Source: Aliishimia sp. (GTDB lineage: Bacteria; Pseudomonadota; Alphaproteobacteria; Rhodobacterales; Rhodobacteraceae). Taken from it: a stretch of 64,000 nt of DNA. Location of the stretch: NCBI GenBank assembly GCA_963678085.1, contig OY782680.1:2027406-2091405 (forward strand), given 5' to 3'. Position 1 is the first letter of the stretch, and every line of letters begins with the position of its first letter. The translations under genes and the position numbers were made by a program. The notes under the pieces were generated by a model. That model was given only the letters and a program-made list of their open reading frames with translations, was not told where the DNA came from and did not search any database. Below are positions 1-64,000 of the stretch, piece by piece.

Positions 1-182
1 TCATGAACCTGATCCCGATCCCTGCGCTCGATGGGGGGCATCTGGTGTTCTACACCTATGAGGCCATCTTTCGCCGCCCCCCCAGCGAGGCGGTGGCGCG
101 TATCTTGATGACCATCGGCATCGCATGTGTGCTTAGCTTAATGGGGTTTGCCCTGTTCAATGACCTCACCTGCGTGCGCTAA
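1..182 (+). CDS. rseP: RseP-type M50 site-2 zinc metalloprotease, C-terminal fragment (5' end outside window)
   Basis: Frame starting at nt 3 reads MNLIPIPALDGGHLVFYTYEAIFRRPPSEAVARILMTIGIACVLSLMGFALFNDL.., stop TAA 180-182. The NxxPxPxLDGG motif plus hydrophobic tail is the conserved C-terminus of RIP metalloproteases. Position just upstream of bamA is canonical. Confidence 0.75.
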   Translation, partial: MNLIPIPALDGGHLVFYTYEAIFRRPPSEAVARILMTIGIACVLSLMGFALFNDLTCVR

Positions 183-492
183 ACCCTCGCCTGCGCTGTC
201 ACTATTTTGCCCCATTTGCGTTAAACTTGCGCCCTGATCTTAAACTAAGGTTTTTTCAGATCTCAGGGGACGGCAGATGCAGATACTTCATGCGGGTTAT
301 AAAGGGCTTAGCCTCATTTTTGTGCTGAATTGGGACCGTTTGATCTATGTTGCGACTTTGATTGTTGCGCTTTTGCTCGGGTCTTGGGTTGGGAACGTGA
401 TATTCTAGCCACGCCCTGGCATTCGACGCTTTGGTTTTTGACAACGCAATCACAAATGGTTATCCCAGTCGTAATCAAGGTTAACGGCGGGA

Positions 493-2862
493 ATGACAAT
501 GTCGGCGGGGCTCTCTTTTTTCAAAACACCAACGAAGCGCGCAATATTGGGCAGCGGAACCGTGCTAAGATCCGTTCTGGGGCTGGTCGTTGTCACTTTG
601 GTTGCGGGCACAGTTGCAACAGTGGCGCAGACCTATCGCTTTAGCAAAGTCGAAATCGACGGCAACCAACGTGTTGGTGATGCGGCGATTTTGCAGACTG
701 CAGGAATTGCACGCGGCCAAACAGTGTCAGCGGGCCAGGTCAATGATGCGCTGCAAAAACTGCAAAATTCCGGGCTGTTTGAATCCGTCACCGTTGAGCC
801 GCTTGGGAATACTTTGGTGATCAAAGTCGTGGAATTGCCGACGATCAACCGTGTGAGCTTTGAAGGCAATCGCCGGATCAAAGATGATGTCTTGGCCCCC
901 TTGGTGCAAAGCCAAGAGCGGCGGGTTTATAGCCCGTCCCAAGCGCAGCGCGATGCCTCGGTGTTGGCAGAAGCTTACGCCAGTCAAGGGCGTCTGGCCG
1001 CGCGGGTTATCCCACGTATCATCAGCCGCAGCGATAACCGGGTTGATCTGGTCTTTGAAATCTTCGAAGGTGACGTCTCGGAAATCGAACGTCTCAGCTT
1101 TGTTGGCAACCGCGTGTTCTCAGATCGTGCATTGCGCCGGGTCTTGGAAACAAAACAGGCGGGCTTTTTGCGGGCCTTTATCACGCGCGACACCTTTGCT
1201 GAGGACCGGATTGAATTTGATAAGCAGGTCTTGCGCGATTTTTATCTGAGCCGTGGCTATGTCGATTTCCGCACCAATTCGGTAAATGCTGAGCTGCTGC
1301 CTAATAAAGATGGCTTCTTCTTGGTGTTCAACGTGCAGGAAGGGCAGCAATTCAACTTTGGCGAAATCACGGTCACGTCGGAACTTGATGATGTGGATGC
1401 CGATGAGTTTCTTGCTGCTACCCGCTCTCAAACCGGAAAAACCTACGCGCCTACGCGGGTCGAAAATGACATTGCGCGGATGGAGCGTTTGGCCGCTGAG
1501 AAACTGATTGATTTTCTGCGGATTGAACCACGCATCACGCGCAATGACGCAGAGCTGACCTTGGATGTGGAATATGTTCTAAGCCGTGGCCCGCGCGTCT
1601 TTGTTGAGCGCATTGATATTGAAGGAAACACCACGACGCTGGACCGCGTTATTCGCCAGCAATTCAAATCAGCCGAAGGTGATCCTTTTAATCCCCGCGA
1701 AATTCGCGAAAGTGCCGAGCGTGTGCGGGCCTTGGACTATTTCGAAAATGTCGATGTGAACGCGCGCGAAGGCTCGAGCCCGGATCAGGTGGTGGTTGAC
1801 GTGGATGTTGAAGAAGCGCCTACAGGTTCCTTTACCATCGGCGGCTCGTTCTCCAGCAATGACGGCTTTGGCCTCGCACTGCAATTTGCCGAAAGCAACT
1901 TTATGGGGCGCGGGCAAAAGCTGTCCATTTCCGTCTCTACTGCAGAGGAATCGCAAAACGCCTCGATCACGTTCGTTGAACCCAAACTGCTCGGGCGGGA
2001 TCTGGAATTTGGGTTGACCGCCTCTTTGATGACGACGGAATCCTCATTCTTTACCTATAATTCTGAGGATCTTATTTTTCAGCCAGGCATTGCCTTCCCG
2101 GTCAGTGGGAATGGCCGCTTTGGTCTGCGCTATCGCTATGAAGAGGTTGAGATGACCGCCGATGGCGATAAGCCGGGGGCCGTGCTCAGAAACGAGATTT
2201 CACGCGGGAAACTGTCAAGTAGCTCGATCGGCTACACCTATACCTATGATACGCGGCGCAGCGGGCTGAACACTGATGCGGGCATGCTCTTTGAGCTGTC
2301 CCAGGATTTCGGCGGTTTGGGCGGCGATAACGAATATCTGAAAAGCACGGCTAAATGGATCGGCCAACGCAAATTGCACAACCGTGATATCACGTTGCGG
2401 GCAACTCTTGAGGCCGGTGCGTTGAATTGGTCCAACGGCACGAGCCGCACCGATGACCGATTTGTGTTGAACCCAGAGATCATTCGTGGCTTTGAGCCCG
2501 GCGGCATCGGCCCGCGTGATCGTAGCCTGAATGCTGCAGGAAATGCGGCAGATGATCCTCTGGGGGGCAACCTCTATTATGCGGTGCGCTTTGATGCCGA
2601 ATTCCCACTTGGTCTGCCCGAGGAATATGGCATCCGCGGCGGCGCATTCTATGATATCGGCAATCTCTGGGATCTCAGCGATGTGGATCTAAGTGGCGGT
2701 AACATTGTTGGCGAAAACGGCTCTGCACGCCATGTGATCGGGGTCTCGATCCTTTGGGATACGCCGATTGGACCTTTGCGCTTTAACTTTTCAGAAGCGC
2801 TCAAGAAAGAGACCTATGACCGTGAGCAATCCTTCGACTTCACCATAACCACACGGTTCTAA
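493..2862 (+). CDS. bamA: Outer membrane protein assembly factor BamA (Omp85)
   Basis: 789-aa ORF with an N-terminal hydrophobic anchor. Repeated POTRA-like starts (VEIDGNQRV, VSFEGNRRI, LSFVGNRVF, IDIEGNTTT). Glycine/aromatic-rich C-terminal barrel ending ..ITTRF. rseP-bamA-skp order. Confidence 0.95.
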   Translation: MTMSAGLSFFKTPTKRAILGSGTVLRSVLGLVVVTLVAGTVATVAQTYRFSKVEIDGNQRVGDAAILQTAGIARGQTVSAGQVNDALQKLQNSGLFESVTVEPLGNTLVIKVVELPTINRVSFEGNRRIKDDVLAPLVQSQERRVYSPSQAQRDASVLAEAYASQGRLAARVIPRIISRSDNRVDLVFEIFEGDVSEIERLSFVGNRVFSDRALRRVLETKQAGFLRAFITRDTFAEDRIEFDKQVLRDFYLSRGYVDFRTNSVNAELLPNKDGFFLVFNVQEGQQFNFGEITVTSELDDVDADEFLAATRSQTGKTYAPTRVENDIARMERLAAEKLIDFLRIEPRITRNDAELTLDVEYVLSRGPRVFVERIDIEGNTTTLDRVIRQQFKSAEGDPFNPREIRESAERVRALDYFENVDVNAREGSSPDQVVVDVDVEEAPTGSFTIGGSFSSNDGFGLALQFAESNFMGRGQKLSISVSTAEESQNASITFVEPKLLGRDLEFGLTASLMTTESSFFTYNSEDLIFQPGIAFPVSGNGRFGLRYRYEEVEMTADGDKPGAVLRNEISRGKLSSSSIGYTYTYDTRRSGLNTDAGMLFELSQDFGGLGGDNEYLKSTAKWIGQRKLHNRDITLRATLEAGALNWSNGTSRTDDRFVLNPEIIRGFEPGGIGPRDRSLNAAGNAADDPLGGNLYYAVRFDAEFPLGLPEEYGIRGGAFYDIGNLWDLSDVDLSGGNIVGENGSARHVIGVSILWDTPIGPLRFNFSEALKKETYDREQSFDFTITTRF

Positions 2863-2865
2863 ACT

Positions 2866-3414
2866 ATGAGAGCGGTGCGCTTTTTCCTTGTGATCTGCGC
2901 GCTGCTTTTTGGCGGCGCCGCAAATGCCCAGGCACCGCTGCAATTCCAAAGCCCGGTTCTTATTGCGGATTTGCAGCAGATCTACCTGCGCAGCGCGTTT
3001 GGCGTGCGTTTGGAGCAAGAGCGCGCCGCAGCTTGGGCGACGCTTGACGAGGAGAATGCACGCATTGGGAAAGAGCTCGAGGCAGAAGAGCTGCGTTTGA
3101 CGACGGAACGCGCATCGCTCTCGCCCGAAGAGTTTCGCGACAAAGCCGATGCTTTTGACGCCAAAGCGCGCGAAACTCGCCAAATCCAGCGCGAAAAAGC
3201 CATAGCACTGCAACAGCAATCCGATAAGATCCCGGCGGAATTTATCGCGGCAATCTCTCCGATCATGGAGGGCATCATGCGCGAAACCGGCGCGTTGGTG
3301 GTCCTTGATAAGCGGAACTCGCTATGGAGTGCAAATGTGGTTGACATCACGGATGAGGCGGTGCGCCGAATAGATGCACAGATCGGGGATGGGCAGGATC
3401 TGGTGGCCGAATAG
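2866..3414 (+). CDS. OmpH/Skp-family periplasmic chaperone
   Basis: 182 aa with signal peptide (..GGAANAQA) and a long charged coiled-coil-like body. Starts 4 nt after bamA. Confidence 0.8.
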   Translation: MRAVRFFLVICALLFGGAANAQAPLQFQSPVLIADLQQIYLRSAFGVRLEQERAAAWATLDEENARIGKELEAEELRLTTERASLSPEEFRDKADAFDAKARETRQIQREKAIALQQQSDKIPAEFIAAISPIMEGIMRETGALVVLDKRNSLWSANVVDITDEAVRRIDAQIGDGQDLVAE

Positions 3415-3487
3415 ATCACAGTGCTTGCCGCGGGGCCCGCAACTTGCTAGGTCACGGCGAACCGCGATCCGAGTAAAGTAAAACACT

Positions 3488-3952
3488 ATGACACAAGATG
3501 TAACAACCGCCGATATTCAACTGATCCAGCGCATCTTACCGCACCGTTACCCGTTTCTCTTGGTGGATCGCGTTGAGCAGATGAATGGCACGCAAAGCGC
3601 TGTTGGCATCAAGAATGTCACAATGAATGAGCCGCATTTCCAGGGCCATTTTCCAGGGCTACCAATTATGCCCGGCGTGACAATTGTTGAGGCCATGGCA
3701 CAAACCACCGCCGTTATGGTTGGGGTAGCGCTTGGCATGGCGGATAAAAACATGAAGGTTTACTTCATGTCGATTGATAAATGTAAGTTCCGCCGCAAAG
3801 TCATCCCAGGCGATATTTTGCGCATGGAGATGCAAACCCTGCGCGGCAAACCCGGCGCTAAGGTTTGGAAATTCGGTGGCACAGCGCGTGTGGGGGATGA
3901 GATCGCTGCCGAGGCCGAATTTACCGCAATGATGGACTTGCCCAAGGACTAA
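3488..3952 (+). CDS. fabZ: 3-hydroxyacyl-ACP dehydratase FabZ
   Basis: 154 aa with [13 protein letters not shown] and [17 protein letters not shown] hot-dog motifs. Confidence 0.95.
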
Positions 3953-3955
3953 ATC

Positions 3956-4735
3956 ATGACCATTCACCCCAGTGCGATTGTCGAGCCAGGTGCGCAGATC
4001 AATCCCAGCGCCACAATCGGTCCCTTTTGCACTGTGGGGCCAGAGGTCTCTCTCGGTCCGAATGTCGAGCTGAAATCGCATGTGGTGGTGACCGGGCGCA
4101 CCTCTATTGGTGAGGGAACCGTGATTTTTCCTTTCTCGGTGATTGGCGAAATCCCGCAAGATCTGAAATTCAAGGGCGAAGCTTCCCGCCTTGAGATTGG
4201 CGCGCGCAACCGTATTCGTGAACATGTGACCATGAACACAGGCACCGAGGGGGGTGGCGGGGTCACAAAAATTGGCGATGATGGGCTGTTTATGGCCGGG
4301 TGTCATGTGGCCCATGATGCGATTATCGGGAACCGTGTGATTGTGGTGAATTCCGTCGCGCTTGGCGGGCATTGCATCCTAGAGGATGATGTGATCGTTG
4401 GTGGACTTTCTGGCGTGCATCAATTCGTGCGCATCGGACAGGGGGCAATCATTGGCGCGCTGACCATGGTGGCCCGCGATGTGATCCCGCATGGCTTGGT
4501 GCAAGGGGCGCGTGGTGAACTTGATGGGCTCAATCTTGTGGGGCTAAAGCGGCGCGGCGTGGCGCGCGAGGATATCACCGCCCTGCGCGCCGCCTTCCAG
4601 ATGATGGCCCAGGGCGAGGGCACCTTTCATGAGCGCGTTGACCGGATGCAGCAAGAATTTGACAGCGATTATGTAAATCAGATCGTTGATTTCGTGACCG
4701 CGCAAAGTGATCGCTCCTTCCTGACCCCCTCATGA
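3956..4735 (+). CDS. lpxA: Acyl-ACP--UDP-GlcNAc O-acyltransferase LpxA
   Basis: 259 aa, left-handed beta-helix hexapeptide repeats (IHPSAIVEPGAQI..). Follows fabZ. Confidence 0.95.
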   Translation: MTIHPSAIVEPGAQINPSATIGPFCTVGPEVSLGPNVELKSHVVVTGRTSIGEGTVIFPFSVIGEIPQDLKFKGEASRLEIGARNRIREHVTMNTGTEGGGGVTKIGDDGLFMAGCHVAHDAIIGNRVIVVNSVALGGHCILEDDVIVGGLSGVHQFVRIGQGAIIGALTMVARDVIPHGLVQGARGELDGLNLVGLKRRGVAREDITALRAAFQMMAQGEGTFHERVDRMQQEFDSDYVNQIVDFVTAQSDRSFLTPS

Positions 4736-5514
4736 CCCTGGCTCTCATATGCGGCTCTGGCGATCTGCCACAAGCCATCGCATCCCAGCAAAGCACGCCC
4801 CCGCTTATTTGCGCGCTTGAAGGGTTCGCGCCAAATGGGCTCAAGGTCGATATTGGCTTCCGCCTCGAAACCCTTGGCACGCTTTTGCAAACCCTGAAGC
4901 AGCGCGGCATTTCGCAAATCTGCCTATGCGGCGCAATCCGTCGCCCGCCCATTGATCCGTCTCAGATTGATACGCTGACCCTGCCGCTTGTCCCGATTTT
5001 GCAAAGCGCTTTAGGGCAGGGGGATGATGGGGCGCTCAGGGCCGTTATGTCCCTTTTTGAACAGCGCGGGTTTGACATTCGCAGCGCGGCAGAGCTCGCG
5101 CCAAATCTTCTGCCACCTGCGGGCGTGTTAACGAAATCTGAGCCGGATATAAACCTGGCGGATCTGATGCTTGCGCAAAGCACATTGGAAGATATGGGAA
5201 AAAAAGATCTCGGGCAGGCCTGTATTTTGCAAAATGGTCAAGTGATCGCGCGTGAAACAGATGCGGGCACCGATGCGATGTTGCAAAATTTGCAAATCGC
5301 TTCAGCGGGTGGATTTCTTTACAAAGCCCCCAAGCCCGGCCAAGACCAGCGCGCAGATCTGCCAACGATAGGACTAAAAACTGCGCAAAACTGCATCGCC
5401 CTCGGCCTATCGGGTATCGTCATTCAAGCGGGCGCAGTTATTGTGCTGTCACTTGAGGATGTGATCACAAAGCTCGATCATGCAGGCCTGTTCCTTTGGG
5501 TGCGCAAGGAATGA
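4732..5514 (+). CDS. lpxI: UDP-2,3-diacylglucosamine hydrolase LpxI (DUF1009 family)
   Basis: 260 aa. ATGA overlap with lpxA stop and with lpxB start. The lpxA-lpxI-lpxB placement is as in Caulobacter-type alphaproteobacteria. Confidence 0.8.
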   Translation: MTLALICGSGDLPQAIASQQSTPPLICALEGFAPNGLKVDIGFRLETLGTLLQTLKQRGISQICLCGAIRRPPIDPSQIDTLTLPLVPILQSALGQGDDGALRAVMSLFEQRGFDIRSAAELAPNLLPPAGVLTKSEPDINLADLMLAQSTLEDMGKKDLGQACILQNGQVIARETDAGTDAMLQNLQIASAGGFLYKAPKPGQDQRADLPTIGLKTAQNCIALGLSGIVIQAGAVIVLSLEDVITKLDHAGLFLWVRKE

Positions 5515-6659
5515 AGGTCTTTGTGATCGCCGGGGAGCCCTCGGGCGACGCTTTGGGCGGCGCGCTTTTGCAAGGTCTGCATCAGCTTGTGCCGGACGGG
5601 CTGGAATTTAAAGGCATCGGTGGCCCGCTCATGCAGGCGCAGGGTTTGCAAAGTGATTTCGATATGTCCGAGCTAAGCCTGATGGGCCTCGTCGAGATCC
5701 TGCCGAAATATTTTCATTTAAAGCGGCGGATCGCGCAGACGGCAGAACACATCCTGTCATGGCAACCGGATGTTGTGATCACAATTGATAGCCCCGATTT
5801 TTGCCTGCGCGTCGCCAAAGCGGTAAAGGCGCAAAACCCGCATATTCGCTGCGTGCATTACGTCGCGCCCACTGTATGGGCCTGGCGTCCTAAGCGCGCA
5901 CAAAAGATGGCGGCATTTATTGATCAGGTTCTGGCCCTCTTCCCCTTTGAACCCCCCTATATGGAAGCCGCCGGGATGCGATGCGATTTTGTTGGGCACC
6001 CGGTCACAACAATGCCCCAGCCTAGAGGCGCGGATATCGAAGCGTTTCGCGACAGGCACCAAGGCACCCCGCGCATCCTCTGCCTGCCTGGCTCACGAAA
6101 AGGAGAGGTGCAGCGCCTTGCGCCGATATTTGCAAAGGTCGCTTCGCAAATATGCAAAACGCTCCCAAATGCGAAATTCATCCTGCCCGCCGCGCGCCCG
6201 GTTGCTGAGCTGATTTTGCAAGATAAACATATATGGCCTGAGAATACAGACATCCTTGATGGGCGAACATGCCCCGAGGCTGAGAAAAAAGCAGCCTTTG
6301 CCGCGGCGGACGTGGCTTTGGCCGCTTCGGGAACGGTTTCATTAGAGCTCGCGGCCGCGCAAACCCCGATGGTGATCGCCTATGATATGTCTTGGTTGAC
6401 GCGCAAAATTATGCAACGGCTCTTATTGACGGATACGGTGACGCTCGTGAACCTGGTTTCTGAGACCCGCGTGGTGCCCGAATTTATCGGGGAAAATTGC
6501 AAAGCTGAGCCCATCACCGAGGCGATTTTGCAAATCTTGCAAACTCAGGACGCGCAAATTGAGGCGATGCAGCTCACCATGCAAAGGCTTGGCGCAGGCG
6601 GCGAGCCCCCCGGATTGCGCGCCGCAAAGGCCGTTCTGGCGGGTTTGCAAAGCGCCTGA
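5511..6659 (+). CDS. lpxB: Lipid-A-disaccharide synthase LpxB
   Basis: N-terminus MKVFVIAGEPSGDALGG is typical of LpxB. I chose the ATG at 5511 (ATGA overlap with lpxI) over the ORF-track start at 5496. Confidence 0.9.
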   Translation: MKVFVIAGEPSGDALGGALLQGLHQLVPDGLEFKGIGGPLMQAQGLQSDFDMSELSLMGLVEILPKYFHLKRRIAQTAEHILSWQPDVVITIDSPDFCLRVAKAVKAQNPHIRCVHYVAPTVWAWRPKRAQKMAAFIDQVLALFPFEPPYMEAAGMRCDFVGHPVTTMPQPRGADIEAFRDRHQGTPRILCLPGSRKGEVQRLAPIFAKVASQICKTLPNAKFILPAARPVAELILQDKHIWPENTDILDGRTCPEAEKKAAFAAADVALAASGTVSLELAAAQTPMVIAYDMSWLTRKIMQRLLLTDTVTLVNLVSETRVVPEFIGENCKAEPITEAILQILQTQDAQIEAMQLTMQRLGAGGEPPGLRAAKAVLAGLQSA

Positions 6660-6705
6660 TACTGTGCGACGCTACGCGATGAACGAGTGAAAAAGGAATA
6701 GTCTT

Positions 6706-7242
6706 GTGGGAACATATATAGTTAGGGCAATCACCGCCGCTGGTTTGGCTATGGCGCTAAGCGGCCATGCTCAGGCTGAAGAGCGCAGATTGCAAGTAAA
6801 GCAGGGGCTTTGCATTGAGATGACAGAAGCCAATGGGCGAACGGCGATTGAGGTGGCCGAAGCTTCTCTTAGTTGTTTTGCAGAAGGAAAGCTTGAGCAA
6901 GGTTTGGAGCTCTTTGCTGCTGTCGAACTCTTTGAGTGGTATGACGAAAAGCGAATGAAACGTCATTTCAGCGTATCGCATATTAATGATTGGGTTTCTC
7001 GTGAGCTTGATGATATCATCGTAGACGATTTGGGGTTGGATAGCACTTTGAGGCCTAAACATGAGGAGTTGACAACAAACCGGCGCTGGATGCGCCAGCT
7101 ATGCGAGAACATCTCAAAGCTAGATCCTCCGCGCTATTGGCCAGACTATTTGGACGAGATAGACGGTCCAGCTCCGGATAACATTCCCGTTCACCCGGAG
7201 CTCTGGCGTTCTGTTGTGAGGGGCGGTTTGTGCCCGAGCTAG
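6706..7242 (+). CDS. Secreted hypothetical protein, tandem paralog A (4 conserved Cys)
   Basis: 178 aa, GTG start, signal peptide ending AQA|EE. Clearly paralogous to 7349-7882. Confidence 0.6.
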   Translation: MGTYIVRAITAAGLAMALSGHAQAEERRLQVKQGLCIEMTEANGRTAIEVAEASLSCFAEGKLEQGLELFAAVELFEWYDEKRMKRHFSVSHINDWVSRELDDIIVDDLGLDSTLRPKHEELTTNRRWMRQLCENISKLDPPRYWPDYLDEIDGPAPDNIPVHPELWRSVVRGGLCPS

Positions 7243-7348
7243 GTCCACTATTTGCGAAGCTGCCTGAAATGATGGCCTCTTTGACAAGCCGAGCAAAAAC
7301 GATCTACGCTCCGCTGACATCAAGCGCTTTGCAAAAAAGGGAAGCCTA

Positions 7349-7882
7349 ATGAAACAAAATCTGATTCGAGTGATCGGAGCCGCTGGTTTGGCTTTGGCAC
7401 TAGGTGGTCATGCCCAGGCTGAGGAGCGCAGATTGCAAGTCAAGCAAGGGCTTTGCATTGAGCTGACCGAGGCCAAAGGGCGTTCGGTCATTGAGCTGGC
7501 AGAGGCTTCGATCAGTTGTTTTGCTGAAGGGAAGCTAGAGCTAGGCCTTGAGATCTATGTAGCTGCTTCGGTTCGTGAGGAGTATGACGTAGAGCGAATG
7601 GAAGAATATTATGACACATTCGCTATAGATGGTTGGGTTTCTCGGGAAATAGAAGACATCATTGGTGACGATCTGGGCTTGGATAGCACTGTTGTCCCGA
7701 AAGCGGAGCAATTATTTGAAGATCCGCGCTGGGTGCGCCAGCAATGTGAGAACGTGACCAAGCTTGGCCTCCCGCGCTATTGGCCGGATTATCTTGAAGG
7801 GGTCGGTGAGGCTCCCGTGATTATACCTATTCACCCGCTCCTTTGGCTTGAGACTGTGTCGTCAACGATCTGCGAGGCTTAG
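7349..7882 (+). CDS. Secreted hypothetical protein, tandem paralog B (4 conserved Cys)
   Basis: 177 aa. ATG preceded by aaaagggaag. Signal peptide ending AQA|EE. Collinear with paralog A. Confidence 0.65.
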   Translation: MKQNLIRVIGAAGLALALGGHAQAEERRLQVKQGLCIELTEAKGRSVIELAEASISCFAEGKLELGLEIYVAASVREEYDVERMEEYYDTFAIDGWVSREIEDIIGDDLGLDSTVVPKAEQLFEDPRWVRQQCENVTKLGLPRYWPDYLEGVGEAPVIIPIHPLLWLETVSSTICEA

Positions 7883-7897
7883 GGCTACCTTTTGTGG

Positions 7898-8626
7898 TTA
7901 AGCCGACACCCATTCGGTTAGCCGTTCGTATTGCGGGCGGAAAAACGCTGTGATGCGCGACTGATGTGAGTAGCCCTGCCAGGGGGCCGTGCCATGCAGC
8001 AAGAACGGGTGCATCAAGAACGCCGCGCCCTGCGGGGCGGTTATTTCAATTGGGGTGATTTGATCCAGGCATCGGGCGCGCGCGGCTTTATAGACCTCGG
8101 TGACATCTGTTTCGGCTCCGCCCTTGAGCGCCGCGCCGAGCGCCTGCCGCAAAATCCGATGACTGCCGGGCCAATACACGGTGGGCGCGGCGGGGCAGCC
8201 ATTGATATGGATCCCAAGAACATAGGCATGAAATTCACGCGCATAGCGGCGGGGCGGGGAGCCCTCAGGCAAAAGCCCATCCATATGCGCTGCAAAGTGC
8301 TTGATGCGGAATTGGTGATTTGCCTCTGACTGGTTTGCATCCTTGCCGGGATATCCGGGGTAAATTATCGACACCTGCGCGGGGTGCAGCGGCAGGGGGG
8401 CTGGCAGATCCGCCTCCCAAGGCCCCGCAAAACTGACCCCATCCAGAGTGCCATCCGGGCCATTGGGCAGCGCATCGACCCCGACGAACCAAGTGCCATT
8501 ATGGCGCAATTGCCTTTGCTTTGCGTTCTGCGAGATTTGATGGGCCGCGCGCTCGACCGTTTGGGCCCATAATTGGCTTTGCTCCGTGGGTTCATAAGTA
8601 AAGCATCCGCTTTCTGGCCAGCTCAT
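7898..8626 (-). CDS. Putative Fe(II)/2-oxoglutarate oxygenase-like protein (PhyH-like)
   Basis: 242 aa from MSWPESG... Candidate HxD (AAHMDG), distal His (LLHGTAP) and Arg (RITAFFRP). Start ATG forms an ATGA overlap with the dusA stop. The upstream 89 codons of the ORF-track ORF overlap dusA and were discarded. Confidence 0.45.
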   Translation of the reverse strand: MSWPESGCFTYEPTEQSQLWAQTVERAAHQISQNAKQRQLRHNGTWFVGVDALPNGPDGTLDGVSFAGPWEADLPAPLPLHPAQVSIIYPGYPGKDANQSEANHQFRIKHFAAHMDGLLPEGSPPRRYAREFHAYVLGIHINGCPAAPTVYWPGSHRILRQALGAALKGGAETDVTEVYKAARARCLDQITPIEITAPQGAAFLMHPFLLHGTAPWQGYSHQSRITAFFRPQYERLTEWVSA

Positions 8627-9633
8627 GCGCTTTCCCCCAGGGGCGCTATATGTTCCAGCGCCTTTAAAACCAGCTCTGGCCCGGCCCCCGGTTTGTGGGC
8701 GCCTTCTGATAAGATTCGCTTCCAATGTCGCGCGCCAGGGCGCCCCGCAAAGGCCCCGAGCATATGGCGTGTGATCTGCCCGAGCCTGCCACCCGTTTGC
8801 AGATGCGCCTCGATATAGGGCAGCATCTGATGCACGGCTTGCTCCGCGGTTGTGATCCCCGCCGCCCCAAAGATCTCTCGATCGGCTCGGCATAAGATAT
8901 CCGCCGGATTGTGATAGGCAGCGCGCCCGATCATCACACCATCAAGCCCGCCCTGCAAGACCTCTTTGGCCTGGTGCAATGAGGTAATCCCGCCATTCAG
9001 CGAGATATGCAAATTGGGAAAAAGCCCTTTGACCCAATGCACCAGCTCATATTCCAGCGGTGGGATCTCACGGTTTTCTTTCGGGCTCAGCCCCTTAAGC
9101 CAAGCCTTGCGGGCATGGATCGTGACGCGCTCACACCCAGCGGCGATGATGCGGGCCAGAAATTCGGGCAAGACCTCGCGCGGCGTTTGATCATCGACTC
9201 CGATGCGGCATTTCACCGTGACCTCAATATCAACGGCCTCGCGCATGGCAGCAACGCACTGAGCCACAAGCCCTGGATCCTTCATCAAAACCGCGCCAAA
9301 AGCCCCTGATTGCACCCGATCCGAGGGGCAGCCCACATTCAAATTGATCTCATCATACCCCGCCTGCGCCCCCAACTGAGCGGCCTTAGACAGCTCTGTT
9401 GGATCAGAGCCCCCAAGCTGCAACGCAACAGGATGCTCGGCTGGGGAATAGTCCAGCAAATGCAGCGCACCCCCTTTGATCAATGCCGAGGACGTGACCA
9501 TCTCCGTATAAAGCAACGTGTGCTGAGAGAGACAGCGATGAAAGAAACGGCAATGACGATCCGTCCAATCCATCATCGGGGCGACGCTTAGGCGGGCGCT
9601 TCTCTGGATGTTTTTCTTTTTACTCTCAGTCAT
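8623..9633 (-). CDS. dusA: tRNA-dihydrouridine(20/20a) synthase DusA
   Basis: 336 aa. LSVAPMMDWTDRHCRFFHR N-terminus and TIM-barrel FMN motifs are typical of DusA. Confidence 0.9.
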   Translation of the reverse strand: MTESKKKNIQRSARLSVAPMMDWTDRHCRFFHRCLSQHTLLYTEMVTSSALIKGGALHLLDYSPAEHPVALQLGGSDPTELSKAAQLGAQAGYDEINLNVGCPSDRVQSGAFGAVLMKDPGLVAQCVAAMREAVDIEVTVKCRIGVDDQTPREVLPEFLARIIAAGCERVTIHARKAWLKGLSPKENREIPPLEYELVHWVKGLFPNLHISLNGGITSLHQAKEVLQGGLDGVMIGRAAYHNPADILCRADREIFGAAGITTAEQAVHQMLPYIEAHLQTGGRLGQITRHMLGAFAGRPGARHWKRILSEGAHKPGAGPELVLKALEHIAPLGESA

Positions 9634-9751
9634 TTAACTTTCTTGAACAAGGACAAAATCGTGCCAATCATCCAGAGCACAGCTTGGCGCGTTTGGGGCA
9701 TATCAGCTCCTTAAACTTTGTGCGAATAGACAACGGATATCGGCACAGGTT

Positions 9752-10372
9752 TCACATCTTTCGCGCAATGACAAAGCAGGCCTTTGTTGGCGATGGTTGC
9801 CATTCATAGAGGATGGAAAAATTATGCGATGTAATCGCGCTGAGTAAGTCGTCCTTTTTGAAAAAATGCACCGTTGATGGCGCGTAGCCAACAAGTCTCA
9901 TGAGCGGGACGACGGCGCGCAAATACCACATCTTATCGCCTAAACACATTGTGCTAGAGATGAATAAGCCGCCGGGTTTTAATTTGCTGGCGACCTCGCG
10001 AATGCCATCATGTACATCCTCAAGCAAATGCAGCACGCTCATCGCGAGCACTGCATCTTTGCTTTCATTGGCTATTTGCAAGCTCGAAAAATCGCTTACT
10101 TCAAAGCTGATATTATCAATATCGCTCTCTTTTGCTCTGCCCTTGGCAATATCAATCATGACCTCAGACATATCAGTTGCATGGTAATGATGGACAAATG
10201 GCGCGTGAGCAATCGCCGTCATCCCGGTCCCGCAGCCAATTTCAAGCACGTCCATGTCTTTGGTCAAATGCTCTTGCGTGGCCTGCAATTTCTTGTGGTA
10301 CGATTCGATATCCGAAATTTTTACCTTTGCGTAGCGCGGCGCGATCTTATCCCAGAATTTCTGATTGCTCAT
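9752..10372 (-). CDS. Class I SAM-dependent methyltransferase
   Basis: VLEIGCGTGMTA glycine-rich SAM motif. Start moved to MSNQKFW (10372), 8 nt after the guaA stop, instead of the overlapping ORF-track start at 10423. Confidence 0.8.
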   Translation of the reverse strand: MSNQKFWDKIAPRYAKVKISDIESYHKKLQATQEHLTKDMDVLEIGCGTGMTAIAHAPFVHHYHATDMSEVMIDIAKGRAKESDIDNISFEVSDFSSLQIANESKDAVLAMSVLHLLEDVHDGIREVASKLKPGGLFISSTMCLGDKMWYLRAVVPLMRLVGYAPSTVHFFKKDDLLSAITSHNFSILYEWQPSPTKACFVIARKM

Positions 10373-10379
10373 ACGGATT

Positions 10380-11951
10380 TCACTCCCACTCAATCGTTCC
10401 GGGGGGTTTGGAGGTGATGTCATAGGTCACGCGGTTAATGCCGGGCACTTCATTGATGATGCGGGTTGCGGTTTCTGATAGGAACGCGTGGCTGAACGGG
10501 TAATAATCGGCCGTCATCCCATCCACCGAGGTCACGGCCCGAAGCGCGCAGGCATAATCATAGGTGCGCCCATCGCCCATCACGCCGACCGTGCGCACGG
10601 GCAGGATCGCGCAAAAGGCCTGCCAGATCTCATCATAAAGCCCGTGTTTGCGGATTTGCTCGATATAGACCGCATCGGCCTGCCGCAAAATGTCCAGCTT
10701 AGCGCGGGTAATTTCACCGGGGCAGCGAATGGCCAAACCCGGCCCCGGAAACGGGTGACGCCCAATGAAAGTGGCGGGCAGGCCCAGCTCACGGCCCAAA
10801 GCGCGCACCTCGTCCTTAAAGAGCTCGCGTAGCGGTTCCACCAGCTTCAGCCCCATCTTTTCCGGCAATCCGCCGACATTATGATGCGATTTGATGGTGA
10901 CAGAGGGGCCGCCAGAAAAGCTCACGCTTTCAATCACATCGGGGTAGAGCGTGCCTTGGGCGAGAAATTCCGCCCCCTCAATCTGGTCGGCGTATTTTTG
11001 GAACACATCAATAAAGAGGCCACCGATGATCTTGCGCTTGGTTTCAGGATCCGATTGCCCATCCAGCGCGCCAAGGAATAGCTCGCTCTCATCGGCATGG
11101 ATCACATGCAGGTTCATATGATCGCGGAACATGGTGACGACTTCTGTCGCCTCATCCTTGCGCAAAAGGCCATGATCCACAAAAACGCAGGTGAGCTGAT
11201 CGCCGATCGCCTCATGGATAAGCGCCGCCGTGACCGAGCTATCAACCCCGCCCGAAAGCCCGCAAATCACCTTAGCCTCACCGACCTGGGCGCGAATGGC
11301 GGCGATGGCTTGGTCCTTATAACCAGCCATGGTCCAATCGCGCGCGAAACCAGCCAGAGTCACGAAGTTTTCAAATAGGGTGCTGCCGCCGGGCGTGTGA
11401 TGCACTTCGGGGTGAAATTGCACGGCGTAAAACTGGCGGGCAGGATCGCCGGTAATGGCATAGGGTGCGTTGGGCGAGGTGCCATAGACCTCAAAGCCAG
11501 GGGCCAGCTCTGCCACATGATCGCCGTGTGACATCCAAACTTGCTCATCGCCATTTGTAAACCACCCCTTGAGCAGCTGGGTTTCAGCGCTCGCGGTGAC
11601 ATAGGCGCGGCCAAATTCCGCAGTGCCGCCGCCACCGGAAATCTTGCCGCCTTTGATCTGTCCGCCCAGCTCATGCATCATGACCTGTTGACCATAACAG
11701 ATGCCAAGGATGGGAATACCAAGGCTATAAAGCCCCTCGGGTGTTCGGGGTGAGCCTTCCCGCGTGACACTATCAGGCCCGCCCGATAGGATCACCGCCT
11801 TGGGCGCGAGCTGCGTAAGTCGCTCTTTGGTGACGTTTTGATAGGGGTGGATTTCGCAATAGACATTCAACTCGCGCAGGCGCCGCGCAATAAGCTGCGT
11901 GACCTGTGAGCCAAAGTCGATGATGAGCAAGAGTTCTTCTGATCTGGACAT
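10380..11951 (-). CDS. guaA: GMP synthase (glutamine-hydrolysing)
   Basis: 523 aa. GATase-1 N-domain (ILGICYGQQ), ATP-PPase SGGVDSS motif, C-terminal ..PPGTIEWE. Confidence 0.97.
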
Positions 11952-12024
11952 GCGCCCCCATAAAGCGGGCTGGCGCGTATCGCAAGGTGGTTCAGATTTT
12001 CACGCAGAGGGCAATCAGCAACGG

Positions 12025-12424
12025 GCACGCCAAAAAGCCCCGCGTGGCTCAATTCCACCGGAGTTGCACATATATAAAGGAAGATTAGCATTCGGACAGG
12101 GAACGGGCCCGTCAGACATCGATGAACACTGCGTGTCAATAGCAGTGAACCGGTGGTTGCTCATCATTTTCCTATCCGCGCCATCGTGACGAAAGAGATC
12201 TTAGTAGGTGCCACTACACCCGTGCTCCAGCCACATTGACAGCGCGCGTCTTAGAAGCTTCGTGCGAGGAGTTCTACGCGGGATTGGTTAAGATTGCGTG
12301 AGGGGAGCGTGCGGTGGCACCTGGAAACGCAGTCCAGCGCCGTGGGGGTTTTGCACCCCCACACCCCCGCCCCGTATCAAATAAGGTATTTTTAGCCAAA
12401 TGAAGGGGGCGCGCCGGGTTGAGG
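12025..12424. repeat. Copy 1 of a ~380-400 nt non-coding repeat (direct copy of 57481-57860)
   Basis: By direct base comparison 12071-12169 equals 57527-57625 (99 nt) and 12225-12305 equals 57680-57760 (81 nt). No frame is open in both copies. Lies between divergent guaA and pepP. Confidence 0.9.
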
Positions 12425-12534
12425 CTTGGGCAAGATCTGTCTTGGTTGTGCTTTGCTACAGCTTATTGAAAACCCAATTGCTCGCCTGAGCGCAGCCGCC
12501 TATGTTCGGGAAAGATGAACTCTTGGGAGGCATT

Positions 12535-14328
12535 ATGTTTCAAAACTTTGAGGTGACAGCGCGGCCAGAGCAGGGCCCGCCCCGGTTGGCGCAGCTGCGC
12601 GCGCTTATGCAGGCCGAGGGTTTGGCTGGGTTTTTGGTGCCACGCGCCGATGCGCATCAGGGGGAATATGTGGCCCCGCGCGATGACCGGCTGGCTTGGC
12701 TGACCGGATTTACTGGCTCTGCGGGATTTTGCGCTGCACTGCTGGAAGTGGCCGGGGTGTTTGTGGATGGGCGCTATCGCACGCAGGTCAAATCGCAGGT
12801 GGATTTAGCCCATTTCACGCCTCAGGATTCGCTCAATACCCCGCTTGGTACCTGGCTGAAAGAGCAGCTGCCCGAGGGCGGCAAGATCGGCTTTGATCCC
12901 TGGCTTTATACCACGGGCCAGATGGAGACCTTGATAGGCGAACTTGACGGCAGCGCGATTGAGCTTGAGCCTTGCGCCAACCTCATTGACCAGATCTGGC
13001 CCGATCAACCGCCCGCGCCGGATGCACCTGTAAGCGCGCATCCCATAGAATTTGCGGGGCAGAGCCATGCATCAAAGCGAGATCAATTGGGGAAAGGTCT
13101 TGCAAAATCAGGTCACTCTGCAGCGATCCTCACCTTACCTGATAGCATTTGCTGGTTGCTCAATATTCGCGGCGCAGATATTCCGTGCAACCCTGTGTGC
13201 CATGCCTTTGCGATCCTGCATGCAAGCGGGGCGGTGGATTTGTTTATCGAGCCGAGCAAGCTTGTCGATCTGGGGGATCATCTGGGGCCAGAGGTCGCGA
13301 TCCATGCCCCAAGTGGCTTTATGGAGGCTGTCGCCGCGCTAGAGGGCAAGGTTCTGGTTGATAAACAGAGCATTCCGGTGCTGATCACAGGGGTCTTGGG
13401 CGAGCGGGCCGTGCTTGGGCAAGACCCTTGTGCGCTGCCCAAAGCGTGCAAGAATAGTGCCGAGATTGAGGGCGCGGTGCAGGCGCATCTGCGCGATGGG
13501 GCGGCGATTGTGGAGCTGTTGGCCTGGCTGGATGCGCAAGCCCCTGGAAGTCTTACCGAGATTGATGTGGTCAAGCGGCTTGAGGCGTTCCGCCGGCAAG
13601 ATAACAAGCTGCGCAATATTTCTTTTGAGACCATTTCGGGCACTGGGCCAAATGGCGCGATCATGCATTACCGGGTGAGCGAAGAGAGCAATGCAACGCT
13701 AGAGGAGGGACATTTGTTGGTACTGGATTCCGGTGGGCAATATCTGGATGGCACCACCGATATCACCCGCACCATTGCGATTGGCAGCCCTGGCGAGGAA
13801 GAGCGCGCCTGTTTTACCCGTGTGTTGCAAGGCATGATTGGGATGTCGCGGCTGCGCTGGCCCAAGGGGCTGGGCGGGGCGCATATTGAAATGCTCGGGC
13901 GCTTGCCACTTTGGATGGCCGGGCAGGATTTTGATCATGGGCTTGGGCACGGGGTTGGGGCTTATCTGAGTGTACATGAGGGGCCGCAGCGGCTGAGCCG
14001 GGCCTCAACCCTGCCTTTGCAACCGGGTATGATCCTGTCGAACGAGCCAGGCTATTACCGTGAGGGGGCCTTTGGCATTCGCATCGAAAACCTGCTGGTG
14101 GTGAAAGAGGCAGAGGCTCTGGCGGGCGGTGATGATCATCGCGATATGCTGGATTGGCAGACGCTTACCCTGGCCCCGATTGACCGGCGTTTGATTGTGC
14201 CAGAAATTCTAAGCCCTGAAGAGCGCGCTTGGCTCAATGCCTATCATGGCGAGGTGCAGGCGAAACTCTCCGGGCTTGTCTCAGAGGGTGCTGCCCGCTG
14301 GCTTGCCAAGGCCTGTGCGCCTCTTTAG
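12535..14328 (+). CDS. pepP: Xaa-Pro aminopeptidase (M24B, aminopeptidase P family)
   Basis: M24 metal-ligand motifs (DSGGQY.., HGLGHGVG, SNEPGYY, IRIENL). ATG at 12535 follows GGGAGG. The ORF-track start is 12502. Confidence 0.85.
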   Translation: MFQNFEVTARPEQGPPRLAQLRALMQAEGLAGFLVPRADAHQGEYVAPRDDRLAWLTGFTGSAGFCAALLEVAGVFVDGRYRTQVKSQVDLAHFTPQDSLNTPLGTWLKEQLPEGGKIGFDPWLYTTGQMETLIGELDGSAIELEPCANLIDQIWPDQPPAPDAPVSAHPIEFAGQSHASKRDQLGKGLAKSGHSAAILTLPDSICWLLNIRGADIPCNPVCHAFAILHASGAVDLFIEPSKLVDLGDHLGPEVAIHAPSGFMEAVAALEGKVLVDKQSIPVLITGVLGERAVLGQDPCALPKACKNSAEIEGAVQAHLRDGAAIVELLAWLDAQAPGSLTEIDVVKRLEAFRRQDNKLRNISFETISGTGPNGAIMHYRVSEESNATLEEGHLLVLDSGGQYLDGTTDITRTIAIGSPGEEERACFTRVLQGMIGMSRLRWPKGLGGAHIEMLGRLPLWMAGQDFDHGLGHGVGAYLSVHEGPQRLSRASTLPLQPGMILSNEPGYYREGAFGIRIENLLVVKEAEALAGGDDHRDMLDWQTLTLAPIDRRLIVPEILSPEERAWLNAYHGEVQAKLSGLVSEGAARWLAKACAPL

Positions 14329-14381
14329 AGTGTCACGCTCAGGTTACAAGGCGCCTTCAAAAGCAGGGCGTAAAGAGGAGG

Positions 14382-14732
14382 ATGGCTATGGCAAATCACA
14401 TCACAATTTCCCCCGCGCAAGGGACATGGACGGTGCGCGCAGGCGGCGCGGTATTGGGCGAAAGCAAGCGCGCGCTTGAGCTGAGCGAAGGCGATTATGC
14501 GCCAGTGATTTATTTTCCGCGCGAAGATATCGCCATGCCATTCCTGGATCGCAGCGAGAAAAGCACAAATTGCCCCCATAAGGGCGATGCCAGCTATTTC
14601 TCGGTTGTGACCAAATCGCAAACATTAGCGGATTCGGTTTGGAGCTATGAGAGCCCGCTAGAAAGCGTGTCAAAGATCGCCGGTCATGTGGCGTTTTACA
14701 CGGGCGCTGGAATCACGGTGGAAAAGATCTAA
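14382..14732 (+). CDS. DUF427 domain protein
   Basis: ~116 aa from MAMANHITISP.., preceded by GAGGAGG. Pattern ..YFPREDI..CPHKGDASYF..AFY is typical of DUF427. Confidence 0.7.
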   Translation: MAMANHITISPAQGTWTVRAGGAVLGESKRALELSEGDYAPVIYFPREDIAMPFLDRSEKSTNCPHKGDASYFSVVTKSQTLADSVWSYESPLESVSKIAGHVAFYTGAGITVEKI

Positions 14733-14853
14733 TTGCTGCGGGGGGCTGGTGCGTTCGCCAAACGGCAAAAGCGCGCAGCCCCAATAAACCGGGCAAGCTA
14801 ACGCACTGCATCAACAAAGATCCGCAAGGGATTGAAGTTTCGGTGAAATCTTA

Positions 14854-14930
14854 TGGTACCGCCTCCCTGGCTTGAACAGGGGACCTCTGGATCCACAATC
14901 CAGCGCTCTAACCAACTGAGCTAAGGCGGC
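14854..14930 (-). tRNA. tRNA-His (anticodon GUG), no encoded G-1
   Basis: Hand-folded cloverleaf: acceptor GCCGCCU/AGGCGGU (G1-U72), D arm GCUC/GAGC, anticodon arm CUGGA-UUGUGGA-UCCAG, T arm CCCUG-UUCAAGC-CAGGG, A73, encoded CCA. 77 nt. Confidence 0.9.
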
Positions 14931-15187
14931 ACCGTGGGGCGGGGTATAACAACCATTCCCGGCCAGTTGCAATTCCAAAAATGAAAAAATTATAGGGTCA
15001 ATCTTAGGGTCGATTGATCATGATTGACGCGCGTACCATATCTTTTCTTGACATCTCCTATGTAGTGTTCTACCCGGCAAGCTCACTCAGTTTGCTGAGC
15101 GAAAACACGCAAGAAAGCGCGCTGTTGTCAGGTAATAAACGCCTTATCATAGGGGCCTGTTGACGCGGAAGATGTAAAGGAGACAAC

Positions 15188-15790
15188 ATGTTCGCAGTCC
15201 TGAAAACGGGCGGCAAGCAGTATAAAGTTTCAGCCGGGGACAAGCTCCGCGTTGAGAAAATTACTGCCGAGGCCGGTGAGACCGTTCAATTCAACGAAAT
15301 TCTGATGCTTGGCGGGGAAACCGTGCAAGTTGGCGCACCCTTTATTGAAGGTGCTGCAGTCACGGCGCAGGTGGTTGACCAGATCAAAGGCGAAAAGGTC
15401 ATTAACTTTGTTAAACGCCGCCGTAAGCATTCCTCCAAGCGCACCAAGGGCCATCGTCAACAGCTAACCGTTGTCGAAATCAAAGAGATTTTGGCATCTG
15501 GCGCAGTGGTCAGCGCAGCTCCAGCGGTTGAGGCACCTGCAGGTTCCAAGCCCGCCAACCTTTTGAGCGAGGCGCGCGATGGTCAGCCCGATGATCTCAA
15601 GCGGATCTCTGGCGTTGGCCCCAAGCTCGAAGGCCTGCTGCACGAAAACGGTGTGTTCCACTTCGATCAAATCGCAGCATGGACGCCCGAAGAAATCGCC
15701 TATATGGATGATCAACTGTCCTTTAAAGGGCGCATTGAACGCGACGATTGGCTGGCGCAAGCCGCCGAGTTTGCAAACGAACAGGAGTAA
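15188..15790 (+). CDS. rplU: 50S ribosomal protein L21 with ~95-aa C-terminal extension
   Basis: N-terminal [19 protein letters not shown] is canonical L21 (~103 aa). It continues in frame through an Ala/Pro linker into ..[30 protein letters not shown]... Confidence 0.9.
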
Positions 15791-15796
15791 TCCCCC

Positions 15797-16066
15797 ATGG
15801 CACATAAAAAAGCAGGTGGTTCATCCCGGAACGGTCGCGACTCCGCTGGTCGGCGCTTGGGCGTAAAGCTTTATGGTGGTCAAGCGGCCATCCCAGGCAA
15901 TATCATTGTGCGTCAGCGCGGCACGAAATTCTGGCCAGGCCAGGGTGTTGGCATGGGCAAAGACCACACGATCTTTGCGACCCAAGAGGGTGCCGTGACT
16001 TTCCATAAGGGTCTTAAGGGTCGAACCTTTATTTCCGTTCTTCCGGTCGCGGAGGCCGCTGAATAA
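15797..16066 (+). CDS. rpmA: 50S ribosomal protein L27
   Basis: [24 protein letters not shown].. is canonical L27. Confidence 0.97.
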
Positions 16067-16102
16067 GCCGAACACGCAGATAAATTCATAGAATTTCGCG
16101 AA

Positions 16103-16130
16103 GGGTCGGCAGAAATGCCGGCCCTTTTGC
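16103..16130 (+). terminator. Rho-independent terminator after rplU-rpmA
   Basis: GGGTCGGC-agaaat-GCCGGCCC (8 bp, one G-U) followed by TTTTGCGTT. Confidence 0.7.
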
Positions 16131-16154
16131 GTTCCCGATGTGGAGAGACCCGAT

Positions 16155-16691
16155 ATGACCAAGCCAGTTTTGAACAGCGACCGCCTGACCCTGCGCGATG
16201 CGGTTGAGGCGGATATCGAGGCACGCTTTGCCCTTGGCAATGACCCGCAAATCCAAGCCCTGCTCGGCGCGGATCCCAAACAGGTGCGCCCGCTCACCAG
16301 GGATGCTGCCGCGGCTTGGGTTGCCTCTATTCAAAATGACGCCACCGCTTGGGTGATTGAGGCAGATCTTGGCCTGATCGGCTCTATCCGGCTGCACTCC
16401 ATGAATCACATGGATAAGCGCGCAAATGTCGCCATCGGGATTCTGGCCGCAACAGCTGCGGGGCAGGGGCTTGGATCGGATGCGCTGCGCCTGCTCGCCC
16501 GTCACAGTTTTGAAACCCTTGGCCTGCACCGCCTCTCTGCGCGGATTTTGGCCGATAATGCGGGCGCGCTTTCCGCTTATAACAAGGTCGGATTTATTGA
16601 GGAGGGGCGCGAGCGGGAAAGCGCATTGGTCGGGGATCACTGGCAAGATGACGTCATTCTTGGCCTTTTGCAAAGGGATCTCAGGTTATGA
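16155..16691 (+). CDS. GNAT family N-acetyltransferase
   Basis: RimJ/RimL-like pattern (LTLRD.., ..GQGLGS.., ..N..A...Y.K.GF). ATG at 16155 is preceded by GGAGAG. The ORF-track GTG start is 16140. Confidence 0.75.
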   Translation: MTKPVLNSDRLTLRDAVEADIEARFALGNDPQIQALLGADPKQVRPLTRDAAAAWVASIQNDATAWVIEADLGLIGSIRLHSMNHMDKRANVAIGILAATAAGQGLGSDALRLLARHSFETLGLHRLSARILADNAGALSAYNKVGFIEEGRERESALVGDHWQDDVILGLLQRDLRL

Positions 16692-17278
16692 GCATCGCTC
16701 TGGCCCAGCTTTCGATCTTTATCGTCAGCCAAGTGGGCACCCCTGGACCTGCCAATATGGCGCTGATGGCCACTGGCGCGCGCTATGGCTTTAAGGCTGC
16801 GCTGCCGTTCATATGCGGCGTGACTTTGGGCAAGCAGCTTTTGGTGTGGCCCCTGGGGCTTGGGCTGTTGCAAATCGCTCAAAGCGCGCCTTTGGTCTTT
16901 GCGATTTTGAAATACGCCTCAGCGGCTTACGTGATCTGGCTGGCGTGGAAGGTTGCAAATCTGCGCCTCTCCTCCAAGCCGGGGGATCAAACCGCACCAG
17001 GCTTTGCGCATGGGCTTTGGGTGCATCCGCTGAACCCAAAAGCCTGGGGCATGATTACCGCAAGTTTTACGAATTTTGTGCCCCAAGACATGCCAGCGAT
17101 TAACGCCACAGCAACGGTTGCTGCGGTACTCTTCCTGTGTCAGTCCGTTTTGCATCCGGTTTGGACCTATGGTGGATCTACCCTGTCGCGGTTTGTTGCC
17201 GGCACGAAATTAGAACCTTACTTGATGTTGTCGCTTGCGGCTGCAACTGTAGGTTCTGTGCTTCTGGTTATTTGGTAA
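16688..17278 (+). CDS. LysE/RhtB family amino-acid exporter
   Basis: 196 aa, about 6 hydrophobic helices, N-terminal ..TPGPANM.. motif. ATGA overlap with the preceding GNAT. Confidence 0.8.
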   Translation: MSIALAQLSIFIVSQVGTPGPANMALMATGARYGFKAALPFICGVTLGKQLLVWPLGLGLLQIAQSAPLVFAILKYASAAYVIWLAWKVANLRLSSKPGDQTAPGFAHGLWVHPLNPKAWGMITASFTNFVPQDMPAINATATVAAVLFLCQSVLHPVWTYGGSTLSRFVAGTKLEPYLMLSLAAATVGSVLLVIW

Positions 17279-17289
17279 AGGAATTGACG

Positions 17290-17835
17290 ATGCAGCATAC
17301 AGTCATTCAAAACCAGCCCTCGATCAAAGCGGATGGGTTCTATCTGCGCCCGCTTATTCGCTCGGATATGGGCGACATATCTCTTTACGCCGGGGATGCG
17401 CGCGTGGCGAACATGACCAGCTCGATTCCGCACCCTCTGCCCCCCGGCGCGATTGAGGCGTTCTTGGACCGCGCCATTGATCCCAACCGGGTCGAGGATA
17501 TTTGGGCCCTAGATGCCTCCGACTCCGGGGGCGCGTCCCTAATGGGGCTGATCTCGCTCAAACGATTGGAGCGGGAGCAATCAGAAATCGGCTATTGGAT
17601 CGCGCCGCATTTTTGGGATAAGGGGCTCGCCTCAAGCGCCGTGAATGCAATCGTTGCCGAGAATCCGATGCAGAATAAAACGATGTTTGCTGCCGTGTTC
17701 CAGGACAATCCCGCCTCCGCCAAGGTGCTGACCCAAGCCGGTTTTGACTATATTGGCGATGCGGAAACCTTTAGCGTCGCGCGCGATACGGTTGTGCCCA
17801 CCTGGACCTATTTGCGCAGCTTTCCGGCCGAATAA
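17290..17835 (+). CDS. GNAT family N-acetyltransferase
   Basis: 181 aa from MQHTVIQNQ.. GNAT core (EIGYWIAPHFWDKGLAS.. , ..N.AS..VL...GF). Confidence 0.75.
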   Translation: MQHTVIQNQPSIKADGFYLRPLIRSDMGDISLYAGDARVANMTSSIPHPLPPGAIEAFLDRAIDPNRVEDIWALDASDSGGASLMGLISLKRLEREQSEIGYWIAPHFWDKGLASSAVNAIVAENPMQNKTMFAAVFQDNPASAKVLTQAGFDYIGDAETFSVARDTVVPTWTYLRSFPAE

Positions 17836-17853
17836 AACACCGCCCAGACTTGA

Positions 17854-20018
<2,165 letters not shown>

Positions 20019-20027
20019 GGGGATAGA

Positions 20028-21278
20028 ATGGCGAATAGTGATGACATCAAGAATGTAATGCAAAATATTGGGAATGCAGCAAAATCCGCGTCCCATGAAC
20101 TTGCTTTTGCGACGGCAGAGCGCAAACATGCAGCATTGATTTCCGCCGCCGAGGCCCTATGGCGCAATCGTGAAGCAATTTTGCAAGCCAATGCTCAAGA
20201 TCTTGAGTATGGCCGCGAAAAAGGCCTGAGTCCCGCTATGATGGACCGGCTTGCTTTGGACGAGGACCGCATTCGCAGCATGATTGACGGGCTACGCAGT
20301 GTCGCGGATCAGCCCGATCCCGTTGGCGCGGTGATTGAGGAATGGGACCGCCCAAGCGGGTTGCATATCCAACGGGTGCGCACACCGCTTGGCGTTGTGG
20401 GCGTGATCTATGAAAGCCGCCCTAATGTGACAGCTGATGCCGGTGCGCTTTGCCTGAAAGCGGGAAATGCCGTTATTTTGCGGGGAGGTTCTGAGAGTTT
20501 TCACTCATCGAGCGCCATTCATCAGTGCTTGATTCAAGGGCTCAAAGATGCCGCATTGCCTGAGGCCGCAATTCAGCTTGTGCCCACGCGCGACCGGGCA
20601 GCGGTAAGCGAAATGCTCACGATGGTGGATCATATTGATGTGATTGTGCCACGCGGGGGCAAAGGGCTTGTGGGGCTGGTACAGCGTGAGGCCCGCGTGC
20701 CGGTTTTCGCGCATCTTGAAGGGATCGTGCATATCTATATCGACAAGGACGCGGATGCGCAAAAGACCATGGATGTGGTGCTAAATGCCAAAACGCGCCG
20801 CACCGGGATTTGCGGATCTGCGGAATGCCTGTTGATACATGAAGAAGCTAAGGAGCTCGGCCAAGCCGTTGTAGATATGCTAAAATCCGCAGGTGTAGAG
20901 GTGGCTGCAACGGGGCTTGAGGGCTCTCGCGCGGCAAGCTCTGAGGATTGGGGCAAAGAATATTTGGATATGAAAATCGCGGCGAAAACCGTGCCCAATA
21001 TCGACGCGGCGATTGCGCATATTCGGGAATTTGGCTCGGATCACACCGATTGCATTTTGACTGAGAGCGCAGCGGCTGCGCAGCATTTCTTTTCACGGCT
21101 CGATAGCGCGATATTGATGCATAATGCATCCACCCAGTTTGCGGATGGTGGGGAGTTCGGCATGGGCGCTGAAATCGGAATTGCTACAGGAAAGATGCAC
21201 GCGCGCGGCCCTGTTGGGGCCACACAGTTGACCAGTTTCAAATACCTTGTCAGAGGCAACGGAACGATACGCGATTGA
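20028..21278 (+). CDS. proA: Gamma-glutamyl phosphate reductase
   Basis: 416 aa aldehyde-dehydrogenase-like ([10 protein letters not shown].., ..[13 protein letters not shown]..). Confidence 0.95.
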
Positions 21279-21884
21279 TTAAGCGGTGATGCGAATGGCG
21301 ATATCTGTCTCTGATTGCATCACCTTGATCACTTTGCCCATGTCCTTGCAGTGCTTGGCCAAGAGCGGGAACTGAACCAATGCTGGAACAATTTCAGCGA
21401 GGTTTGCATTGATCTCCAGAGCATGAAAAAGATATGATATATCTTTGAATTTGCTGGATTCTGCGGCAATCACCCATTGCCCGTCTTCAAACAATATCGT
21501 GATTTGCCCGCCATAGGGCATCGCCGCCTCCAGGCAAAGCTGGGCGAGGAAGGCCATGCGAACATCCGCGCGAGACGCGCCCTCTTGCGGTTGCCACTGC
21601 ACGTCGAATTTGGAGTTTTCCGTGAGGGCTTTCAGGATATCGCGGATTTCCGGGCTTGAAATGCCTTGATCGGTGGCCGCGCCAAAGGCGAGCCGAAAGA
21701 AGCGGATACGCGCCGATGCATTGCTGACGCTTTCATGAATGAGCGCGACCTCTGGCCCACTGCTGGCGGCTGCGGTCATCGAGAGCAGTTCTAATCCGTT
21801 ATTGATCGCGCCGATCGGCGAAATGAGATCGTGGCAAATGCGGCTACCAATCAATGCGGCGAGGTCTGTTTGGGATGTGTTCAT
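21279..21884 (-). CDS. chpT: Histidine phosphotransferase ChpT
   Basis: 201 aa from MNTSQTDLAALIGSRICHDLISPIGAINNGLELL, the ChpT-type HisKA-like H-box. Lacks the G1/G2 ATP-binding motifs. The upstream 46 codons of the ORF were discarded. Confidence 0.7.
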   Translation of the reverse strand: MNTSQTDLAALIGSRICHDLISPIGAINNGLELLSMTAAASSGPEVALIHESVSNASARIRFFRLAFGAATDQGISSPEIRDILKALTENSKFDVQWQPQEGASRADVRMAFLAQLCLEAAMPYGGQITILFEDGQWVIAAESSKFKDISYLFHALEINANLAEIVPALVQFPLLAKHCKDMGKVIKVMQSETDIAIRITA

Positions 21885-22202
21885 AATATTTTGCCCGATC
21901 TTATAGTTAATATGTTGTTTCTTGCCTGATCGGCCGCCTGCCATGCCTCCGGGGATTGGGTGCAGGCTCAATGGTTCCGCTGACAAGGTTACGAAATACT
22001 TCCCGAATTGCGAGAATTTCAACTACCGATACGCGCATCTCACACTTACACCTGCATTTGAATATCGAAAATGGTTAACAAAAGGTTAACGCGATGAGGC
22101 GGGTTTTAACGCGGCGAAGGCATCTTGTTGCGTTACCTAGCTAATTTTCTTAAGCACGGGCACGAATTCGGGGCTCATTTATTTTTGGGAGTGCCTTTGC
22201 GC

Positions 22203-22958
22203 ATGGCGATTGATCTGCACCAAGATGGGTTTCACTTGAGCTTGGCTCAATCAGAGGGCGATATCGCCGCGGCGCAAGGCTTGCGATATGCTGTTTTTGT
22301 GGACGAACTTGGGGCGAATGGGCCTGGGGTTGATCATAACGCGAAACGGGAATGTGATCGTTTTGATGCGTTCGCTGATCATTTGCTGCTGCGCCACCGG
22401 GATAAGGTCGTGGGCGTTTATCGGGTGATGCGGTCCGATCAAGCCGTGCGGGCAGGGGGGTTTTATACGCAATCTGAATTTGATGTGTCAAAGCTGCAAA
22501 ACAGTGGGCGCCGCTTGCTGGAGCTTGGGCGCTCTTGTGTGGATCCATCTTTTCGCACAGGTCCGGCTGTGTATTTGCTTTGGCAGGGGCTGGCGGAATA
22601 TGTGCGCCAGCATGACTGCGATCTGTTGTTTGGCACGGCCAGCTTTGGCGGCACAGATGCAACGAAACATGCCGCCGCGCTGAGCCTTTTGCATCACAGC
22701 TATTTGGCGGATCCAGAGCTGCGCCCCAAGGCCCGTCCCCTGCAGAATATGAGCCTGATCCCGTCTGAGCAGCTTGACCGGCGCAGCGCCATGGTTCACC
22801 TACCGCCCCTGATCAAAGCCTATCTGCGCCTGGGCGGTAAAGTGGGCGAGGGGGCCTTTATTGATCATGATTTTGATTGCATTGATGTCTGTATGGTCAT
22901 GGATACGGAAAAACTGAACGAAAAAACCGCTGGCCGCTATCGGGCAAACCGCGCATGA
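22203..22958 (+). CDS. olsB: Ornithine-acyl-ACP N-acyltransferase OlsB (GNAT/hemolysin-like)
   Basis: 251 aa from MAIDLHQDGF.. Carries ..AQGLRYAVFVDELGA.., ..YRVM.. Followed, with ATGA overlap, by a PlsC-type acyltransferase, the ols arrangement. Confidence 0.75.
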   Translation: MAIDLHQDGFHLSLAQSEGDIAAAQGLRYAVFVDELGANGPGVDHNAKRECDRFDAFADHLLLRHRDKVVGVYRVMRSDQAVRAGGFYTQSEFDVSKLQNSGRRLLELGRSCVDPSFRTGPAVYLLWQGLAEYVRQHDCDLLFGTASFGGTDATKHAAALSLLHHSYLADPELRPKARPLQNMSLIPSEQLDRRSAMVHLPPLIKAYLRLGGKVGEGAFIDHDFDCIDVCMVMDTEKLNEKTAGRYRANRA

Positions 22959-23809
22959 GCACTTGGCGCGACGTTCCTGAACCAGAGCTGCCTGCGCTAA
23001 ATGGGATGGGGCGGCTGCGTGCTCTTATGCGTGTGATCCCTTTGATGGTGTTGATCGTTGGGTGCTTGCTGCTTCTGCTCATGTTGCGATGCTTTGAAAG
23101 ACCGCTCTTTGGCACGCACCGCCCCTGGACCCCCTGGATCACCGTGTTCGTGTGCAAAAATGCCCTGCGCATTCTCGGAATCAAACTGCATCGCACAGGC
23201 GCGCCGTTGCAGCGGCAAGGGGCGCTGGTGGCCAATCATTCCAGTTGGCTGGATATTTTTGTGCTCAATTCGATTGATCCGCTTTATTTCGTCTCCAAAG
23301 CGGAGGTCGCAAACTGGCCTGGCATTGGCTGGCTTGCGCGCGCAACGGGTACGGTCTTTATCAGGCGTGACCGCCGCGAGGCAAAGGCACAAACCGAACT
23401 GTTTCAGGACCGCTTGTCAGATGGGCATAATCTGTTGTTTTTCCCCGAGGGGACAAGCACCGATGGTTTGCAGGTTCTCCCCTTTAAAACAACGCTTTTT
23501 GCCGCCTTTATGGCAGAGCCTTTGGTGCAGGACATGAGCGTGCAACCGATTTCGGTTGTTTATCATGCGCCCCAAGGTGAAAGCCTGCGCTTTTATGGCT
23601 GGTGGGGCGGCATGGGGTTTGGCCCGCATTTGCTGACCACGCTTGCGGCGCGGCGTCAGGGCCATGTTGCGATACATGTGCATGCCCCTGTGAAAGCTGC
23701 AAGTTTTAGCTCACGCAAAGATCTAGCAGCGGCTTGTGAGCGTGCAATTCGTGCAAGCCATCGAGCGGCGCGAGAAAACGCTTGCCAGACGCGGGCAGGG
23801 GGCCTATAG
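22955..23809 (+). CDS. olsA: Lyso-ornithine lipid O-acyltransferase OlsA (PlsC family)
   Basis: NHSSWLDIF (HX4D) and FFPEGTSTDG acyltransferase motifs, N-terminal TM helix. Confidence 0.7.
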   Translation: MSTWRDVPEPELPALNGMGRLRALMRVIPLMVLIVGCLLLLLMLRCFERPLFGTHRPWTPWITVFVCKNALRILGIKLHRTGAPLQRQGALVANHSSWLDIFVLNSIDPLYFVSKAEVANWPGIGWLARATGTVFIRRDRREAKAQTELFQDRLSDGHNLLFFPEGTSTDGLQVLPFKTTLFAAFMAEPLVQDMSVQPISVVYHAPQGESLRFYGWWGGMGFGPHLLTTLAARRQGHVAIHVHAPVKAASFSSRKDLAAACERAIRASHRAARENACQTRAGGL

Positions 23810-23932
23810 GGCGCGCACACTCCGCTGATGAGATTGGGTTTGCGCTTGGGAGACATCCAAGCCGATCCGCCGGTTGGCCCAAACGGGCTAAGACGTCTCA
23901 TCATAGGCATAAACCGGAAAGGAAACGGATAC

Positions 23933-24736
23933 ATGGCTCATCCTGAGTTCACCATGCGCCAATTGCTTGAGGCAGGCGTTCACTTTGGTCACCAAACACA
24001 GCGCTGGAACCCGAAGATGGATCAATACATCTACGGCTCGCGTAATGGCATTCACATCATGGACCTCACGCAGACGGTTCCCATGCTGGATGCTGCGCTC
24101 AATGTGATTCGCGAAACTGTTGCAAAAAGTGGCCGTGTGCTCTTTGTCGGCACCAAGCGTCAGGCATCCGGGCCAATCGCTGAAGCCGCTGAGAAATGCG
24201 CGCAATATTACATGAATCACCGCTGGCTCGGTGGCACGCTGACCAATTGGCAAACCGTGTCGCAATCCATCTCGCGTCTGCGCGCGATTGATGAACAAGC
24301 GACGATGGGCTTTGAAGGTCTGACCAAGAAAGAGCGTCTGGGCATGGAGCGTGACCACGCCAAACTGCAAGCCTCTTTGGGCGGGATCGCCGAAATGGGC
24401 GGGCGTCCTGATCTGCTCTTCATCATTGATGTGAAAAAAGAAGCGCTGGCCGTGGCCGAGGCGAAAAAGCTGGGCATTCCAATCGTTGCGGTTGTGGATA
24501 CCAATTGCTCCCCTGATGGCATTGATTACCCGATCCCCGGCAATGACGATGCCTCCCGCGCGATCTCGCTTTACTGTGACCTGGCTGCCCGTGCCGCGCT
24601 TGACGGTATGAGCGCGCAGCTTGGCGCCGCAGGCGTAGATCTTGGCGCGATGGATGAGGCCTTCATCGAAGAAGCTCTGGCAGCAGCTCCGGGCGGCGAT
24701 GAGGCCCCCGCAGAAGACGCCCCCGCGGAAAACTAA
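23933..24736 (+). CDS. rpsB: 30S ribosomal protein S2
   Basis: [29 protein letters not shown].. is canonical S2, with an acidic Ala-rich tail. Confidence 0.97.
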
Positions 24737-24826
24737 ACTCCGCCACAAATTTATGACTTGGGGCAGGTATGATTTGGGGCAGGGCGGTTTCTGCCCCAAT
24801 TTACGTTTGATTTGAGGAGAGCCAAA

Positions 24827-25705
24827 ATGGCAATCACAGCAAAAATGGTTAAAGAACTGCGCGACACCACGGGCGCAGGCATGATGGACGCGAAAAAAGC
24901 GCTCACAGAAAATGACGGTGACATGGAAGCCGCCATTGACTGGCTGCGCACCAAAGGTCTTGCGAAAGCTGCCAAGAAATCTGGCCGCACCGCAGCTGAG
25001 GGCCTTGTGGCCGTTGTTGTTGACGGCACCACAGGTGTTGCGGTTGAAGTGAATGCGGAAACCGACTTTGTTGCGAAAAACGCAGATTTCCAAGCGATGG
25101 TTTCTGGCATCGCCAACGCAGCGGTATCTGTGGATGACGTGGACGCGTTGAAAGCGGCTGAGGTTGACGGTAAATCTGTTGAGGCCACAATCACTGACAA
25201 AATCGCGACAATCGGCGAAAACATGTCTCTGCGCCGCATGGCGAAAGTCTCCGGCGGCACGGTTGTTTCTTATGTGCATAACGCCGCAACTGCGGGCATG
25301 GGCAAGATCGGCGTTCTGGTGGCTATGGATGGCGGCGATGAAGCCTTCGGCAAGCAGGTAGCGATGCATATCGCGGCTGTGAACCCAGCGGCTCTGTCTG
25401 AGGCCGATATGGACCCAGCGGTGATCGAAAAAGAAAAGCAAGTGCAGATGGATATCGCGCGCGAATCCGGCAAGCCAGAGCAAGTCATCGAAAAGATGAT
25501 CATTGGCCGCATGAAGAAATTCGTCGCCGAAAGCACATTGCTGAACCAAGATTTCGTTGTGAACCCTGACCTAACAGTTGGCAAAGCAGCCGAAGAAGCG
25601 GGCGCGACAATCACGGCTTTCGTTCGCATGGAAGTTGGCGAGGGCATCGAGAAAAAAGAAGAGAACTTCGCCGAAGAAGTCGCCAAAGCAGCGCAAGGCG
25701 GCTAA
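24827..25705 (+). CDS. tsf: Elongation factor Ts
   Basis: [26 protein letters not shown].. UBA-like N-terminus. rpsB-tsf order. Confidence 0.97.
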
Positions 25706-25726
25706 GAGCTGTTCAAAAACTCAAAT

Positions 25727-25759
25727 GGGGTCGCGATGCTTAGTCGCGACCCCATTTTT
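25727..25759 (+). terminator. Rho-independent terminator after tsf
   Basis: GGGGTCGCGA-tgcttag-TCGCGACCCC (10 bp) followed by ATTTTTA. Confidence 0.85.
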
Positions 25760-26030
25760 ATGAGTAGCTTGTTACGGGGGATGAAACAAACAACTCGTTA
25801 AAGGTCCGACCGAAGATGCGGAATATGCGCATCTTGGCCGGTGCCGGTCGTGCCGGTAACCAGACAAAAGAGCCCTGAAATTGCAGGGGTTCTGACCGCC
25901 GTTCCCTGGCTAAAGCCACCACTCACGGAACACGCTCACAATGCCATTTATTAACGAGGTGTGGAAGTATGGTATTCCATACCTTGATACGGATAATGGT
26001 CACAACTACGTGAGCTTAGGGCGGAAATCT

Positions 26031-26513
26031 CTAGTCAACGTAGGTCGTGAAGTTCTCATCTGTCGCAGAATAGACTTCGTTGATCCGTTTATCATCGTCG
26101 GTGTCGCCGTTTGTTAGAGCACCATCATAGCCGCCAACTTTGCAAAGATATTTCCCCTCTTTCCACACCATCATCAGCCCATGTTCGTCTTCCCAAGCAC
26201 AGTCCGCTTCAATTACAACGTATTGGCTGCCATCTGAGCCTTTTTTGGCGCTGACTAGCTTTGGGGTGACATGAGGCCATATTTGCTCTGGGGAGTGAAC
26301 GACACCCATGACGTCATCCAACCAATCTTCCCCACCGACGTGGGTGTGAAAATCCCGATAATAGCTGAAAACATGGCGGGAATCATTTCGCCGGTCACTT
26401 GGGCCACGCTTTAGAAATTCAACCAAAGCAGGATCATCCGACAAGGTATCATACAGTTCAACCTCGGCACCATCGAAATACGGAACTTTGACATATGGAA
26501 CTTCGGTTTTCAT
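26031..26513 (-). CDS. Hypothetical acidic cytoplasmic protein
   Basis: 160 aa, no signal peptide, acidic. Lies 35 nt downstream of the LuxR-type gene on the same strand. I cannot place it in a family with confidence. Confidence 0.6.
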   Translation of the reverse strand: MKTEVPYVKVPYFDGAEVELYDTLSDDPALVEFLKRGPSDRRNDSRHVFSYYRDFHTHVGGEDWLDDVMGVVHSPEQIWPHVTPKLVSAKKGSDGSQYVVIEADCAWEDEHGLMMVWKEGKYLCKVGGYDGALTNGDTDDDKRINEVYSATDENFTTYVD

Positions 26514-26548
26514 ATTTGGTATCGCCTTCTTTCGCGGGTGTGCGGCCC

Positions 26549-27313
26549 TTAAATCCCTTCAAAAACAAACATTTGGTTCTGAAGCGCGGCCTTGAGAACC
26601 GCTTGCGCTGTTGTTTCGACCGAAAGGCATTCACGCGCTTGCCTTAGGTGCTTTTCAACCGTCGCCTGCTTAAGTCCCATCAGCATGGCAATATCTTGCG
26701 TGGTTTTCCCATCACCAACCCATTGCAGCGCCTCGATCTGGCGCGGCGAGAGCGCACGGCTCGGGGCAGAGTAGGGCATGGTCAGAATTCGTAAGTGCGC
26801 CACATTGTTCATCAATATAATGTCTGGCCCGAACGTCTCCCACAAGGTGTCCACCTCTTCCTGGGTCATGCCCTTTCTTGCGGTCAGCGCTATCGCCCCT
26901 TTTTCACGAGTGTTGCGAGAGTTGAAACTGACTGTATACCCCGCCTTTACGCCCATTTTCTCATTGAACTCGCGCATCTCAAACGCATTTGGCGACAGCT
27001 CCCCAGCAGCCGCCATTTGGTCAAGCAGCCGCCAACTTTCCGCGCCGACATGTTCGAGCGCCCAGCGAAGCATAGGCGCATCAAAATATTTTCCTTGCCC
27101 AAGAAATACATCAATATAGGCCTTGTCATGATTGGTAAGAATGACAAAATCATCAGGATCACCCAGCGAGCGCGAGGTTCTGTAGCGAGTATAGCCGTAA
27201 ATCAGCCGATCAAACCCAAACTCGGCCATTTTTGTGGTATGCGCGCCCCAAAGCTCCTCTAAGCTGTGGCAATTGCATATAAACATGAGATATTCGTGCA
27301 AATTTGGGGTCAT
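26549..27313 (-). CDS. LuxR-family regulator with autoinducer-binding-type N-domain (LuxR solo in this window)
   Basis: N-terminal ~170 aa resembles the AHL-binding domain (..FGFDRLIYGYT..). C-terminal HTH is LSPRQIEALQWVGDGKTTQDIAMLMGLKQATVEKHLRQA. Start at MTPNLHEY (27313) avoids overlap with aroQ. Confidence 0.8.
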   Translation of the reverse strand: MTPNLHEYLMFICNCHSLEELWGAHTTKMAEFGFDRLIYGYTRYRTSRSLGDPDDFVILTNHDKAYIDVFLGQGKYFDAPMLRWALEHVGAESWRLLDQMAAAGELSPNAFEMREFNEKMGVKAGYTVSFNSRNTREKGAIALTARKGMTQEEVDTLWETFGPDIILMNNVAHLRILTMPYSAPSRALSPRQIEALQWVGDGKTTQDIAMLMGLKQATVEKHLRQARECLSVETTAQAVLKAALQNQMFVFEGI

Positions 27314-27317
27314 GTGG

Positions 27318-27752
27318 TCAGGATAAATGGGCAATCATTGCGTCTAGTGCCAAAGTGTAGGACTGCGCCCCAAAACCGGAGATCTGCCCAATACATACTG
27401 AAGCAATCATAGAATGATGCCTAAAGGTTTCTCTTGCGTGAATATTGCTGAGATGGATTTCGATCACGGGCAATTCGATGGCCGAAATCGCATCACGCAG
27501 CGCAATGGAGCTATGGGTATAGGCAGCGGCGTTCAACAGCACGCCGGCATGACATCCGCGCGCGGCGTGCAGCGCATCGACCAGTGCACCTTCATGATTG
27601 GATTGAACCGCCTCAAGCGCGTAACCTTGCGAGCCCGCACGCTGTGTGATCGTTTCGACAATATCTTGTAAGGTCGTTGAGCCATAGATCTCAGGTTGGC
27701 GCGTGCCCAAGAGATTTAGGTTGGGACCGTTCAATAAAAGAAGAGAAGCCAT
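27318..27752 (-). CDS. aroQ: Type II 3-dehydroquinate dehydratase
   Basis: MASLLLLNGPNLNLLGTRQPEIYG.. and ..HLSNIHARE.. motifs. An alternative start lies 3 codons upstream (27761). Confidence 0.9.
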   Translation of the reverse strand: MASLLLLNGPNLNLLGTRQPEIYGSTTLQDIVETITQRAGSQGYALEAVQSNHEGALVDALHAARGCHAGVLLNAAAYTHSSIALRDAISAIELPVIEIHLSNIHARETFRHHSMIASVCIGQISGFGAQSYTLALDAMIAHLS

Positions 27753-27997
27753 GATTTCCATTCGCTCGTTGTTTTTCGCTTATCTTGCCGATTTTTTAGG
27801 GAATAGCCAGAGAGAGGCAGTTTAGGCAATGTGGCTCTGCACCATCGGCGCAACAGGTAATGTTACATAACACTGATTATAAGAATAATTGATGGGGATT
27901 ATTTTCGCCAAACATATCTAGGCCCCTTGATCTTGCGCAGCAAAACCTAATCTGTCACTTGGGAACATATATTAACCGACCCTGACAGGAGGCCAGT

Positions 27998-28597
27998 ATG
28001 GCGTTTGAACTTCCAGATCTTCCCTATGCACATGATGCGCTCGCAGATAAAGGCATGTCCGCCGAGACGTTGGAGTATCACCACGATCTGCACCACAAAG
28101 CCTATGTAGATAATGGCAATAAGCTGATTGCTGGCACCGAGTGGGACGGCAAATCTATGGAAGAGATTATCGTCGGCACCTATGACAAATCCGCCGTGGC
28201 GCAGAACGGAATTTTCAACAATATCAGCCAGCTGTGGAACCATAACCAGTTCTGGGAAATGATGGGCCCTGGCGCAAGCGCGATGCCGGGTGAGTTGGAA
28301 AAAGCCCTGATCGAAAGCTTTGGCTCTGTAGACGAGTTCAAGGCGCAATTCTCAGCTGCAGGTGCTGGCCAGTTCGGCTCTGGCTGGTGCTGGCTTGTGA
28401 AAAACGCGGATGGCTCATTGGCTGTGACCAAGACGGAAAACGGTGTGAACCCGCTTTGCTTTGGGCAAACCGCGCTTTTGGGATGTGATGTTTGGGAGCA
28501 TTCCTACTATATCGACTTCCGCAACAAGCGCCCGGCTTACCTGAGCAACTTCTTGGATAATCTGGTCAACTGGGAAAACGTCGCCTCGCGCATGTAA
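27998..28597 (+). CDS. sodB: Fe/Mn superoxide dismutase
   Basis: MAFELPDLPYAHDAL.., HHDLHHKAYV, DVWEHSYYIDFRN. Confidence 0.95.
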   Translation: MAFELPDLPYAHDALADKGMSAETLEYHHDLHHKAYVDNGNKLIAGTEWDGKSMEEIIVGTYDKSAVAQNGIFNNISQLWNHNQFWEMMGPGASAMPGELEKALIESFGSVDEFKAQFSAAGAGQFGSGWCWLVKNADGSLAVTKTENGVNPLCFGQTALLGCDVWEHSYYIDFRNKRPAYLSNFLDNLVNWENVASRM

Positions 28598-28605
28598 TTT
28601 ACCGG

Positions 28606-28637
28606 GGGTCGCAATGTCGAAACTTGCATTGCGACCC
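28606..28637. terminator. Hairpin between convergent sodB and gapR
   Basis: GGGTCGCAATG-N10-CATTGCGACCC (11 bp). No clear T-tract on either side. Confidence 0.5.
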
Positions 28638-28667
28638 ATTCTAAGAGACCGCCCTGCCCCGCAGGTT

Positions 28668-28937
28668 TCACATCCCCAGAGCCTCTTTATACATCTCAAG
28701 CATGGCTTCTTCTTCGGCAATGTCATCCTTGTCGCGCTTGCGCAGCGCAATCACCTTGCGCATAACTTTGGTATCGTAACCGCGGGCTTTGGCCTCTGCC
28801 ATAACCTCTTTTTGCTGCTCGGCGATGTCTTTCTTTTCCGCCTCAAGCCTCTCGAAGCGCTCGATAAACTGTCTCAGCTCATTGGCTGTGACTTTGTAGC
28901 TATCCGGCTTTGATGTTTCTTCGACCAACTCTTCCAT
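28668..28937 (-). CDS. gapR: DUF2312 / GapR-like nucleoid-associated protein
   Basis: 89 aa. ..ELRQFIERFERLEAEKKDIAEQQKEVMAEAKARGYDTKVMRKVIALRKRD.. matches the GapR/DUF2312 coiled-coil family of alphaproteobacteria. Confidence 0.8.
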   Translation of the reverse strand: MEELVEETSKPDSYKVTANELRQFIERFERLEAEKKDIAEQQKEVMAEAKARGYDTKVMRKVIALRKRDKDDIAEEEAMLEMYKEALGM

Positions 28938-29074
28938 AGCGCGTTCCCTCTCTGATCTGCCTCGTAGGGTCTTTGGCTACTTGCTCGCATCCCGTGCTTC
29001 AAGCCTCTTTTACGCCTCTTGCTCAAATCACGCCGATCCACTAGCAGGGGGCCATTCTATGGGGGATTTTTGGC

Positions 29075-29299
29075 ATGACGATTTTCGATGCGCTGGTTTG
29101 GGCGGGCACGGCGATGACTTTGTCCGGGCTTGGGCTTTTGGTTTTCTGCATTGTGAAGGTTATGCGGGCGCGGAAAACCGCCAGCTCGGATGACGCGATG
29201 CGGGCTGCCATGCAAAAGGTTATCCCGCTAAATCTTGGCGCGCTTGCGATTTCTGCAATTGGCTTGATGTTAGTGATTGTGGGCATTTTTCTCAGCTAA
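29075..29299 (+). CDS. Small membrane protein (2 predicted TM helices), hypothetical
   Basis: 74 aa with two hydrophobic stretches. No family recognised. Confidence 0.35.
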   Translation: MTIFDALVWAGTAMTLSGLGLLVFCIVKVMRARKTASSDDAMRAAMQKVIPLNLGALAISAIGLMLVIVGIFLS

Positions 29300-29343
29300 C
29301 ATTGGCCTGAATACTGGACAAGTTTTGCGGGGCTGGGTAGCTT

Positions 29344-29760
29344 TTGGGCATGCAGATCAACACCATAACACCCCGCTATAGCGTTTCGCCCCAAATCGAG
29401 ACATCGAATTTGACCGAGATTGTCGCACAAGGTTTCTCTACCGTAATTTGCAATCGGCCGGATGAGGAAATTGCTCACCCGCAACAGGCTGAGGCTATGA
29501 AAGCCGCGGCTGAGGCGTTGGGCCTGGCTTTCCATTATAACCCATTGACGATGCAAACCTTTACGCCAGAGCGGATCGCGGCGCAAAAGCAAATCATTTC
29601 TGACGCCTCTGGTCCGGTTCTGGCCTATTGCGGCTCTGGTACGCGCTCTTGTATGGCCTGGGCTCTTGGGGCAAGTGCGGAAATGAGCGCAGATGAGATT
29701 TTGGGGTTGGCGCAAGGGGCTGGGTATAATCTGGAAGGGCTGCGCGCTGCCCTGGGCTAA
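29344..29760 (+). CDS. DUF442/TIGR01244-type (beta-lactamase hydrolase-like, phosphatase-fold) protein
   Basis: 138 aa. ..ITPRYSVSPQI....L...GF.TVICNRPD.E.. and a ..YCGSGTRS.. P-loop-like motif. Confidence 0.6.
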   Translation: MGMQINTITPRYSVSPQIETSNLTEIVAQGFSTVICNRPDEEIAHPQQAEAMKAAAEALGLAFHYNPLTMQTFTPERIAAQKQIISDASGPVLAYCGSGTRSCMAWALGASAEMSADEILGLAQGAGYNLEGLRAALG

Positions 29761-29777
29761 GTCGCCGCTGCGCCCGG

Positions 29778-31046
29778 TTACGAATTAAGATCCGGCAGGT
29801 CTGGAAGGTCGGGCAAATCCGGGAGATCTGGCAAGTCAGGGAGGTCGGGAAGTCCGGGCATCGGGGGAAGCTCACCGGGCATGAGATCCATGTGGGCATC
29901 GTCTGTTGGCAGATCTGTTGGCAAATCCCCCGGAATATCAGGAATATCAGGCAGGTCGGGCAGATCCATATCGGGCAAGCCGCCCGGCATCTCTATATCG
30001 GGCGCGCCCAAGGGTGGCATATCAGTTGCGGGCAGATCGAGCGCGGCGGCTGGTGGCTCAGCCAAGGGGCTTTCACTGGGCGCGTCGTCCATGCTGGCGG
30101 CTTTTGGCGTTGTGCTTTGATGGGTTGGCACAATGCGCAATGCGCGCCGTCCCTCAACCTGACCGAGTTTGCCATAGGCCACGCGGCGCCCTGCCGCAGT
30201 CTGCAATTCGGCCTTTTGCACCGCCTCTTCTGGTAGATCGAGTAAGTCCCCGACAGAGAGCTGGATGATTTCATTATAGCTTAAACGCAGCCGGGCCAAT
30301 CCAACGCGCACATCTGTTCTGAGAACCGAGGCCGTCTCCCCCAAAGAGGTGGGCTCCTCTCCATTTCCATTGTTCTCCGCGTCCGCTATTTCTTGGACAG
30401 ATTGATTATCCACACGGGGCAGCAATAGCTGCAACACGCCTTGCTGCTTTCCAACATCCACGTCGATATTGAGAGTGAAATGCTTATATTCAGGGGCCTC
30501 AAGCGCCATGGCGAGATGGCGCGCACTTGAGATCGCGGCCCCGTAGCGCACGCCGCGCAAAAGCATGCGATCTTCTAGCTCATCGGGGGCCTCGCCAGCC
30601 AAACGGAACAGCGCATCAATGATCGGGGCCACAAGCGCGGCGTCGGTCTTGGTCGGTTTGCGAGGCTCTGCCCCTTGCGCAGGCTCGATCACCCGCCCCA
30701 TTGTTTGTTGCTGCACGATGGCTGTGACCAGTTCAGGCCCAACCAGCGCGGCACCGGGCCCACGGCTAGGTGTGTCGAGCAAAATCAAAAGGGTTTTCTC
30801 GTCAACATCGTCCAGCACATCAACCGGCTCGCTGACAGCCTCTGTCAATCCAATTGCTGCCATAGCCAATTGCATCTCAGATTCTGCCGCTTTCGATAAG
30901 GACACGCGCAAAGAGCGCACTGCCGTCATAGCGCGGGCTTGATGTCTATGCTGGCCGGCGAGCGCTTTGCGCTTCAGGACCGACTGAGAAGTTGTCTCGC
31001 TCATTTCTGCCGTCTTGGCTTGGAACCCCTTATGAGTTTTAGCCAC
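29778..31046 (-). CDS. FliM/FliN-family (SpoA domain) protein with C-terminal Pro-Asp-Leu repeat tail
   Basis: 422 aa. Middle region is FliM-like (..ELVTAIVQQQTMGRV.., ..TDAALVAPIIDALFRL..). SpoA/FliN-like segment is LRLSYNEIIQLSVGDLLDLPEEAVQKAELQTAAGRRVAYGKLGQVEGRRALRI. The last 86 aa are low complexity ending (LPD)7LNS. The ORF-track start is GTG; an ATG lies 14 codons downstream. Confidence 0.6.
   Translation of the reverse strand: MAKTHKGFQAKTAEMSETTSQSVLKRKALAGQHRHQARAMTAVRSLRVSLSKAAESEMQLAMAAIGLTEAVSEPVDVLDDVDEKTLLILLDTPSRGPGAALVGPELVTAIVQQQTMGRVIEPAQGAEPRKPTKTDAALVAPIIDALFRLAGEAPDELEDRMLLRGVRYGAAISSARHLAMALEAPEYKHFTLNIDVDVGKQQGVLQLLLPRVDNQSVQEIADAENNGNGEEPTSLGETASVLRTDVRVGLARLRLSYNEIIQLSVGDLLDLPEEAVQKAELQTAAGRRVAYGKLGQVEGRRALRIVPTHQSTTPKAASMDDAPSESPLAEPPAAALDLPATDMPPLGAPDIEMPGGLPDMDLPDLPDIPDIPGDLPTDLPTDDAHMDLMPGELPPMPGLPDLPDLPDLPDLPDLPDLPDLNS
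29781..30038 (-). repeat. Coding low-complexity region, (P-D-L/I)n repeats
   Basis: Translation ..LPDMDLPDLPDIPDIPGDLPTDLPTD..PGLPDLPDLPDLPDLPDLPDLPDLNS. Codons vary between repeat units. Confidence 0.85.
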
Positions 31047-31063
31047 AGAGTATTACCATAGCC

Positions 31064-33733
31064 TTACTGCAGCGTGGTCTTTGCCGGGGAATTCAGCTTT
31101 ACCCGAAATCCGGTGCCGCGCGGTACATCCAGATAGGAGATTGTGCCACCCAAACGCTGCATAATCTCTTGGCAAATCGCCAGCCCAAGCCCTGCCCCGC
31201 TGCCATCACTTTCCCCCACACGAGAAAACTTTTCAAATATAACAGAGCGTTCGCTGGCCGGTATCCCCGCCCCGTTATCCACAAAATCGATATGAAGGGC
31301 GGTATCTTGTGCACTGACTGAGATCGTCAATTCTGGCTGCTTGGCGCTACAATATTTGCTCGCATTTGAAATAATATTGATAAACACCTGCGTTAAGCGG
31401 TCAATATCGGTGTATACGTGCAACTGTTCGTGCTCTGGCGCGCGCATGATTTGCAGCGCAGAGCTCCCGTTGGCGAGCACCGCTTGCTCTGCCCGGTCCA
31501 AAATATCTGACAGTTTTCCCTCTTGCAGATGTAAGGTCACCTGCCCGTTTTCCAGCACTGACAGATCCAGAAGATCATCAAGGAGCCGCGTCAGGCGGAT
31601 CGTTTCAGAGTGAATAATCGAGGCAAAGCGGGTTTGCTCTTCTGGCTCTAGGCTATGCGTGTCGCGCAATATTTCTGAGAACGCACGGATCGATGTCATG
31701 GGCGTGCGCAGCTCATGGCTAATCTGGCTGAGAAAGGCATCTTTTTGCACCGAGAGCTGAGTTAGTTTCGTATTGGCGTCTTTTAACTGGGCGGCTGTCC
31801 GCGTCAGCTCGGCTGATTTGGCCTCAAGCTGGTTTGAATATTCTAGGATCTGCGCGGATTCATCGGCAACGGCGATCAGTTCTTTGACCGTAATTCCGGG
31901 ACCGCCTGCGATCTGGGCAACCATCGCATGCGCTGTGGCAGCCCCCACGCTTGCGGCCAGTTCGCGCTCTAGGGTTTGCAGGAACTCGCTGGTGGGTTCG
32001 GGCATCTGGCCGGGGGCGCGCTGGCGTAGGGCTTCGCTGGCAAAGAGCGCCTTTGCATCATCGGGCCCAAGAATACGCTGCGCCATGATCATGAGGTCTT
32101 CGGCCTCTGCCGCTGCCAACGTCCAGCCCTGCCCCTTGCCGCTATGTTCAAAGACATTCACAATCTGCGCGCCCTGCAAGCGCTCTAGCGGGTCGGGGAA
32201 GGTCAGCATGGACACGGCCACAAAGGTGAAGAAGTTGAGCGAAAGTGACCACCAAATCGCATGCACGGTTGGATCAAGCCCGGTGATCCCGAACAGCGCA
32301 TGCGGGCGCAGCCAAGATAGCCCCCAAGGCCCTTGCGCCAAGAGCTCAGCGCTCATCACCCCGCCAGCGCCAAAACTGGGCAAAAACATGCTCCAGAGCC
32401 AAATGAGAAACCCAATGGTAAGGCCACTGAGCGCGCCAAAACGGGTAGCGCCGCGCCAGAAAATCCCGCCAATCAGGGCCGGTAGGAATTGAGCAACGCC
32501 TGCAAAGGCAATCAGCCCGATTGAGGCCAGCGCGGCACTGCCACCCGAGAGGCGATAATAGAAATACCCCAGAAAGATGATCAGTCCTATCGAGATACGC
32601 CGCGAGCGTAGTACCACCTGGCGCACGTCGCCCGAAACACTGGCCCCCTGCCCCTTTGAGGACAGCCAGATCGGCATCACGATATGGTTCGAGACCATGG
32701 TTGCAAGCGCGAGGCTGGCCACAATGACCATGGAGGTCGCAGAGCTAAATCCCCCCAGAAAAGCAAGAAAGGCAAGCGTTTCCTGGTTTTGCGTGAGCGG
32801 CAGGGTGAGCACGAAGAGATCGGGGTTTTCGCCGGGCAGATATTCTAGACCGACAACGGCGATCGGCACCACGAACAGGCTCATGGCGATGAGGTAGAGC
32901 GGGAATAGGAAAGAGGCGCGCTCTAGCTGGCGGTCATTGTCATTTTCCACCACAAGCACATGAAACATGCGCGGCAGGCACAGGAACGCAGCCGCAGCCA
33001 CAAAGGTGAGCGACATCCAGCGGGGCCCGTCAATCGCCTTAGCACCGATCTCGGAGGCATCAATGCGTGCCATAATATCCGCAGGCCCCTCGGCCATGCC
33101 CCAGACCACGAAAACGCCAACGGCAAGCAGCGCGATCAATTTCACAATGGCTTCCACCGCGATGGCTATGACGATACCGTGCTGGCGCTCTTGTGCGTTC
33201 AGGCTGCGGGTTCCGAAAAGCAGCGTGAAAAGCGCAAGACCAAGGGTGGTCCAAAGTGCGGCGGTGCCCGTGTCGAACTCGGCTTGGTCTGAAAAAACCG
33301 ACAGAGACAAGGTAACGGACTGTAATTGCAGCGCGATATAGGGGGTAACTCCGATAACCGCGACGCCGGTGACGCAGATGGCCAAGGTGTTGGATTTGCC
33401 GAAACGTGCCGAGATCAAATCCGCAATGGAGGTCACGCGCTGTGTGCGTCCGATGCGGACCAATTTGCGCAGCACCCACCACCAGCCAAACATGACCAAG
33501 CTGGGGCCAAGGTAGATCGTCACGAATTCGAGCCCGGAGCGGGCCGCATAGCCAACCGCGCCGTAAAAGGTCCAGGCCGTACAATAAATTGACAGTGAGA
33601 GCGTATAGACAAAGGAAGAGGACAGCCACCGCCCTGCCCCGCGGGCCGCAGTGCGCTCAGCTGCGAAAGCGATCAAGAATAGCAACGCCACATAGATCAG
33701 GCACACGCTAATCGCGGTGTTGAGCGTTGCCAT
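31064..33733 (-). CDS. Sensor histidine kinase with N-terminal sodium:solute-symporter (SSS)-like domain
   Basis: 889 aa. About 13 TM helices of SSS type, then a coiled coil, H-box FLSQISHELRTPMTSI, N-box, G1 DNGAGIP and G2 GSGAGLGLAI. No receiver domain. Confidence 0.85.
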   Translation of the reverse strand: MATLNTAISVCLIYVALLFLIAFAAERTAARGAGRWLSSSFVYTLSLSIYCTAWTFYGAVGYAARSGLEFVTIYLGPSLVMFGWWWVLRKLVRIGRTQRVTSIADLISARFGKSNTLAICVTGVAVIGVTPYIALQLQSVTLSLSVFSDQAEFDTGTAALWTTLGLALFTLLFGTRSLNAQERQHGIVIAIAVEAIVKLIALLAVGVFVVWGMAEGPADIMARIDASEIGAKAIDGPRWMSLTFVAAAAFLCLPRMFHVLVVENDNDRQLERASFLFPLYLIAMSLFVVPIAVVGLEYLPGENPDLFVLTLPLTQNQETLAFLAFLGGFSSATSMVIVASLALATMVSNHIVMPIWLSSKGQGASVSGDVRQVVLRSRRISIGLIIFLGYFYYRLSGGSAALASIGLIAFAGVAQFLPALIGGIFWRGATRFGALSGLTIGFLIWLWSMFLPSFGAGGVMSAELLAQGPWGLSWLRPHALFGITGLDPTVHAIWWSLSLNFFTFVAVSMLTFPDPLERLQGAQIVNVFEHSGKGQGWTLAAAEAEDLMIMAQRILGPDDAKALFASEALRQRAPGQMPEPTSEFLQTLERELAASVGAATAHAMVAQIAGGPGITVKELIAVADESAQILEYSNQLEAKSAELTRTAAQLKDANTKLTQLSVQKDAFLSQISHELRTPMTSIRAFSEILRDTHSLEPEEQTRFASIIHSETIRLTRLLDDLLDLSVLENGQVTLHLQEGKLSDILDRAEQAVLANGSSALQIMRAPEHEQLHVYTDIDRLTQVFINIISNASKYCSAKQPELTISVSAQDTALHIDFVDNGAGIPASERSVIFEKFSRVGESDGSGAGLGLAICQEIMQRLGGTISYLDVPRGTGFRVKLNSPAKTTLQ

Positions 33734-34000
33734 TTAGTGCTCCGTGCCGGGCGGCTGGGATGGGGTGGGCTCGGACACCCAGGCTGCAAGCACACCGCAC
33801 AGCATGCAAAGCCCAAACCAGACGGAAAAGAGATAGGCCAAGAGCGATGGCAATCGGTGCTCCGCCCCCTGGCTCCCTAAGATCGGAACCAGAAACAGGA
33901 AAGTCGCGAAGATCGGCAGGATTTTCAGCCCATCAAGGAGCCGACGTTTGCGATAGCTGCGCTTTTCTAAAGTGGCGGAGGGGGCTGGTCGATCTGTCAT
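33734..34000 (-). CDS. Small 2-TM membrane protein, translationally coupled to the SSS-kinase
   Basis: 88 aa. Its stop abuts the kinase ATG (33734/33733). The arrangement recalls yjcH(DUF485)-actP. Confidence 0.5.
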   Translation of the reverse strand: MTDRPAPSATLEKRSYRKRRLLDGLKILPIFATFLFLVPILGSQGAEHRLPSLLAYLFSVWFGLCMLCGVLAAWVSEPTPSQPPGTEH

Positions 34001-34005
34001 GTGGC

Positions 34006-34410
34006 TTAAACAGGGGATTGCACCTGAGATTGCACAGGTGATTGCTCTGGGGCCATCTCACGCACGGCCTGAAGCACATCTGAATTTGCAAAAGGCTTGG
34101 TCATAAACCTATTCACCCCAGCAGTTTCCGCCAGCACACGATCCTGGTCTTGCCCGCGCGCGGTTAGCATCAAAACCGGCACATGATTGACACGCTCATC
34201 GGCGCGCATATCCCTAAGGATATCCAGCCCGCTGCGCCCCGGAAGCATCAAATCAAGGATCAATACATCTGGGGTGCGCTCAATGATACGATCAAGCGCG
34301 GTTCGACCTTCGCCATGGGCCTCCACATGCCAGCCATCCCGCATCAGCAAAAAGCGAATGGCCTCGACAATATTCTCTTCATCTTCCAACAGCAGGACAT
34401 GCTTGCCCAT
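34006..34410 (-). CDS. Single-domain (CheY-like) response regulator
   Basis: 134 aa. LLLEDEE.., phospho-acceptor context VLILDLMLPG, ..LTAR.., ..KPF. No output domain. Strong SD GGGAGGAG. Confidence 0.85.
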   Translation of the reverse strand: MGKHVLLLEDEENIVEAIRFLLMRDGWHVEAHGEGRTALDRIIERTPDVLILDLMLPGRSGLDILRDMRADERVNHVPVLMLTARGQDQDRVLAETAGVNRFMTKPFANSDVLQAVREMAPEQSPVQSQVQSPV

Positions 34411-34470
34411 TTGCCGCGTCTCCTCCCTAAGTCAGGCGCTTGCTTTGTTGATTTTTTTTGCGCCCAAGAT

Positions 34471-34499
34471 ACTATTGCTGGTTTTTACAGATCTGTCAA
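34471..34499 (-). promoter_or_regulatory. Candidate sigma70-type promoter of the receiver/kinase operon
   Basis: The minus strand reads TTGACA-N17-AATAGT about 60 nt upstream of the receiver ATG. Confidence 0.35.
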
Positions 34500-34512
34500 A
34501 AAAACCTCACCT

Positions 34513-35790
34513 CTAAAGGACCGACATGACCCGGCGCGCCGCGCAGGCCTGTTTTTGGCAAAGTGCGCAGCTGGATCCAATGTCACGCGATGGCCCTGCC
34601 CCCGATGTTGCGGGCAAAATGAGCATGCAGGCGCTTACGACCGGGGGGGCGTTATATGTGGATGGGGGCTCAGCCTGTGCAGCGGCATAGCAATCAAAGC
34701 GATGCGCCACCGGGCCTAATTGCGTGCAGCTCTCAAACAAAAGCTGACCGGGCGCTAAGAGCGCATCAAAGAGAGGCCACAAAGGACAGGGCGGCGCCAG
34801 CGAAGGGATCGAGAAGCCGGGGATGTTTTTGCGCAATGTTATATATCCGGCGCGATCCGCGCAGACGAGCCCGGCCTTTAAGTCTGGTAATGCCGCCAAG
34901 CGCCGCAGCACGCGGCTTGGCTCTTGCTTGAGCTGATGTGCCAGACGCAAGGGATCCAAGCGTTGCTGTCCTTTCATTGCTTCTTGGAGCGTCCCACTAG
35001 GCACGAGCGCGGCATCTTCTTGATACTGTCTTAAGAGCGACAAGAGCATGCGCTTTGCAGGTTCGCTCATCGGCGCATTTTGGCAAAAGGTTTCGACAGT
35101 CAGGCCCGCCCCTGAGGGCGTTTCAAGCGCCGGAAAATGATACCCGTGATCTTCGATAAACCTGTCCACCTCTTGCTGAGGCGAAGCATGGTCGGGCAGC
35201 TCATCGTCTAAGCGTTCCAAATACTCGGCCAATGAGCGGCTGCTTTGCGCAAGGCGATTGCTATCTGCGCCGATATTGGCATGAAAGCGATCGAGCCATT
35301 CAGGCTCTAAAGCAGGGGTTTCGGTTAAGATCGCAGCCGTTGATTTGATCGAAGCGGCGGTTGAGAGTACTTCATGCAACGCAGAGGCAATGGCAGGATC
35401 ATGGGCCAGGCGGTTGTTTAACCCGTCAATGACCTGTTTGAATGTGCCGAGTTGTTCATGCAGCTGCGCTGTGACTTGCGCCCAGGCGGGGAATTTCGTT
35501 GCAAATTCCTCAAGCCGGTCCAGCTCGCCCTCTTGCAACGCACTTTCAGCCCGTATGGTGCGCAGGATCCCCACCAGATGCGCCTCGGCCCCTTGGGTCA
35601 ATTGCGGCGGCTCCACCTCAAGGGCCTGCGCTATCTTTACGAGAATCTTGCCGCCGATTCTGCGCCGATTATGCTCGATCAAGTTGAGGTAAGAGGCGGA
35701 AATGCCAATACGTCGCGCCAGATCAGCTTGGCGCAAGCCCAGCTCTAAGCGCCGATCCCGGATCCGGGCCCCGATATCGACCTCAGACAT
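34513..35790 (-). CDS. XRE-HTH regulator of the short-chain fatty acyl-CoA regulator (ScfR; PccR/RamB/IbcR-like, DUF2083) family
   Basis: 425 aa. N-terminal IGARIRDRRLELGLRQADLARRIGISASYLNLIEHNRRRIGGKIL is typical of this family. Long C-terminal domain with Cys cluster ..CALCQKQACAAR. Confidence 0.75.
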   Translation of the reverse strand: MSEVDIGARIRDRRLELGLRQADLARRIGISASYLNLIEHNRRRIGGKILVKIAQALEVEPPQLTQGAEAHLVGILRTIRAESALQEGELDRLEEFATKFPAWAQVTAQLHEQLGTFKQVIDGLNNRLAHDPAIASALHEVLSTAASIKSTAAILTETPALEPEWLDRFHANIGADSNRLAQSSRSLAEYLERLDDELPDHASPQQEVDRFIEDHGYHFPALETPSGAGLTVETFCQNAPMSEPAKRMLLSLLRQYQEDAALVPSGTLQEAMKGQQRLDPLRLAHQLKQEPSRVLRRLAALPDLKAGLVCADRAGYITLRKNIPGFSIPSLAPPCPLWPLFDALLAPGQLLFESCTQLGPVAHRFDCYAAAQAEPPSTYNAPPVVSACMLILPATSGAGPSRDIGSSCALCQKQACAARRVMSVL

Positions 35791-35854
35791 ATTGATATCT
35801 CAAGGAGTGGAAGAGGATGTTATTTGAAGACATTTACAGGTTCTTAAGATTTTA

Positions 35855-35894
35855 TTTACAAAGCGCAAGCGCTGGATGTGGATTTGTTTACAAA
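35855..35894. promoter_or_regulatory. Two TTTACAAA octamers (candidate ScfR operator)
   Basis: TTTACAAA at 35855-35862 and 35887-35894, in the divergent spacer between the ScfR-type gene and the ABC transporter. Near-palindrome TCGCAAAGCTTGCGA at 35931-35945. Confidence 0.4.
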
Positions 35895-36019
35895 ATTCAA
35901 CTTGTGCACAAGGGGAGCGTTGGGAAATTTTCGCAAAGCTTGCGATAACACCGGTAGCACTAATGTGCGCGAAAGCCGGTGCAGGAGGCTCGGCTTTCCC
36001 TATCACTTGGGAGGAATCC

Positions 36020-37369
36020 ATGACTAAACTTAACCTCACCCGTCGCGGTGTGCTCAAAACTGGTGCCGCAGGTGGCGCTGGTCTTGCAGTTCCAACAATC
36101 TTTACAGCGGGCTCTGCATCCGCGTTCACCAATGAGCCAACGGGCGACACGGTGACTCTGGGCTTTAACGTTCCACAAACTGGCCCTTACGCGGATGAAG
36201 GCGCGGACGAGCTGCGCGCATTTGAGCTTGCGGTCGAGCATCTCAACAATGGCGGCGGCTGCCTTGAAACCTTCAGCTCCAAAGCGCTGCAAGGCAACGG
36301 CATCATGGGCAAAAAAGTCGAGTATGTCACAGGCGACACGCAGACAAAATCTGACGCGGCCCGTGCGTCTGCGCGCTCCATGATCGAAAAAGATGGCGCG
36401 GTGATGATTTCCGGTGGCTCATCTTCAGGTGTTGCTGTTGCTGTGCAAGCGCTGTGCCAAGAAGCTGGCGTGATCTTCATGGCCGGTCTGACACACTCAG
36501 ACGACACCACAGGTAAAGATAAGAAAGCCAATGGCTTCCGTCACTTCTTTAACTCGCATATGACAGGTCTTGCGCTCGCGCCGATCTTGAAAGATCAGTA
36601 CGGCAACGACCGTAAAGCCTATCACCTGACAGCTGACTATAACTGGGGCTACACAACAGAGGCTGCTGTTGCGACCTCTACCGAAGCTCTGGGCTGGGAA
36701 ACTGTTGCGGCGGTGAAAACACCTCTGACGCAAACAGACTTCTCTTCTTATGTTGCACCTGTTCTGGGCTCCGGCGCTGACGTTCTGGTTCTGAACCACT
36801 ACGGCGGAAACATGGTCAACTCTTTGACATCCGCAGTTCAGTTCGGTCTGCGCGGCAAAGATGTGGGCGGCAAAGAGTTCCAAATCGTTGTTCCGCTTTA
36901 CTCACGTCTGATGGCACAAGGTGCGGGCGAGAACGTAAAAGGCGTGTTCGGCACAACAGGCTGGCACTGGTCCTTGGAGAACGTCGCGGGCTCTCGTTAC
37001 GTGGGCACAAATGCCTTCGTACAAGCCTTTGGTCAAAAATACGGCTTCCCACCCTCGCAGGCGGCGCAAACATGCTACGCGCAGACATTGCTCTATGCAG
37101 ACGCCGTTCAGCGTGCAGGCTCCTTCAACCCATGTGCGGTTGTCGAAGCGCTGGAAGATTTCGAGTTCGACGGCTTGGGCAACGGCCCAACACTTTACCG
37201 CGGCGCGGATCATCAGTGCATCAAAGACGTGCTGGTTGTGAAGGGTAAAGAGAACCCAGCAAGCAACTTCGACCTGCTCGAAATCGTGGACATCACACCG
37301 CGCGAAGCGCTGATGTATGATCCTGCAATGTTCGGCGGTGATCTGGGCGCATGTAACCCAGGCGCATAA
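36020..37369 (+). CDS. ABC transporter substrate-binding protein (HAAT/Leu-Ile-Val-binding family), Tat signal
   Basis: 449 aa from MTKLNLTRRGVLKTGAAGGAGLAVP.. (twin-Arg), SD GGGAGGA. Type I periplasmic binding fold. Confidence 0.85.
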   Translation: MTKLNLTRRGVLKTGAAGGAGLAVPTIFTAGSASAFTNEPTGDTVTLGFNVPQTGPYADEGADELRAFELAVEHLNNGGGCLETFSSKALQGNGIMGKKVEYVTGDTQTKSDAARASARSMIEKDGAVMISGGSSSGVAVAVQALCQEAGVIFMAGLTHSDDTTGKDKKANGFRHFFNSHMTGLALAPILKDQYGNDRKAYHLTADYNWGYTTEAAVATSTEALGWETVAAVKTPLTQTDFSSYVAPVLGSGADVLVLNHYGGNMVNSLTSAVQFGLRGKDVGGKEFQIVVPLYSRLMAQGAGENVKGVFGTTGWHWSLENVAGSRYVGTNAFVQAFGQKYGFPPSQAAQTCYAQTLLYADAVQRAGSFNPCAVVEALEDFEFDGLGNGPTLYRGADHQCIKDVLVVKGKENPASNFDLLEIVDITPREALMYDPAMFGGDLGACNPGA

Positions 37370-37484
37370 GCGTAACGCATCTACGGGGGTGGGCTCCTGC
37401 GGCCCATCCCCTTTTGCCATCTCTTTTGCCATGTCGGCCCTGCCAGACGGTGGGAGCAGGCCGACCCAATCCTAAGGTGGGATC

Positions 37485-38516
37485 ATGGAAGCAATTATCC
37501 TTCAAATTCTAAATGGGCTCGATAAGGGCTCTGCCTATGCGCTGATCGCGCTTGGCCTGACGCTCATCTTCGGTACGCTGGGGGTGGTAAATTTTGCGCA
37601 TGGTGCGCTGTTCATGATCGGTGCGTTTTGTGCGGTCACGTTCAAGAACCTTTTGACCTGGTCCTACACGATGGTGGATGAGAGCAAAAAGGACTTTTTG
37701 GGCAATCCGCTCAAGGTTGAGGTCCCCTATATCTACGATCTGTTTGGAGAATCGACAGGCAGTGCGATCATTGACTGGGCTGTTCCGCTGGCGGTGTTAT
37801 TCACAATTCCTGTGATGATTGCCATCGGTGTGATCATGGAGCGCGGGCTGATCAAGCATTTCTATAAGCGCCCACATGCGGATCAGATCCTGGTGACTTT
37901 TGGTCTTGCCATCGTTCTGCAAGAGATCATCAAGTATAATTTTGGCGCCAACCCAATCCAAACCCCGGCGCCCGAAGCCTTTCGCGGCTCGCTCGATTTT
38001 GGGACGTTGATTGGTTTTGATCCGGGCCTGATCATTTACCCTTATTGGCGCATTATCTACTTTGCCTTTGCGGCTGTTGTGATTGGCGCAGTCTTTGCCT
38101 TCTTGCAATTCACCACATTTGGAATGGTGGTGCGCGCTGGTATGGCCGACCGTGAGACGGTGCAGCTTTTGGGTATCGATATCGACCGACGCTTTACCCT
38201 GATGTTTGGTCTGGCCTCTGCGGTGGCTGGGCTTGCCGGGGTGATGTATGGTCCGATCACCGCGCCAAATTATCATATGGGCATGGACTTTCTTGTCTTA
38301 AGCTTTGTGGTTGTTGTTGTGGGCGGTATGGGCTCTTTGCCCGGTGCGGTTTTGGCTGGTTTTCTGCTCGGCATTTTGGAGGCCTTTGCCTCAATGCGCG
38401 AAGTGCTTGAAGTGCTGCCCGGCATTAACCAGATCATCATCTACCTGATCGCCATTATCATTATTTTGACGCGTCCACGCGGCCTGATGGGTCGTAAAGG
38501 CGTGATGGAGGACTAA
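37485..38516 (+). CDS. HAAT-family ABC transporter permease (LivH-like)
   Basis: 343 aa polytopic. N-terminal ..[22 protein letters not shown] is typical of LivH. Confidence 0.9.
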
Positions 38517-38520
38517 GCGC

Positions 38521-39678
38521 ATGTTTGGTTTAAATGCAAAAGACGCCAGCTTGCTCATCATTGTGGCAATCTTAACCATGCTGGCCCCGTTCATCCTGAA
38601 CCCTTTTCCCGCAGATTCAGCGATGGCACAGTTCAACGCGGGCTATCCTGACTTGATGCAGCGTTTTGTGATCTTTGGGATCTTCGCGATTGGCTTTAAC
38701 ATCCTCTTTGGCCTGACCGGCTATCTCAGCTTTGGTCACGCCGCCTTTTTGGGTGTGGGTTCATATGCGGCGATCTGGATGTTGAAACTGACCACACTGA
38801 ACATCATCCCAGCCATCATCATGTCGGTCATCATCGCAGGTCTGTTCGCCTTGGTTGTTGGCTTTATCTCGCTGCGCCGCTCTGGGATCTATTTCTCAAT
38901 CCTGACGCTCTGCTTTGCGATGATGTCCTATCAGTTGGCCTATTCGGTTCTTACGCCTATCACAGGCGGAGAAACCGGCCTGCAAACAAAGGCAGAAGAT
39001 GGTCCCGTGAACCTCTTTGGTCTTGAAATGGGCGCGAGCTACCAATTGCCAGTTGGCAGCTGGGAGTTCACCTTCAACGCAGGCTACTATATCGCCGCTG
39101 TGTTGATGCTGATCGCATTTTACCTCTCGATCCGCATCTTCCGTTCGCCCTTTGGCATGATGCTGAGCGCGGTGAAATCCAACCAACAACGCCTGAACTA
39201 TACCGGCCTGAACCCAAAGCCCTACACGCTTGCCGCCTTTGTGATCTCTGGCATGTATGCAGGACTTGCAGGCGGTCTGATGGTGGCAATGGATCCACAA
39301 GCTGGCCCCGATCGCATGTTCTGGACCGCGTCTGGTGAGGTTGTTCTGATGACCATCCTGGGCGGTGTTGGCACGCTAATTGGCCCGGTGATTGGCGCTG
39401 GCGTGATCAAATACATGGAAAACATCCTGTCCAAGATCAACAAAGGCATCCTGCATGAGTGGTATTCCTTTATGCCAGCGGGCATGGAAGATGTATTTGT
39501 CTGGGCCACCAACCTGTTTGTGGGCAAGCAATGGCACCTCACCTCGGGCATTATCTTCATGCTGGTTGTGATCTACCTGCCAGGTGGCTTGGTCGAAGCA
39601 GGTCAACGCATCGGTCGTCTCTTTGGCCGCAAGAAAACCAATGACGCCGCCGCTGGCAGCACAACGCCTGCGGAATAA
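38521..39678 (+). CDS. HAAT-family ABC transporter permease (LivM-like)
   Basis: 385 aa polytopic. ..[19 protein letters not shown].. motif. Confidence 0.9.
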
Positions 39679-39689
39679 GGAGACAGGTC

Positions 39690-40454
39690 ATGGGAATTTT
39701 AGAAGTCAAAAATGTCGGTAAACGCTTTGGCGGATTGCAGGCGCTCTCAAATGTGAACCTCAGCGTGGCGGAAAATACCTGCCACGCGATCATCGGCCCC
39801 AACGGGGCGGGCAAATCCACCTTGCTGAACTGCTTTGTGGGCAAGCTCATCCCCGATACCGGATCGGTCAGCTTTGAAGGCCAATCGGTGCTAGGGCGCA
39901 AACCCTTTGAGATCAATCAAATGGGCATTAGCCGCGTGTTCCAAACCCCTGAGATCTTTGGCGATCTGAGCGTGTTGGAAAACATGATGATCCCTGGGTT
40001 TGCCCACCGCGATGGCGCCTTTGCCTTTAACCCGCTGCAAAAGCTGATGGGGCAAAAGGATGTGCTGGAACATGCCGAGCATGCGCTTGATGATATGGGT
40101 CTGGCCGATAAACGCCATATGCAAGCCTCCTCCATGTCACGGGGGGATAAACGCCGCCTTGAAATCGCCATGTGCCTGAGCCAAGAGCCGCGCCTTTTGC
40201 TGCTTGATGAGCCAACAGCGGGCATGGCGCGGGCCGATACCAATAACACAATCGACCTGCTTAAGCGCATCAAAGAAGAGCGTGACATCACTATCGCCAT
40301 CATCGAGCATGATATGCATGTGGTGTTTTCTTTGGCCGACCGGATCACCGTTCTGGCCCAAGGCACACCTCTGGTAGAAGACACGCCAGATAATATCAAA
40401 GGCCACCCAAAAGTGCGCGAAGCCTATCTTGGCGAAACGCAAACAGCGGCATAA
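39690..40454 (+). CDS. HAAT-family ABC transporter ATP-binding protein (LivG-like)
   Basis: Walker A GPNGAGKST, signature MSRGDKRRLE, Walker B LLLLDEP. Confidence 0.9.
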   Translation: MGILEVKNVGKRFGGLQALSNVNLSVAENTCHAIIGPNGAGKSTLLNCFVGKLIPDTGSVSFEGQSVLGRKPFEINQMGISRVFQTPEIFGDLSVLENMMIPGFAHRDGAFAFNPLQKLMGQKDVLEHAEHALDDMGLADKRHMQASSMSRGDKRRLEIAMCLSQEPRLLLLDEPTAGMARADTNNTIDLLKRIKEERDITIAIIEHDMHVVFSLADRITVLAQGTPLVEDTPDNIKGHPKVREAYLGETQTAA

Positions 40455-40466
40455 AGGAGCGCGACC

Positions 40467-41219
40467 ATGGCAATACATTCGCATGCAACAAGCGCGGTCC
40501 GGGCTGGACACGCACCTGCCTTTCTTTCCGTGTGGAACATGCACGCCTATTATGGGGAAAGCTACATCGTGCAGGGCGTTTCCTTTGAGGTGCATGAGGG
40601 CGAGATTCTTGCACTTTTGGGCCGGAACGGCGCGGGGAAGACCACGACGCTGCGCTCCATCGCGCGCATGGATGACCCGCAAGTGTCCCAAGGTGAGATC
40701 TGGCTTGATCACAAACCGCTGCACAATATGTCCAGCCACCAGGCCAGCCAAGCGGGTTTGGGCCTTGTGCCCGAAGATCGCTGCATCATCCCAGGCCTGA
40801 CCGTTGAAGAGAATCTCAAACTCGCGCAGATTGCCCCGCCCATCGGCTGGTCCATCGAGCGCCTCTATGATCTCTTCCCACGCCTGGGCGAGCGCCGCAG
40901 CCAAGAAGGTGTCACGCTCTCGGGTGGAGAGCAGCAAATGCTCGCCATCGCCCGCGCCCTTGCCCGCGACATCAAGGTGCTGTTGCTGGATGAGCCTTAT
41001 GAGGGCCTCGCGCCGGTCATCGTTGATGAGATCGAGAAAACGCTTGGCATCATCAAAGAGCAAGGCATCACCACAATCTTGGTCGAGCAAAACGCCGTGC
41101 GCGCCCTGACGCTGGCGGATCGCGCGATCATCCTGGACACTGGCGGGATCGTCTTTGATGGCACTGCGCAAGAGGTTCTTGATGATGCGGAGCTGCGCGC
41201 AGAATATCTCGCAATCTGA
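40467..41219 (+). CDS. HAAT-family ABC transporter ATP-binding protein (LivF-like)
   Basis: Walker A GRNGAGKTT, signature LSGGEQQML, Walker B VLLLDEP. Confidence 0.9.
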   Translation: MAIHSHATSAVRAGHAPAFLSVWNMHAYYGESYIVQGVSFEVHEGEILALLGRNGAGKTTTLRSIARMDDPQVSQGEIWLDHKPLHNMSSHQASQAGLGLVPEDRCIIPGLTVEENLKLAQIAPPIGWSIERLYDLFPRLGERRSQEGVTLSGGEQQMLAIARALARDIKVLLLDEPYEGLAPVIVDEIEKTLGIIKEQGITTILVEQNAVRALTLADRAIILDTGGIVFDGTAQEVLDDAELRAEYLAI

Positions 41220-41246
41220 AACCTAAGCACACAACCAAAAAGAGAA

Positions 41247-41275
41247 GCCAGGGAATTTCCCTGGCTTTTTACATT
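41247..41275 (+). terminator. Rho-independent terminator after the ABC operon
   Basis: AGCCAGGGA-att-TCCCTGGCT (9 bp) followed by TTTTACATTTT. Confidence 0.85.
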
Positions 41276-41387
41276 TTCGGCAGACATGTATTGTAAAGAC
41301 AACACCTTTTCACCATATGAAGCTTGCCGTATAACCCAGCGCTAACATCAGCTCGGACTCAAACGCTCAACCAGGGTGAGGATCTCA

Positions 41388-41882
41388 ATGAACAAAAAAT
41401 CGCATGATGCCGATGTGGCTTTTATCAGCGCTTTAGCAGAGCTTTTGCGAGAAAACGACCTTACCGAATTACAGGTCAAGCGTGAATACGAAGACCAGGG
41501 CAGCCTGAATGTCCGCGTCAGCCGCACTCCGGCCCAAGTGGTGACACAAGTGGCCGCGCCGATTGCCGCTCCAACGCCCGCTGCCCCAGCCGCGCCTCAA
41601 ACCCCAGCAGCTGCCCCATCTGACAGCACAGCCGATCCCGCTGACCATCCCGGCGCAGTAACGTCGCCCATGGTCGGCACCGTTTACATGCAAGCTGAAC
41701 CGGGTGCGCCCGCTTTTGTGAAAGTCGGTGACAGCGTGAGCGAAGGCGATACGATCATGATCGTCGAAGCCATGAAAACCATGAACCACATCCCTGCCCC
41801 GCGCTCCGGCACCGTGAAACGCATCTTGGTCGAAGATGGCACATCGGTCGAATATGGTGCGCCTCTGGTGATCTTGGAATAA
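41388..41882 (+). CDS. accB: Acetyl-CoA carboxylase biotin carboxyl carrier protein
   Basis: Ala/Pro linker and biotinyl-lysine motif [14 protein letters not shown] at 41388 (the ORF-track GTG is 41376). Confidence 0.9.
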
Positions 41883-41893
41883 GGCACGGGCTC

Positions 41894-43249
41894 ATGTTCA
41901 ACAAAATCCTCATTGCCAATCGCGGTGAGATCGCCCTGCGCGTTATCCGAGCCGCCCGCGAAATGGGCATTCAAAGCGTTGCCGTGCACTCAACCGCTGA
42001 TTCCGATGCCATGCATGTGCGGATGGCGGATGAGGCGGTCTGCATTGGCCCGCCCGCTTCTGCTGACAGTTATTTGAATTTTCCCGCCATCATCTCGGCC
42101 TGTGAAATCACCGGGGCAGAGGCGATCCACCCCGGCTATGGCTTCCTGAGCGAAAACGCCAATTTCGTGCAGATTGTCGAAGATCACGGCCTGACTTTCA
42201 TCGGCCCCACCGCCGAACATATCCGCGTGATGGGCGATAAAATCACTGCAAAAGACACCATGAAAGAGCTCGGCGTGCCTTGTGTTCCTGGCTCTGATGG
42301 CGGTGTGCCAGATGTTGCTGCGGCCAAGGCGATTGGGGCTCAGTTCGGCTATCCTGTCATCATCAAAGCCACAGCGGGCGGCGGCGGGCGCGGCATGAAA
42401 GTCGCTAATTCCGAGGCGGAGATGGAGCAAGCTTTCCTCACCGCCCGCGCCGAAGGCAAGGCCGCCTTTGGCAATGATGAGGTCTATATCGAAAAATATC
42501 TGCAAAAGCCGCGCCATATCGAAATCCAGGTTTTTGGCGATGGCAAAGGCAAAGCTGTGCATCTGGGCGAGCGCGATTGCTCTTTGCAGCGCCGCCACCA
42601 AAAGGTGTTTGAAGAGGCCCCCGGCCCCGCGATCTCTCCTGAAGAGCGTGCACGCATTGGCAAAATCTGCGCGGATGCGGTTGCGAAAATCAACTATATC
42701 GGGGCGGGCACCATCGAATTCCTCTATGAGGATGGGGAGTTCTATTTCATCGAAATGAATACCCGCTTACAGGTCGAACACCCTGTGACCGAAGGTATCT
42801 TTGGCGTAGATCTTGTGCGTGAACAAATCCGCGTCGCCTCTGGCCTGCCTATGTCTTTTGCCCAAGACGATCTTGAAATTAACGGCCACGCAATCGAAGT
42901 GCGCATCAACGCCGAAACCTTCCCCGGATTTGCGCCGCGCCCCGGCAAAATCACGCAATACCATGCACCCGGCGGGCTTGGCGTGCGGATGGATAGCGCG
43001 CTTTATGATGGCTATTCGATCCCGCCTTATTACGACAGCCTGATTGCAAAGCTGATCGTGCAAGGCCGTGATCGCCCCGAAGCACTGGCCCGGCTTAGCC
43101 GCGCCTTGGGCGAGCTGATCGTAGATGGCGTTGAAACCACCGTGCCCTTGTTCCATGAGCTGTTGCAAGAACGCGATATCCATACCGGAGATTATAACAT
43201 CCACTGGCTGGAACGCTGGCTTGAGCAGCTGGACAAGCAAGAGACGTGA
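41894..43249 (+). CDS. accC: Acetyl-CoA carboxylase biotin carboxylase
   Basis: 451 aa. [20 protein letters not shown].., ATP-grasp core. Confidence 0.97.
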
Positions 43250-43905
43250 CGCAGGCTCTCTCCTCATCAGAGGTTGACATCAGCCCCGAAATTCTGCTGC
43301 ACGCCTATAGTTTGGGCGTGTTTCCCATGGCAGAGCATCGCGATGATCCCGATATTTTCTGGGTCGACCCAAAGCAGCGGGGCGTGTTGCCACTTGAGCA
43401 GTTTCATATCTCGCGCTCCTTAAAGCGACGCATGCAAAAACCTGACTTGCGCGCCACGATGAACAAGAATTTCACTGCGGTTCTCATGGCTTGCGCGGCG
43501 CGCAGCGAGACTTGGATCAACGCGGAAATCGCGGATCTTTACACCCAGCTGCATTTTGCCGGGCACGCGCATTCGGTCGAAATCTGGTATGGGGAGGATC
43601 TGGCCGGAGGGGTCTATGGCGTGTCGCTTGGCTCCGTTTTTTTCGGGGAAAGCATGTTTTCAAACCAAGTGAATGGTTCGAAAATCGCGCTGGCGGTGCT
43701 GACGCGTCATCTGCTCGATTGTGGATATACCCTGTTTGACACGCAATTTATTAGCCCGCATCTTGCGAGCCTTGGGGCGATTGAGATCCCCCGCGCCGAA
43801 TATCAAAAACAGCTAAAGGCCGCCCTGGGACGACATTGCCGTATGGATCTGTTGCCGCTTTTGCAACCTCAGGACGTCATACAGCGCATGACCCAGATAT
43901 CATAA
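43246..43905 (+). CDS. aat: Leucyl/phenylalanyl-tRNA--protein transferase
   Basis: ..[14 protein letters not shown].. , ..GESMFS.. motifs. ATGA-type overlap with accC. Confidence 0.9.
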
Positions 43906-44231
43906 CGCCGGTGATCAAGCGCATTTAGGGCGGGTGAGCTCGCAATCATCCAGCCGGAAAATACCTGCGCTTTTCGATCCAGATCCGTGACAATAAGCTG
44001 CGTATAGGCATCGCCGGACGGGTTGCCCGCCGGGTAGCGGCAGTCGGTCACGGAGATGATCAGCCGACCATAAGTTGTCTCATCCCCCGAAGGAATTTCA
44101 AGATCGGTTGTCTCCCCCGATACCTTGTCCAAAACGCGCAAAAGCGCACCGCTGCCCGAACTGACCTGTTCTTGGGCCATGCTCGGATGCGCAAACATCA
44201 TCCCGCACGCGAGCAGCGGCCAGAGCTTCAT
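43869..44231 (-). CDS. DUF2155 domain protein (periplasmic)
   Basis: 120 aa, signal peptide ..PSMAQE. ..LRVLDKVSGETTDLEIP.. pattern. Sits downstream of mlaD as in many alphaproteobacteria. The 3' end overlaps aat by 37 nt (convergent). Confidence 0.65.
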   Translation of the reverse strand: MKLWPLLACGMMFAHPSMAQEQVSSGSGALLRVLDKVSGETTDLEIPSGDETTYGRLIISVTDCRYPAGNPSGDAYTQLIVTDLDRKAQVFSGWMIASSPALNALDHRRYDIWVMRCMTS

Positions 44232-44674
44232 GACTCGCCCCCGCCAGCGAATTTCAGCAAGAGCGAGATCAGGCTTACAGCGCCTTGTGTGTCGGTAATC
44301 TCATCGCCGTCTTCAAAGAAAAATGGGGAGCCGCCCGGCACGATTTCAACAAAATTCCCGCCCAAAAGCCCCTCTGACGAGATGATGATCGCACTGTCAT
44401 CGGGTAATTGCACCGTCTGGTCGAAAGACATCACGGCATCTGCGCGATAGGTGTCCCCGTTCAACTGAATATTGGTGACGCGCCCGACCTTAACGCCGGC
44501 GAGCCGGATATCCGAGCCGATGGAAATCCCCTCGATTGAGCGGAATGACGCGCTCAAACTATAGCTATTTCCTTGGCTCGACAGTCCCGCGAGGTTGATC
44601 GCGTAGATCAAAAACCCAGTTGCGGCGGCAAGAACAGCGCCGCCAGTCACTATTTCCGTTACACGTTGAGACAC
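44228..44674 (-). CDS. mlaD: MlaD/MCE-domain outer-membrane lipid asymmetry protein
   Basis: 148 aa, N-terminal TM helix plus MCE domain (..GSDIRLAGVKVGRVT..). Confidence 0.75.
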   Translation of the reverse strand: MSQRVTEIVTGGAVLAAATGFLIYAINLAGLSSQGNSYSLSASFRSIEGISIGSDIRLAGVKVGRVTNIQLNGDTYRADAVMSFDQTVQLPDDSAIIISSEGLLGGNFVEIVPGGSPFFFEDGDEITDTQGAVSLISLLLKFAGGGES

Positions 44675-44680
44675 TGCGCG

Positions 44681-45058
44681 CTACTCCGGGCTCCAGGCCT
44701 CGTAATCTTGGCGCGGTGCGGAAGACATTTGACGCAAGGAACCTGCGGGCGCATAAGCCAGCGCGGTTCCCGTGAGATTTTCCTGATGCGGCTTTTGCCA
44801 TGCCCGTGTTTTCAAGGGCTTATCTGCCGGGGTTTCATCCCAGGTATAATGCAGCCAACCATGCCACTGAGGGCTTATCTTGCTTGCCTCGATCTCACCA
44901 TTATAGATGACCCAGCGCTTTTTATCGTCGGATGTGCGATAAAAGATATTGCCTTGATCATCCTCGCCCACTTTTACCCCGTTGCGCCACGTCCAAAACT
45001 GCGTGTTCAGAGTTTGGCCATCCCACCAAGTAAATAGTCTTAAGATGCGCTCTAACAT
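44681..45058 (-). CDS. NDUFA12-like (NADH:ubiquinone oxidoreductase subunit 17.2 homolog) protein
   Basis: 125 aa. ..RRWVIYNG..EASKISPQWHGWLHYT.. is typical of NDUFA12 homologs of alphaproteobacteria. Confidence 0.8.
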   Translation of the reverse strand: MLERILRLFTWWDGQTLNTQFWTWRNGVKVGEDDQGNIFYRTSDDKKRWVIYNGEIEASKISPQWHGWLHYTWDETPADKPLKTRAWQKPHQENLTGTALAYAPAGSLRQMSSAPRQDYEAWSPE

Positions 45059-45092
45059 CCTTGCTCCACTTCGTTATTGCAGCGAATGAAGG

Positions 45093-45464
45093 TCACGGCA
45101 GAACCGCGGTCACCTCTATTTCGATACGAAACTTTGGGTCAATCAACCCACATTCAATCATGGTTGCCGCTGGCGGGTTTTCGCCAAAGCACTCCGTCAA
45201 GATGGGAAAACACGGCTCGAATTCGTGGCGGTCGGGCAACATATAGGTCACGCGCACCACATGGGCCATATCGGTCCCGGCCTTTTCAAGCGCGTCGCGA
45301 ATAATGTCCAAGGCAGAGCGGCATTGCTCTGTGACGGTCTCGCCCTGCCCCACGGTTCCGGCCACATGTACAAAACCGCCCGCGACCACGGCGCGGCAAT
45401 AGCCCACTTTGGCTTCAAATTCCCCGCCAGAGAAGATACGCGTGATCATCTGATACCTCTTCAA
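45093..45464 (-). CDS. RidA/YjgF-family protein
   Basis: ~120 aa. ..VAGTVG.., ..PAATMIE.. and a C-terminal ..IEIEVTAVL YjgF pattern. An alternative start lies 5 codons in. Confidence 0.8.
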   Translation of the reverse strand: MKRYQMITRIFSGGEFEAKVGYCRAVVAGGFVHVAGTVGQGETVTEQCRSALDIIRDALEKAGTDMAHVVRVTYMLPDRHEFEPCFPILTECFGENPPAATMIECGLIDPKFRIEIEVTAVLP

Positions 45465-45469
45465 TTAGT

Positions 45470-46735
45470 TTAACCGGCAGAGGCCTCTTCGGGCTCTGCA
45501 TCGGCATGGATCATGAGCGGCGCGGCTCCAGACGTGACCGCCTCTTCATTCACCACGACCTCTTTCACGCTCTCCATTCCTGGCAGATCAAACATCGTGT
45601 CCAGCAGGATATCTTCCAAGATCGAGCGCAGGCCCCGCGCGCCGGTTTTACGTTCAATCGCGCGTTTTGCGATCGCTTGCAGCGCCTCTGGTGTGAAGGT
45701 CAGCGCGGCTTCTTCCAGCTCGAACAGGCGTTGATATTGCTTGATCAGGGCGTTTTTCGGCTCGGTCAGGATGGTGACAAGCGCGTCTTGATCCAGATCT
45801 TCGAGCGTCGCGAGCACGGGCAAACGGCCCACAAATTCAGGGATCAGCCCGAATTTTAGCAGATCCTCTGGCTCAAGTTCTTTGAACAGATCACCCACGC
45901 CACGATCATCCTCATCGCGCACATCTGCGCCAAAGCCCATCGCTGAGCCCTTGCCACGCTGGGCGATGATTTTATCCAGCCCCGCAAAGGCCCCGCCGCA
46001 GATGAATAGAATGTTGGTTGTATCGACCTGCAAAAACTCTTGCTGGGGATGCTTGCGCCCGCCTTGGGGCGGCACGGAGGCCACGGTGCCCTCCATCAGC
46101 TTAAGCAAAGCTTGCTGCACGCCCTCGCCGGAAACATCCCGTGTGATCGAGGGATTTTCCGATTTGCGGGTGATTTTATCAACCTCGTCGATATAGACGA
46201 TGCCGCGCTGCGCACGCTCTACGTTATATTCGGAGGCTTGCAGCAATTTGAGGATGATATTTTCGACATCCTCACCCACATACCCCGCCTCGGTCAAGGT
46301 CGTCGCATCGGCCATGGTAAAAGGCACATCCAAGATGCGCGCCAGCGTCTGCGCAAGGAGCGTTTTTCCGCACCCCGTTGGACCCATCAGCAAGATATTG
46401 GATTTGGCGAGTTCGATATCCCCGTCTTTTTGCGCATGATTCAGGCGTTTGTAATGGTTATGCACCGCGACCGAGAGCACGCGTTTGGCAGTGGCCTGTC
46501 CGATCACATAGTCATCGAGCACATTGCAAATATCTTGCGGTGTGGGCACGCCATCGGTGGATTTTAAGCCAGAAGCCTTTGTCTCTTCGCGAATAATGTC
46601 CATGCAAAGTTCAACGCATTCATCACAGATAAACACGGTTGGCCCTGCTATGAGCTTGCGCACCTCATGCTGGCTCTTGCCGCAAAAGCTGCAATACAAG
46701 GTGTTTTTGCTATCGCCGCCTGAATTATTTGCCAT
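45470..46735 (-). CDS. clpX: ATP-dependent Clp protease ATP-binding subunit ClpX
   Basis: Zn-finger [15 protein letters not shown], Walker [17 protein letters not shown]. Confidence 0.97.
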
Positions 46736-46894
46736 CTTTTCCTTTCACGCCCAAGTGGATCCTCGTCACCTCTTGAGCTCTCAATCTAGCACATCCCTGC
46801 GCTGCTGCACCCCGTACACAGTTGTATCTCCCTGTCTAGGCGTTTGTGCGGGGCGCAACAACCTCAAAATGTTCTAGGTTTCATACCTGTTACA

Positions 46895-47524
46895 TTAACT
46901 CTCCGCATCGTCATCTTTGACGCGGTTTTCAACGATTTCATCAATCAGACCCCAATCTTTCGCCTCTTCGGGGCTCATGAAGTTGTCCCGCTCCAGCGCG
47001 GCCTCCACATCTGAAAGCTCATTGCCGGTATGCTTCACGTAAATTTCATTGAGCCGGGTTTTCAGTTTCTGCGTTTCTTGGGCATGAATCATGATGTCGG
47101 TGGCCTGACCTTGATAGCCGCCCGAGGGCTGGTGCACCATCACGCGCGAGTTGGGCAGGGAATAACGCATGCCTTTCTCACCGGCGGTCAGCAAGAGCGA
47201 TCCCATGGAGGCCGCCTGCCCGATTACCAAGGTTGACACTTTGGGTTTGATATATTGCATCGTATCGTAAATCGACAGGCCCGAGGTCACAACGCCGCCG
47301 GGGCTATTGATATACATGGAAATATCTTTGGAGGGATTTTCGGCCTCAAGATGCAAAAGCTGCGCCACGATCAGCGAAGACATGCCATCATGTACGGGGC
47401 CGTTGAGGAAAATAATGCGCTCTTTCAGCAGGCGCGAGAAAATATCATAGGCGCGTTCCCCGCGCGAGGTTTGCTCCACCACCATGGGAACAAGGTTCAT
47501 ATAGGTTTCAACAGGGTCTTTCAT
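46895..47524 (-). CDS. clpP: ATP-dependent Clp protease proteolytic subunit ClpP
   Basis: 209 aa from [33 protein letters not shown]... Catalytic GQAASMG and MVHQPSGG. The upstream 28 codons of the ORF were discarded. Confidence 0.95.
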
Positions 47525-47709
47525 CGCGACTGCCTCATCACTGTAGTCTCGACACCATAGCCGAGAGGTTATGAACATAGTCTTAGTATTGAGCGCCGCT
47601 GGCTGCAAGGGGCGTACCCGTTTAACGTGTCACTGCAGTTAACGTAGCGTTTGCTCTTGCCGGCGGCGCTTTTGCGGCTCAGGGTGCGGGGAAATTAAGG
47701 GAGGATTTC

Positions 47710-48462
47710 ATGACGCTTTCAGGAAAACATGCGCTTGTGACCGGGGGTGGCACCGGCATTGGGCTTGCGATTGCGCGCGATTTGGTCGCAGCGGGCGCGC
47801 AGGTCACGATCACGGGCCGGCGGCAAGAGGTGCTGGACGCGGTCGCAACACAGGGCATGACCGGCATGGCGATGGATGTGCGCGATGAGGAGAGCATAGT
47901 GGACACGATTGCCGCAGCGAGCGCGGCGCGCGGTCCGATCCAGATTTGCGTTGCCAATGCGGGAATCGCGGAAGGCAAGAGCCTAATGAAGATGGACCTG
48001 GCGTTTTGGCGCAATATGATGTCCACCAATCTTGATGGCGCGTTCCTCACCATCCGCGAAAGCATGCGATCCATGACAGAAACAGATTGGGGGCGCGTAA
48101 TCACTGTGGCGTCAATCGCGGGTCTGCGCGGGCTTCCGGGTGCGCCTTGCTATAGCGCCTCCAAGCATGGGCTTATTGGTCTGACGCGCGCGCTGAGCGA
48201 AGATTTCATGGGCAAGCCCTACACGTTTAATGCCATTTGCCCGGCCTATGTTGATACTCCGATTGTCGAACGCAACACCACCTCTATCGCGCAGCGCGCC
48301 GGGATGAGCGAAGAAGATGCACGGCAAACGATGGTGAAAGTCAACAGGCATCGCCGGCTCATTGCACCCGAAGAGGTATCTGCCGCGGCGATGTGGCTGG
48401 TGGGGCCAAACTCGGGCAGCGTTAACGGTCAATCTATCGAGATCGCGGGCGGTCAGATGTAG
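47710..48462 (+). CDS. Short-chain dehydrogenase/reductase (SDR) family oxidoreductase
   Basis: TGGGTGIG cofactor motif, NAG, catalytic YSASKHG. Confidence 0.85.
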   Translation: MTLSGKHALVTGGGTGIGLAIARDLVAAGAQVTITGRRQEVLDAVATQGMTGMAMDVRDEESIVDTIAAASAARGPIQICVANAGIAEGKSLMKMDLAFWRNMMSTNLDGAFLTIRESMRSMTETDWGRVITVASIAGLRGLPGAPCYSASKHGLIGLTRALSEDFMGKPYTFNAICPAYVDTPIVERNTTSIAQRAGMSEEDARQTMVKVNRHRRLIAPEEVSAAAMWLVGPNSGSVNGQSIEIAGGQM

Positions 48463-48485
48463 GAGCTTGTTGTGGTGACAAGAAC

Positions 48486-48516
48486 GAAAAGCCCCCGCAC
48501 AGAGCGAGGGCTTTGA
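48486..48516. terminator. Bidirectional terminator between convergent SDR gene and ilvC
   Basis: AAAA-AGCCCCCGC-acaga-GCGAGGGCT-TTG. 9-bp stem (one G-U) with a T-run on the minus-strand side. Confidence 0.7.
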
Positions 48517-48536
48517 TATCGCTTTGAGATAAGACC

Positions 48537-49580
<1,044 letters not shown>

Positions 49581-49704
49581 TCATGCAAGTTGAATGGCGC
49601 GCAGTTTATGTGGAATGGGCTCATTATGATTGCATTTTGTGAGAATATTCGAGAAAACTGCAATAAGTGATACATAGTTTTCTGTAAATATGGAGATTTA
49701 ATTC

Positions 49705-50235
49705 GTGAGATCTGTTCGATTTTGGCTCTTTCTGGTACTGGTCGCGGGGGTTTTCTATATCGGCATGCGCTATAATAATGCGCTGCACCGGCATGATGGG
49801 CTTTGGGTGCGTGATACGGTTATGGATGGCAGAGAGAGAGCGTGCCAGCAGTCACAACACGGGACAATCGCTCCGGGTGTGATGCAAATCCGTGGAACGC
49901 GCGTTGCGTTCGAAGACAGCACTTGCCGGGGCAGTTGGTTCTATCCTCTGAGGGATCGTATTGGTCAAGTGATGGGTTGGAACAGCAAGATGGCCTATCG
50001 GGCTGTTGCATTTACCTGCCAGGGACGAGGCGAAGGGGCCACACCGAACATGGTTTATTTCAGCTTAGACAGCCAAGGGGGGCGGCTTCAGAGTACGAGC
50101 TATCTGTTTGATGGGGTGTCGCGAAGTGGTCAGTCAAACGGGCCTTTTGACGGTTCTATCTGGGAGACCTACCCCAAGGATTTCACCCCGATTCGAGCAC
50201 ATGCGTCCTATATGCGCTGTGCTGAGACGCAATGA
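49705..50235 (+). CDS. Hypothetical membrane-anchored/exported Cys-containing protein
   Basis: 176 aa, GTG start, N-terminal hydrophobic helix, 5 Cys. Its stop overlaps the start of the next gene (ATGA). Confidence 0.45.
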   Translation: MRSVRFWLFLVLVAGVFYIGMRYNNALHRHDGLWVRDTVMDGRERACQQSQHGTIAPGVMQIRGTRVAFEDSTCRGSWFYPLRDRIGQVMGWNSKMAYRAVAFTCQGRGEGATPNMVYFSLDSQGGRLQSTSYLFDGVSRSGQSNGPFDGSIWETYPKDFTPIRAHASYMRCAETQ

Positions 50236-50693
50236 AACAACTCGACGACACGGATCGGCGGATCTTGCGCCAATATCAAGCCGCGCCGGAGATCGCCATG
50301 TCAGAGCTGGCGGAGCGCGCGGGGGTTACGGCCTCGACGCTCACACGGCGGCTAGAGCGGCTTCGCGAGACTGGTGTTCTAAAGGGCGTGCGCGGGGTCA
50401 TCCATTGGCCTGCTTTGGGCTATGAGGTGGAGGTTTCGTTGCGTGTCACACTCGATAAAACCCAGCCCCGCGCCTTTGAGGCCTTTATCGCTGCGGCGCG
50501 CGAGGTGCCAGAGGTGCTGGAGATCCAGACCTTCTTGGGGCAAGTGGATGTGCGATTGTCGGTGATTGCCCGCGATATGGCGCATTACCAGCAAATCTAC
50601 CGTGAAAAGCTGCTGATTTTGCCCCATATTTCCGATGTTGAAGCGCTCATGCATGTGGCGCGGGTGCATGCGAGCGAAGCCCTGCCGCTATGA
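50232..50693 (+). CDS. Lrp/AsnC-family transcriptional regulator
   Basis: LDDTDRRILRQYQ.. HTH plus a RAM/ACT-like C-domain. Confidence 0.85.
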   Translation: MKQLDDTDRRILRQYQAAPEIAMSELAERAGVTASTLTRRLERLRETGVLKGVRGVIHWPALGYEVEVSLRVTLDKTQPRAFEAFIAAAREVPEVLEIQTFLGQVDVRLSVIARDMAHYQQIYREKLLILPHISDVEALMHVARVHASEALPL

Positions 50694-51163
50694 TCGCACT
50701 TGATGATATAGACCGCGCATTGCTGCGCGCGCTGGAAAGGGATGCGAATGCGTCGGCGCGCGCGCTTGGGCGAGAGTTTGGCCTATCGCAGCCTGCCTGT
50801 TGGCGGCGTATCCGGCGGCTGCGCGATGCCGGTATCATAAGCGGCGCGCGGCTGGATGTGGACACCGGCGCGCTTGGCTTTGGCGTGACGGTGTTTCTTG
50901 GGATCAAGCTGGCCACCAAGGGCCGTGTGAGCCTTGAAGATTTTGAACGCGCCGCCCGCGCCATTCCAGAGGTGCAAACCATCGAATATGTGCTGGGGCG
51001 CTATGATTACCGCCTGCGTGTCGTGGCGCGCGATCTGCCCGATTTCGAACGCGTCCTACGCCGTCGTATCATGTCCCTGCCCGGCGCTGGTGAGGTGGAA
51101 GCCAATGTGCTGCTTAGCGAAGAGCGCAGGCCCGGCCCCTTGGGCGCAATCAGCGAAAGTTAG
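50690..51163 (+). CDS. Lrp/AsnC-family transcriptional regulator
   Basis: LDDIDRALLRALERDANAS.. HTH plus a RAM domain. ATGA overlap with the preceding Lrp gene. Confidence 0.85.
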   Translation: MIALDDIDRALLRALERDANASARALGREFGLSQPACWRRIRRLRDAGIISGARLDVDTGALGFGVTVFLGIKLATKGRVSLEDFERAARAIPEVQTIEYVLGRYDYRLRVVARDLPDFERVLRRRIMSLPGAGEVEANVLLSEERRPGPLGAISES

Positions 51164-51216
51164 GCAGATCTTTACATGTTGCGTATATCTTAGCCCTGCG
51201 GCAGGGAGATTGTGCG

Positions 51217-51972
51217 TTGTTTGGGAAAAAAATTTCGCATCTATTGGAGGTTCGCAACCTTAGGCGCGTGTTTGCCTTTTCGATTCTCGGCACAACATTC
51301 TGCATGATGGCCACAATGGTTCATGTTAGCGTCAACTATCCCCCTGAGCTACAGCCGTTTGTGCGCGGCAGGGCGACCGCAATGACGCTGCTTGTGGCGT
51401 TTCCCATGTTATTTGCGGTGAATTATTTGATGCTCTTGAACTGGCGCCTGTCCAATGAGCTGCGCCGCTTGGTCAATCGTGACCGGCTGACCAATGTTGC
51501 CACGCGCGATTTTTTCTTTCAGATAATGGAAGATAAGCCCGAGCAATATGGCGTGTCCCTGATGGTGGATATTGATCATTTCAAACGCGTAAATGACACC
51601 TATGGCCACTTGGCAGGCGATGCCGCAATCGCCCATGTTGCAGCTATTTTGCAGGCGCAAGTCGGCCCGCAAGATATCGTGTGCCGCTTTGGCGGTGAGG
51701 AATTCATCATCTTCCTCGCCAGCTCTTGCCTGAAAGACGCGCAAGCAACCGCCGAAGCTCTCAGGGCCGGTGTCGAGGCTGCGGTCGTTCATACAGAGGG
51801 GCAGTCGTTGCAGATCACTATTTCAATCGGTGGCTCACTCTGCGCCCAAGCAAAAGACATTGAAAACGCCATTCGTCAGGCGGATGAGGCGCTTTACCAA
51901 GCTAAAAACGGTGGACGCAATCAGGTGGTCATGGCCGCGTCACCTGCGGCCGAGCCGGTTCGCATGCGCTAG
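51217..51972 (+). CDS. Membrane-anchored diguanylate cyclase (GGDEF)
   Basis: Two N-terminal TM helices, then D.DHFKRVND and RFGGEEF active-site motifs. TTG start as in the ORF track, uncertain. Confidence 0.85.
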   Translation: MFGKKISHLLEVRNLRRVFAFSILGTTFCMMATMVHVSVNYPPELQPFVRGRATAMTLLVAFPMLFAVNYLMLLNWRLSNELRRLVNRDRLTNVATRDFFFQIMEDKPEQYGVSLMVDIDHFKRVNDTYGHLAGDAAIAHVAAILQAQVGPQDIVCRFGGEEFIIFLASSCLKDAQATAEALRAGVEAAVVHTEGQSLQITISIGGSLCAQAKDIENAIRQADEALYQAKNGGRNQVVMAASPAAEPVRMR

Positions 51973-51979
51973 ACATGAG

Positions 51980-52726
51980 CTAGACAAGGGCCGCGCGCAG
52001 CAATAGGTTCAGCCCCACCATCGCAAAGGCAATCAGGAAAATCGTGCGAAACAGGCCCGGCTCGGCCCGTTTGCGAACCACTTCTCCAAGTGTAAAGCCA
52101 AGCAATGTGGGCACCAAAAGCCAAGTCGAGATCAGGAAATCCACACCAGAGGCAAATCCAACACTGGGATAGGTGAGCAAAATCCCAATGCTGCCGGCTG
52201 AGACCAGAAAGCCAAAAACCTGCACAAAATCGTCCCGTTCAAGCTGGCGGGCCGAAAGATAAGCCGCCAGAACCGGTGCCCAAACCGCCGTCAGCCCCCC
52301 GACCAGACCGCTCACAAAGGCACTGAGAAATTCAAATATGCGCATGCGCTGCGCAGGGATCACGGGCACCAGATTGCGCCAGCTGAGCAAACAAAAAAGC
52401 AGAACAAGAAGCCCAAGAATGCCGCGCAGCACTCGGTCCGGGGCATCTTGGCTCACAAACACCGTCGCTGCGACCACAACGCCAATCACCAAAGCAAAGC
52501 GCCAATGACGCCGCACGGTCCCCAACCGATCCGGCCCGCGCAGATATTGCCACAGATTGCTCACAAACATGGGCATAATCACCAGGGCCACGGCCTCGCG
52601 CGTCTCGATCCGAAACGCCAAAAGCGCAATCGCAATCGCGGGCAAGCCAAGACCCACAAACCCCTTGATCATCCCGGCAATCAGCAGAACCGCGCTGGCG
52701 TAAAGGATCAACTCAATCGGGGGCAT
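51980..52726 (-). CDS. TauE/SafE-family (sulfite exporter-like) membrane protein
   Basis: 248 aa from MPPIELILYASAVLLIAGMIKGFVGLGLP.., about 7-8 TM helices. The upstream 226 codons of the ORF-track ORF run antisense into fdh and were discarded. Confidence 0.8.
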   Translation of the reverse strand: MPPIELILYASAVLLIAGMIKGFVGLGLPAIAIALLAFRIETREAVALVIMPMFVSNLWQYLRGPDRLGTVRRHWRFALVIGVVVAATVFVSQDAPDRVLRGILGLLVLLFCLLSWRNLVPVIPAQRMRIFEFLSAFVSGLVGGLTAVWAPVLAAYLSARQLERDDFVQVFGFLVSAGSIGILLTYPSVGFASGVDFLISTWLLVPTLLGFTLGEVVRKRAEPGLFRTIFLIAFAMVGLNLLLRAALV

Positions 52727-52930
52727 ACTCTCTCGCTTTTGCGCCGCGTTCTGTCCCGGCTCTAGTCCAGCGGCGCGGCGAGTGCAAAAAGTTTCCGATA
52801 GATAACACAGCGCTTGAGAAAACCAATGCCAAGTCGCGTTTGACGGAAATTTTGCCGGAAGGAACCTTAGCGCGCCCTGCGACATTTTGTAATAAGACGC
52901 GAAATGCGCCCCTAGCAAAGCGATAGGATT

Positions 52931-54646
52931 ATGAACAGCCACGTGCCAGCCAAGACCTTCAAACGCCGAGATCCCTCGCTGCCCAAAGGGCGGCAGGTGA
53001 GTGATGGTGATGTCTCCGCTCTTGCAGATTTGCTTGGGGATATGCCGCTCAGGCGCGATATGCTGATTGAGGCTTTGCATGTCATTCAAGACACCCATGG
53101 TCATATCAGCGCCGCCAATATCGCCGCTCTGGCCGAGCTGTTTCGCCTCGCGCAGGTGGAAGTCTTTGAAGTGGCGAGCTTTTATGACCATTTCGATGTG
53201 GTGCGCGAAGGCGAGAGCGCGCCCCCGCCGGTCACTGTGCGCATCGCCACCGGCGTGAGCGAAGAGCTGATGGGCGCATATGAGCTGATCGAGCAGCTGC
53301 GCGCCGCCGTGGATCCCAGCCAAGTGCGCGTGATTGCGGCGCCTTGCATTGGTCAATGTGACAGCGCGCCCGCCGCCACCATTGGCAAACGCATTTATAA
53401 ACATTGCACGGTGGACAGCCTGTTGCAGGCGATCCAGAACGACAATTCCAGCCCTGCCCCCGACCCTTACGAAGACCTTGCCGCCTATCGCGCCGCCGGG
53501 GGCTATCAGGTGCTGGGCCGGGTTCTTGCAGGTGAGATTAGCGCCGATGCCGCGGTGGAAACCATGTCTGATGCCGGGCTGCGCGGCCTTGGCGGGGCGG
53601 GCTTTCCGGCGGGCACCAAATGGGGCTTTGTGCGCAGCTATGCAGGCCCGCGCTTGATGACCGTGAATGGTGATGAGGGCGAGCCGGGCACCTTTAAGGA
53701 CCGCTGGTGGCTAGAGCGCAAACCGCACCGCATGCTAGAGGGCGCGCAGATCGCCGCGCGCGTGGTGGGCTGTGAGCGCATCTATATCTATATGCGCGAC
53801 GAATATCCCCATATCCTCGAAATCCTGCGCCGCGAGATTGACGCGCTCAATGCCTCTGATTTGGATCTGGTGCCCATGGAGCTGCGGCGCGGCGCGGGGG
53901 CGTATATTTGCGGCGAAGAAAGCGCGATGATCGAAAGCATTGAGGGCAAGCGCGGGCTGCCCCGCCATAAACCGCCCTTCATTGCTGAACGTGGGCTCTT
54001 TGGTCGCCCGACCCTCAATCACAATATTGAAACCGTAAGCTGGATCCCTGATATTCTCGCCAACGGCCCGCAATGGTTTGCTGATCAAGGCTGGAATGAG
54101 AACCACAAAGGCCCGCGTGCCTTTTCCGTCTCTGGTCGCGTGAAAGAGCCCGGTGTGAAAATCGCGCCCGCCGGTATCCCGCTCATCCGTCTGATTGAGG
54201 ATTATTGCGGCGGCATGGCCGAGGGGCATGAGTTCAAGGCCTTCTTTCCCGGCGGGGCCTCGGGCGGCATCTTTCCTGCCTCTATGGCGGATCGAGCGAT
54301 GGATTTTGGCACTTGGGAAAAAGAGGGCGGCTTTATCGGCTCGCATGCGGTGGTGATCCTGTCGCAGCACGACAGCGTGCATGGCGCGGCGCTCAATACG
54401 ATGAAATTCTTTGCCCATGAAAGCTGTGGTCAATGCACCCCTTGCCGCTCGGGCACCGACAAAATGGTGCGCCTTTTGCAAGCGGGCGATACGAATGCGG
54501 GTCTCTATAACGATCTTTTGACAGTTATGGGCGATGCTTCGATCTGCGGGCTCGGGCAAGCGGCCGGAAACTGCGTAAAACAATTGATGAAACATTTCCC
54601 CGAAGAGTTCGCATCTGGCGGGAAAAGCCATGAGGAGGTGCAATAA
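52931..54646 (+). CDS. NAD-dependent formate dehydrogenase beta subunit (fused NuoE-like + NuoF-like)
   Basis: 571 aa. NuoF-type FMN/NADH site (GLRGLGGAGFPAGTKW, GDEGEPGTFKDR) and 4Fe-4S site (ESCGQCTPCR). The N-terminal ~170 aa are NuoE/thioredoxin-like. TAATG overlap with the alpha subunit. Confidence 0.85.
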   Translation: MNSHVPAKTFKRRDPSLPKGRQVSDGDVSALADLLGDMPLRRDMLIEALHVIQDTHGHISAANIAALAELFRLAQVEVFEVASFYDHFDVVREGESAPPPVTVRIATGVSEELMGAYELIEQLRAAVDPSQVRVIAAPCIGQCDSAPAATIGKRIYKHCTVDSLLQAIQNDNSSPAPDPYEDLAAYRAAGGYQVLGRVLAGEISADAAVETMSDAGLRGLGGAGFPAGTKWGFVRSYAGPRLMTVNGDEGEPGTFKDRWWLERKPHRMLEGAQIAARVVGCERIYIYMRDEYPHILEILRREIDALNASDLDLVPMELRRGAGAYICGEESAMIESIEGKRGLPRHKPPFIAERGLFGRPTLNHNIETVSWIPDILANGPQWFADQGWNENHKGPRAFSVSGRVKEPGVKIAPAGIPLIRLIEDYCGGMAEGHEFKAFFPGGASGGIFPASMADRAMDFGTWEKEGGFIGSHAVVILSQHDSVHGAALNTMKFFAHESCGQCTPCRSGTDKMVRLLQAGDTNAGLYNDLLTVMGDASICGLGQAAGNCVKQLMKHFPEEFASGGKSHEEVQ

Positions 54647-57462
54647 TGAGCCTCGATCAAGCCACTATTACATTCACGCTCGATGATCGCCAAGTCACGG
54701 CAAATGGCGGCGAAACCATCTGGGAGGTTGCCCGCCGCGAAGGCGTGGCCATCCCGCATCTGTGCTGGAAACCGGATGTGCCCGATCTGCGCGAGGACGG
54801 CAATTGCCGCGCCTGTATGGTCGAGATTGAGGGCGAGCGCGTGCTGGCCGCCTCCTGTCTACGCAAGCCTAAAGAGGGCATGATCGTGCGCACTCAAACG
54901 GCGCGGGCCCAGAAAAGCCGCGAAATGGTCTTTGACCTTCTTGCCTCCGATATGCCCGCGCGCGATCAAAGCCCTGACCCGCAAAGCCATTTCTGGCAAC
55001 AGGCCGAGCTCGCCGGTTTGGACAAGGCCCGCTACCCGTCTGGGCGCCCTGGCGCAAAACAGGATATCCCCGTGGATAGCGTGTTTCATGACGCCTCTCA
55101 TCCCTCAATCGCCGTTAATCTTGATGCCTGCATCTCTTGTGGCCTATGCGAACGCGCCTGCCGCGAAGTGCAGGTAAATGACGTGATCGGCATGGCCCAT
55201 CGCGGCATGGATGCGGTGCCCGTCTTTGATATCTCTGACCCGATGGGGCTCTCCACCTGCGTGGGTTGCGGCGAGTGCGTGCAAGCCTGCCCGACCGGCG
55301 CGCTCATGGAAAAGACGCTGCTTGATGAAAGCGCCACCAAGCGCGAAGTTTTTGACGTCGAGAAAAAGCCCTCTGTCTGCCCCTTCTGCGGCGTGGGCTG
55401 TCAAACCGAAATCAGCGTCAAAGATAATCAGATCCTGAAAGTCGATGGCCGCCAAGGCCCCGCCAATCGTGGCAAGCTCTGCGTTAAGGGGCGCTTTGGC
55501 ATGGATTACGTGATGTCGCCCGAGCGCCTCACCAAACCCCTGATCCGCCGCGAAGATGCGCCCAAACGCGCCGATGCGCAGATGAGCTTTGCCAATATCT
55601 CGGACGTGTTCCGCGAGGCCAGCTGGGAAGAGGCGATGGAATTTGCCGCCTCTGGTTTGACCAAGGTGCGCGATAGCATTGGCGGGCAGGCCGTTGCGGG
55701 TTTTGGCAGCGCCAAAGGCACCAATGAAGAGGCCTATCTGTTCCAGAAATATATCCGCCAGGGCTTTGGCACCAATAATGTCGATCACTGCACCCGGCTG
55801 TGCCATGCCTCATCCGTCGCGGCCTTGATGGAAGGGGTCGGCTCAGGGGCGGTCTCTGCGCCCTTTACCGCCGCAGATGACAGCGATTGCATCATGATGA
55901 TCGGCTGCCGCCCAGAGCAAAACCACCCAGTCGCCGCAACCTATTTCAAGCAAGCAGCCAAGCGCGGTGCGCGCGTCATGGTCTTTGATCCGCGCAAACA
56001 AGAAATGATGCGCCATGCCAGCCATCCCGTGCTGTTTGAGCCGGGCCGCGATGTGCCTATGCTCAATGCCATGATCCACACGATCATCGACGAGCAGCTT
56101 TATGATGCGCAATATGTGCAAGCCAATCTCGACGGCTTTGAGGCGCTGCGTGAAAAGGTCAAGGATTACACCCCCGAAGCCATGTCCGAAATCTGCGGCG
56201 TAAAGGCAAGCTATCTGCGTGAGCTGGCGCGGGTCTTTGCCGGGGCCGAGCGGGCGATCATCTTTTGGGGCATGGGCGTGAGCCAACATGTGCATGGCAC
56301 GGATAATGTGCGCTGTCTGATTGCGCTTTCGCTGATCACCGGGCAAATCGGTCGCCCTGGCACTGGCATTCACCCGCTGCGGGGGCAAAATAATGTGCAG
56401 GGTGCCTCGGATGCGGGGCTGATCCCGATCACCTACCCAGACTATATGTCGGTTGAAAATGCCGATATTCGCGCCCGTTATGAGGATCAATGGGGCCGCA
56501 GCCTCGATCCCCAGAAAGGGCTCACCGTGGTGGAAACCATGGGCGCAATCCATGAAGGGCGCGTGCGCGCGATGTATGTGCAGGGCGAAAACCCGGCCAT
56601 GTCCGACCCCGATCAACATCATGCGCGCGCCGCTTTGGCGATGCTTGAGCATCTGGTGGTGCAGGATATCTTTTTCACCGAAACCGCCTGGTTTGCGGAT
56701 GTGATCCTGCCTGCCTCTGCCCAGCCGGAAAAGCCGGGCACCTATACCAATTCCAACCGCCAAGTGCAGATCGCCCTGCCCGTGCGCACCCCTCCTGGCG
56801 CGGCTCGCCAAGATTGGAAATTGCTGGTGGAAATGGCGCAGCGCTCGGGCCTTGATTGGGACTATGCGGATGTTGGGGCCGTCTATGACGAGATGGCCGC
56901 GAATATGCCAAGCCTTGATAATATCACATGGGATCGGCTCATGCGCGAAGGGTCTGTGACCTATCCGGTGAAATCAAGCGATGGGCCGGGCGAAGAGATC
57001 ATCTTTTATGATGGGTTCCCCACCAAGAGCGGCAAGGCAAAACTGGTGCCAACCGATCTGGTGCCGCCCGATGAGCTGCCCGATGAGGAGTTCCCACTGG
57101 TGCTCACGACCGGGCGATTGCTTGAGCATTGGCACACTGGCGCCATGACCCGCCGCGCCACGCATCTGAACGCCCAAGAGGGTGAAGCCATTGTCTCGAT
57201 GCATCCCAAGGATATTGGGCGTATGGGCTTTGAGCGCGGCCAGCAAGTGACGGTCGAGACGCGGCGCGGGGCAATCACGCTGACCTTGCGGGCCGATCGC
57301 GATGTCACACCGGGGATGCTCTTTATTCCCTTCTGCTTTGTGGAGGCTCCGGCGAATTTCCTCACCAACCCGCAGCTCGACCCGTTCGGGAAAATCCCAG
57401 AGTTCAAATTCTGCGCCGCGCGTATAGGCCCCGCCGATCAAAGCGCGGTTGCCGCAGAGTAA
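54646..57462 (+). CDS. Formate dehydrogenase alpha subunit (Mo/W-bis-MGD, NuoG-like N-terminus)
   Basis: 938 aa. 2Fe-2S (CRACMVEI), 4Fe-4S ferredoxin motifs (CISCGLCERAC, CVGCGECVQACP), CPFCGVGC, molybdopterin oxidoreductase core (..HCTRLCHAS..). Confidence 0.92.
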   Translation: MSLDQATITFTLDDRQVTANGGETIWEVARREGVAIPHLCWKPDVPDLREDGNCRACMVEIEGERVLAASCLRKPKEGMIVRTQTARAQKSREMVFDLLASDMPARDQSPDPQSHFWQQAELAGLDKARYPSGRPGAKQDIPVDSVFHDASHPSIAVNLDACISCGLCERACREVQVNDVIGMAHRGMDAVPVFDISDPMGLSTCVGCGECVQACPTGALMEKTLLDESATKREVFDVEKKPSVCPFCGVGCQTEISVKDNQILKVDGRQGPANRGKLCVKGRFGMDYVMSPERLTKPLIRREDAPKRADAQMSFANISDVFREASWEEAMEFAASGLTKVRDSIGGQAVAGFGSAKGTNEEAYLFQKYIRQGFGTNNVDHCTRLCHASSVAALMEGVGSGAVSAPFTAADDSDCIMMIGCRPEQNHPVAATYFKQAAKRGARVMVFDPRKQEMMRHASHPVLFEPGRDVPMLNAMIHTIIDEQLYDAQYVQANLDGFEALREKVKDYTPEAMSEICGVKASYLRELARVFAGAERAIIFWGMGVSQHVHGTDNVRCLIALSLITGQIGRPGTGIHPLRGQNNVQGASDAGLIPITYPDYMSVENADIRARYEDQWGRSLDPQKGLTVVETMGAIHEGRVRAMYVQGENPAMSDPDQHHARAALAMLEHLVVQDIFFTETAWFADVILPASAQPEKPGTYTNSNRQVQIALPVRTPPGAARQDWKLLVEMAQRSGLDWDYADVGAVYDEMAANMPSLDNITWDRLMREGSVTYPVKSSDGPGEEIIFYDGFPTKSGKAKLVPTDLVPPDELPDEEFPLVLTTGRLLEHWHTGAMTRRATHLNAQEGEAIVSMHPKDIGRMGFERGQQVTVETRRGAITLTLRADRDVTPGMLFIPFCFVEAPANFLTNPQLDPFGKIPEFKFCAARIGPADQSAVAAE

Positions 57463-57480
57463 TGTCGGGTAAAGAGATGG

Positions 57481-57860
57481 GCACGACAAAAGCCCCCGCA
57501 TGGAGCCATTCCACCGGAGTTTTGCATATATAAAGGAAGATTAGCATTCGGACAGGGAACGGGCCCGTCAGACATCGATGAACACTGCGTGTCAATAGCA
57601 GTGAACCGGTGGTTGCTCATCATTTCCTATCCGCGCCATCGTGACGAAAGAGAACTTAGCCAGGCTCCACATGCCCATGCTCCAGCCACATTGACAGCGC
57701 GCGTCTTAGAAGCTTCGTGCGAGGAGTTCTACGCGGGATTGGTTAAGATTGCGTGAGGGGTGCGTGCGCGGGGTTAAGGACTGGTTTCCGAGTGGGGGTT
57801 TTGCACCCCCACACCCCCGCAAGGTATTTTTAGCCAAATGAAGGGGGCGCCGGGTTGAGG
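57481..57860. repeat. Copy 2 of the ~380-400 nt non-coding repeat (direct copy of 12025-12424)
   Basis: See copy 1. Lies between the convergent formate dehydrogenase alpha gene and bhcD. Confidence 0.9.
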
Positions 57861-57979
57861 GATTTGCGACGCTGCAAGGCATTGATATGGTTTATTTTCT
57901 TGCGATTTACCAAGCGCGCGGCTGGGGGAGGCTCCCCCTCGCGCATGCGCGCTGGGCAGGAAATTTGCGGGTTTCGGTT

Positions 57980-58945
57980 TTAAAAATCAACCTCGATTGC
58001 GATGCCTTTATCTATGGCTAAATCCACCACGGCTGCGGCGACGGCGAGATCTTGCAGGCCGACGCCTGTTCCGTCAAACAGCGTGATTTGATCCTGCGCG
58101 CTCCGGCCCGGATGGGTGCCGTTAATGACTGCGCCGAGCTGAGCGATATCGGTGTCCTGAATAAGCCCCTCAGCGATGGCGTGCTGGGCTTCGCCAATGG
58201 AGATGGATTGGGCGACCTCATCGGTGAACACCGCGGCGCGTGTGAGCAACGCGGATTCAACCTCTTGCTTGCCTTTGGTGTCCGTGCCCATGCAGGCAAT
58301 ATGGGTGCCAGGGCTCACATGATCCGCCATAAGCGAGGGCGAAAAGGCGGAGGTGATGGAAATAATCACATGAGCTTCGGCCATACCGGGCAGATCGACC
58401 GCCTCAAAGGGCAGGCCCGCCTCGGTTGCAACTTTTTCGATATTGGGCAGCATTTTGGGGTGGTAGTTCCAGCCAATCACCTTTTCGAATTTGCGCTGCT
58501 CTAAAGCGGCGCGCAGCTGGAACGTGGCTTGGTGACCTGCGCCAATCATACCGATGGTTTTGGCATCTTCGCGCGCCAAATGCTTGATGGACACCGAAGA
58601 GGCCGCAGCGGTGCGCAGCGCGGTGAGCAGATTGCCCCCCACCATCGCCATGGGTTTGCCAGTGTCAGGATCAAACAGGAACACGGTGGATTGGTGATTG
58701 ATCAGCCCGCGCTTTTCCAAATTGTTGGGCCAATATCCGCCCGCCTTGAGACCCAGCGTTAGCCCGGCGCGATCAAAGCCGCCCTTAAAGCCATAAAGCG
58801 CATCTTCATGTCCGATCGCCTCGCGCACCACCGGAAAGTTATAGGCATCGCCTGCGGCCATGGCAGCAAAGACCTTTTCAACAGCGTCAAAAGCGGCCTC
58901 GCGGCTCATCAGATCGGCAATTTCGCGTTCAGGTATGATCAGCAT
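57980..58945 (-). CDS. bhcD: Iminosuccinate reductase BhcD (ornithine cyclodeaminase/mu-crystallin family)
   Basis: 321 aa from MLIIPEREIADLM.., Rossmann GMIGAGHQA. Last gene of an aminotransferase-dehydratase-aldolase-OCD operon. The upstream 121 codons of the ORF were discarded. Confidence 0.75.
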   Translation of the reverse strand: MLIIPEREIADLMSREAAFDAVEKVFAAMAAGDAYNFPVVREAIGHEDALYGFKGGFDRAGLTLGLKAGGYWPNNLEKRGLINHQSTVFLFDPDTGKPMAMVGGNLLTALRTAAASSVSIKHLAREDAKTIGMIGAGHQATFQLRAALEQRKFEKVIGWNYHPKMLPNIEKVATEAGLPFEAVDLPGMAEAHVIISITSAFSPSLMADHVSPGTHIACMGTDTKGKQEVESALLTRAAVFTDEVAQSISIGEAQHAIAEGLIQDTDIAQLGAVINGTHPGRSAQDQITLFDGTGVGLQDLAVAAAVVDLAIDKGIAIEVDF

Positions 58946-59024
58946 CTGGGTCTCCTTGGGTTGCACGTGCTGCAAACACAAAGCCCGCCGCAAGAGACGG
59001 GCTTTGCCATGTTTAGGGAAGAGT

Positions 59025-60188
59025 TCAGTAAGCGTGGCCGCGCGCCGAAACTGGCCAGACGCATTCGACCTTGCCGCCCCGCACACCCACATACCAATCA
59101 TGCACATTGGCGGTAGGGTCACAGTGGCCCGGCACCAGCTTGAGCTTGTCATTGACTTTGAGTGCGCCGCTGGGATCCATAACCACGCCATGCTCATCGG
59201 AGCATTTGATATATTCCACATCATCGCGGCCAAAGACGGTGGGCAGGCCACTATCGACCGATTGCGCCTTAAGGCCTGCATCGACGATGGCTTTATCCGC
59301 CTTGGCATGGCTCATCACGCTGGTCAGAATGAAAAAGGCATTTTCCCACTCGCCCTGATCAATCCGATTGCCGTCCTTATCCAGAATGCGGCCATAATCG
59401 GCATCCATAAAGGCATAAGAGCCGCATTGAAGCTCGTTATACACGCCGGAATTGGATTCAAAGTAATAGGAGCCGGTGCCGCCACCGCCAACGATATCGC
59501 AGTCAAGCCCTTCGGTCTTGAGCGTATCAACCGCGTCTTTGACCATGGCAACAGCGATATCAATCTTGGCTTTACGGTCGTTATAGTCGTCAAGATGCTG
59601 CATCGCGCCCTGATAGGCCTGGATGCCGGAGAATTTCAGCCCCTCAGATGCGTCAATGGCCTTGGCGATTTCGACGACCTCTGGCGTGGTGGTGACGCCG
59701 CAGCGCCCTGCCCCGCAGTCAATTTCTACAAGGCATTCGATCTGGGTGCCATGCTTTTGCGCGGCTGCGGACAGATCGGCCACATTTGTCAGGTCATCGA
59801 CACAGCAAATGGTGCGCGCCCCCAGTTTGGGCAGGCGGGCAAGGCGGTCGATCTTAGCCGCATTGCGCACTTGGTTGGAGACGAGAATATCCTGAATGCC
59901 GCCACGGGCAAAAACCTCGGCCTCAGAGACTTTCTGGCAGCAAACACCGCAGGCCCCGCCAAGGCTTTCTTGCAGCATTTGCACATCAACCGATTTATGC
60001 ATCTTGCCATGGGTGCGGTGGCGCATACCGTGATCCTTGGCATAATCGCCCATCTTCTTGATATTGCGCTCAAGCGCGTCAAGATCCAGCACAAGGGCCG
60101 GGGTCTGGATATCAGCCTCATCCATGCCCGGTTTGGCCGGGATGTTAAAGCCCACTTCGAATTCATCAAGGTTGCTCATATCTTTCAT
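59025..60188 (-). CDS. bhcC: Beta-hydroxyaspartate aldolase BhcC (alanine-racemase-N / D-threonine aldolase-like)
   Basis: 387 aa. ..TPALVLDLDALERNI.. and ..RHRTHGKMHKS.. (PLP-Lys context) of the DSD1/D-TA family. Confidence 0.75.
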   Translation of the reverse strand: MKDMSNLDEFEVGFNIPAKPGMDEADIQTPALVLDLDALERNIKKMGDYAKDHGMRHRTHGKMHKSVDVQMLQESLGGACGVCCQKVSEAEVFARGGIQDILVSNQVRNAAKIDRLARLPKLGARTICCVDDLTNVADLSAAAQKHGTQIECLVEIDCGAGRCGVTTTPEVVEIAKAIDASEGLKFSGIQAYQGAMQHLDDYNDRKAKIDIAVAMVKDAVDTLKTEGLDCDIVGGGGTGSYYFESNSGVYNELQCGSYAFMDADYGRILDKDGNRIDQGEWENAFFILTSVMSHAKADKAIVDAGLKAQSVDSGLPTVFGRDDVEYIKCSDEHGVVMDPSGALKVNDKLKLVPGHCDPTANVHDWYVGVRGGKVECVWPVSARGHAY

Positions 60189-60240
60189 GGGGTCACTCCA
60201 GGTTTGTCGATGGGATTAAGAAAACGCGCTCTGCATTGAT

Positions 60241-60274
60241 GTTTCCTATCGTAAACATATTTCCAATAGGAAAC
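60241..60274 (-). other. Intercistronic inverted repeat between bhcB and bhcC
   Basis: GTTTCCTAT-N16-ATAGGAAAC (9-bp arms), 10 nt after the bhcB stop. Confidence 0.6.
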
Positions 60275-60283
60275 CAACCCAAA

Positions 60284-61246
60284 TTACTGCGACGGATTGT
60301 TCAGCCAAGGCAGCTTGTCCAGATCCACATTGCCGCCGGTGATGATCAGCCCCACGCGCTTGCCCTTAAAGGCCTCAGGGTTTTTCAAGACAGTCGCCAG
60401 AGGCACCGCCGAAGAGGGTTCCATCACGATGCGCAAATGTTTCCAGATCAGTTTCATCGCATCAATGATCTCTTGATCGGAGGCGGTGTAGATCTCGGAG
60501 ACGTGGTTGGAGACAAAATGCCAAGTCAGATCCTTGAGCGGCACCAAAAGCCCATCGGCAATGGTCTTGGGCGCATCATCGGCGATAATATAGCCCGCCT
60601 TAAAGCTGCGATAGGCATCATCGGCCTGTTCTGGTTCTGCGGCGATGATCTTGGTTTCTGGCGCTAGGGTCGAGAGTGTCAAGCAGGTGCCCGAGACCAT
60701 ACCGCCCCCGCCAATGGGCGCAACAACCATGTCCAGACCGTCGGTTTGCTCCATAAATTCTTTAGAGCACGTCCCCTGCCCCGCGATCACCCGATGATCG
60801 TTATAAGGATGCACAAAATCGCCGCCTGTTGCGGCCTGGACCTCAGCAAAGGTGGCTTCGCGCGAGGTGGTTGAGGGCTCACATTCGGTGATTACCCCGC
60901 CATAGCGACGCACCGTATCCTTTTTCGCCTGGGGCGCCGTGCGCGGCATCACCACATTGCAAGGAATCCCGCGCTTCATCGCTGCGTAAGAGAGACAAGA
61001 GGCGTGGTTGCCCGAGGAATGGGTGGCAACGCCCTTGGCCGCTTGCGCCTCATCCAGCCCAAAGACGGCATTGCACGCACCGCGCACCTTGAACGCGCCC
61101 GGCTCTTGGAAATTCTCGCATTTGAAGAACAGCTCGCAGCCCGCCAGTTCGCTCAGATAATCAGAGCTTCGCACCGGCGTGCGGCGAATATAAGGTTCAA
61201 TCCGCTTATGGGCGTCAAGCATGTCCTCGTAGCTGGGAATATACAT
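60284..61246 (-). CDS. bhcB: Beta-hydroxyaspartate dehydratase BhcB (PLP fold-type II, Ser/Thr dehydratase family)
   Basis: 320 aa. ..FFKCENFQEPGAFKVRGA.. (PLP-Lys), ..HSSGNHA.., ..GGGGMVSG... Confidence 0.75.
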   Translation of the reverse strand: MYIPSYEDMLDAHKRIEPYIRRTPVRSSDYLSELAGCELFFKCENFQEPGAFKVRGACNAVFGLDEAQAAKGVATHSSGNHASCLSYAAMKRGIPCNVVMPRTAPQAKKDTVRRYGGVITECEPSTTSREATFAEVQAATGGDFVHPYNDHRVIAGQGTCSKEFMEQTDGLDMVVAPIGGGGMVSGTCLTLSTLAPETKIIAAEPEQADDAYRSFKAGYIIADDAPKTIADGLLVPLKDLTWHFVSNHVSEIYTASDQEIIDAMKLIWKHLRIVMEPSSAVPLATVLKNPEAFKGKRVGLIITGGNVDLDKLPWLNNPSQ

Positions 61247-61259
61247 CGTCTTATCCTCT

Positions 61260-62462
61260 TTATGCCGCGTCTTGATGGGCTGGCTGCTGGGCTGCGGCAG
61301 GCGCGCTGCGATAATGCTCTTGCGCGGCTGCGACGCCAGAGCCCAGTTTGATATCCAGCCCCAAATCGGCCATGCACATCTCTGCGGTTGCGATGCCAGA
61401 CAGGGCCATCACATCGGTTAAGCTGCCAAGATGGCCGATGCGGAAGACTTTGCCCGCAACCTCGCCCAGACCAACCCCGAAAGCGACGCCATATTTTTCT
61501 GCCGCATGTGTAACGATATCGGTGGCATTAAAGCCTTCGGGCGTGCGAATGGCGCTGACCGTATCAGAATAAACCGACGGATCCTGCGCGCACAGCTCCA
61601 GCCCCCATGCCTGTACCGCAGCGCGCACTCCGGTTGCAATACGGGCATGGCGGGCAAAGACATTTTCAAGCCCTTCCTCAAGCAGCATGCGGCAAGCCTC
61701 GTTAAGACCGTTCAGCAGACCCACAGCAGGCGTATAGGGGTAGGCATTGGCCGCATAGCCCTTTGCCATATCATGCACATCAAAGAAAGTCCGCGGCAGG
61801 GCAGCGGTCTTGGTTGCCGCCATCGCCTTGGGGGAAAAGCCCACAATGGCCAGACCCGCAGGCAGCATGAAGCCTTTTTGCGAGCCAGTCACCGCAATAT
61901 CCACGCCCCATTCATCAAAGCGAAAATCTATCGAAGCAATCGAAGACACCCCATCCACGAACAGCATCGCCGGGTGGCCTGCAGCATCTAGCGCGCGGCG
62001 GATAGCGGCAATATCGGATGTCACGCCAGTGGCGGTTTCGTTATGCGTTGCAAGGACGGCCTTGATCTCATGAGCGGTATCCGCGCTTAGGATCTCTTCA
62101 TAGCGATCTGCCGGAATGCCCGCGCCCCAAGGGGTTTCCACGATTTGCACATCCAGACCATGGCGCTGGCACATATCAATCCAGCGATGGCTAAACATCC
62201 CATTGCGCGCCGCCAAAACCTTATCCCCAGATGAGAGCGTGTTGGTCAGCCCCGTCTCCCAGCCCCCTGTGCCCGTTGCCGGAAAAATGAAGATTTGGGC
62301 CGTATCACTCTTGAGAATCTTGCGAACCGCTTCCCGCGCAGGATGCAGGATCTGACCAAAAAGCGGCGAGCGATGGTCAATCGTGGGCATATCACAGGCC
62401 TTGCGTAGGCTTTCGGGGATATTGGTTGGACCTGGAATGAAAACAGGATTTTGAAAGCTCAT
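61260..62462 (-). CDS. bhcA: Aspartate-glyoxylate aminotransferase BhcA (class V aminotransferase)
   Basis: 400 aa from MSFQNPVFIPGPTNIPE.., SD GAGGAG, PLP-Lys context TGSQKGFMLP. The ORF-track start at 62492 was discarded. Confidence 0.8.
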   Translation of the reverse strand: MSFQNPVFIPGPTNIPESLRKACDMPTIDHRSPLFGQILHPAREAVRKILKSDTAQIFIFPATGTGGWETGLTNTLSSGDKVLAARNGMFSHRWIDMCQRHGLDVQIVETPWGAGIPADRYEEILSADTAHEIKAVLATHNETATGVTSDIAAIRRALDAAGHPAMLFVDGVSSIASIDFRFDEWGVDIAVTGSQKGFMLPAGLAIVGFSPKAMAATKTAALPRTFFDVHDMAKGYAANAYPYTPAVGLLNGLNEACRMLLEEGLENVFARHARIATGVRAAVQAWGLELCAQDPSVYSDTVSAIRTPEGFNATDIVTHAAEKYGVAFGVGLGEVAGKVFRIGHLGSLTDVMALSGIATAEMCMADLGLDIKLGSGVAAAQEHYRSAPAAAQQPAHQDAA

Positions 62463-62606
62463 GGAAGGTCTCCTCAATGTCGTTCCCGGCATAATAGAGG
62501 GGTTGGGATCTGATGGGAATTATTTTGAAATATTCTTTCATTTTGGCTTCGCGAAGATTTGTTAACCAATATCAAGCGCTTGAGTTTTTCATATGGTGAA
62601 TTATTC

Positions 62607-62618
62607 TTTCATATGAAA
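62607..62618. promoter_or_regulatory. Perfect 12-bp palindrome TTTCATATGAAA in the bhcR/bhcA divergent spacer (candidate IclR-type operator)
   Basis: TTTCATATGAAA at 62607-62618. Half-site copy TTTCATATG at 62587-62595. 11-nt direct repeat TATTCTTTCAT at 62531-62541 and 62602-62612. Confidence 0.4.
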
Positions 62619-62628
62619 TAAAGCGCGC

Positions 62629-63471
62629 ATGGAATCGGACCAATCAGGCACATCGAGCACGCGCAAAGCGCGCGGCCGCCCCCGCGGATGGGATGACAAA
62701 ACCGCTCAGAACACGATCAAATCCCTTGACCGTGCGATGCAGGTTTTCGAGTATTTGAGCGCGGCCCAAGGCAAGCCATTAACCGCTCTGGCCAATGAAA
62801 CAGGCCAATCGCCAGCAACCGTGTATCGCATTCTTGTAACGCTTGAAGGGCGCGGATTGGTTGAGTTCGACCATCAAGAACAGGTCTGGCATATCGGACC
62901 GCGCGCCTTTGTTATAGGTGCCCGGTTTCTCAGACGCACCAGCCTCGTTGATCGCGCCCGCCCCATCATGCGCAAGCTCATGGAAGCGACCGGAGAAACC
63001 GCAAATCTTGGGGTCGAACAAGACGGTGCGGTGTTGTTTCTAAGTCAGGTGGAAACCCATGCAAATATCCGCGCCTTCTTTCCTCCAGGCACCTTATCGC
63101 CCATGCATGCTTCTGGGATCGGCAAGGCCTTGCTGGCCCATATGGACCAAGATCGCCTCGAACGGCTTCTAAAAGCTACGACTTTACAACGCTTTACCGA
63201 CTATTCGATCACCGACATGCAAGCCCTAAAACAACATCTGCACACCATTCGAGCCAACGGGTTTTCAGTCGATAACGAAGAAAAGAACCCCGGAATGCGA
63301 TGCATCGCCGCGCCGGTGTTTGATATGAACAATGAGGCCATTGCCGGGATCTCCGTGTCTGGCCCAACCAGCCGGATCAGCGCGGCAGAGATTGAAAGCC
63401 TGAGTCGCGCTGTCATCGAAGCCGCGCAGAAACTCACCCAAGCCATCGGCGGCAGCACGGCGCGAAGTTAA
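62629..63471 (+). CDS. bhcR: IclR-family transcriptional regulator BhcR
   Basis: 280 aa. wHTH (..SLDRAMQVFEYLS..LTALANETGQSPATVYRIL.TLE..G) plus an IclR effector domain. Divergent from bhcA. Confidence 0.75.
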   Translation: MESDQSGTSSTRKARGRPRGWDDKTAQNTIKSLDRAMQVFEYLSAAQGKPLTALANETGQSPATVYRILVTLEGRGLVEFDHQEQVWHIGPRAFVIGARFLRRTSLVDRARPIMRKLMEATGETANLGVEQDGAVLFLSQVETHANIRAFFPPGTLSPMHASGIGKALLAHMDQDRLERLLKATTLQRFTDYSITDMQALKQHLHTIRANGFSVDNEEKNPGMRCIAAPVFDMNNEAIAGISVSGPTSRISAAEIESLSRAVIEAAQKLTQAIGGSTARS

Positions 63472-63606
63472 AAAACATATATTTGTCAGACGATTAAGGC
63501 CTAAACTGAATATTTACTTGTTTGGGTGCATCCTGCGCGCAGCCATTTAGGCGATTATGTGCTTGGTTCGGCTTTCTGCCAGACGAAAAGGGGGCGAGTT
63601 CTCGCT

Positions 63607-64000
63607 ATGTTTAAGAATGCAAAAATTGGGGTAAAGCTCCCTGCGATCATCGTTGCGATTTCCGTGTTTACGGCATTGACCTTGGGCATAGCCAGTACCT
63701 TTATTTTCGGCTCGTTTCTGACCGAAGCGGGTTACGAAAGATTGCGCATGGTTGGCGAGGTGAAATCTAGCCGAATACAGCAACTTGTGAATGAGGTAGA
63801 GCGTGATCTGCGCCTGCGAGCCGAAGATAAAGCAATTGCAAATGCCATAATCGCGCTTAGCGATAGCTATGCATCTATGGGGGATGAGGCCGAAACAACG
63901 CTAAAACGCGTCTTTATCACCGAAAATCCCAACCCGGCGGGCCAGAAAGATCTATTGGTTAATGGCAACACGAACGGCAGCTACGGGTTTATCCATGCGA
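63607..64000 (+). CDS. Membrane sensor protein, N-terminal part (methyl-accepting chemotaxis protein-like; 3' end outside window)
   Basis: Hand translation MFKNAKIGVKLPAIIVAISVFTALTLGIASTFIF.. (TM helix) followed by a periplasmic-type sensor region. Open to the window end. The family call is tentative. Confidence 0.45.
   Translation, partial: MFKNAKIGVKLPAIIVAISVFTALTLGIASTFIFGSFLTEAGYERLRMVGEVKSSRIQQLVNEVERDLRLRAEDKAIANAIIALSDSYASMGDEAETTLKRVFITENPNPAGQKDLLVNGNTNGSYGFIHA

Follow-up and report, generated by a model that had tools for sequence, protein, structure and literature searches.

The 64,000-nt stretch of DNA from Aliishimia sp. that we analysed (hereafter, the window) contains two directly repeated intergenic sequences, copy A (12023-12424, 402 nt) and copy B (57479-57860, 382 nt), which we take, with a probability of about 0.5, to be copies of a lineage-restricted, non-coding, dispersed mosaic intergenic repeat. 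The element is a composite, in which an orphan core of about 285-320 nt is followed at its 3' end by a cluster of hairpin units, and the 3' module of both copies belongs to a family of repeats found across Rhodobacterales. The designation of the whole as a dispersed repeat is a provisional one, drawn from two copies and from the behaviour of the 3' module.

The extent of the copies was determined from a MAFFT alignment and by direct comparison of the two sequences. An earlier, sequence-only reading of this DNA had described two copies in direct orientation with a count of matching bases for each block, and direct comparison reproduced every one of these counts. Positions 12071-12169 are identical to 57527-57625 (99/99, or 100/100 when the block is started one base earlier), 12171-12198 to 57626-57653 (28/28), and 12225-12305 to 57680-57760 (81/81, or 83/83 from 12223), whereas 12205-12224 and 57660-57679, compared without gaps, agree at 8 of 20 positions, and the 36 nt at 12306-12341 face 31 nt in the other copy (57761-57791). 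Two further stretches, 12342-12370 (29/29) and 12383-12408 (26/26) in the coordinates of copy A, are identical in both copies, which also differ by indels of 1, 2 and 12 nt. Altogether, there are 59 differences over 402 alignment columns (85.3% identity), with identical runs of 98, 83, 31, 29 and 26 columns. When the positions of the 59 differences were permuted 20,000 times, the longest identical run had a mean of 28.5 columns and a maximum of 79, compared with 98 observed, so that the patchiness is not a product of chance, and the description of the divergence as non-uniform, with perfect blocks next to scrambled ones, is upheld.

All parts of the element are given here on the plus strand. 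Copy A begins with a 5' segment (12023-12069) that is about 80% identical to 57479-57525 of copy B; over these 47 nt, unlike in the rest of the alignment, the differences are ordinary scattered substitutions, accompanied by two slippage-type shifts of 2 nt, in a TT run and a CA repeat. Core block 1 (12070-12169), identical to 57526-57625 of copy B at 100/100 positions, includes the hairpin CACTGC-GTGTCAATA-GCAGTG; core block 2 (12170-12204, 34/35 identical) lies 3' of a 1-nt indel in a T run and holds the perfect 28-mer; and core block 3 (12225-12305) is the counterpart of 57680-57760. In copy B, the 5' segment and core blocks 1 and 2 together occupy 57479-57659 in the alignment, and direct comparison places core block 3 at 57680-57760. 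Slippage-type differences recur along the two copies, as TTTT/TTT, as GCGCGCC/GCGCC, and as the TT and CA shifts of the 5' decamer. The G+C content of the element (56%) is close to that of the window (55.5%), and no third copy or fragment was found within the 64 kb.

Two variable blocks interrupt the alignment, V1 (12205-12224 in copy A, 57660-57679 in copy B) and V2 (12306-12341 and 57761-57791), and for both of them the initial description has to be revised. V2 had been regarded as fully replaced, yet it contains the same small hairpin in opposite orientations. Copy A carries CTGGA-AACGCAG-TCCAG (12321-12337), within which GGAAACGCAGTCC (12323-12335) is the reverse complement of 57778-57789 in copy B; conversely, the sequence of copy B at 57778-57789, GGACTGGTTTCC, is the inverted form of the hairpin of copy A and matches the reverse complement of GGAAAC(G)CAGTCC at 12 of 13 positions, a level reached by 2 of 2000 shuffles, with the direct alignment at chance. 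The first eight bases of V2, (A/T)GCGTGCG, align directly between the copies. V1 had been regarded as scrambled on the strength of its 8/20 score; aligned by hand, with a base inserted after TAG and a base deleted after CCAC, that is, with two compensating 1-nt indels, it matches at about 16 of 24 positions (~67%).

The variable blocks are further connected to each other and to their surroundings. AGGTGCCAC in V1 of copy A (12206-12214) is a perfect complement (9/9) of GTGGCACCT in V2 of the same copy (12315-12323), which 2 of 2000 shuffles equal, and copy B has no equivalent V1:V2 complement. In copy B, CCAGGCTCCA (57660-57669) of V1 is a repeat of the neighbouring conserved CCATGCTCCA (57675-57684), and V1 there is also similar to the complement of copy A's V2 (9/11, not significant). 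The 12-nt insertion of copy A (12371-12382) resembles a shortened duplicate of the AT-rich box described below (GTAT...CAAAT). Inversion and complementarity each have a p-value of about 0.001; as eight comparisons were made, with very short strings, these values are suggestive, not decisive. Matches of V1, V2 and the 12-nt insertion in the window and in the loci fetched from other genomes are 11-14 nt long and at chance level, with no match of the variable blocks to the window beyond chance. Judged from these comparisons of the letters, V1 and V2 appear not to be unrelated, copy-specific modules.

Both copies had been described as intergenic, and gene positions confirm this. Copy A lies upstream of two divergent genes, 72 nt from guaA and 110 nt from pepP, in their promoter region, whereas copy B starts 17 nt past the stop codon of the gene for the formate dehydrogenase alpha subunit and ends 120 nt short of the stop codon of bhcD, between convergent genes, such that the element has no fixed relation to its neighbours. 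To the left of copy A, the gene order is bamA, ompH, fabZ, lpxA, lpxI, lpxB, two unknown paralogues, a methyltransferase gene and guaA. From copy A to copy B follow pepP, a DUF427 gene, a tRNA gene, rplU, obg, proB, proA, rpsB, tsf and sodB, and then genes for a sensor kinase and a Liv-type ABC transporter, accBC, clpXP, ilvC, two Lrp genes, a GGDEF gene and the genes for the formate dehydrogenase subunits; bhcDCBA and bhcR are located to the right of copy B. The window is ordinary core chromosome, including the 45 kb from copy A to copy B, which do not form an island; no integrase, transposase, recombinase, reverse transcriptase or other mobile-element gene was found in the 64 kb.

The closest relative of PepP after the protein itself is 86% identical and is encoded on a 6.5-kb JGI metagenome contig (L001), and the remaining relatives, from Aliishimia, Sulfitobacter, Tateyamaria and similar genera, are at most 72% identical. 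With PepP relatives this sparse, the source appears to belong to a poorly sampled lineage of Roseobacteraceae, which limits comparative statements. Synteny with L001 breaks at copy A, the order being gatB-pepP in L001 and guaA-element-pepP here, and the element is absent from the pepP site of L001, where the upstream gene differs. It is also absent from the locus of a BhcD relative (L039), BhcD being too conserved for singling out close relatives.

The non-palindromic core, which in copy A extends from 12023 to about 12305-12341, has no detected counterpart in the collections searched. BLASTN recovered no relatives of it among 72,556 plasmids and 50,697 phages. Exact words drawn from both perfect blocks had zero matches, the 22-mer GATTAGCATTCGGACAGGGAAC in the genome collection and the 21-mer GAAGCTTCGTGCGAGGAGTTC in metagenomes and IMG/VR. 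Six degenerate 24-nt seeds distributed across the conserved blocks, derived from a pseudo-protein (the translated open frames of these blocks), yielded nothing that was confirmed in the viral or metagenome collections, and the core was not found in the 8-kb module-bearing loci of other Rhodobacterales. The six-frame pseudo-protein of the core had no match at E<=1 among 5.8 billion predicted proteins, which also means that no ORF covering the core was recovered from a collection that does include the PepP and BhcD of this genome. At the gathering threshold of Rfam 15, the sole match in the whole window was a tRNA (14857-14930), and over both copies down to E=10 the best sub-threshold matches scored 9-21 bits against thresholds of 38-80. 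The earlier statement that no Rfam or IS family could be recognised is thus borne out for the core, the novelty of which is one of sequence and not of kind.

The same statement does not extend to the whole element, of which the 3' 70-85 nt belongs to a repeat family spread across Rhodobacterales. The plan of this module is a G5-loop-C5 hairpin, a single A, a C5 run and 2-4 nt, followed by (G)GTATTTTTnGCCAAGATGAAGG and a G run able to pair with the C5 run, so that the conserved AT-rich box, GGTATTTTTnGCCAA(G)ATGAAGG, is enclosed by a C5...G5 stem. Both copies show the complete arrangement of G5-loop-C5, A, C5, 2-4 nt, (G)GTATTTTTnGCCAA(G)ATGAAGG and G run, and both are without one G of the box. 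The module of copy A (12342-12424) consists of the hairpin GTGGGGGT-TTTGC-ACCCCCAC (12342-12362), the C5 run, the 12-nt insertion and a distal part (12383-12424), which comprises the AT-rich box AAGGTATTTTTAGCCAAATGAAGG (12383-12406), the G run and a tail ending in GGGTTGAGG. That of copy B spans 57792-57860, and its first part (57792-57842) is identical at 49 of 51 positions (96%) to positions 1-51 of L001, the closest relative that could be reached; the pair that closes the hairpin shows a compensatory change between the two (T-A versus C-G). Positions 12342-12412 of copy A and 57792-57850 of copy B align over the full module with L001, L040, L041, L042, L013, L017 and L032. A profile of the box retrieved copy B at E 4e-9 and copy A at E 8e-8, both being among the 15 sequences from which the profile was built.

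Conservation of this module is in part conservation of structure. Across nine sequences, 3 of the 8 base pairs of the first module hairpin have changed on both sides, and 93% of the hairpin cells are paired, compared with 87% in shuffles, none of 500 of which reached the observed value; when the 3' partners were slid by 1-3 columns, pairing was at most 68%. The hairpin starts with GTGG, GCGG or CCGG, and the GTAG or CGTC tag of REP sequences is absent from it. Within the element, it is the 3' module alone that has a short, imperfect G+C-rich palindrome kept as a structure, as REP/BIME sequences do. In copy A, copy B and the solo copy of L001, the module has exactly GTGGGGG at its 5' edge; beyond this edge, the upstream sequence of L001 is unrelated, and A and B vary from each other.

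A loosened box pattern, applied to species-representative genomes, matched six times in Rhodobacter ruber, once in R. kunshanensis and six times in two Paracoccaceae metagenome-assembled genomes; the pattern scanned, GGTATTTTTNNCNAANATGAAGG, is one base longer than the box of the present genome and accordingly reports the wider family, not exact relatives. In a BLASTN search of plasmids with the 69-nt module, Paracoccus liaowanqingii matched at 86% over 57 nt (E 4e-8), and plasmids of Ruegeria, Loktanella and Sagittula gave marginal matches (E 0.04 to 6), the architecture of which was confirmed by reading the sequences. The plasmid copies are always unannotated and intergenic, and the module is rare in viral contigs (2 matches). 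In other genomes, the shared unit, about 25-90 nt long, stands alone, without the core; immediately upstream of the box, G+C-rich hairpins form a variable set, and about 8 of 13 solo copies lie between convergent ORFs, as judged by a crude ORF call. The module is absent from Rfam, searches of the literature with the box and hairpin strings returned only unrelated papers, and a keyword search on repeats of Rhodobacterales returned only general REP and MITE papers, so that the family appears to be undescribed in the sources searched.

In the explanation that we favour, that of a dispersed mosaic repeat, the element consists of the orphan core, a V2 hairpin that can stand in either orientation, the G5/C5 hairpin and the C5...G5 stem around the AT-rich box, with V2 representing the variable, orientation-free hairpin that is usually carried upstream of the box in the module family. 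The backbone common to A and B may be young or recently homogenised across about 12066-12424, with an older 5' end left at ~80-85% identity. Each variable patch would then go back to one multi-base DNA event at a hairpin, superimposed on the ordinary modular variability of such repeat clusters, and would not be a programmed module with a function of its own in that copy. A hairpin may have inverted, the template may have switched between V1 and V2, runs of T, GC and CA may have slipped, and part of the box may have been duplicated. The effect on the cell would probably be the generic one of REP-like hairpins, copy B being situated in the 3' untranslated region of the fdh operon and copy A inside the guaA/pepP promoter region. 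Spread could be mediated by a trans-acting enzyme recognising hairpin ends, or by recombination; alternatively, the core may target pre-existing modules, as suggested by a module edge whose position is, to the base, identical in copy A, copy B and the solo copy of L001.

Several other explanations have to be weighed against this one, of which two can be dismissed. That the copies are the attL and attR sites of an integrated 45-kb element is suggested by direct repeats around the interval and by a tRNA gene 2.4 kb inside it, but the interval consists of housekeeping genes, encodes no integrase and is uniform in G+C content, and this reading is refuted. That the element encodes a small protein is effectively refuted as well. 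A minus-strand ORF is open in both copies (12167-12015, 50 aa, and 57623-57438, 61 aa), with the first 33 residues identical and AGGA 5 nt upstream of the second ATG; however, all differences in the 17 aligned codons after residue 33 are non-synonymous, the ends differ, and no relatives were found in 5.8 billion (word-indexed) or 1.84 billion (HMMER) proteins. The full HMMER scan of the latter, which are representatives, with the 61-aa ORF gave no relative, returning three multi-stretch compositional matches at E~1e-4 to proteins of 950-1280 aa. There being, in addition, no frame open across the whole element in both copies, the view that the element is non-coding holds: it is not a gene or a recognisable pseudogene.

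An unlikely but more substantial alternative is that the copies are paralogous genes for small or structured RNAs, with the perfect blocks as a selected scaffold and V1 and V2 as exchangeable recognition or helix segments. The very long perfect blocks that adjoin variable ones are as expected for such a family, the perfect 9-bp V1:V2 complement of copy A encloses the conserved 81-nt block, and at the left end, as seen in copy B, a T run follows a weak hairpin on the minus strand. Strong purifying selection for a functional RNA or DNA site could account for the perfect blocks of 100 and 83 nt, and the 9-bp V1:V2 pairing of copy A, taken with the weaker alternative pairing CUUAGCC/GGUUAAG of copy B, would look like a long-range helix of changing sequence, seen in two sequences. 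The folding results nevertheless argue against RNA genes. Whether computed for the whole element, its halves or sub-regions, and on either strand, fold energies resemble those of dinucleotide shuffles (z from -1.3 to +2.2); the V1:V2 duplex of copy B is worse than 396 of 500 shuffles; duplexes formed across copies are as stable as those within copies; and neither a pairing conserved in both copies nor V1:V2 covariation could be demonstrated. A scan found no sigma-70-type promoter and no canonical terminator inside the element, inspection by eye for sigma-54, EcfG and RpoH motifs gave no match in it, and Rfam matched nothing down to E=10. The lack of matches beyond chance for the variable blocks in the window, a core unseen outside this genome, and the opposite relations of the two copies to their neighbouring genes also count against it, and the proposal in the sequence-only reading of a conserved scaffold, guide or structured RNA finds no support here. 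A narrower version strikes us as a long shot: the core would be a non-coding device specific to this lineage, RNA or DNA, in which a constant scaffold is combined with exchangeable V1 and V2, paired with each other in copy A and conferring different specificities on each copy; it might take the form of a guide or bridge-type RNA that stands alone, or of a mini-element, recognising the widespread REP-like module and using an effector encoded elsewhere in the genome. By its own account, the earlier reading would be refuted by a clear match to a known family, or by a lack of both transcription and conservation outside the strain; the 3' part does have a REP-type match and the core is not seen outside this strain, which, on the basis of two copies, weakens the functional-module reading and does no more than weaken it.

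Two further readings, both of them improbable in our estimation, concern the origin of the copies. The core might be a separate non-autonomous mobile unit that inserts beside pre-existing REP-like modules, with V2 as the junction sequence. Insertion next to such sequences has precedents, as IS1397, ISKpn1 and several members of the IS110 family target REP sequences, and the reading draws on the GTGGGGG edge common to A, B and the solo copy of L001 with unrelated or variable sequence upstream, on the position of copy A at the synteny break with L001, and on the lack of terminal inverted repeats and target-site duplications, as in IS110 and IS200/IS605-type elements. The earlier observation that these hallmarks and a nearby transposase are missing was confirmed for the window: the left end matched the reverse-complemented right end no better than shuffles did (126/300 for A, 58/300 for B), no inverted pair is common to both copies, and the flanks, AGCAAC...CTTGGG for A and AGAGAT...GATTTG for B, contain neither a target-site duplication nor a common direct repeat. 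A MITE was rejected on the failure of these classical hallmarks, both terminal inverted repeats and target-site duplication being absent. Against a mobile core stand the absence of any recombinase or transposase gene from the 64 kb (including TnpB, IscB and IS110-type genes, which were found neither there nor in the element), the two copies known, the left flanks without a common target motif (AGCAAC in A, AGAGAT in B), and the identity of the A and B modules in hairpin and box, which duplication of the unit explains equally well. A gene for a REP-associated tyrosine transposase (RAYT) was likewise not found in the window.

The other reading, that an old duplication has been kept patchily identical by repeated gene conversion across 45 kb, with the variable blocks as heterology that was not crossed, is consistent with the direct orientation of the copies on one replicon and with the 5' end, where 47 nt at about 80% identity are followed by 100 perfect nt in what looks like the end of a conversion tract. 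RecA-mediated conversion normally spans short heterologies within a tract and depends on identity over tens of bases at both tract ends. For this reason, it is unlikely that separate tracts of 26-35 nt lie on the two sides of a 20-nt island, and the V blocks show inversion, a complement and a neighbour repeat, not old random divergence. Homogenisation by gene conversion, which the sequence-only reading had also offered, is therefore a poor fit to the 20-nt islands between the 28- and 81-nt blocks, and may still explain the step from 80% to 100% identity at 12066-12070.

Taken as a mosaic intergenic repeat, the element is one more orphan of its kind and changes little alone. Its apparently scrambled modules can be read as the outcome of hairpin inversion, local templating and slippage, and the location of copy A exactly at a synteny break fits with repeats as substrates for recombination. 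The more general observation, incidental to this finding, is that the 3' module is a well-defined repeat common to Paracoccus, Rhodobacter and many Roseobacteraceae, which is 96% identical between species whose PepP proteins are only 86% identical. Were the core a transcribed scaffold with variable segments, experimental work would be worthwhile; nothing here points in that direction.

Among known systems, MITEs and the non-autonomous derivatives of IS200/IS605 or IS110 elements are similar in being about 400 nt long, non-coding and present in more than one copy, and the IS200/IS605 and IS110 types also in having terminal or subterminal hairpins and no terminal inverted repeats or target-site duplications; unlike these derivatives, the element has no parent element, TnpA, TnpB or DEDD recombinase in the window and no Rfam match of the HEARO or omega-RNA type. 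With BOX (boxA-B-C of Streptococcus pneumoniae) and ERIC sequences, it has in common a composite, non-coding organisation without a transposase, of modules that are found in some copies and missing or rearranged in others, but the taxa and sequences are unrelated, and BOX varies by the copy number of boxB, not by hairpin inversion. The RIME of Rhizobium and the Sm-repeats of Sinorhizobium are alphaproteobacterial intergenic mosaics of about 100-180 bp, with conserved blocks, palindromes and variable internal segments; the element is like them in this mosaic architecture, although RIME and Sm-repeats are shorter. REP and BIME sequences of enterobacteria and pseudomonads are likewise intergenic, with G+C-rich hairpin units in either orientation, variable linkers and compensatory changes that keep the structure, are often found at 3' ends or in convergent spacers, and have no terminal inverted repeats or target-site duplications. 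The element differs from REP/BIME in its unrelated sequence, in the missing GTAG/CGTC tag, in the AT-rich box of about 25 nt in the module, which REPs lack, and in its 320-nt non-palindromic core. The likeness to REP/BIME, RIME/Sm and BOX is one of architecture, not of sequence.

The 3' modules of both element copies (copy A, 12342-12424; copy B, 57792-57860) are members of a repeat that is common to Paracoccus, Rhodobacter, Ruegeria, Loktanella and Sagittula as well as the source lineage of the window, and that consists of a G5-loop-C5 hairpin, an A, C5, an AT-rich box (GGTATTTTTnGCCAAGATGAAGG) and a G run. Further copies are found at positions 1-55 on the minus strand of L001, the metagenome contig of the nearest relative, in four loci of other Rhodobacterales (L040, 1501-1557; L041, ~1495-1545; L042, ~590-650; L043, ~600-650), and in the Rhodobacter and Paracoccaceae loci L005-L038. 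The hairpin shows compensatory changes, and the repeat is 96% identical between species whose PepP proteins are 86% identical. Rfam has no entry for this repeat, and looking for its sequence strings in the searchable literature gave no match. In Rhodobacter ruber, R. kunshanensis and one Paracoccaceae metagenome-assembled genome, conservation (85-87% identity) extends over ~155 nt 5' of the box (L014, ~1670-1826; L018, minus strand; L035, ~3010-3168). This stretch, which exceeds the usual module length, may be a longer form of the repeat that is itself conserved, or the conserved end of a gene.

Element A coincides exactly with a synteny break (window 11951-12535 vs L001 3041-3120). In L001, gatB lies 78 nt ahead of pepP, whereas in the window guaA is divergent from pepP, with element A in between. 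The 64-kb window contains neither gatB nor a counterpart of the L001 gene downstream of DUF427. Separately, two paralogous ORFs (6706-7242, 178 aa; 7349-7882, 177 aa), neither with a Pfam match, are arranged in tandem between lpxB and an uncharacterised 331-aa ORF, with a 643-nt period and 71-76% DNA identity (6690-7154 vs 7333-7797).

Several short perfect palindromes (ACGGGCCCGT, CATCGATG and GAAGCTTC) occur in the perfect core blocks (12070-12305). A rough estimate puts their number close to the chance expectation for 320 nt, and we therefore gave them no weight. The G+C-rich hairpin GGGGGAGGCTCCCCC (57924-57940) falls outside element B, 40 nt downstream of the stop codon of the minus-strand bhcD, and is probably the terminator of the bhc operon.
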